IMG/VR virus record: IMGVR_UViG_3300005837_000293
Location: 1-27,238 of that record
Origin: a virus
Taxonomy: Duplodnaviria; Caudoviricetes
Length of the DNA: 27,238 bases
Strand: one strand, 5' to 3'
Under the pieces are notes generated by a model that made no database searches, had not been told where the DNA came from, and saw only the letters and a program-made list of their open reading frames with translations. The translations under genes were made by a program, and so were the position numbers. Of this stretch, positions 1 through 27,238 are shown piece after piece (the first letter of the stretch is position 1; each line of letters opens with the position of its first letter).

Positions 1-632
1 CGTTCGTAAAACTGCGGTGAGCAGTCAAACATACCGATTTGATGTGTGTTTACATCTATAGCTATAAATAAAAATTCATAGCCAAACAATTTACTGTATA
101 TGTATGCCTGTGAGTCATAGTTGAATTTACTAGCTGACCATTGAAACTTGTCTATATCAGATGTTGTTTTTAAATCAATAACTAGTTTTTCTTCATGATT
201 AACAATATCAGCTTTACCTTTCCATTGTAACTCTTCAAGCGTTGTAATTCCAGGCTTTTCGTATTCTACATTTGTACCTCGTATTAAACCACGACAAACA
301 TCGTTTTCTAACATTTTGTCTGTCATTAATTCTATATGATCTACTTCTTTTTGTAAAAGACAAAGCTCACCGCCTGAAATCTCTTTATACGCTTTGGTAT
401 TCCGCGTAGAACTTTCTACAACCTTATACTTTTTCAGTTTGTCTGGCTCAAGTATTGCGGTGTGAAAGTAGCCGCCAACTAAAAACGCTGCTGACGGCTT
501 TGATGGTTCACCGAGCGCTAAAGGGTTTGTTAATAGAGTTGATATATCACTATTAGATAAGTATTGTTTACCAAACTTACCATAGTAGTGTTCATCTTCT
601 CTTAACTTATCAATAGCCTCTTCTTTCTTCAT
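1..632 (-). CDS. PD-(D/E)XK nuclease, DUF3799/RecE-like exonuclease (runs off the window edge)
   Basis: Own translation from ATG at 632: MKKEEAIDKLREDEHYYG...LSNSDI...GGYFHTAILEP...WKGKADIV...VIDLKTT...NYDSQAYIY. These are the typical H, D, DLKT and Q..Y motifs. The frame is open to position 1 and the gene lies next to the ERF gene. Confidence 0.85.
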   Translation of the reverse strand, partial: MKKEEAIDKLREDEHYYGKFGKQYLSNSDISTLLTNPLALGEPSKPSAAFLVGGYFHTAILEPDKLKKYKVVESSTRNTKAYKEISGGELCLLQKEVDHIELMTDKMLENDVCRGLIRGTNVEYEKPGITTLEELQWKGKADIVNHEEKLVIDLKTTSDIDKFQWSASKFNYDSQAYIYSKLFGYEFLFIAIDVNTHQIGMFDCSPQFYE

Positions 633-1168
633 TATAGTGTTGTTAGTGCTTTTTCAACTTCAGCACTTAATTTATACTTCTTTTTAATAGCGTCAAGCTT
701 ACCACCTGATTTAACATAATCCTTTGCTTTAGCAAATGCAGGATCTTTTGTTGAGGTGAGTGTTGCTGTTGCACCTTTGCCATGGTTATTTGTAGCATCG
801 CTATCTTGAGTGTCGTCTATTAGGAATAAATTACCTAACGCATACTTCTTTCCATAACTCGACGCAGACCCAAACTGCTGAGGCGTTTGCATACCTTTCT
901 GATTAAGGTCGACGCCAACTAACGCTGTAGCGTGTATAGCATTTTCGCCATCAGAAATTGTAGCAGTCGAACAAATAATTGGCAAGCCGTGGGCTTCAGT
1001 CAATTGTTCGTTGATTGTTACTGATACTCCTAACTCCAACAGAAAGGGTTTTGTAGCTTCGAGAATGTCTTCGGCTGATCTGAAGTAATATTTGCCGAAT
1101 GAATTAAACCTAGATTTTTTAGATTTAAATTTTGTCTGGATCGTTGCCAGTTTTTGATTTATGGTCAT
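632..1168 (-). CDS. ERF-family single-strand annealing protein
   Basis: N-terminal KSRFNSFGKYYFRSAEDIL and QQFGSASSYGKKYALGNLFLIDD match the ERF signature (GS..SY.++Y.L). Confidence 0.9.
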   Translation of the reverse strand: MTINQKLATIQTKFKSKKSRFNSFGKYYFRSAEDILEATKPFLLELGVSVTINEQLTEAHGLPIICSTATISDGENAIHATALVGVDLNQKGMQTPQQFGSASSYGKKYALGNLFLIDDTQDSDATNNHGKGATATLTSTKDPAFAKAKDYVKSGGKLDAIKKKYKLSAEVEKALTTL

Positions 1169-1183
1169 ATGGTTTTATTATTT

Positions 1184-1202
1184 GGTATATTAATATAATT
1201 AC
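1184..1202 (-). promoter_or_regulatory. Putative class-2 phage promoter element (GTAAT-N5-TAATATACC)
   Basis: GTAATTATATTAATATACC in the intergenic gap upstream of ERF; same pattern at 19370-19388. Confidence 0.5.
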
Positions 1203-1231
1203 ACATTTTGTTTACTATTTAAGTTGTTAAA

Positions 1232-1984
1232 CTAAAGATAATCAATCACTTGATTAGCGTCAGTGTTAGCGATAAGCTTATCGATTGCTTCTCTTTTTAT
1301 TTGAGAAACACGAACATTTGCAGTGCTAACATTTATTTTTAATTTACTAGCTATATAGTTTGCTGAGTGTTTATCACAATCTAATCCGTAAGATAATCTT
1401 AATACTTCATATTCAATATCCGTTAAATGTTGTTTCATTAAACCCATTAAATATGCGTTTAATATTGAAATATTATATGGCTCTGATGTGTCGGGTATTT
1501 GATACAAAGGGTTTTCTTCTTCTGTATTATAGTTTTCATCAATACTTGAAAATATAGAATTAAAAAACATTGCTACAATTTTTTCATCTTTAGGATTTTT
1601 ACGTATTTCATTTAGCTTATGTTCTGGTATACGTATGTCGCCCCGGTTAATATCAATTGCGCGTCTTATAGCTCCTTTAATTCTTTTACTAAAGAAACTT
1701 TTTAAAGTTTTTTCAATATCTTCAGAATCAATTAGCTTATCCCAATCTAATTTATCTACTGCGATAACTAAACCTTTGCTGCCTTCTTGTATAAGATCAT
1801 TTATACTTAATACACCGGACGCTTGATCGCTAGTTGAAAACTTTCGAGCTAAATTTTCTACTAAAGGTAAAAACTTAATAATAAGCTCATCTCTAGTATA
1901 ATAGTCATAAAACTTATCTTCAGGCATAGATTTTTTAAGGTCTTCTTTATACCTTATATAGTTTTGCACATTGTACTTTTTCAT
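1232..1984 (-). CDS. Phage-encoded sigma70-family RNA polymerase sigma factor
   Basis: Region 2: LPLVENLARKF...DLIQEG..GL..AVDK...RIKGAIRRAI..IRIP. Region 4: L...EYEVLRLSYGL...RVSQIKREAIDKL. Confidence 0.9.
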   Translation of the reverse strand: MKKYNVQNYIRYKEDLKKSMPEDKFYDYYTRDELIIKFLPLVENLARKFSTSDQASGVLSINDLIQEGSKGLVIAVDKLDWDKLIDSEDIEKTLKSFFSKRIKGAIRRAIDINRGDIRIPEHKLNEIRKNPKDEKIVAMFFNSIFSSIDENYNTEEENPLYQIPDTSEPYNISILNAYLMGLMKQHLTDIEYEVLRLSYGLDCDKHSANYIASKLKINVSTANVRVSQIKREAIDKLIANTDANQVIDYL

Positions 1985-2601
1985 ATTTGCTGATTAAGTA
2001 ATTCTTTTTCTTTTTTAAGTTCGTTACTCATGTTTCGGTATATTGTTCTTGTTGAACATTTTAAAGCGTCCGCAAGTCTTGCTACCGTAATTTTTATTTT
2101 GCTGTCGTTTATTAATAACATGGCGTCATATATTTCATTTTCTGAAATTTTAGATCTGCCTACAAGCTTACCAACTATAGAAAGCTTTTGTCGCATATCT
2201 AAACCGCTGAAGTCTTTAAATATAACTTTACGCAGTTTATTAGGCGGTGGCTTTTCTAAATCCATTAAAGAAACGTCGTACAACATACTTTCCCTTAATT
2301 GGTCTGATACATTAAACGTCACAAACCCCGTGCGCTTATTACAAATGTATTTAACAAGCCCTGCAAAGCCTTCTTGATCTAATTGTGGATTAAGATACCA
2401 TAATACATACAAATGCCATTTAAGGCTTTTATATGTGTTTATTTTGGCTCGTGAGTTAAAGAGTGTATAGCATTGGTGTGTACCGTTTTCATACCACCAT
2501 CCCCATTCAAATGTTTCAGTGGGTTGATCGGTTGTAGGGTTTTGTCGGTATATAATACGATGCTGCTCTAGGTATTTGGTATTTCGGTCGTAATATGACA
2601 T
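1981..2601 (-). CDS. DNA-binding protein with C-terminal helix-turn-helix
   Basis: C-terminal ITVARLADALKCSTRTIYRNM is a classic HTH; the N-terminal part is unassigned. Confidence 0.7.
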   Translation of the reverse strand: MSYYDRNTKYLEQHRIIYRQNPTTDQPTETFEWGWWYENGTHQCYTLFNSRAKINTYKSLKWHLYVLWYLNPQLDQEGFAGLVKYICNKRTGFVTFNVSDQLRESMLYDVSLMDLEKPPPNKLRKVIFKDFSGLDMRQKLSIVGKLVGRSKISENEIYDAMLLINDSKIKITVARLADALKCSTRTIYRNMSNELKKEKELLNQQI

Positions 2602-2640
2602 TAGCTTCTTACTATTAATTATATATTAGCTATCGTCGCA
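2594..2640 (-). repeat. Inverted-repeat site A (family of 3)
   Basis: Reverse complement TGCGACGATAGCTAATATATAATTAATAGTAAGAAGCTAATGTCATA; homologous to 9966-10013 and 11451-11496; overlaps the start codon of the HTH gene. Confidence 0.8.
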
Positions 2641-2824
2641 TAAACGTGATAAGCTTATATCTTTTTTGGTATTTGTGAAACAAATTTATTTTAGTTTCAT
2701 TAATTTCTAAGGTTAATGCATCATTAAGTATTTCATACTTCAATGCCCATATTCTATTTTGAAGAAACTTTAGATGTTTTCTTTTTCTTCTGAAACGTTT
2801 TAATTTTTTTACTAATGTTTGCAT
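2630..2824 (-). CDS. Hypothetical basic protein
   Basis: 64 aa ORF packed in the minus-strand operon. Confidence 0.6.
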   Translation of the reverse strand: MQTLVKKLKRFRRKRKHLKFLQNRIWALKYEILNDALTLEINETKINLFHKYQKRYKLITFMRR

Positions 2825-3303
2825 AATTCACTGATATAATGTGGTCGTATAATTTTTTGCTCATTCTTATTTTTTACTAAATGTTTTTCTTGTTCATAAT
2901 AATTCCAGTATGCAGCTAAGCTACTAGTTTCTTTGTATTCATCGGGCATACATTGTGGTGGCTCAACAAATCCTTTGTCGGGCATACCAGCGGGAGGGTA
3001 CATTAAAGCATCACGGCATTTAGCAATGCTGAGGTGATGTTTGTTGTATCGCATTGTATATTCTTTACCTAATGCAAGCATGTGATCGTATAACCAATTG
3101 TAATGGTGTATACTATCTCGTACCCATACGGTACTTGGATGATTAAGGTGTGCTTTTTTGTATGGCACGTTGTCGCCATTGTTATATACATGGTGTGCAG
3201 TACATAACATTTGCGCTGATTCCAAAATCATTTTGACTTTGTGCTTGTCGTAAAAGAAACTAGCTGCTTTAGCTGGGTCTGGGTGTAAGTAAAATATATT
3301 CAT
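2812..3303 (-). CDS. Pyrimidine dimer DNA glycosylase (DenV/Pyr_excise)-like protein
   Basis: MNIFYL.PDP...DKH.VKMILESAQMLCTAH...YKKAHLNHPSTVWVR...PPQCMP...AY..YY is the pattern of this phage family. Confidence 0.75.
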   Translation of the reverse strand: MNIFYLHPDPAKAASFFYDKHKVKMILESAQMLCTAHHVYNNGDNVPYKKAHLNHPSTVWVRDSIHHYNWLYDHMLALGKEYTMRYNKHHLSIAKCRDALMYPPAGMPDKGFVEPPQCMPDEYKETSSLAAYWNYYEQEKHLVKNKNEQKIIRPHYISELCKH

Positions 3304-3389
3304 TACTCATAATGTTTGTCTAATAATATCATCGCTACTTCTTCGCTGATCATATTTTCGTTGTATAGTTTCCATATTAGTTTACTCAT
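3303..3389 (-). CDS. Small hypothetical protein (28 aa, MSKLIWKLYNENMISEEVAMILLDKHYE)
   Basis: Fills the gap between the ligase and glycosylase genes, with overlapping start/stop codons on both sides. Confidence 0.55.
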   Translation of the reverse strand: MSKLIWKLYNENMISEEVAMILLDKHYE

Positions 3390-4224
3390 AATTACGTAGT
3401 GTTTTATACAGAGGATGACGATAGCTACCAGCTTTTGTACGTTCGAAATATGTAAACGTAGCACGCTGACCGATATAGTCGTGCACATTGTTTAGAATGT
3501 CGCGACGATCATCGAAGTTGTAGCCTTTGCCAATAGGGCAGCCGAACTCAACGCCATCGTCATCTTGCATAATAAATTTACCGATTAGACCGGTAAACTT
3601 ACCTTTGCCCGCTTCGTAGCCAATAATAGTAGCCTCAGTGTCGTGAAAGTCTTTAAACTTTTGTAGGCTGTACGAACGTTTGCATTCGTAAGGACGGTCA
3701 AGACGAAGTATAGAACCCTCGTAACCGTTTGCTAAAAACCCATCAGTGTGCAAATTTAAAGCTTCTTCGTATTTATTAACCTCATATGTGTTAACAAATT
3801 TAACGCAATAACTTACTGGCAATTCAGCTTCAAGCCAAACAATACGGCTAGAAAATGATGCTCTGCGTAAGGCTGGGCCAGGTATATAATCGTAGCAGTG
3901 AAATTGTACATAACCCGCAGACTCAACACGATCGCTTTCTTTGGGTTTAGTTTTGCGAACAAGTGAGATAATTTTTTCGAAATCATCTTTTAGTTCGTGG
4001 TTGTACAATTCGCCGTCGAGTATTACATCTGGGTATTTTTCGAAGAACGGTTCAAGATTAGCAGTAATGTGGTGAATGTTCAGCCACTCTTTGCCTGTTC
4101 GTGAATAAGCACCGTCTTTCGATATTACACAGCGTACGCCGTCTAGCTTTGGTTGCATAAAGACCTTCTCGGACCAGTCGACTTCTTTTTTGCCTACTTT
4201 GTATGCGAGCATTGGTTGTATCAT
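3382..4224 (-). CDS. ATP-dependent DNA ligase (minimal NTase + OB)
   Basis: Motif I QPKLDGVR, III ILDGELY, IIIa FHCYD, IV EGSILR, V KFK, and a C-terminal OB fold ending YRHP...R. Confidence 0.93.
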   Translation of the reverse strand: MIQPMLAYKVGKKEVDWSEKVFMQPKLDGVRCVISKDGAYSRTGKEWLNIHHITANLEPFFEKYPDVILDGELYNHELKDDFEKIISLVRKTKPKESDRVESAGYVQFHCYDYIPGPALRRASFSSRIVWLEAELPVSYCVKFVNTYEVNKYEEALNLHTDGFLANGYEGSILRLDRPYECKRSYSLQKFKDFHDTEATIIGYEAGKGKFTGLIGKFIMQDDDGVEFGCPIGKGYNFDDRRDILNNVHDYIGQRATFTYFERTKAGSYRHPLYKTLRNYE

Positions 4225-4505
4225 AATTTACTTAATTTATTTTGTATTCGTTGTATTTTATTTTGTACTATTGCAGCTTTTTCGTATTGTTCTCTTTCTT
4301 CATACTGCGACAATAGCGTCATAAGTCTAGCCAACTCAGCTAATAATAATTGCTCTTCATCTTGCATTACATTATAGCCAGCGCCAAACATTTGTTCTAC
4401 ATCTGAGGTGAATTGCTGATCCCACTCTTTTTGCTTTTTAATTAAGCCTTCAAGCACTAGATCAGCAACTCTTTCCGCCAAATAATCTAATTCATCTTTA
4501 GTCAT
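4221..4505 (-). CDS. Hypothetical protein with C-terminal UVR (UvrB/UvrC-like) coiled coil
   Basis: EEREQYEKAAIVQNKIQRI resembles the UVR consensus E.YE.AA.+RD.I. Confidence 0.55.
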   Translation of the reverse strand: MTKDELDYLAERVADLVLEGLIKKQKEWDQQFTSDVEQMFGAGYNVMQDEEQLLLAELARLMTLLSQYEEREQYEKAAIVQNKIQRIQNKLSKL

Positions 4506-4729
4506 TAACTTACTTTCTTATATGTCCACTGACCAATGATGTGGTTGTTAATAAATTTACCTTTAGATCTAGCATTGAACAAACCATGCCAGTAAAATGC
4601 AGGTACTTTATTATATTCATATATACCGCCATTTTTGTATGTTAGTACTAAGCGATTAAGCTGTGTAGCGTATGTTGCATCTTCAATGCACTCTGAGTCC
4701 ACTACGACTCTTTCAATTAAATTACTCAT
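4505..4729 (-). CDS. KTSC domain protein
   Basis: VDSECI...Y.....L.LTYKNGGIYEY..VP......L..A.SKGKFIN..I matches the KTSC consensus. Confidence 0.85.
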   Translation of the reverse strand: MSNLIERVVVDSECIEDATYATQLNRLVLTYKNGGIYEYNKVPAFYWHGLFNARSKGKFINNHIIGQWTYKKVS

Positions 4730-4743
4730 AGTTTTAAATTTAT

Positions 4744-4778
4744 TATATTATCGATTATACTTCGTGTTAATTTTGTAA
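4744..4778 (-). promoter_or_regulatory. Tripartite promoter-like motif P1
   Basis: TTACA-AAATTAA-CACGA-AGTATAAT-CGATAATATA upstream of the KTSC gene. Confidence 0.85.
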
Positions 4779-4779
4779 G

Positions 4780-5385
4780 TTAGTGAAATACTAATCCTAC
4801 TTTTTTATTTTTACTAAACCACTTTGTCGCCATCAAATCAATATTAGAAGCATCCACATAACCGCTGCGTACAAGATCGCTAGTAGTAGAAAAGATTTTG
4901 GTGTGTCTATGTTTTCTTTCATTTATCATATGTTTTTGTTTACCTGAATCACTGAATATAATATCGTAATTGCTTGGTAATGAGGTTTTTAGTATTAAAT
5001 CTACCATATTGGTGTAACTGTAAAACCGAACGTCTGGGTTGTGTATAGCAATTTGCATCCACTTTTTTAGATATGCGCCGGAATAGTAGTCACCGCTATC
5101 ATGGACACGCACGTAATCGGGTTTCTTACGCTTAATCTCTGCGTTCATTGCATCAATAAAATCGTCAGTCTTGGTTAGCTCGTAACGTTTTTCAAACGCC
5201 GGTTTTACATTACTCCAGATGTAGGCTCCCTTCTTAGCATAGCAGAACTTTACGCAAGCATCTGCCATGGGGCACGTCAGTTTTCCGCTCGCACTTTTGT
5301 ACGCTGGTATACCGAAGTTAAATACCCTAAGCCCTAATTCTTTGCTGGTCTTTTTTAATTTACTGTTCTGTGTCAGAAGATTCAT
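4780..5385 (-). CDS. GP88-like protein (Cys-motif, radical-SAM-like)
   Basis: TCPMADACVKFCYAKKG and VRVHDSGDYYS...FYSYT motifs; likely start MNLLTQNSKL. Confidence 0.75.
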   Translation of the reverse strand: MNLLTQNSKLKKTSKELGLRVFNFGIPAYKSASGKLTCPMADACVKFCYAKKGAYIWSNVKPAFEKRYELTKTDDFIDAMNAEIKRKKPDYVRVHDSGDYYSGAYLKKWMQIAIHNPDVRFYSYTNMVDLILKTSLPSNYDIIFSDSGKQKHMINERKHRHTKIFSTTSDLVRSGYVDASNIDLMATKWFSKNKKVGLVFH

Positions 5386-5572
5386 AGTAGTCAATTATTT
5401 TTTCAATGTCGTCCTCCATATCTACAATCTCTCGCGCAAGCTCTAACACTTGTTTAAAGCCACGTAATTCGTAGTCACTAAATTCATATACGTCACGCTC
5501 TTCGATCGCGTAAACGCAGTCTTGCATATCTTTTGCCGTGTTTTCGAAGCGGCAGTAACTCATATTTGGCAT
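5360..5572 (-). CDS. Hypothetical protein (MPNMSYCRFENT...)
   Basis: 70 aa acidic ORF within the operon. Confidence 0.7.
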   Translation of the reverse strand: MPNMSYCRFENTAKDMQDCVYAIEERDVYEFSDYELRGFKQVLELAREIVDMEDDIEKIIDYYESSDTEQ

Positions 5573-5582
5573 AATTTTAGTA

Positions 5583-5867
5583 TTAATCTAGCAATACCAT
5601 ATAGGCTTCAATATTGTTTTTCTGAAACCATCGTAGTGCTTTGTGAAATTCGTTAATTTGCTTTTGTGTTACGGTTTTAGGCGCAACTTCCATTACATAT
5701 TGGCTACCCATGATAAAATCGTACATTGATAACTCAACACCGTTTAGTGTATATTCTTCACCACTAAATGGGTTTGTTACGGTTCCGCCTTTTTCGTATA
5801 TCATACCTTGAAACCATTTAGGCACCAATTGTTTCGTCTTCTCTTTCGTATTCATAACCTTCTTCAA
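5583..5867 (-). CDS. Hypothetical protein
   Basis: ORF in operon; the start may be a downstream Met. Confidence 0.65.
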   Translation of the reverse strand: MKKVMNTKEKTKQLVPKWFQGMIYEKGGTVTNPFSGEEYTLNGVELSMYDFIMGSQYVMEVAPKTVTQKQINEFHKALRWFQKNNIEAYMVLLD

Positions 5868-6276
5868 TTAATTCGTTTTCAATTTCTTGTTTTTTATCGT
5901 TGTAATATTCGTCATACACCTCTTCAATGACTTCTTGAAAAGCATATTCTTCGTCATCAAGCTGGTCATAATATATAGATGCACCGTCATACATTGCATC
6001 CGGCATTTTTTCTAGCCAGTCGCTGTCATAATAATATACGTCATCACAAATACTTGGGTTGCGATCGTTATCGGTTGCAATCCATACTTCATAACCATCG
6101 GTTGTTGTTTCAGTATAAAACATCATGTCAGGGTTACCCCAGTCATTTGTAATTTTGAATTCATAGTATTCTTGCACACACTTAAACATATAGTCGTGTT
6201 CCAAACCTCCCGGCTCTAATACATTAGCTTTGCGCAACCTAGTTGCTATTAGTTCGTCAGTTAGTATTTTACTCAT
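5818..6276 (-). CDS. Hypothetical highly acidic protein
   Basis: 152 aa, strongly D/E/Y-rich. Confidence 0.7.
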   Translation of the reverse strand: MSKILTDELIATRLRKANVLEPGGLEHDYMFKCVQEYYEFKITNDWGNPDMMFYTETTTDGYEVWIATDNDRNPSICDDVYYYDSDWLEKMPDAMYDGASIYYDQLDDEEYAFQEVIEEVYDEYYNDKKQEIENELIEEGYEYEREDETIGA

Positions 6277-6508
6277 CGTTTTTAATTAAAATGTTATCAC
6301 CGTATTTAAAATCCCATGCAGATACTTTTATTAAATCAATATCAGCAAAAGTATATAATGAGCTAACGTCGCTAATTTTTAGGTCGCTGTAGAATGTTGT
6401 GCTGTCTAATTTAGCGAATATTGATCGGACAGAACCACTATATCGTGATTCATTTTTTTCGAGAGCCGCTTTAACCTCCGGCTTAAGGCGTTGTAATAGT
6501 GTTTTCAT
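6269..6508 (-). CDS. Hypothetical protein
   Basis: 79 aa, first gene after motif P2. Confidence 0.7.
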   Translation of the reverse strand: MKTLLQRLKPEVKAALEKNESRYSGSVRSIFAKLDSTTFYSDLKISDVSSLYTFADIDLIKVSAWDFKYGDNILIKNDE

Positions 6509-6522
6509 TTAATTTAATTTAT

Positions 6523-6557
6523 TATGTTATCGATTTGTTTTCGTACTATTTTTGTAA
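6523..6557 (-). promoter_or_regulatory. Tripartite promoter-like motif P2
   Basis: TTACA-AAAATAG-TACGA-AAACAAAT-CGATAACATA. Confidence 0.85.
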
Positions 6558-6655
6558 TAGTGGACGTGGCAGGAATCGAACCTGCGTTTAGGTAAACAAA
6601 CATTGTTTTCAACTATTTTCTAAGCTTGTGTTTACCACTAATCCTAATCACGCCC
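6558..6655 (-). ncRNA. tmRNA-TLD-like / tRNA-Ala-like small RNA lacking an mRNA-like domain
   Basis: Acceptor stem GGGCGTG/CACGTCC with G3·U70 and discriminator A; T-arm GCAGG-TTCGATT-CCTGC; unpaired D-loop ATTAGGATTAGT; central helix GGTAAACA/TGTTTACC. Confidence 0.75.
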
Positions 6656-6660
6656 ATGAC

Positions 6661-7159
6661 CCCTCACTTGTTTTCAACCTGAAAGGCTTGATGCTCGGTG
6701 GCACGTGTTTCCCGTGAGGGATTAGGAGGTCGCGCGTCATTCATCGGTGTACATTCCGACTTATGCCCCCTGTTTCAGGTATGCCCGTATGTTTTTTGGT
6801 CGGGTTACAGCACCACACTCGTGCCCATACCTGTATATTTGAGAGGCGGACGGGACTGGAATGTTAGGAATGCACGTCATTTACTAGTATGCCCTGACTT
6901 ATATCCTTTTATCTGTTTATCCCGTCTTTCTGCTTAATCAGCCGACGTCATCGTTCGCACAATTACAGGTGATCAATCCTTAGTGCCGTCAATATCTTGT
7001 CGCTGGGTTAGCTTTCCAACCTTAAACCTCTCGTTGCTAGCAATTCACTTATGTGTAATCATCGAGCCGAACCATTATCGCCTTTAATCATACCTAATTA
7101 AGCTACTCGTCTAGCTATTTTAGTAGTTAATAGTGTACTTTCGAACTTTGTTAACTACT
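6661..7159 (-). ncRNA. Cluster of predicted structured RNAs
   Basis: GC-richer region without a credible ORF, with adjacent closed stems: 6661-6667/6714-6720, 6725-6729/6766-6770, 6776-6783/6826-6833, 6841-6846/7027-7032 (inner 6849-6855/6920-6926), 7036-7040/7111-7115, 7122-7130/7151-7159. Confidence 0.6.
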
Positions 7160-7343
7160 TACGTCGCCATGACCGGTGCACTGCAGCACTTGTTGCCTGA
7201 CTGACGATTTGTATTGTATTACCTGTTTTGTGTTCGATAATTGGTACATAACTATAAGTCTCTGTTGTTGAGCACTTTACGCACGTTTTATAGCCTAAGT
7301 CTAATCTTACTGGATGTACTTTATCTCCACATTTACAATACAT
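7155..7343 (-). CDS. Small C4 zinc-finger protein (DksA/TraR-type finger-like)
   Basis: CKCGDKVHPVRLDLGYKTCVKCS resembles C..CG..I...RL......C..C. Confidence 0.65.
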   Translation of the reverse strand: MYCKCGDKVHPVRLDLGYKTCVKCSTTETYSYVPIIEHKTGNTIQIVSQATSAAVHRSWRRK

Positions 7344-7368
7344 AGTTTAATTTTTTATTTGTTACATT

Positions 7369-7403
7369 TATATTATCGATTTGCGTTCGTATTACATTTG
7401 TAA
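7369..7403 (-). promoter_or_regulatory. Tripartite promoter-like motif P3
   Basis: TTACA-AATGTAA-TACGA-ACGCAAAT-CGATAATATA. Confidence 0.85.
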
Positions 7404-7404
7404 A

Positions 7405-7536
7405 TTAATACATATCCGCTTGCCACTTTGGCATACCGGAGTTATATCTATCCCAATATTCTCTCTCGATCGCCTCGATTTGCACCCTTGTTATAGGTTT
7501 GTGGCTAAATTTCCGTTTATTTGTTCGTTTCTTCAT
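7405..7536 (-). CDS. Small hypothetical protein (43 aa, MKKRTNKRKFSHK...)
   Basis: Start re-assigned to the ATG at 7536, which overlaps the end of the upstream gene. Confidence 0.55.
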   Translation of the reverse strand: MKKRTNKRKFSHKPITRVQIEAIEREYWDRYNSGMPKWQADMY

Positions 7537-7702
7537 ACATCTTAGCGATTGCGACGCGCATGACGTGGCTGTGTATAGCATTATAGTCATCACCGTCTTG
7601 TTCAAAATCTGATAGTTGCCAATCGACACTATCATACATTAATTCCATTGTGACGTCAGCGACACCTTGTGCGATTTCGTCAAGTTCTTTCATTTTACTC
7701 AT
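7517..7702 (-). CDS. Hypothetical acidic protein
   Basis: 61 aa ORF in operon. Confidence 0.65.
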   Translation of the reverse strand: MSKMKELDEIAQGVADVTMELMYDSVDWQLSDFEQDGDDYNAIHSHVMRVAIAKMYEETNK

Positions 7703-7808
7703 AACTTAATAATTCTTGTAATTCAGCAAAAGTCATTTCGTCTATTTCTTCATGCGTATACCCCTTAAACGCTGGGTGGTTATACGCTAATGTCCACGGA
7801 TTACTCAT
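7695..7808 (-). CDS. Small hypothetical protein (37 aa, MSNPWTLAYNHPAFKG...)
   Basis: Own translation; 8-nt overlaps with both neighbours. Confidence 0.55.
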   Translation of the reverse strand: MSNPWTLAYNHPAFKGYTHEEIDEMTFAELQELLSYE

Positions 7809-7917
7809 AAATATATTCTTCCATTGCGTTAATAAAATCGTCTCGGTCTATTATTTTAGCGTCATAACAGTTTAAATTGTATATAAACGCTTCCATTAAT
7901 TCTTTATTAGTTGCCAT
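7801..7917 (-). CDS. Small hypothetical protein (38 aa, MATNKELMEAFIYNL...)
   Basis: Own translation; overlaps both neighbours. Confidence 0.55.
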   Translation of the reverse strand: MATNKELMEAFIYNLNCYDAKIIDRDDFINAMEEYIYE

Positions 7918-8194
7918 TAGTTACAATTTTAGAAGTTGTTACCATCCATTCGCAGTCATTTACTTTGTGACCTGCACCGTATAGAAATGCTTCGCAGCTT
8001 TCGCTATCGGGATTCCATTTATTACTTTCGTTACATAAAGAGCTAATGTCATATCTATATACTTTACCGTCAGTAAAATCTAGTAAGAATATATATTTAG
8101 TTGACTCAATAGCTTTCGCTATTGCTTCATCTGCTTTTAATGAAGCTAGTTTTTCTTCTTGCATTTCATGCCATGCTTTAATTGTATCACTCAT
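7907..8194 (-). CDS. Hypothetical protein
   Basis: 95 aa ORF in operon. Confidence 0.7.
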   Translation of the reverse strand: MSDTIKAWHEMQEEKLASLKADEAIAKAIESTKYIFLLDFTDGKVYRYDISSLCNESNKWNPDSESCEAFLYGAGHKVNDCEWMVTTSKIVTNGN

Positions 8195-8196
8195 AA

Positions 8197-8490
8197 TTAA
8201 TCACCTGTATAATTATCACCAGTTGCTTGTTTTTCGGCATAATATGCCGCAGCACCCTCATGGTGTAATCGGGTAAGCTCTTTGTGATGCTCCGCATTGT
8301 CGAGGTAGTCATCAATTCGTTCGTGCATTTCAGATTCGGTGATAGTACCGAAGCTTACTACCATTACATTTTGTAATAATGTTTCGTCGTTGCAACTAAA
8401 GCCTGTTGCTTGTTTACCGTTGTAAGTAGTCCACTCTTGATAAGTATAAGGAGTGTCTCGGTACGTTATTATATCACCAGATTTGTACAT
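8197..8490 (-). CDS. Hypothetical protein
   Basis: 97 aa ORF in operon. Confidence 0.7.
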   Translation of the reverse strand: MYKSGDIITYRDTPYTYQEWTTYNGKQATGFSCNDETLLQNVMVVSFGTITESEMHERIDDYLDNAEHHKELTRLHHEGAAAYYAEKQATGDNYTGD

Positions 8491-8496
8491 AGTTAT

Positions 8497-8700
8497 TTAT
8501 TTTAATAGGTTAAAAAAGTCATCTTTATCTTCTACATAAGTTAAGCCTTTGTAGTTAAACCATTTAGATATGCCATCTTTGTCTTTGTCTTCATTGTATT
8601 TGAAGCCGAATGATGGTGGTAAATTGCCAACTAAATAAGGTTTATATTTAGTAGAGTTTAATTTAATTTTTTGGTTTGGTAAGAATTTTATAGTATTCAT
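8497..8700 (-). CDS. Hypothetical protein
   Basis: 67 aa, first gene after P4. Confidence 0.65.
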   Translation of the reverse strand: MNTIKFLPNQKIKLNSTKYKPYLVGNLPPSFGFKYNEDKDKDGISKWFNYKGLTYVEDKDDFFNLLK

Positions 8701-8714
8701 ATTTATTATTTGTA

Positions 8715-8749
8715 TATATTATCGACGGTTGGTCGTATTTATTTTGTAA
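8715..8749 (-). promoter_or_regulatory. Tripartite promoter-like motif P4
   Basis: TTACA-AAATAAA-TACGA-CCAACCGT-CGATAATATA. Confidence 0.85.
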
Positions 8750-8990
8750 AAGTGCCATCGTGGTACATAGTGTGTATACTGTTTGAATACTTATGCGATT
8801 CCCATAATTTCGTATGCGAAAACGATCGACCTTTACTACCGGCTTTTTTCATCGGTATTCTTACTCTATTGTATTCTTTATCGGTGAGACCACTGCATAA
8901 TCCGTCAGATTTGAATTTATTACGGTGTTCTTTAGCTTTCGCTATTCGTGAGTTTTTAACGTACTCGCACGCTTCTTTCATTGTCATCAT
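8739..8990 (-). CDS. Hypothetical basic protein
   Basis: 83 aa ORF in operon. Confidence 0.65.
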   Translation of the reverse strand: MMTMKEACEYVKNSRIAKAKEHRNKFKSDGLCSGLTDKEYNRVRIPMKKAGSKGRSFSHTKLWESHKYSNSIHTMYHDGTFTK

Positions 8991-9124
8991 ACTTTAAATT
9001 TTGCAGCGACTTCACGGATTTCTTCCTTGTCTTCGTTATCTAGTCCCGGTGTTTGCTGAGCATACATACGGAGTACATAGTGAACAAAGGTTGCGTCGGA
9101 TTCAGTTAGTTTAATAGTTTTCAT
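8987..9124 (-). CDS. Small hypothetical protein (45 aa, MKTIKLTESDATFVHYVL...)
   Basis: Own translation; directly after P5, with an ATGA overlap with the next gene. Confidence 0.6.
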   Translation of the reverse strand: MKTIKLTESDATFVHYVLRMYAQQTPGLDNEDKEEIREVAAKFKV

Positions 9125-9131
9125 ATTCAAA

Positions 9132-9166
9132 TATATTATCGTTATTATTTCGTATTTATTTTGTAT
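9132..9166 (-). promoter_or_regulatory. Tripartite promoter-like motif P5
   Basis: ATACA-AAATAAA-TACGA-AATAATAA-CGATAATATA. Confidence 0.85.
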
Positions 9167-9486
9167 ATACCATAAGTATTTTCCTTGTAAGACTCTAATT
9201 GCTTTAGTCTTCGAGTTATAGTGTAAGGTATATCTTTTACATTTCGGTTTACCCAGTCAACTATATATTGAAATCTTTCTTGAGGACAAGGTATAAGTAT
9301 TCTTTCGTACATTTCAAAGTAATTACCTTTAGTATTTGGTGGTACTTTGCGCACTCTATTTATTTGGTATAATCTATCGTGATTACCGTCTATTCGTACA
9401 TAGCCAGAAGTATAGGAGTATATAAATCTACCGTCTTTTAGTTGGAATTTTTGAGTTCCGTTTTTATTTATATTTACTAATTTCAT
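9145..9486 (-). CDS. Hypothetical protein
   Basis: 113 aa ORF. Confidence 0.7.
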   Translation of the reverse strand: MKLVNINKNGTQKFQLKDGRFIYSYTSGYVRIDGNHDRLYQINRVRKVPPNTKGNYFEMYERILIPCPQERFQYIVDWVNRNVKDIPYTITRRLKQLESYKENTYGIYKINTK

Positions 9487-9487
9487 A

Positions 9488-9679
9488 TTATTTATTTTGG
9501 TATATTTGGTTTAATAAATCTTTAACTAACATTTCTTCAGTTTCACCATCTTCAAGGTCACAATCTCTGTGTACAAAGTATTCAACTTGTTCTTTAATAG
9601 TATCAAAGTCGTCACCGTATCTTATACATTCTCTGAATAGGTAGAGAGTTTCCGGATTCCAATAGAATTTATTTTCCAT
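9488..9679 (-). CDS. Hypothetical protein (63 aa, MENKFYWNP...)
   Basis: Start re-assigned to the ATG at 9679, just after the upstream ORF stop. Confidence 0.6.
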   Translation of the reverse strand: MENKFYWNPETLYLFRECIRYGDDFDTIKEQVEYFVHRDCDLEDGETEEMLVKDLLNQIYQNK

Positions 9680-9680
9680 A

Positions 9681-9818
9681 TTATTTAGTGTTAGTAGTTT
9701 GATAAAATTTAATTCTTTCTTGAACTTCTTCACGAGTTATTTCACCTTTCATTTGGCGTAAAATATCGCCACTCATATCGATTTGTTTTCCGTTTTGACA
9801 AGTTAGTATAAATTGCAT
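9681..9818 (-). CDS. Small hypothetical protein (45 aa, MQFILTCQNGKQIDMS...)
   Basis: Own translation; first gene after P6. Confidence 0.6.
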   Translation of the reverse strand: MQFILTCQNGKQIDMSGDILRQMKGEITREEVQERIKFYQTTNTK

Positions 9819-9841
9819 AGTAGTTATTTTTTAAATTCATA

Positions 9842-9876
9842 TATATTATCGATTTCACCTCGTATTTATATTGTAA
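9842..9876 (-). promoter_or_regulatory. Tripartite promoter-like motif P6
   Basis: TTACA-ATATAAA-TACGA-GGTGAAAT-CGATAATATA. Confidence 0.85.
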
Positions 9877-9965
9877 AAAAGTATATACTTTGTTTGTAGG
9901 TAAAAAAGTTATTACACCTATTATACTATATCTCTAAGTATGAAAAAAATAATTTATTCAAAAAC

Positions 9966-10013
9966 TGTGACAATAGGTAGTTAAATTAAATATAATAAGA
10001 AGCTATCGTCGCA
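9966..10013 (+). repeat. Inverted-repeat site B
   Basis: TGTGACAATAGGTAGTTAAATTAAATATAATAAGAAGCTATCGTCGCA, intergenic. Confidence 0.8.
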
Positions 10014-10148
10014 TTCTTATTTCAAGTTAATCACCGAAACTTCAATATGATTATAGGTGGTTGCTATACACATCAGTTACGATGCATACTAGGTAGATCT
10101 GTTCAACGTTATTTATACTGGTGATGATACACATCTCAACGCGCCAGT

Positions 10149-10213
10149 CCCTCTTGTATTTACCCTGCCCAGTTTTCCCGTTGCCTGAAGGTTCGGACAG
10201 TCACCCGTGAGGG
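10149..10213 (-). ncRNA. Predicted structured RNA related to element 6661-6720
   Basis: CCCTCACGGG...CCTTCAGG...GAAAAC...CAAGAGGG; outer stem CCCTC/GAGGG, inner CTGTCC/GGGCAG. Confidence 0.45.
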
Positions 10214-10224
10214 GTTAAACTAGA

Positions 10225-10539
10225 TTACTTTACTTCATCTAGTTCAACTCTTTCAATTACTATGTCTCTGACATTTGAAGGCATATCGGTAGATTGAGAC
10301 CAATAACCTCTTTTAATCCAGCAAGGCATAATGTTTAGTTTAGGTAACATTACTTTTAAAACCTCATCATGATTGTAAGTAATTTTTTGATTTTTGTTAT
10401 TTACAAAAGTGATGATTTGATTTCTACCGAGCCAAGATTTACGGACTACGAAATTTTTACGCTCAATTGGTGGAAAGATTTCAGATAGTTCAGACTTAGA
10501 TAGTTTTGAAATTGATTGTTGTAATTTAGAATTATTCAT
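10225..10539 (-). CDS. Hypothetical protein
   Basis: 104 aa, first gene after P7. Confidence 0.7.
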   Translation of the reverse strand: MNNSKLQQSISKLSKSELSEIFPPIERKNFVVRKSWLGRNQIITFVNNKNQKITYNHDEVLKVMLPKLNIMPCWIKRGYWSQSTDMPSNVRDIVIERVELDEVK

Positions 10540-10569
10540 AAGATTATTATTTATTTATTTATTTACATT

Positions 10570-10604
10570 TATATTATCGTTTACTGCTCGTATTGAGTTT
10601 GTAA
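10570..10604 (-). promoter_or_regulatory. Tripartite promoter-like motif P7
   Basis: TTACA-AACTCAA-TACGA-GCAGTAAA-CGATAATATA. Confidence 0.85.
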
Positions 10605-10606
10605 GT

Positions 10607-10726
10607 TTAGTAGAAGTCATAGTAGATATCTAGGACTATTGATCTTTGCTCAGAAGTTAATTTGTTCCAAGACTTACCGAACTTGCGGAATGAGATCTTT
10701 AATAAGGTTGTATTCATATGTGACAT
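10607..10726 (-). CDS. Small hypothetical protein (39 aa, MSHMNTTLLKISFRKFGK...)
   Basis: Own translation; AT-rich leader. Confidence 0.55.
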   Translation of the reverse strand: MSHMNTTLLKISFRKFGKSWNKLTSEQRSIVLDIYYDFY

Positions 10727-10758
10727 AGTTATAAGTTTTAAAGGGTTAATAATTTATT

Positions 10759-10914
10759 TTAATAGCAGATATCGCAAGGGATATTTGGTGCGCCGTTGAC
10801 GATTACGTCGTACATTAGCATTGCACATGCTGCAAGGATGAATGTTGTTACTGATATTACAGTTGCTCTTTCAATTACTGTGAGGATTCTTTTGTGGTTA
10901 AATTTACGTTTCAT
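10759..10914 (-). CDS. Small single-pass membrane protein (51 aa)
   Basis: MKRKFNHKRILTVIERATVISVTTFILAACAMLMYDVIVNGAPNIPCDICY: basic N-terminus, hydrophobic helix, terminal CxxC; follows P8. Confidence 0.6.
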   Translation of the reverse strand: MKRKFNHKRILTVIERATVISVTTFILAACAMLMYDVIVNGAPNIPCDICY

Positions 10915-10931
10915 ATTATTCGTTTTACATT

Positions 10932-10966
10932 TATATTATCGTTATTAGTTCGTGTTTAGTGTGTAG
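10932..10966 (-). promoter_or_regulatory. Tripartite promoter-like motif P8
   Basis: CTACA-CACTAAA-CACGA-ACTAATAA-CGATAATATA. Confidence 0.8.
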
Positions 10967-11120
10967 ATAAGTTATGGTCTAACATCTGTTGGAACACGAT
11001 TATCTGCTCAGTCAAATCAAGATACTTGTATTGTGTATTGAAGATTGAATTAGTTACTACGTCGATCATATCGTATTGATCTTTGATTTGTAGTGATTCG
11101 TTGTTGATTTTATATCGCAT
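10956..11120 (-). CDS. Hypothetical protein (54 aa, MRYKINNES...), first gene of the left arm
   Basis: ATG at 11120 downstream of P9. Confidence 0.6.
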   Translation of the reverse strand: MRYKINNESLQIKDQYDMIDVVTNSIFNTQYKYLDLTEQIIVFQQMLDHNLSTH

Positions 11121-11142
11121 GATTTCTAAGTTTTTATTCAAA

Positions 11143-11177
11143 TATATTATCGGTAATAGTTCGTACTAATACTGTAA
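11143..11177 (-). promoter_or_regulatory. Tripartite promoter-like motif P9
   Basis: TTACA-GTATTAG-TACGA-ACTATTAC-CGATAATATA. Confidence 0.85.
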
Positions 11178-11450
11178 ATGCTATACATATTAATGTGCAT
11201 GTGTATGTGTGATCCTGATCCTGCATGCTGCGACCGGGAAAGCCCAAACATTTGCACGGAATTGCATAGTCAGTATCGTTTGCCAGAGTAATGCTATACA
11301 CGGATCCCTGTAACCGTGATCCTGAAACGTAAACGGCAAGGGGGGCTGGCTAAATAAAACGAGTTTGTGAATAAAGGGTATACAAGGTATGTACGGTTGC
11401 AACATTTCACCTCTATATATCTAACAATTTTTTTTTTACAATATTTTTTT

Positions 11451-11496
11451 TATGACATTAGGTAGTTATATATAATAGTAACAAGCTATTGTCACT
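11451..11496 (+). repeat. Inverted-repeat site C
   Basis: TATGACATTAGGTAGTTATATATAATAGTAACAAGCTATTGTCACT, in the divergence region, preceded by poly-T tracts. Confidence 0.8.
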
Positions 11497-11504
11497 TTTA
11501 ATAA

Positions 11505-11522
11505 ACCAGAAAACAGCGTAAT
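11505..11522 (+). promoter_or_regulatory. Putative class-2 (late) promoter element
   Basis: ACCAGAAAACAGCGTAAT, similar to ACCAGAAACACGTAAT at 19359-19374; precedes the first plus-strand gene. Confidence 0.45.
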
Positions 11523-11532
11523 CATACAAAGT

Positions 11533-11775
11533 ATGACACAAAATCTATCTCCGGCAGCACGTAGAGCAAAGGCTGCGCGGGACAAAGCTTATGCAATGAC
11601 CCCAGAGCGGAGAAAAAAGAAAGCACATGCCCAAAGATTGCGAAGATCTAACCCATCTGAGGCAAAAGGCAAGGATTGGGACCACAAAGATAAAAGGTGG
11701 GAATCCCCTAATAAAAATCGTGGTAACGACGGGCAAGGCACAAAGAAAGAATCAGGAAAAAATTACACAATCTAG
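11533..11775 (+). CDS. Small basic protein, possibly degenerate HNH-like
   Basis: R/K-rich with DWDH...SPNKNRG. Confidence 0.6.
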   Translation: MTQNLSPAARRAKAARDKAYAMTPERRKKKAHAQRLRRSNPSEAKGKDWDHKDKRWESPNKNRGNDGQGTKKESGKNYTI

Positions 11776-11799
11776 CTAACGCAACAAAAAAATAACCAA

Positions 11800-14700
11800 A
11801 TGGCAAGAATAATAACTTACGAAGATGATCCTAATATCTCGGACCTGGATAGACTGATAGGTTCGGATGGAAACGATTATAATATAACAAAGAATTTTAC
11901 GCTTCTAGGGATTGCAGAGTATGTTATTGACGTATTTGTTAACCCGGATGCCACAGATTTTCACATTCCAGTGTTTAATCAGAACGGAACTAGGATAACT
12001 GACTCAATAATGCACCAAGATAGCTCACCCGCTAACGGTGTACCTGGAACAATTATCACCGTAGATGGCAATTTTGAGGTAATTGCTAACACACAACTAG
12101 GTGTAACAGTAGACGATATCACTTCTGTACCCTCTACATTGCAATTAAGAGGTAAAGTATCAGATAAAAACAACAATTTTGGCGTTGCAAACCAATTATT
12201 GTATGCAGATGAGAATGGATATGTGCAATGGGGACCAGAATGTGGTCAAGGATTTGTTTTAGGGCAAGGAACATTGTATTATTTGCCATTATGGACGCCA
12301 GATAGCGGCACAATTGGAGATTCTATTGTATATCAAGACGGAGATGCCTCCACGCCAGCCACTAAAATAGTTGTAGATGGCAATGCTGAGATAGATCAGG
12401 ACCTTCTTGTTGGCCAAGATGCTACGGTTAACGGTGATGGCACAATTGATGGCGGTCTTACCGTTGGTTTAAGTGCGGATATTGGCAGCGGCTTGACCGT
12501 TGGGGATGATGCAGCGATCAGTGGGAGTACCTCAACGCAAGGAACGCTAACAATTGGTACAGTAGACGCAAACAATTCATTAAACAAAATATTAGTACAG
12601 GACACCTCAGGGGTGGTACATTATAGAGACGCTGACACTATAAAGCCAAAAGTCGGATTTGATACTCTAGCTATGACTCCTGACGGATGGGCTTCATCTG
12701 AGGGTTATTTTAACGCTTATGTTAGCTTGGACGATTCAGTTACTGCATCGAAAAATATAAAAGACATGACTTGGCTAAGCGATGGCGACAGAGTTGTCGT
12801 TATAGCTGAAAATGTTAAGCCGGGTGTTAATGGACCACTAGCGGACGGAACAATTGCGTTTCCAACATGGTCTAATACGGCTCCTGACGGAAGTCTTGTG
12901 TCCGTGGAAAGCTTTGGCTCTTGGGTTGGTGTAGGTGCCAACTTTGGTTACCCTACTGCAACTTTGCAATTTGGTGAAAAATTAAAATTTAAAGGGGAAT
13001 ACTACTACACTCCAAGTGGTGCTCAGATTAACTGGGATGCATGCTGCAAAATACTTTCTAAAAATGTATGCCCAGTTGTAAATCCAGTTAGTTTTACTAC
13101 ACTTGAAGATACTGTTTTTACAGGCACATTGGTTAGTAGTGACGACGGGTATGGATCTTATGGGGTAACATATTCAATAGTATCTGCACCTTCACACGGA
13201 ACAGTAAATTTAACTGGCGCCACAGGGCAATACACATATACACCAAACGCCAATTACAATGGACCTGATCAATTCACATATAGAGCTTATGACGGCTATT
13301 GCTACAGCAATACAGCTACAGTTACTATAACTGTTGATAAAGTAGATGAGCCACCAATTTGGACGTCAACCGATCCAACAGATCCTGCGTATACGGGTAC
13401 GCCTTGGACAAATCTTACAGGTGGTGATGTTTTAGCACCTTATAATTGGACAGTAGATGATCCTGATCATACGTGTGGTGAATTATCATACACAGCAACA
13501 GTAACTGATGTAGCAACTGGACAAGCTGCCACTTGGCTTACATTCACACCTAATACTCCTGCGGATTGTGGCGGTACTCTTTCGGGTACATACCCAGTGA
13601 CAGGAGGGGTATTCAATGTAACATTAGAAGTGTCTGACCCAGACGGTAATACGGCTACCCAAAACTTTCAAATTGCCGGGCTTATACCTGATAACGATAC
13701 ATATTTAGTCTTTTGGTTAGATGGATCTGGTTCTATGGACACTACCGCTGAGGCCGTTTCTTTAGCATCAAGTCAAACGCAAGCGGTGTCAACCGTTTGG
13801 GCAAGCAGCACAGGCCAAAGTTTAGTATTAAACGAGGCTTCCCCGTCCGGAAATACGAACACGGGGTATTATATAGATGATATAGCTAACGCGGATGAAG
13901 TATTTGGCGGTTGCTGGTCAGTAACTCCCGGTATGGAAATATGGACACTAGCCAGCCCTGGTGCAACACCTGTAAATACAGGAAGAACTGTACTTTCTAT
14001 TGATTATAACGGATCTACCCAACAAAGAAGAGCGTTAAATATATCAAGCGCGCTTACAGTTACAACTGGAGATTATTTAGTATTTAGAAAGCCGGCTGCT
14101 GATCAGTCCTCTGATTATGCAGACGTTAACTCACTCAGAAACCTATTGCAAGATTTTTATGCAACAGGCGGGGTTGAAGGAGCACCTGACTTTAACACAG
14201 ATCCAGCCACGAATGGAGCTGAGAGATTTAATTCGCATGTTAAGTTTGGTTGGATGAGGGGCGATGGAAACGGTGAAAACCAAATTGTCGGGATGTCCAA
14301 TTACGGAAGACAACCTAATGCTTCAGCGTGGACCACAGCTTTGGCTGCAGGCGGTGATTTTGAAAATGCGTCGACTGTAGTTTCATTTTCTTTTGGTGAT
14401 GAAGCTGACAACTGGTATTCAGGAGGTGGTCTTCCTTATAGTAGTACAACCAGCCAAAATGGAGCTAGAATGTTAGATGATATTGCTACAGTACAAGATT
14501 GGCTTTCGGATGGCGCTGCAGCAGGTACTCAACCTCGATGCGTTCTTATGGCTGTAACCCAAAATGATGTAAACGATTATGGAACGGCTCTAGAAATAGG
14601 TACAAACGCACCAAACTGGAGTACTCCATGGACTAACAGTACTTTGAAAATTACGCCAACAACACCTAATCCGCCTCACGCAGTATTTTTAGGAAATCAG

Positions 14701-14835
14701 CAAGACACTGGAGCACCTAACGGTTTAACAGCAGCGTCACCTGGAAATTGTACACCGCCTGGATGTACTGGGGGAGAATATTACAAAAATCAAATACAAA
14801 GAGCTTTACAGCAATTAGGCTTTACTAACATATAA
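11800..14835 (+). CDS. Large virion/tail-fibre protein with Ig/cadherin-like domains and a vWA-like motif
   Basis: G/T/S/D-rich. Ig-like TLED...PSHGTV.L....G.YTYTPNANYNGPDQFTY.AYDG segment; second Ig-like segment ending VTLEVSDPDGN; MIDAS-like LVFWLDGSGSM. Confidence 0.75.
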   Translation: MARIITYEDDPNISDLDRLIGSDGNDYNITKNFTLLGIAEYVIDVFVNPDATDFHIPVFNQNGTRITDSIMHQDSSPANGVPGTIITVDGNFEVIANTQLGVTVDDITSVPSTLQLRGKVSDKNNNFGVANQLLYADENGYVQWGPECGQGFVLGQGTLYYLPLWTPDSGTIGDSIVYQDGDASTPATKIVVDGNAEIDQDLLVGQDATVNGDGTIDGGLTVGLSADIGSGLTVGDDAAISGSTSTQGTLTIGTVDANNSLNKILVQDTSGVVHYRDADTIKPKVGFDTLAMTPDGWASSEGYFNAYVSLDDSVTASKNIKDMTWLSDGDRVVVIAENVKPGVNGPLADGTIAFPTWSNTAPDGSLVSVESFGSWVGVGANFGYPTATLQFGEKLKFKGEYYYTPSGAQINWDACCKILSKNVCPVVNPVSFTTLEDTVFTGTLVSSDDGYGSYGVTYSIVSAPSHGTVNLTGATGQYTYTPNANYNGPDQFTYRAYDGYCYSNTATVTITVDKVDEPPIWTSTDPTDPAYTGTPWTNLTGGDVLAPYNWTVDDPDHTCGELSYTATVTDVATGQAATWLTFTPNTPADCGGTLSGTYPVTGGVFNVTLEVSDPDGNTATQNFQIAGLIPDNDTYLVFWLDGSGSMDTTAEAVSLASSQTQAVSTVWASSTGQSLVLNEASPSGNTNTGYYIDDIANADEVFGGCWSVTPGMEIWTLASPGATPVNTGRTVLSIDYNGSTQQRRALNISSALTVTTGDYLVFRKPAADQSSDYADVNSLRNLLQDFYATGGVEGAPDFNTDPATNGAERFNSHVKFGWMRGDGNGENQIVGMSNYGRQPNASAWTTALAAGGDFENASTVVSFSFGDEADNWYSGGGLPYSSTTSQNGARMLDDIATVQDWLSDGAAAGTQPRCVLMAVTQNDVNDYGTALEIGTNAPNWSTPWTNSTLKITPTTPNPPHAVFLGNQQDTGAPNGLTAASPGNCTPPGCTGGEYYKNQIQRALQQLGFTNI

Positions 14836-14836
14836 T

Positions 14837-15547
14837 ATGGCAAGAATAAGCACCTATGCACTAGATGCAAAGCCTGAAATTAATGATAAGGTTATAGGTA
14901 CAGACAACGGAATCGGGGAAGCTCAGAGAACAAAGAACTATTCTTTAAGAGAAATAATGGCTTTGTTTAATGAGCGTAACCTCGTTGCGGTAGCCGATCA
15001 AGTTATTTTTAAATTTCAAGATGATATAACAGAAGGCAGGGAACCTGGTACTATAAGCTTAGAAAACGGAGGAGGTCATGGGCTACCTATGACAGACTTA
15101 TTTGATCTAGTAGTTAGCACTAAAAACAGCGGCGATATAGTTATTGCGGATTACATAAAAACATTTTTGCAAAAGGATTTGATTATAGCGGAAATGGGTA
15201 ATATAAATAACTTTGTAACATGCAAGCTCGTCGGATTAGATGATGACTTTGCGCCCGGATTTTATAAGTTTTCTTTTTTTATGAATGTAAGTAATGGTTT
15301 TATAAATAAAGAAAAACATTATATTATAAGTGAATTTAGCAATGCTGGCGATAAATTTTTTGAGCACGACCAACCCAATGCAAGCGCATTTTGGGAAATA
15401 GAACATAACTTAAATAAAAAACCTTCAGTTACAGTTGCTGCACCATTTTCAGATGAAGAAGTGGTTGGCAAGGTAGCTTATGTAGATAATAACAACTTAA
15501 CAATAACTTTTAATGCCGCATTTTCCGGCAAAGCATACTTAAACTAA
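14837..15547 (+). CDS. Virion/tail-associated protein
   Basis: N-terminus homologous to the preceding gene; C-terminal WEIEHNLNKKPSVTV...LTITFNAAFSGKAYLN beta module seen in phage tail proteins. Confidence 0.7.
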   Translation: MARISTYALDAKPEINDKVIGTDNGIGEAQRTKNYSLREIMALFNERNLVAVADQVIFKFQDDITEGREPGTISLENGGGHGLPMTDLFDLVVSTKNSGDIVIADYIKTFLQKDLIIAEMGNINNFVTCKLVGLDDDFAPGFYKFSFFMNVSNGFINKEKHYIISEFSNAGDKFFEHDQPNASAFWEIEHNLNKKPSVTVAAPFSDEEVVGKVAYVDNNNLTITFNAAFSGKAYLN

Positions 15548-15552
15548 TAACA

Positions 15553-17151
15553 ATGGCAGATATTAAATACTTAGTCGGATTAGATATAGACGGGAATATC
15601 AATCTAAACACAAATGAATTACAGTTCGCATCGATACACCCGTTAGCAGCAAATCCATCTTCACCATCACCATCGCTTGGGCAAATGTATTTTAATACAG
15701 CCAATGACGAACTTCGTGTATATAACGGAACTGGTTGGATTGCAATAGGGCAAGACACCAATTATGACCATTGGAAGATTACAGATGGATCACAAACCGA
15801 TGATGTTGAATCTGAGGATGTAGTTAAGTTTGAGGCAAATAGTACGCCCGGAACAGCTGGAGTGGCTTTAACAGGGACCGGGACAATCAATGATCCTTTT
15901 ATAGTTAAATATACTTTTCCAAACGATAATACAGAATATACGGCTGATGTAGGGTTAACACTAAGCGGAACACAGTTTAGCGTTAATGTGGTAGACAGCC
16001 AAACAACTCAAGTACCACAAAACATAACAACCAACACAAATAGGTTGTATCAAGTTGAAACCGACGATGACGATATGCTTGTCGTTAATGTGCCATGGAC
16101 AGATGCTAATGATAATACAACTTACAATATAGCGTGGGATGAAAATAACCCTTCAGTTGATTTAGTTCTTACGCCGTCTACTGGAGCTGCAACAACACTG
16201 AGGATTGACGACACAACAAACATTCAATGGAGTACTAATGCTGCAGGTACAATCACTACTGCGTATTTAATTGATGATCCTGAAATTGCAGGTGAGTTAA
16301 CAGTTAATGGTACAGGCCAACATAGCTTTGCCGGTCAAGTAACAATACCTCAAACTCCAGTAGCAGGCACAGATGCAGCTTCTAAAGCTTACGTTGATAG
16401 TTTAGTATCTGGCGGGTTAACATTTAAAGGTACATTTAGAGCTGACAGTGGTTTAATACTTTCTGGAGCAAACTCTGGATCATATTTATATAATTGCCCT
16501 GGAGGCGCTGGAACAAGAGTTGCGGTTGCAGTAGGTGATTACTATGTAGTTGCAACATCAGGCGGTCAATTTTATTGCTCAGGTGATCAATTAGATGTTG
16601 GTGATTCAATTATAGCGGTAAGTGCTGCAGCGGCAGATTCATCAGTCGCAGGCGACTGGTCAATTGTACAAGCAGATGAAGGCGTTGTATCTATAGCAGC
16701 AGCAACAGCCAACGATCTTCTTGGTATAAATGTTGATCAGAGCACAGGAAATGTAAAAGTTGGATTAGATATAGATGGCTTAACTTGGGCAGGTAGTATG
16801 GTTACAGCCGATCAAGCTTCTATAAAAATACCAGTATTCGATGGTGATCAAGACGACAGAAACGAGTATATTGAACTAGCGCAGGTTTTCCAAACCAAAT
16901 CAACAAGTGTATTAATTGGAAATGGTTCTGCGACTAGTATTGATCTTCAGAACACTGGTGCAACAGGCGCTAATAAAAATCATGGTTTAGGAACTACTTC
17001 AGATGGTTTCATAATTCAACTTGTTGAAACATCCAGCGGGGAAACAGTACACGCAGAGGTAACAAGAAAAGCTTCTGGTGTGGTAACGATTGCATTTAAC
17101 ACTGCACCTGCGTCTAATGGTATACGTGTATTGATACAAAACGTAGGGTAA
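15553..17151 (+). CDS. Tail fibre-like protein
   Basis: GQMYFNT....LRVYNGTGW, P..GTDAASKAYVD, YTA..GLTLSGTQFSV; C-terminal HGLG...VTIAF..AP module. Confidence 0.75.
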   Translation: MADIKYLVGLDIDGNINLNTNELQFASIHPLAANPSSPSPSLGQMYFNTANDELRVYNGTGWIAIGQDTNYDHWKITDGSQTDDVESEDVVKFEANSTPGTAGVALTGTGTINDPFIVKYTFPNDNTEYTADVGLTLSGTQFSVNVVDSQTTQVPQNITTNTNRLYQVETDDDDMLVVNVPWTDANDNTTYNIAWDENNPSVDLVLTPSTGAATTLRIDDTTNIQWSTNAAGTITTAYLIDDPEIAGELTVNGTGQHSFAGQVTIPQTPVAGTDAASKAYVDSLVSGGLTFKGTFRADSGLILSGANSGSYLYNCPGGAGTRVAVAVGDYYVVATSGGQFYCSGDQLDVGDSIIAVSAAAADSSVAGDWSIVQADEGVVSIAAATANDLLGINVDQSTGNVKVGLDIDGLTWAGSMVTADQASIKIPVFDGDQDDRNEYIELAQVFQTKSTSVLIGNGSATSIDLQNTGATGANKNHGLGTTSDGFIIQLVETSSGETVHAEVTRKASGVVTIAFNTAPASNGIRVLIQNVG

Positions 17152-17177
17152 TAAAATAAATAAAATTAAATAAACTT

Positions 17178-19031
17178 ATGTCTGTAAAACATTTATCAGA
17201 TATTTTCGTTGACGGCAAAGTTGGTGTAAACAATTCGTCACCTAATGAAAAATTAGAGGTCGATGGGGCAATACGCGCTAATAGTTATAGTGCGAGTTTA
17301 ATATTAAATTCAACCAACACAACCGGAGGCAGGTCTACGGTATATGCGACAAAACAAAATGGCGCGATAAGTCCACCACAAGGATATATACAATGGAACT
17401 GGGGGCAGTTTTTAGAGTATTCCAAATGGGAGGTTCGTGATCCAAATACCCTGACTAATTATTCTAGCATACACTTACCGTATGGCAGCTCTGGAGGAGA
17501 CTTTGAAATTGACTTAGCCACAAACACAGCATTAGTAATAGGTAGAACTACACTAGATGTAGGTATTGATAATAATATATATCATTTAGGTGACACAGAT
17601 ACTAAATTTGGTTTTGTAGCAAATGACAATTTTGCCATAACAACAGCAGGTTCAGAAAGAGTAAGAGTAACATCAGGAGGGTCTGTTGGTGTTGGAACTA
17701 ACAACCCTGCTGAAAAACTTCACGTAAAAGGTAGTGGCGCTAGCACTAGTATAAAATTAGAGTCAGGCGTAGCGGGAAATACTATTTTAAAGTTTGAAAA
17801 TAACGGGGGTGGTAATGGCTCTTCAGGAGGCGAGTCCCATATATATTTTGGTACATATAATACGTTCCCTCAAGGGCCTGATCCTGATAGAGGTAAAATT
17901 TCATATTACCATAATCTCGGCTCAGGCTTGGGTAATGATTATATGTCTTTTACAACAAATAGCAATGAACGTCTTCGTATAAAAGGTGATGGCGCAATAC
18001 AACAAGGCAACTCATCTGCAACAGGACAATACGCCGCTGCTTTAAACCAAAACAACACAGCCAGCTCTTTAGACGCATTTGCTACTGGCGAAAATACAAC
18101 AGCGTCAGGTAGACAGGCTTTTTCGGGCGGCTTTAACACTACTGCTTCTGGGGACGCTTCATTTGCAGTTGGAGCTACAACATTAGCGTCAGCCAACCAA
18201 TCGTTTGCCGCGGGAGCGGAAACAAATGCAACCGGTATAGCCTCAGCGGCTTTTAATGCGTTAACAGATGCAACTGGTGTAAATTCATTTGCTATAGGTG
18301 GAAACACAACGGCAAGCGGCGAATCGTCTTTTTCGGCAGGCGTAGGCTCTACGGCAAGTGGCCTTGCTTCTGCTGCTTTCGGTTTATCGTGTAACGCTTA
18401 TCTTAATGGATCAATAGCAGGGGGTACAGTGTCAACCGCTAGCAATTATTGTATTGCATGGGGTGACAATGCAGACGCCACCGCTCCAGCTGCTCAGGCT
18501 TTCGGTTATTTAACTACAGCCGCAGCATCTTACTCTATGGCTGCTGGGTTCAACAATACCACTGGCTCTAATGCAAGTGCTGTTTTTGGCCAACAAAATA
18601 ACCTTAATACAACTTCAGTAAGATCTTTTGGCTCTGGATTTCAAAATAGTTTGCAGTCAGGTGATTCCGCTGTGTTTGGCTCTTTTAATGGTTTTACTTG
18701 GAATTTATCTACAACGCCTTCGAACCAATTCATGTTAGGTAAGTATCTAAACGTGCCAAGAGCAGGAACAAATGGAGCGGCAAGTGATTCTTGTACTATA
18801 GTAGGGAAGCACAATGACTATAATTATTTAGCAAACGCTGCCTTTGTGGTTGGTACAGGGGTGGGCGTCGGCGCAGAGGCTAATTCATTTACTGTACAAC
18901 ATGACGGTAATGTTTTAATGGAGCAAATAGTAAATAAAAACTATTCAAGTGACTCCGCGGCTGCAGCAGGCGGTGTGCCTGTTGGTGGTATATATCATAA
19001 CTCAGGAGATTTAAAAATAAGACTTACATAA
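17178..19031 (+). CDS. Tail fibre / receptor-binding protein with YadA-head-like repeats
   Basis: G.VG+G..NP.EKL.V and ER+RI...G fibre repeats, followed by many 14-aa TTASG..SFA.G repeats. Confidence 0.8.
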   Translation: MSVKHLSDIFVDGKVGVNNSSPNEKLEVDGAIRANSYSASLILNSTNTTGGRSTVYATKQNGAISPPQGYIQWNWGQFLEYSKWEVRDPNTLTNYSSIHLPYGSSGGDFEIDLATNTALVIGRTTLDVGIDNNIYHLGDTDTKFGFVANDNFAITTAGSERVRVTSGGSVGVGTNNPAEKLHVKGSGASTSIKLESGVAGNTILKFENNGGGNGSSGGESHIYFGTYNTFPQGPDPDRGKISYYHNLGSGLGNDYMSFTTNSNERLRIKGDGAIQQGNSSATGQYAAALNQNNTASSLDAFATGENTTASGRQAFSGGFNTTASGDASFAVGATTLASANQSFAAGAETNATGIASAAFNALTDATGVNSFAIGGNTTASGESSFSAGVGSTASGLASAAFGLSCNAYLNGSIAGGTVSTASNYCIAWGDNADATAPAAQAFGYLTTAAASYSMAAGFNNTTGSNASAVFGQQNNLNTTSVRSFGSGFQNSLQSGDSAVFGSFNGFTWNLSTTPSNQFMLGKYLNVPRAGTNGAASDSCTIVGKHNDYNYLANAAFVVGTGVGVGAEANSFTVQHDGNVLMEQIVNKNYSSDSAAAAGGVPVGGIYHNSGDLKIRLT

Positions 19032-19032
19032 A

Positions 19033-19353
19033 ATGGCAAATACATATACTTTAAAAATAATAAAATTAGACGTAAAGCTCCTAGAGGATGAATTACAAAA
19101 TATAGTTTATCAAGCTCAGTTTAAATATATAGCCAAATCTGAAGATGAGCAATACTCGGCAATAATGTCAGGCTCTTGCCCAATACAGGACCCGGATCCA
19201 GAAAATTTTATACCATTTGAAGATTTAACAGAGCAGATGGTAAGCGATTGGATATTAAATATAGTAGATTTTGGGCAATATCAACAAATACTTGATGAAC
19301 AAATAACAAAAAAACAATATCCAACTGTAGAATCTAAGAACGTGCCTTGGTAA
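19033..19353 (+). CDS. Putative tail-fibre-associated/assembly protein
   Basis: PDPENFIPFEDLTEQMVSDWI...P......PW motif; directly follows the fibre gene. Confidence 0.6.
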   Translation: MANTYTLKIIKLDVKLLEDELQNIVYQAQFKYIAKSEDEQYSAIMSGSCPIQDPDPENFIPFEDLTEQMVSDWILNIVDFGQYQQILDEQITKKQYPTVESKNVPW

Positions 19354-19358
19354 AAAAT

Positions 19359-19388
19359 ACCAGAAACACGTAATACATATAATATACC
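19359..19388 (+). promoter_or_regulatory. Putative class-2 promoter element
   Basis: ACCAGAAACACGTAATACATATAATATACC; followed by a TGCTC/GAGCA hairpin. Confidence 0.5.
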
Positions 19389-19432
19389 TGCTCGGTTTAG
19401 AGCAAACCAATAGTAACTTAAAACCAAAACCA

Positions 19433-19714
19433 ATGACACTATTTTATTCGACTAATACGTGGAGTAGTCAACCACAAATATCCGAAAAAACCAAAAACCT
19501 ATGGGAGCAAGCTTCTCAAAAGGCAAATTGGAGAATTGTTCAATTACCAAATGGATATTACCAAACAGAGTTTAAACAAGAAGACAATTGGACTGACGTT
19601 ACACGAAGAGAAACAATAGAGGGTGCAGAACAAGCTATTGATGCTTCGGTTGAACATTATTCTAAAAAATTAGAATTTGTAAACGGACCAAAAATTGTTA
19701 AAACTTTTGAATAA
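19433..19714 (+). CDS. Hypothetical protein
   Basis: 93 aa ORF with an A-rich leader. Confidence 0.75.
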   Translation: MTLFYSTNTWSSQPQISEKTKNLWEQASQKANWRIVQLPNGYYQTEFKQEDNWTDVTRRETIEGAEQAIDASVEHYSKKLEFVNGPKIVKTFE

Positions 19715-19722
19715 AAATAAAT

Positions 19723-19808
19723 TGCGACTTGCTCATGTCCTCAGCGTCGGTGTACTGGAAGGTGTTTAGGAACCGATGACAGTTCACGGGGCCTCTGTGC
19801 TCGTCGCA
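19723..19808 (+). ncRNA. Predicted long irregular hairpin upstream of groEL
   Basis: TGCGAC/GTCGCA, GTCCT/GGGGC and CGTCGGT/ACCGATG stems with a possible GGAA apical loop; GC-rich island between AT tracts. Confidence 0.5.
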
Positions 19809-19854
19809 TTGAATACGCTACTCGCGAAGAGTTAATTAAATTAAATTAAATTAA

Positions 19855-21408
19855 ATGGAATACAATAATCCGAGCGAAATAGTAAAAACGCTCACATTCG
19901 GCAGTGATGCTAAAAAACAAATTGTCCAGGGCGTTGAGAAATTATCAAATGCCGTAAAGAGCACATTAGGTGCTTCAGGTAAATGCGTAATATATGAAGA
20001 CGCCCTTGGTAAACCGGTGATTACAAAAGATGGTGTAACCGTTGCAGAAAGCGTAGTCTTATTACATCCGGTTGAAAACATAGGGGCAACCTTAATAAAG
20101 GAAGCTGCTAGCAATACTGTGAAAGAAGCTGGGGACGGGACAACAACATCAACTGTGTTAGCACATTCATTGTTAAAAATTGCAAACAAAAAATTAGATG
20201 AAGAAGAAGTTAGAGAACTTAAAGCAGGCATTATTAGTGGTGCTGAAAAAGTTAAAGTATATCTTGATAAGTCCAGTACTCAAGTTGAGGGTAAAATGCT
20301 TAAAAACGTTGCTATTATTAGCTGCAATAATGACGAAGAGCTTGGAACCAAAATTGGGGAAGCTTACGAAAAAGTTGGAAAAAATGGCGTCGTATTGATG
20401 GAAGAGTCTGATACAAACGAAACTTATGTTGAGTTTGTTGACGGTGTTCAATTTGACAGTGGTTTAAAATCCCCTCATTTAGCCACAGATACAAACAAAG
20501 GGGTAGCTGTATTGGAAAATCCATATGTGCTTATAGTATCTTCGCCAATTCCAAATATTAGAAGAATACAAAATGTGCTGGAGCATGTTATAAAGCAAAA
20601 AAGAAGTTTACTAATTGTAGCTGACGTAGAACAACAGCCATATGCAACTCTTTTAGCAAATAAAGTAAAAGGCAATATAAAAGTAAATATAGTAGACTTA
20701 CCTGGCTTTGGCCCAACTAAGCAACAAACAATTGAGGATTTAGCTTTGCTTACAGGGGCAGTAATAATAAACGAGGAGTTAGGGGACGATTTAGATCTTA
20801 TAGACCCTAATGTATTAGGTAACGCTTTTAAAGCTGTTACGGACGATAAAAACACTGTTTTACAAGTTGAAGAGGCTAATGAAGAAATAGCCTTGCGTAT
20901 AATTGATGTAGAAAAGCAAATAGAAGAAGAGACTAACCCATTTTTTAAGAAAAAGCTAGAGCAAAGATTGTCGATGCTTACTGGTCAAGTTGGTATCGTA
21001 TATGTTGGCGCAGATTCAAAAGTTGAACTTAAAGAAAAAAAGGATCGAGTTGAAGATGCAATATATGCTACTAAAGCTGCATACAAAGAAGGTATTGTTG
21101 CTGGAGGTGGTGTTGCTTTGCTAAATGCGTCTAAATTAATTACGCCTAAAAATAAAGGTGAGGAAGTTTTGCTCGAAGCTATTAAAGCGCCTTATAATAC
21201 TATATTAGAAAATGCTGGTATTAATATTGTCTACCCTCAAATTAAAAATAGAGGTATAGATGTTAAGACAGGTAAAGATGTTAATATGATTAAGGCCGGC
21301 ATTATAGATCCGGTATTAGTTACTAAGTCAGCGCTAAAAAATGCAGTAAGTGTAGTAACAACTATAATATCCGCAGATTGTGTAATAAGCAATAAAAGAC
21401 TAGCATAA
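19855..21408 (+). CDS. groEL: Phage chaperonin GroEL
   Basis: AVKSTLG, ITKDGVTVA, AGDGTTT, ELKEKKDRVEDA, EGIVAGGG and GIIDP motifs. Confidence 0.97.
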   Translation: MEYNNPSEIVKTLTFGSDAKKQIVQGVEKLSNAVKSTLGASGKCVIYEDALGKPVITKDGVTVAESVVLLHPVENIGATLIKEAASNTVKEAGDGTTTSTVLAHSLLKIANKKLDEEEVRELKAGIISGAEKVKVYLDKSSTQVEGKMLKNVAIISCNNDEELGTKIGEAYEKVGKNGVVLMEESDTNETYVEFVDGVQFDSGLKSPHLATDTNKGVAVLENPYVLIVSSPIPNIRRIQNVLEHVIKQKRSLLIVADVEQQPYATLLANKVKGNIKVNIVDLPGFGPTKQQTIEDLALLTGAVIINEELGDDLDLIDPNVLGNAFKAVTDDKNTVLQVEEANEEIALRIIDVEKQIEEETNPFFKKKLEQRLSMLTGQVGIVYVGADSKVELKEKKDRVEDAIYATKAAYKEGIVAGGGVALLNASKLITPKNKGEEVLLEAIKAPYNTILENAGINIVYPQIKNRGIDVKTGKDVNMIKAGIIDPVLVTKSALKNAVSVVTTIISADCVISNKRLA

Positions 21409-21668
21409 TGAAAGCAATAAACCATTTTGTAATAGTCAATAAAATAAAAGAGGCACCGAAGAAAGTAGGTGGCCTTGAATTAACAGAAAAGCAGGATAAA
21501 GACGTAAGATATATAAAAGGCGAAGTGCTTAGCGTTGGCGACCAAGTAAAAGAGTTGGTTTCTGAAGGCGATATTGTAAGATATGACAAGCATGCTGGCC
21601 ACGGAATTGAATGGCAAGAAAATCTGTATTACGTTATAAAAATTACTGATATAGTGCTTGTGGAATGA
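21408..21668 (+). CDS. groES: Co-chaperonin GroES
   Basis: MKA+N..V+V...KK.GGL.L...GEVLSVG...V..GDIV.Y...G......+....DI; adjacent to groEL. Confidence 0.88.
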   Translation: MKAINHFVIVNKIKEAPKKVGGLELTEKQDKDVRYIKGEVLSVGDQVKELVSEGDIVRYDKHAGHGIEWQENLYYVIKITDIVLVE

Positions 21669-22105
21669 TTTTAACGCCTTTAGACTTACAGCAAATGAAT
21701 TTACTTAAGTATTACAGGCTCATAAGAAAATGGGCTTGTAAAACTTATAATTTAAAAGATGCTGATTTAGAATTACTTATTTACTTAGATTGCAAAAAGC
21801 AATTTACACGTAATGATTTTATAGAAGGCGCTTATACCTACAGCTGGGATAAAAACCGGTGGGAACGTCTTCGTAGAGAAGGCTGGATAGATGTGTGGCG
21901 TGAGCGCAATAGAACAACAATGAAGTACGCAATATATAAGACTTCATTTAAATGTCAAACTCTAATTAAAAGAATATACAGAATAATGTTAGCAGAAGAA
22001 GATTTGCCAACGTCTGAAAGGAGTACATTTTACAAAAACAAAACATATACTGATAAAGTTTTTAATAAAGCTATTGACGATATGATTAAAGATAAAGAAA
22101 GATAA
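21665..22105 (+). CDS. Hypothetical protein, possible winged-helix
   Basis: YNLKDADLELLIYL...RL..EGWI.V......Y resembles a MarR-like wHTH. Confidence 0.55.
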   Translation: MILTPLDLQQMNLLKYYRLIRKWACKTYNLKDADLELLIYLDCKKQFTRNDFIEGAYTYSWDKNRWERLRREGWIDVWRERNRTTMKYAIYKTSFKCQTLIKRIYRIMLAEEDLPTSERSTFYKNKTYTDKVFNKAIDDMIKDKER

Positions 22106-22106
22106 T

Positions 22107-22259
22107 ATGGGACCAAAAGGAATCGGGCCTCAAAAATTAGGAGCCCCAAAATCACCAAATAAAATTTTAGGAGCTATAGCTGGAGCTATTGCAAAACCAT
22201 TAATTGGCAAAGCCATTGGAGGCCTTGCTTCTGGCCTTATAAACAGGAAAAAAGAGTAA
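22107..22259 (+). CDS. Small protein (50 aa) with a cationic Gly/Ala-rich amphipathic segment
   Basis: Own translation MGPKGIGPQKLGAPKSPNKILGAIAGAIAKPLIGKAIGGLASGLINRKKE; fills the gap exactly, with a TAATG overlap. Confidence 0.7.
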   Translation: MGPKGIGPQKLGAPKSPNKILGAIAGAIAKPLIGKAIGGLASGLINRKKE

Positions 22260-22636
22260 TGGCATTTAAGCTTAAGAGCATAGGTGAAGTATTCGGCATA
22301 AATGAAGAGTTGTCAGAATTTGGTAGACCTGTTTTTGAAAAAAACTTAGGCAAAAATATTATAGCTGAAGCCAATAGAGATGGGACAACTTTTATAAATA
22401 AAAATGTTTCAGCTAAACAAAAAAAAGAAGCAGTAGATCATGAAAACGTTCATCACGATCAAATGTTGCAAAATAGATTGCAATATAGTAATGAGGAAGT
22501 GATATGGAAAAAAGACACTAGGTCTCCTGCTAGAAAATATGAAAGAGTTGGTGGCGCTTTATTTAGTGCTGGCAAAAAATTAGAAGAAGGGCATGCTTCG
22601 TTTGAATGGGAAGACGAGGCATATAAAAATGATTAA
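22259..22636 (+). CDS. Putative zincin-like metallopeptidase
   Basis: HENVH (HExxH) plus a downstream WEDEAY carrying a candidate third ligand. Confidence 0.65.
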   Translation: MAFKLKSIGEVFGINEELSEFGRPVFEKNLGKNIIAEANRDGTTFINKNVSAKQKKEAVDHENVHHDQMLQNRLQYSNEEVIWKKDTRSPARKYERVGGALFSAGKKLEEGHASFEWEDEAYKND

Positions 22637-22637
22637 T

Positions 22638-22937
22638 ATGAAAGCAACACCTATAACACAAAAATGCAAAAGTTCACCAATGAAGATGAACATGGCCTTA
22701 ATAGAAGGTGATGCGCAGACTTTAAATAGATTTGAGGATTCAGTAGGTGGTATGATTAGCAAAGCTTTAGATAAAGACAAAAAAGATCAACAAGTAGCGC
22801 CTGAAAAAGCAGCAACGCCTGAACCCCCAAAAGTAGACTATACCAAAAAATTTAAAGATATGTCAGATGACTTGTCTAAAAAAGATTTTAATATAGAGAT
22901 TCCCGATCTTTCATCAACGATAAAAAACTTGCTTTAA
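22638..22937 (+). CDS. Hypothetical protein (99 aa, MKATPITQK...)
   Basis: Start re-assigned to the ATG after the preceding stop. Confidence 0.7.
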   Translation: MKATPITQKCKSSPMKMNMALIEGDAQTLNRFEDSVGGMISKALDKDKKDQQVAPEKAATPEPPKVDYTKKFKDMSDDLSKKDFNIEIPDLSSTIKNLL

Positions 22938-22948
22938 AAACTAACAAA

Positions 22949-23899
22949 ATGAATAAACCAATCACATCAAGAGTGCAGCACGCTACTGATAAAGGCATGG
23001 TTCGCCAACCGCTTTTAAACATGGGCTCACCTGTAAAACAAAAAGTAGAGCTTGAAAACAAAGCTAAAGAAACTATAGAACAAACGGATTCTTACCAAGG
23101 AGGTAAACTCGGGGTAAAAACTAAAAGAACAGTAGTTGAGCCCGGTAAACTTGTAAAGGGTAAAGAAATAACAAGAAATAAATCTTGGAACGACTTAAGA
23201 AAAGAAGGTTGGTCTGAAGAAAAAATTAATAAAGCAAAAGCGTGGAGAGAAAAAAATCAAGACGCCCCTAGAGATCAAGTTGGTACAGGAAATTTTGAGC
23301 CTGATACTTATACTCCTGGTTTTTCTAAAACAACTGAAGATTTTAGTTCTTACAAAGTTGCTGTTAAAGGTGACGCTAAGCGCCCATGGCAAAGACGCTT
23401 TGACAACAGAGCTATCAAGATTGGCGGAAGAGAAACAAGACAATCTGGAAATAAAATTGATAAGATCAATAGAAAATTAGATAAGTACGTAACAAAATAC
23501 GATTCTGACGGCGATGGCAAAATTAGCGATAGCGAAAAGAAAAGTATGAAGGGTGGTTTTCTTGGTCTTGGTAAGTCAAGAAAAAAGTTTGAAAAGCTTA
23601 ACAGAAAGCTTGAAGAAAACCAAGCGGAGTACAAAGGATTTAAAGGCGGTAGAGATGCTGCTATTGCTCAGTCAATACAATCAGTTGGCAAAGGAGGTAA
23701 AATTGATTTAGGAGAAAGAGACGCGCGATTGAGCGACGCTGGCGACTTTGATAAACAAAGAGAAGTTTTATCAAGCTCTAAAATGAAGCGTAGCCCATAT
23801 AAGATGATGCCTAAAAGCCCAGCTATGAAAGCGTTAATTGGTAATCAGAAAAATTTACCAGAAGCTTTAAAACAAAAAATCTTAAATTCAAAAGGATAA
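22949..23899 (+). CDS. Lys-rich hydrophilic protein, putative internal virion protein; one EF-hand-like loop
   Basis: 316 aa; DSDGDGKISDSE fits the DxDxDG...E loop; several SP.K motifs. Confidence 0.6.
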   Translation: MNKPITSRVQHATDKGMVRQPLLNMGSPVKQKVELENKAKETIEQTDSYQGGKLGVKTKRTVVEPGKLVKGKEITRNKSWNDLRKEGWSEEKINKAKAWREKNQDAPRDQVGTGNFEPDTYTPGFSKTTEDFSSYKVAVKGDAKRPWQRRFDNRAIKIGGRETRQSGNKIDKINRKLDKYVTKYDSDGDGKISDSEKKSMKGGFLGLGKSRKKFEKLNRKLEENQAEYKGFKGGRDAAIAQSIQSVGKGGKIDLGERDARLSDAGDFDKQREVLSSSKMKRSPYKMMPKSPAMKALIGNQKNLPEALKQKILNSKG

Positions 23900-23903
23900 T
23901 CTA

Positions 23904-24218
23904 ATGGCGTATATTCAACACAATTCGCCATTTAAAAAGAAAGGCGACGCTCCTTCTCGTAAAAAATCTAAAGGATATTATAATGAAGCAAAACCTACCG
24001 GCACGGGTGCTGACGCTGGCGGTGGGATGTCTCAAAAGGGAGTTGACAAATACAAAAGAGATAACCCGGGCAGTAAACTGCAAACAGCAGTAACAACTAA
24101 ACCCTCAAAATTAAAGCCAGGTAGCAAAGCAGCTAAACGAAGAAAATCATTTTGTGCAAGATCAAAAGGTTGGACATCTGAAAGAGGCAGAGCCGCAAGA
24201 AGAAGATGGAATTGCTAA
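23904..24218 (+). CDS. Small basic phage protein (DUF6321-like)
   Basis: GG+S.KGV..Y+R.NPGSKL....RRKSFCARS......ARRRWNC. Confidence 0.7.
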   Translation: MAYIQHNSPFKKKGDAPSRKKSKGYYNEAKPTGTGADAGGGMSQKGVDKYKRDNPGSKLQTAVTTKPSKLKPGSKAAKRRKSFCARSKGWTSERGRAARRRWNC

Positions 24219-24340
24219 AACATTTAACGGGTGCATGTGGCGAGGCCCATATAAACCTATATCATATTTTAATAATTAGTTTAATATTCTTAAGTTATGG
24301 AATCAAAAGGATTAGGAGACACTATAGAAAAGTTTACTAA
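24206..24340 (+). CDS. Small membrane protein (44 aa)
   Basis: Own translation MELLKHLTGACGEAHINLYHILIISLIFLSYGIKRIRRHYRKVY; overlaps both neighbours. Confidence 0.45.
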   Translation: MELLKHLTGACGEAHINLYHILIISLIFLSYGIKRIRRHYRKVY

Positions 24341-24440
24341 AGCTACCGGTATTAAAAAGTTAGCAGACAAAATACCTGGCGGCTGCGGTTGTGGTGAAAG
24401 AAAAGAAAAATTAAATAAAGCTTTTCCTTATAAAAAATGA
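24297..24440 (+). CDS. Small phage protein (47 aa; GLGD...CGC..R...LN)
   Basis: Own translation MESKGLGDTIEKFTKATGIKKLADKIPGGCGCGERKEKLNKAFPYKK; ATGA overlap with the holin. Confidence 0.7.
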   Translation: MESKGLGDTIEKFTKATGIKKLADKIPGGCGCGERKEKLNKAFPYKK

Positions 24441-24838
24441 AAAAGATATTAAGCTTGCTTACAGGTGGCTTAATCAAAGACGTTGGTAACGTAATTGATA
24501 AACTTACAACAACCGACGAAGAAAGATTAGCTGCTAAGCAAAAAATACAAGAGCTATTAGAAAAAGCAGATCAAGACGCACAGACTCAAATTACTGAGCG
24601 CTGGAAACTTGATATGCAATCAGATTCGTTCTTATCAAAAAATATACGACCGTTAGTATTAATATATCTTACGGTTATATTTACAGCGCTATCGTTTTTT
24701 GATGGCAACATTGGTGGCTTTCAAGTTGATGAAGCATATATACCAATATTTCAATCATTATTAATTACAGTATACGGTGCGTATTTTGTTGGGCGTACTT
24801 GGGAAAAAGCAAAGAAAACCAACAATAACAAAAATTAA
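24437..24838 (+). CDS. Holin (GTA 3TM-holin-like)
   Basis: RW..DM.SDS.LSKNIRP, followed by two hydrophobic helices and GAYF.GRT.EK. Confidence 0.8.
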   Translation: MKKILSLLTGGLIKDVGNVIDKLTTTDEERLAAKQKIQELLEKADQDAQTQITERWKLDMQSDSFLSKNIRPLVLIYLTVIFTALSFFDGNIGGFQVDEAYIPIFQSLLITVYGAYFVGRTWEKAKKTNNNKN

Positions 24839-24848
24839 ATTAAATAAA

Positions 24849-25109
24849 ATGAGTAAAGTAAAAGATTTAGTATCTAAAGTAGAAGATCAAGAGCTGGTAA
24901 ACCTACAAGAACTTGTAAAAGCTATCAATCAAGTACAATTACAGATTGGCGGATTAGAAGCTCAAAAACACGACTTATTGCACCAGTTAGTTGGCATTAA
25001 GCAGAAGTTAAATGAATTTCAAGAAGAGCTTGAAAAGAAATACGGAAATGTCTCTATAGATATTCAAAGCGGAGAAATTAAAGAAAATGAATCTCCTGAG
25101 AAAAATTAG
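24849..25109 (+). CDS. Coiled-coil hypothetical protein (86 aa)
   Basis: Start at MSKVKDLV; ends LEKKYG.V.IDI.SGEI. Confidence 0.7.
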   Translation: MSKVKDLVSKVEDQELVNLQELVKAINQVQLQIGGLEAQKHDLLHQLVGIKQKLNEFQEELEKKYGNVSIDIQSGEIKENESPEKN

Positions 25110-25305
25110 TATAGGAAAAGACTATAAAAATGACGCCATGCACTATTCTGTTGGACAGGAAGTGTATGGTGGTCATACTATAGTTAACATTATAGAGGAA
25201 GAAGAAAAGTACTCTATCTATATACAAAAAGGGGATGATATCATACCATGGAAAGATTTTAACAAAAACATGGCAATTGCTATTGAATATAATATAGATT
25301 ATTAA
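25087..25305 (+). CDS. Hypothetical protein
   Basis: 72 aa ORF in operon. Confidence 0.7.
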   Translation: MNLLRKISIGKDYKNDAMHYSVGQEVYGGHTIVNIIEEEEKYSIYIQKGDDIIPWKDFNKNMAIAIEYNIDY

Positions 25306-25904
25306 TGAAAGGCATTTTTGATTTTGTTGTTATACCTAAAGATGATAGATACAACAATACAAAAAATATAAGCGGCCAAGAATTAATATTAAATACCGAA
25401 TTACAAAACCACAATTTTGTTTCAAGAATAGGTATTGTTATGGCTGCTCCTAGTACCAATACAACAGGCGTACGAGAAGGGGATGAAGTTATATTGCACC
25501 ATAATGTATTTAGAAGGTTTCGGGATATAAGGGGTGTTGAAAAAAATAGCAAAAGCTATTATAAAAACAATATGTATTTTGTTTCTCCGGATCAAATATT
25601 TGCATATAAGCGAATAGTAAAGTGGATTCCGCTTAATGGATTTAATTTTGTTAAGCCAATAAAAGAAGACAAAATGTTTTCTACAAACTTTGAAAAGCCG
25701 TTAGTTGGCGTTTTAAAATATAAAGACCCAAATTTACATTCGGTAAATGAAGGCGACCTTGTTGGCTTTAAGCCTGGTTCAGAATATGATTTTTTAATTG
25801 ATAAAGAAAAATTGTATAGAGTTCCGACCAATTTAATTACAATCAAATATGAATATCAAGGAAACGAAAAAGAATATAATCCAAGCTGGGCGCAAAGCGG
25901 TTAA
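25305..25904 (+). CDS. GroES-like protein, apparently two tandem GroES-like folds
   Basis: First half FVVIP...GIV.A.P...VREGDEV+L; second half FVKPI...GVL......VNEGDLVGF. Confidence 0.55.
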   Translation: MKGIFDFVVIPKDDRYNNTKNISGQELILNTELQNHNFVSRIGIVMAAPSTNTTGVREGDEVILHHNVFRRFRDIRGVEKNSKSYYKNNMYFVSPDQIFAYKRIVKWIPLNGFNFVKPIKEDKMFSTNFEKPLVGVLKYKDPNLHSVNEGDLVGFKPGSEYDFLIDKEKLYRVPTNLITIKYEYQGNEKEYNPSWAQSG

Positions 25905-26124
25905 TGAATTAATAAAAGTTGCTGAAGAGCCTATAGTAGATTCTGGTGATGATATTACCGCTGACAGACTTAAAAATGCTGCAGCTACTAAAAAACTAGC
26001 TATATTTGATGCGTTTGAAATATTGCAAAGAATTCAGGACGAAGAAAATATGTTAGAAAATAAACCTAAAGAAGAAGCTCCCAAGAAAACTTTTAGTGGG
26101 TTTGCAGAAAAGAGATCGAAATAA
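25849..26124 (+). CDS. Putative terminase small subunit
   Basis: Small helical protein directly upstream of, and overlapping, terL; positional inference. Confidence 0.45.
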   Translation: MNIKETKKNIIQAGRKAVNELIKVAEEPIVDSGDDITADRLKNAAATKKLAIFDAFEILQRIQDEENMLENKPKEEAPKKTFSGFAEKRSK

Positions 26125-27238
26125 TGTACGAACAAACTTTATACAGTGTAATAACACCGATAAAAAGTAATACAATATCGAGGCTCAATAAAGGTAAAAA
26201 ATGGGAGTATGGCTATAACAAAGAACATGACATTATTGTTATAAGCAAAACTGGACAAATTGGTGATATATATAAAATACAAAATTTAAAAATAGCATTA
26301 CCAAAAAAGCCGTCTAATATAGACAAATCAAATGACAAATGGGTCGTTGAAGAATTACCAAAAGAATTAAAGCGTATACAAAGCGTGTTTGATTGGCGTG
26401 ATTATCCCGACGACTTTAAAGAAAAATGGGAACCATATATAGATGAACAATTCAAACGCCGTGACGAAGGCCATTGGTTCAATAATAAAGGTGTGGGCAC
26501 TTACATTACTGGCACTCACTTTATGTACCTGCAGTGGTCTAAGATTGACGTTGGGCACCCAGAATTTAGGGAAGCCAATAGATTATTCTTCATTTTCTGG
26601 GAAGCTTGCAAAGCAGACAGAAGATGCTACGGTATGTGTTACCTCAAAAATAGACGTTCAGGATTTTCATTCATGGCAAGTGGCGAGACCGTTAACATGG
26701 CCACAATATCAAGCGATTCGCGATTCGGGATATTATCAAAGTCCGGTGCTGATGCTAAAAAAATGTTTACAGACAAGGTAGTACCAATATCAGTTAACTA
26801 TCCTTTTTTCTTTAAACCTATACAAGACGGTATGGACCGTCCAAAAACAGAGTTGGCATATAGAATACCAGCGTCAAGACTCACAAGAAAGTCAATACAA
26901 AATAAACAAGATCAAGAGTTGCTAGAGGGCTTAGATACAACTATTGACTGGAAAAATACAGGTGACAACAGCTACGACGGTGAAAAATTGAAACTGTTAG
27001 TTCACGATGAAAGCGGTAAATGGGAAAAGCCAGATAATATATTAAACAACTGGAGGGTTACCAAAACAACGTTACGATTAGGTAGTCGCATTATAGGTAA
27101 ATGTATGATGGGATCTACATCCAATGCCTTAGATAAAGGCGGTGAAAACTTTAAAAAGTTATATAATGATTCAGACGTTACAAAAAGAAACCGCAATGGA
27201 CAGACTAAGTCAGGACTATATTCTTTGTTCATACCTAT
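26124..27238 (+). CDS. terL: Terminase large subunit (5' part, runs off the window edge)
   Basis: Own translation from ATG at 26124: Walker A-like YLKNRRSGFS, Walker B LLVHDESGK, coupling motif GSTS; frame open to the end. Confidence 0.9.
   Translation, partial: MYEQTLYSVITPIKSNTISRLNKGKKWEYGYNKEHDIIVISKTGQIGDIYKIQNLKIALPKKPSNIDKSNDKWVVEELPKELKRIQSVFDWRDYPDDFKEKWEPYIDEQFKRRDEGHWFNNKGVGTYITGTHFMYLQWSKIDVGHPEFREANRLFFIFWEACKADRRCYGMCYLKNRRSGFSFMASGETVNMATISSDSRFGILSKSGADAKKMFTDKVVPISVNYPFFFKPIQDGMDRPKTELAYRIPASRLTRKSIQNKQDQELLEGLDTTIDWKNTGDNSYDGEKLKLLVHDESGKWEKPDNILNNWRVTKTTLRLGSRIIGKCMMGSTSNALDKGGENFKKLYNDSDVTKRNRNGQTKSGLYSLFIP

Follow-up and report, generated by a model that had tools for sequence, protein, structure and literature searches.

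Standard tmRNA (RF00023) is about 365–400 nt long, with pseudoknots, a resume codon and a tag frame, but forms reduced to the alanine-accepting end of the molecule (the TLD) are also known. The tmRNA Website lists the gene of Mycobacterium phage DS6A (JN698994, 28478-28560; tmID 11587) as 'TLD only' (PMC4131195, PMC11915505). Strong inhibition of tmRNA in E. coli has been reported for a similar molecule, irrespective of whether it could be charged, and titration of SmpB may be the cause (Mao 2009, as cited in PMC4131195). According to the 2025 update of the tmRNA database, nine standard-form genes lack a tag frame or coding sequence (CDS), and CDS-less tmRNAs persist together with SmpB in mitochondria (PMC11915505). 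The organellar examples in that account, namely the CDS-less tmRNAs of jakobid and oomycete mitochondria (RF02544) and the ~65-nt plastid forms of Mallomonadaceae, likewise have a TLD without a tag frame. They are mostly permuted and are the sole tmRNA of their compartment, whereas the RNA described here belongs to a phage and stands beside an intact host system.

The DNA analyzed here (the window) is the whole of a 27,238-nt virus record, a 27-kb contig of an aquatic phage with genes for Erf, ligase, a sigma-like protein, GroEL/ES and holin. Complete relatives span ~62–69 kb, and we take the phage itself to be a ~65-kb one. A Shine-Dalgarno word was found upstream of only 3 of 35 chosen genes; scarce Shine-Dalgarno words fit a Bacteroidota host, and such a host is probable. 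The best protein hits of the phage genes did not settle the host.

Sequence and fold of the element

On the minus strand of the window, positions 6655-6558 form a 98-base gene equivalent to the alanine-accepting end of tmRNA alone. The 5′ strand of its acceptor stem (6649..6655, with G1, G2 and G3) pairs with 6568-6562 to give G1-C72, G2-C71 and G3·U70, as seen in the sequence, the fold and the RF00023 alignment; pairs of this stem other than G3·U70 covary in relatives. The 3′ strand (6558..6568) carries U70 and A73 (6561), followed by CTA (6560-6558) where CCA is expected. An earlier note on this DNA had read the strand in the same way; its remark that CCA is not encoded is correct and describes an ordinary feature, since DS6A has the same end. 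Among the host-type tmRNAs that we retrieved, whose tags end in ALAA, CCA is encoded in 2 of 12 Bacteroidota-type genes.

The acceptor leads into a stemless 12-nt D loop (6637..6648), which is placed by the RF00023 alignment, by comparison with E. coli ssrA and by the contacts reported in PMC8363625. Position 8 is A8 instead of the U8 of tRNA, and there is neither a D stem nor a 7-nt anticodon loop. In the centroid fold, the two strands of P2a (H2; 6629..6636 and 6591..6598, the latter also supported by the pair count) form a helix of 7 bp (6636-6630/6597-6591), or of 8 bp with the next pair, that encloses 30 nt (6599..6628). We refer to these 30 nt as the cargo slot. A connector (6586..6590) with AC at its end, equivalent to E. 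coli A334 and C335 by the RF00023 and E. coli comparisons, precedes a T arm of 5 bp with a 7-nt loop (6569..6585), for which both an Rfam match and pair changes were found.

Folding of the element gave a z of -2.48, with 3 of 200 shuffles equally good, and P2a of the window copy, which has 9 pairs with one mismatch, was matched in 1 of 50 shuffles. The centroid fold reproduces the helix proposed in the earlier note, including the roughly 30 nt inside it; the minimum free energy (MFE) fold pairs the D loop otherwise. Both TLD ends align with RF00023: in a search of a 751-nt stretch, the match covers model positions 1-374 and scores 41.2 bits (E 5.8e-15), below the gathering cut-off of 47, with 14 nt standing in for 282 model positions. 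An Rfam scan of the whole window matched the T arm alone, and ARAGORN called no gene at the element. We conclude that the element is a real gene and not a product of chance. Its sequence identifies it as a message-less (TLD only) tmRNA of the DS6A kind; the earlier note had already recognized the TLD architecture from the stemless D loop and the long helix in place of the anticodon arm. Novelty of the form is not supported, as the DS6A RNA is already published and the TLD-only form is therefore known.

Like the DS6A gene, the element is in one piece and combines G3·U70 and A73 with a stemless GG D loop, a T arm, an A-CTA end without CCA, and a P2 helix that encloses neither pseudoknots nor a tag. 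The elbow of DS6A and of the canonical phage type resembles that of hosts, and their P2 inner motif is truncated; in the subfamily described here, the elbow is shifted, the cargo (23–62 nt) can be replaced, and the element belongs to a module array behind a zinc-finger gene. Standard tmRNA, including Bacteroidota-type ssrA (L429, L435-L445), shares both TLD ends with the element, but the 98 nt contain no mRNA-like domain: as the earlier note had seen, the 30 nt inside P2a hold no pseudoknot ring or tag frame. Several other classes were considered and rejected. The halves lie in standard order, which excludes permuted two-piece tmRNA (RF04321, RF01849-51; the best match, at 12.6 bits and E 3.2, extends into the next ORF), and the absence of a D stem and 7-nt anticodon loop excludes tRNA (RF00005). 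No match to mitochondrial tmRNA (RF02544) was listed to E 10, in a listing from which same-clan overlaps are dropped. Bacterial Y RNA gave no Rfam match, and the element's ends lie in an acceptor stem. A separate message piece acting in trans was also rejected, as no tag-like peptide end was found in the window or in loci L001-L178.

Conservation of the shell and its alanine identity

We searched IMG/VR with a pattern specifying the same acceptor and T arm ends and obtained 98 loci. Although the pattern also admitted C, 83 of 84 unique matches carried U70, and the sole exception is a tRNA-Tyr; four further matches, called tRNAs with odd anticodons by ARAGORN, are shell elements. When positions 1-3 and 70-73 were left free, at least 99 unique matches were returned, and the 99 listed comprise 23 ARAGORN calls, one with a poor stem and 75 others. 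Among these listed matches, G3·U70 occurs in 66 of the 75 non-tRNA sequences and A73 in 71, and the remainder of the 75 includes atypical tRNAs and a few shells without alanine identity. A pattern starting with GGGG gave at least 104 unique matches, of which 74 are non-tRNA with good stems, 69 of them with U70. With the acceptor wholly free, there were 111 unique matches: 47 with no detectable acceptor, 28 of the alanine type, and others that are tRNAs or unrelated. One GGGCGTG shell in this set has U73; A73 is present in 26 of 27 and G3·U70 in 27 of 27 GGGCGTG-type sequences. G3·U70 and A73, the keys for AlaRS (PMC3968760), are thus retained in relatives when the search leaves them free, and the alanine identity read in the earlier note is supported as being under selection.

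From the two loose scans, we counted at least 162 distinct TLD-only RNAs with G3·U70. P2a, which was not a search filter, averages 7.1 pairs over these elements, compared to 4.5 in shuffles. Several kinds of base pair occur in their acceptor and T stems, a variety that is partly circular because both stems served as search filters. In a 12-sequence alignment of hand-picked rows, compensatory changes affect 7 of the 12 base pairs that make up the acceptor and T stems. Homologs range from 68 to 107 nt. Neither outcome that the note had set against its reading, namely homologs with a normal D stem and anticodon loop or loss of G3·U70, occurred.

These data bear on whether the element might be a decayed tRNA-Ala or a functionless leftover of a tmRNA integration site. 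Such a relic would account for a score below the Rfam tmRNA cut-off and for an inner part that is not conserved, but both ends are present with compensatory changes, D stem and anticodon are lacking, 18 of 19 related copies reported score as tmRNA rather than tRNA, and the element is kept across many phages. We consider this explanation highly improbable.

In a few shell variants, pairing persists although alanine identity is gone. In L271:297-387 (-), L210:297-372 (-) and L186:298-393 (+), the acceptor stem is re-paired without G3·U70, in some also without A73, and a re-paired acceptor-stem shell without G3·U70 lies in L124 behind 9352 (+). Two TLD copies with differing cargo occur in L037 and L101, as also in G014 and G027. 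A separate group (L183, L188, L192, L196, L206, L218, L236, L277) consists of recurring phage tRNAs, which combine a TAT anticodon with an A at position 8 and an extended variable arm.

A search of the genome collection yielded nine matches, all on short MAG contigs of unrelated taxa and several with the phage array; we rejected these as cellular genes and read them as binned phage DNA. A blastn search of the element against 50,697 cultured-phage records found only T-arm and chance pieces, none covering 80%. TLD-only RNAs escape both ARAGORN and the Rfam cut-off. The count of at least 162 here, versus nine in the tmRNA database, suggests that phage interference with ribosome rescue may be common.

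The module array and the cargo slot

The earlier note had described the element as stand-alone. It is instead the last unit of a non-coding array of ~500 nt (6656..7154, minus strand), which the note missed together with the exchangeable cargo. Based on folding and module matches, the array consists of nested structured RNA modules, with units at 7152-7121, 7117-7035 (a carrier holding 7094-7055), 7030-6841 (a carrier), 6833-6773 and 6721-6661. Its fold in the window has a z of -2.53, and 0 of 20 shuffles were as good. The upstream anchor of the array is a conserved 62-aa ORF (7155..7343, minus strand) with a CxC..CxxC zinc-finger pattern and a basic C-terminal helix. The distance from this gene to the TLD behind it ranges from 2 to 527 nt across 61 distinct arrays, and the sequence between is a mosaic of nested modules. 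In retrieved DNA of close relatives, the TLD is absent from 7 of 22 zinc-finger-gene loci, at least one of these loci being incomplete.

The 62-aa ORF is conserved in more than 60 related loci, and its Atlas clusters are phage-only. No Pfam or PHROG match was found, nor a tblastn match among the 50,697 cultured-phage records; a weak Atlas lead points to zf-dskA_traR (DksA/TraR zinc finger) at 0.87, and the protein model (pLDDT 76) has no clear fold match. A role of the 62-aa protein as a partner of the RNA gained no support from sequence or fold matches, and the linkage of the two may be plain synteny.

The window array matched no Rfam family to E 10, including the large phage ncRNAs (GOLLD, ROOL and others). 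At the gathering score, 20 related loci gave tRNAs only, and 20 short loci searched to E 3 gave no array-family match. Contigs from four of the 24 RNA runs listed, all of them assembled (four studies, related strains), cover parts of 6790-7350 and give almost no cover of the element itself; ends, levels and transcription are not readable from such contigs. Two contigs of one RNA run, known only as assembled sequences, end at 6841, near the TLD start of some relatives.

Other arrangements were noted in related arrays. In L113, L118 and L123, arrays of ~550–600 nt without a TLD lie behind the zinc-finger gene, with a tRNA-Met gene at the end and further modules. A second tRNA-like module, with a closing stem, a variable slot, a conserved YGACGRG and a T arm but no D arm, occurs in 9 of 61 arrays. 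It lies upstream of the TLD in L018, L021, L038, L100, L109 and L311, and is not found in the window; a related form ends the arrays of more distant phages (L135-L153).

The modules bear what we take to be short internal-loop and T-loop-like motifs. One could suppose that shell and cargo act as a decoy, soaking up proteins that attack or use tRNA and rRNA motifs, such as host RNA-cutting defence enzymes, or AlaRS and EF-Tu. Fast cargo turnover would fit an arms race of this kind, and 12 of 20 scanned relatives have ordinary tRNA genes close by. However, there is no anticodon loop to cut, and the modules did not stand out as copies of rRNA or RNase P RNA: pooled 8–10-mer counts for 16S, 23S, 5S and rnpB were not above shuffles, nor did 367 segments show any excess when aligned locally. 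Single look-alikes of 16S 1218-1239, 23S 682-720, 23S 1277-1327 and the rnpB T-loop fall within the shuffle tail. For one tmRNA, an 8-mer excess was seen (63 vs 42.8; 0 of 100 shuffles), whereas alignment of the modules to eight tmRNA bodies showed no excess overall. A decoy role appears very unlikely.

The sequences inside P2a vary far more than the shell. We found 55 distinct inner TLD sequences of 23–62 nt, falling in 38 clusters, and 20 of the 55 also occur outside any TLD, either free or within another carrier (one of 21 matches was dropped because it lay in an unmasked TLD). With shuffled cargo, there were no outside-TLD matches in five rounds. Among seven pairs of loci whose neighbour genes are ≥95% identical, five carry unrelated cargo, and the same cargo is found in 21 of 1320 pairs whose neighbour genes are <80% identical. 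Three modules of the window (7152-7129, 7094-7055 and 6828-6786) occupy the TLD slot of other phages. For the cargo that the window copy itself holds, no free copy turned up at E ≤ 1e-3; it contains a CAAGC..GTTGAAAA motif common to the TLD of L029 and the module just upstream. These data establish the P2 arm as an exchangeable slot for RNA modules that are swapped between close relatives. One caveat here is that chimeric assembly at shared modules may affect single contigs, yet every cargo is held by a P2 stem that pairs, and it is seen again in other records.

The literature searched, PMC9004378 and supplementary data of PMC10690425 among it, yielded no account of such cargo exchange; PMC10690425 lists about 10,000 viral RNA candidates, and single modules may be catalogued there. 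The subfamily poses a puzzle, in that a fixed alanine-accepting shell encloses an inner arm that changes faster than the adjoining gene.

One answer would be that the TLD shell has left trans-translation and serves only as a scaffold. Its RNase P site, CCA, alanine and EF-Tu cap would then provide a processing signal and protective frame, releasing the array modules and displaying one of them as a stable small RNA, with the cargo as the active part. The diversity of the inner sequences, their occurrence outside the TLD and their replacement next to nearly identical neighbour genes all favor this explanation, as do U at -1 in 33 of 54 elements, the second slot-bearing T-arm module in 9 of 61 arrays, and the lack of a terminator behind the element. 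On the other hand, some cargo is only 23 nt long, and canonical versions with a DS6A-type inner motif occupy the same place; further evidence comes from the SmpB contacts.

SmpB contacts, possible roles and phage setting

The structure of the complex shows the helix imitating a long variable arm, with SmpB standing where the anticodon would be (PMC3968760). Residues A15, U17 and A334 form the pocket for SmpB Trp122, G19 is essential, and H2 points out of the ribosome (PMC8363625). Compared with E. coli ssrA, the window copy keeps the equivalents of A15, U16, U17, G19, A334 and C335, has C18 changed to A and A20 to U, and has a connector two nt longer. Across the subfamily, G is found at the G19 position in 51 of 53 members (one miss being a pattern artefact), and AC precedes the T stem, as at A334, in 51 of 53. 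The full canonical elbow, by contrast, is present in 0 of 53, versus 4 of 4 canonical relatives and the retrieved host-type tmRNAs. In most members, the D loop is one nt shorter and the connector one nt longer than in the canonical form, and SmpB binding may therefore be weak or lost. Canonical DS6A-like versions occupy the same locus in relatives L100, L109, L311 and L342. On a 177-nt gene tree, three changes are needed between canonical and shifted elbow types, although one clade is not rejected (p-AU 0.066).

The altered elbow in all 53 members is what a shell used purely as a scaffold would predict, whereas the retained G19 and A334 equivalents would be needless for it. Taken together, we regard the scaffold-only explanation as rather unlikely.

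No SmpB gene was found in 50 phage records, 29 of which are at least 90% complete. Among 26 relatives, there were no genes of the Pth, Pth2 or RF-1 (RF-1/ArfB) families and no full-length tmRNA, every RF00023 match there being ≤152 nt. It follows that the RNA would need host partners, as none of these is encoded in the records examined. This matters for a further possibility, in which the charged TLD and SmpB would enter stalled ribosomes, accept the nascent chain and add one alanine, host factors then freeing the ribosome and so aiding phage translation. Such tag-free rescue would explain the strictness of G3·U70 and A73, and the mitochondrial CDS-less tmRNAs that persist with SmpB offer a precedent. 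Against it stand the missing phage Pth, Pth2 and RF-1/ArfB genes and the one similar RNA tested, which inhibited and did not help (cited in PMC4131195). We consider it quite unlikely.

The explanation that we favor, with confidence about evenly balanced, is that the host processes and alanylates the element, which competes for host SmpB and carries cargo as well. Of the three roles put forward in the earlier note (ribosome rescue without tagging, titration of SmpB/AlaRS to block trans-translation, and a decoy for tRNA-targeting nucleases), SmpB competition is the best supported candidate. The structure, the conserved alanine identity, the retention of two SmpB contacts, the absence of a message and of phage partners, and the exchange of cargo are observed directly; processing, charging and binding are inferred. 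The RNA would be transcribed at the end of a unit comprising promoter, zinc-finger gene and RNA module array. Host RNase P and 3′ nucleases would excise it, host enzymes would add CCA and, to judge from the conserved identity elements, charge it with alanine, and it would then bind host SmpB and EF-Tu in competition with host tmRNA. Stalled ribosomes would thereby receive no tag frame, and tagging for proteolysis would fall. The P2 tip would be free, because P2 points out of the ribosome, and it is there that this phage group places structured modules, which are swapped with the neighbouring array. The cited inhibition needed no charging (PMC4131195), so the strictness of G3·U70 calls for more than titration of SmpB. 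The changed elbow, the shells that have lost alanine identity and the close relatives in which no TLD was seen also weigh against this explanation.

Engineered tRNA scaffolds for RNA display place a foreign structured RNA in the inner arm of a tRNA-like frame. The element differs in being natural, based on the tmRNA TLD, endowed with alanine identity and furnished with inserts that are exchanged among phages, and its display role would be conjectural. A tentative reading, possible but on the doubtful side, is that of natural RNA display: a recombining module library would use the alanine-charged, host-processed tmRNA shell as a carrier, one among several. The shell would stabilise a module that changes from phage to phage, and SmpB might bear it to stalled ribosomes; the modules would be decoys or effectors selected in an arms race. 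Functional cargo would mean that phages deploy a modular set of RNA tools against their hosts; even without a function for the cargo, the collection shows how much change the TLD tolerates for recognition by SmpB and AlaRS.

A 36-nt two-box repeat, putatively a promoter, has eight copies in the window, all on the minus strand and preceding small-gene groups. One copy (7369..7404) lies upstream of the ORF and array, and the next (6523..6558) starts at the element's end, behind which no intrinsic terminator was found; the others are at 8715-8750, 9132-9167, 9842-9877, 10570-10605, 10932-10967 and 11143-11178. A sigma-70-like gene (1232-1984) may encode a reader of these repeats.

Elsewhere in the window, a non-coding, more GC-rich region with nested stems (9990-10224, minus strand) is matched in 15 of 80 related loci and is a possible further RNA. 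Another non-coding region (11150-11420), partly matched in 10 of 80 loci, precedes divergent structural genes, and we guess that it may contain a genome end or origin. The plus strand carries genes for GroEL and GroES as well as another, longer GroES-like gene (19855-21668 and 25305-25904), and a KTSC-domain gene is located at 4505-4729.
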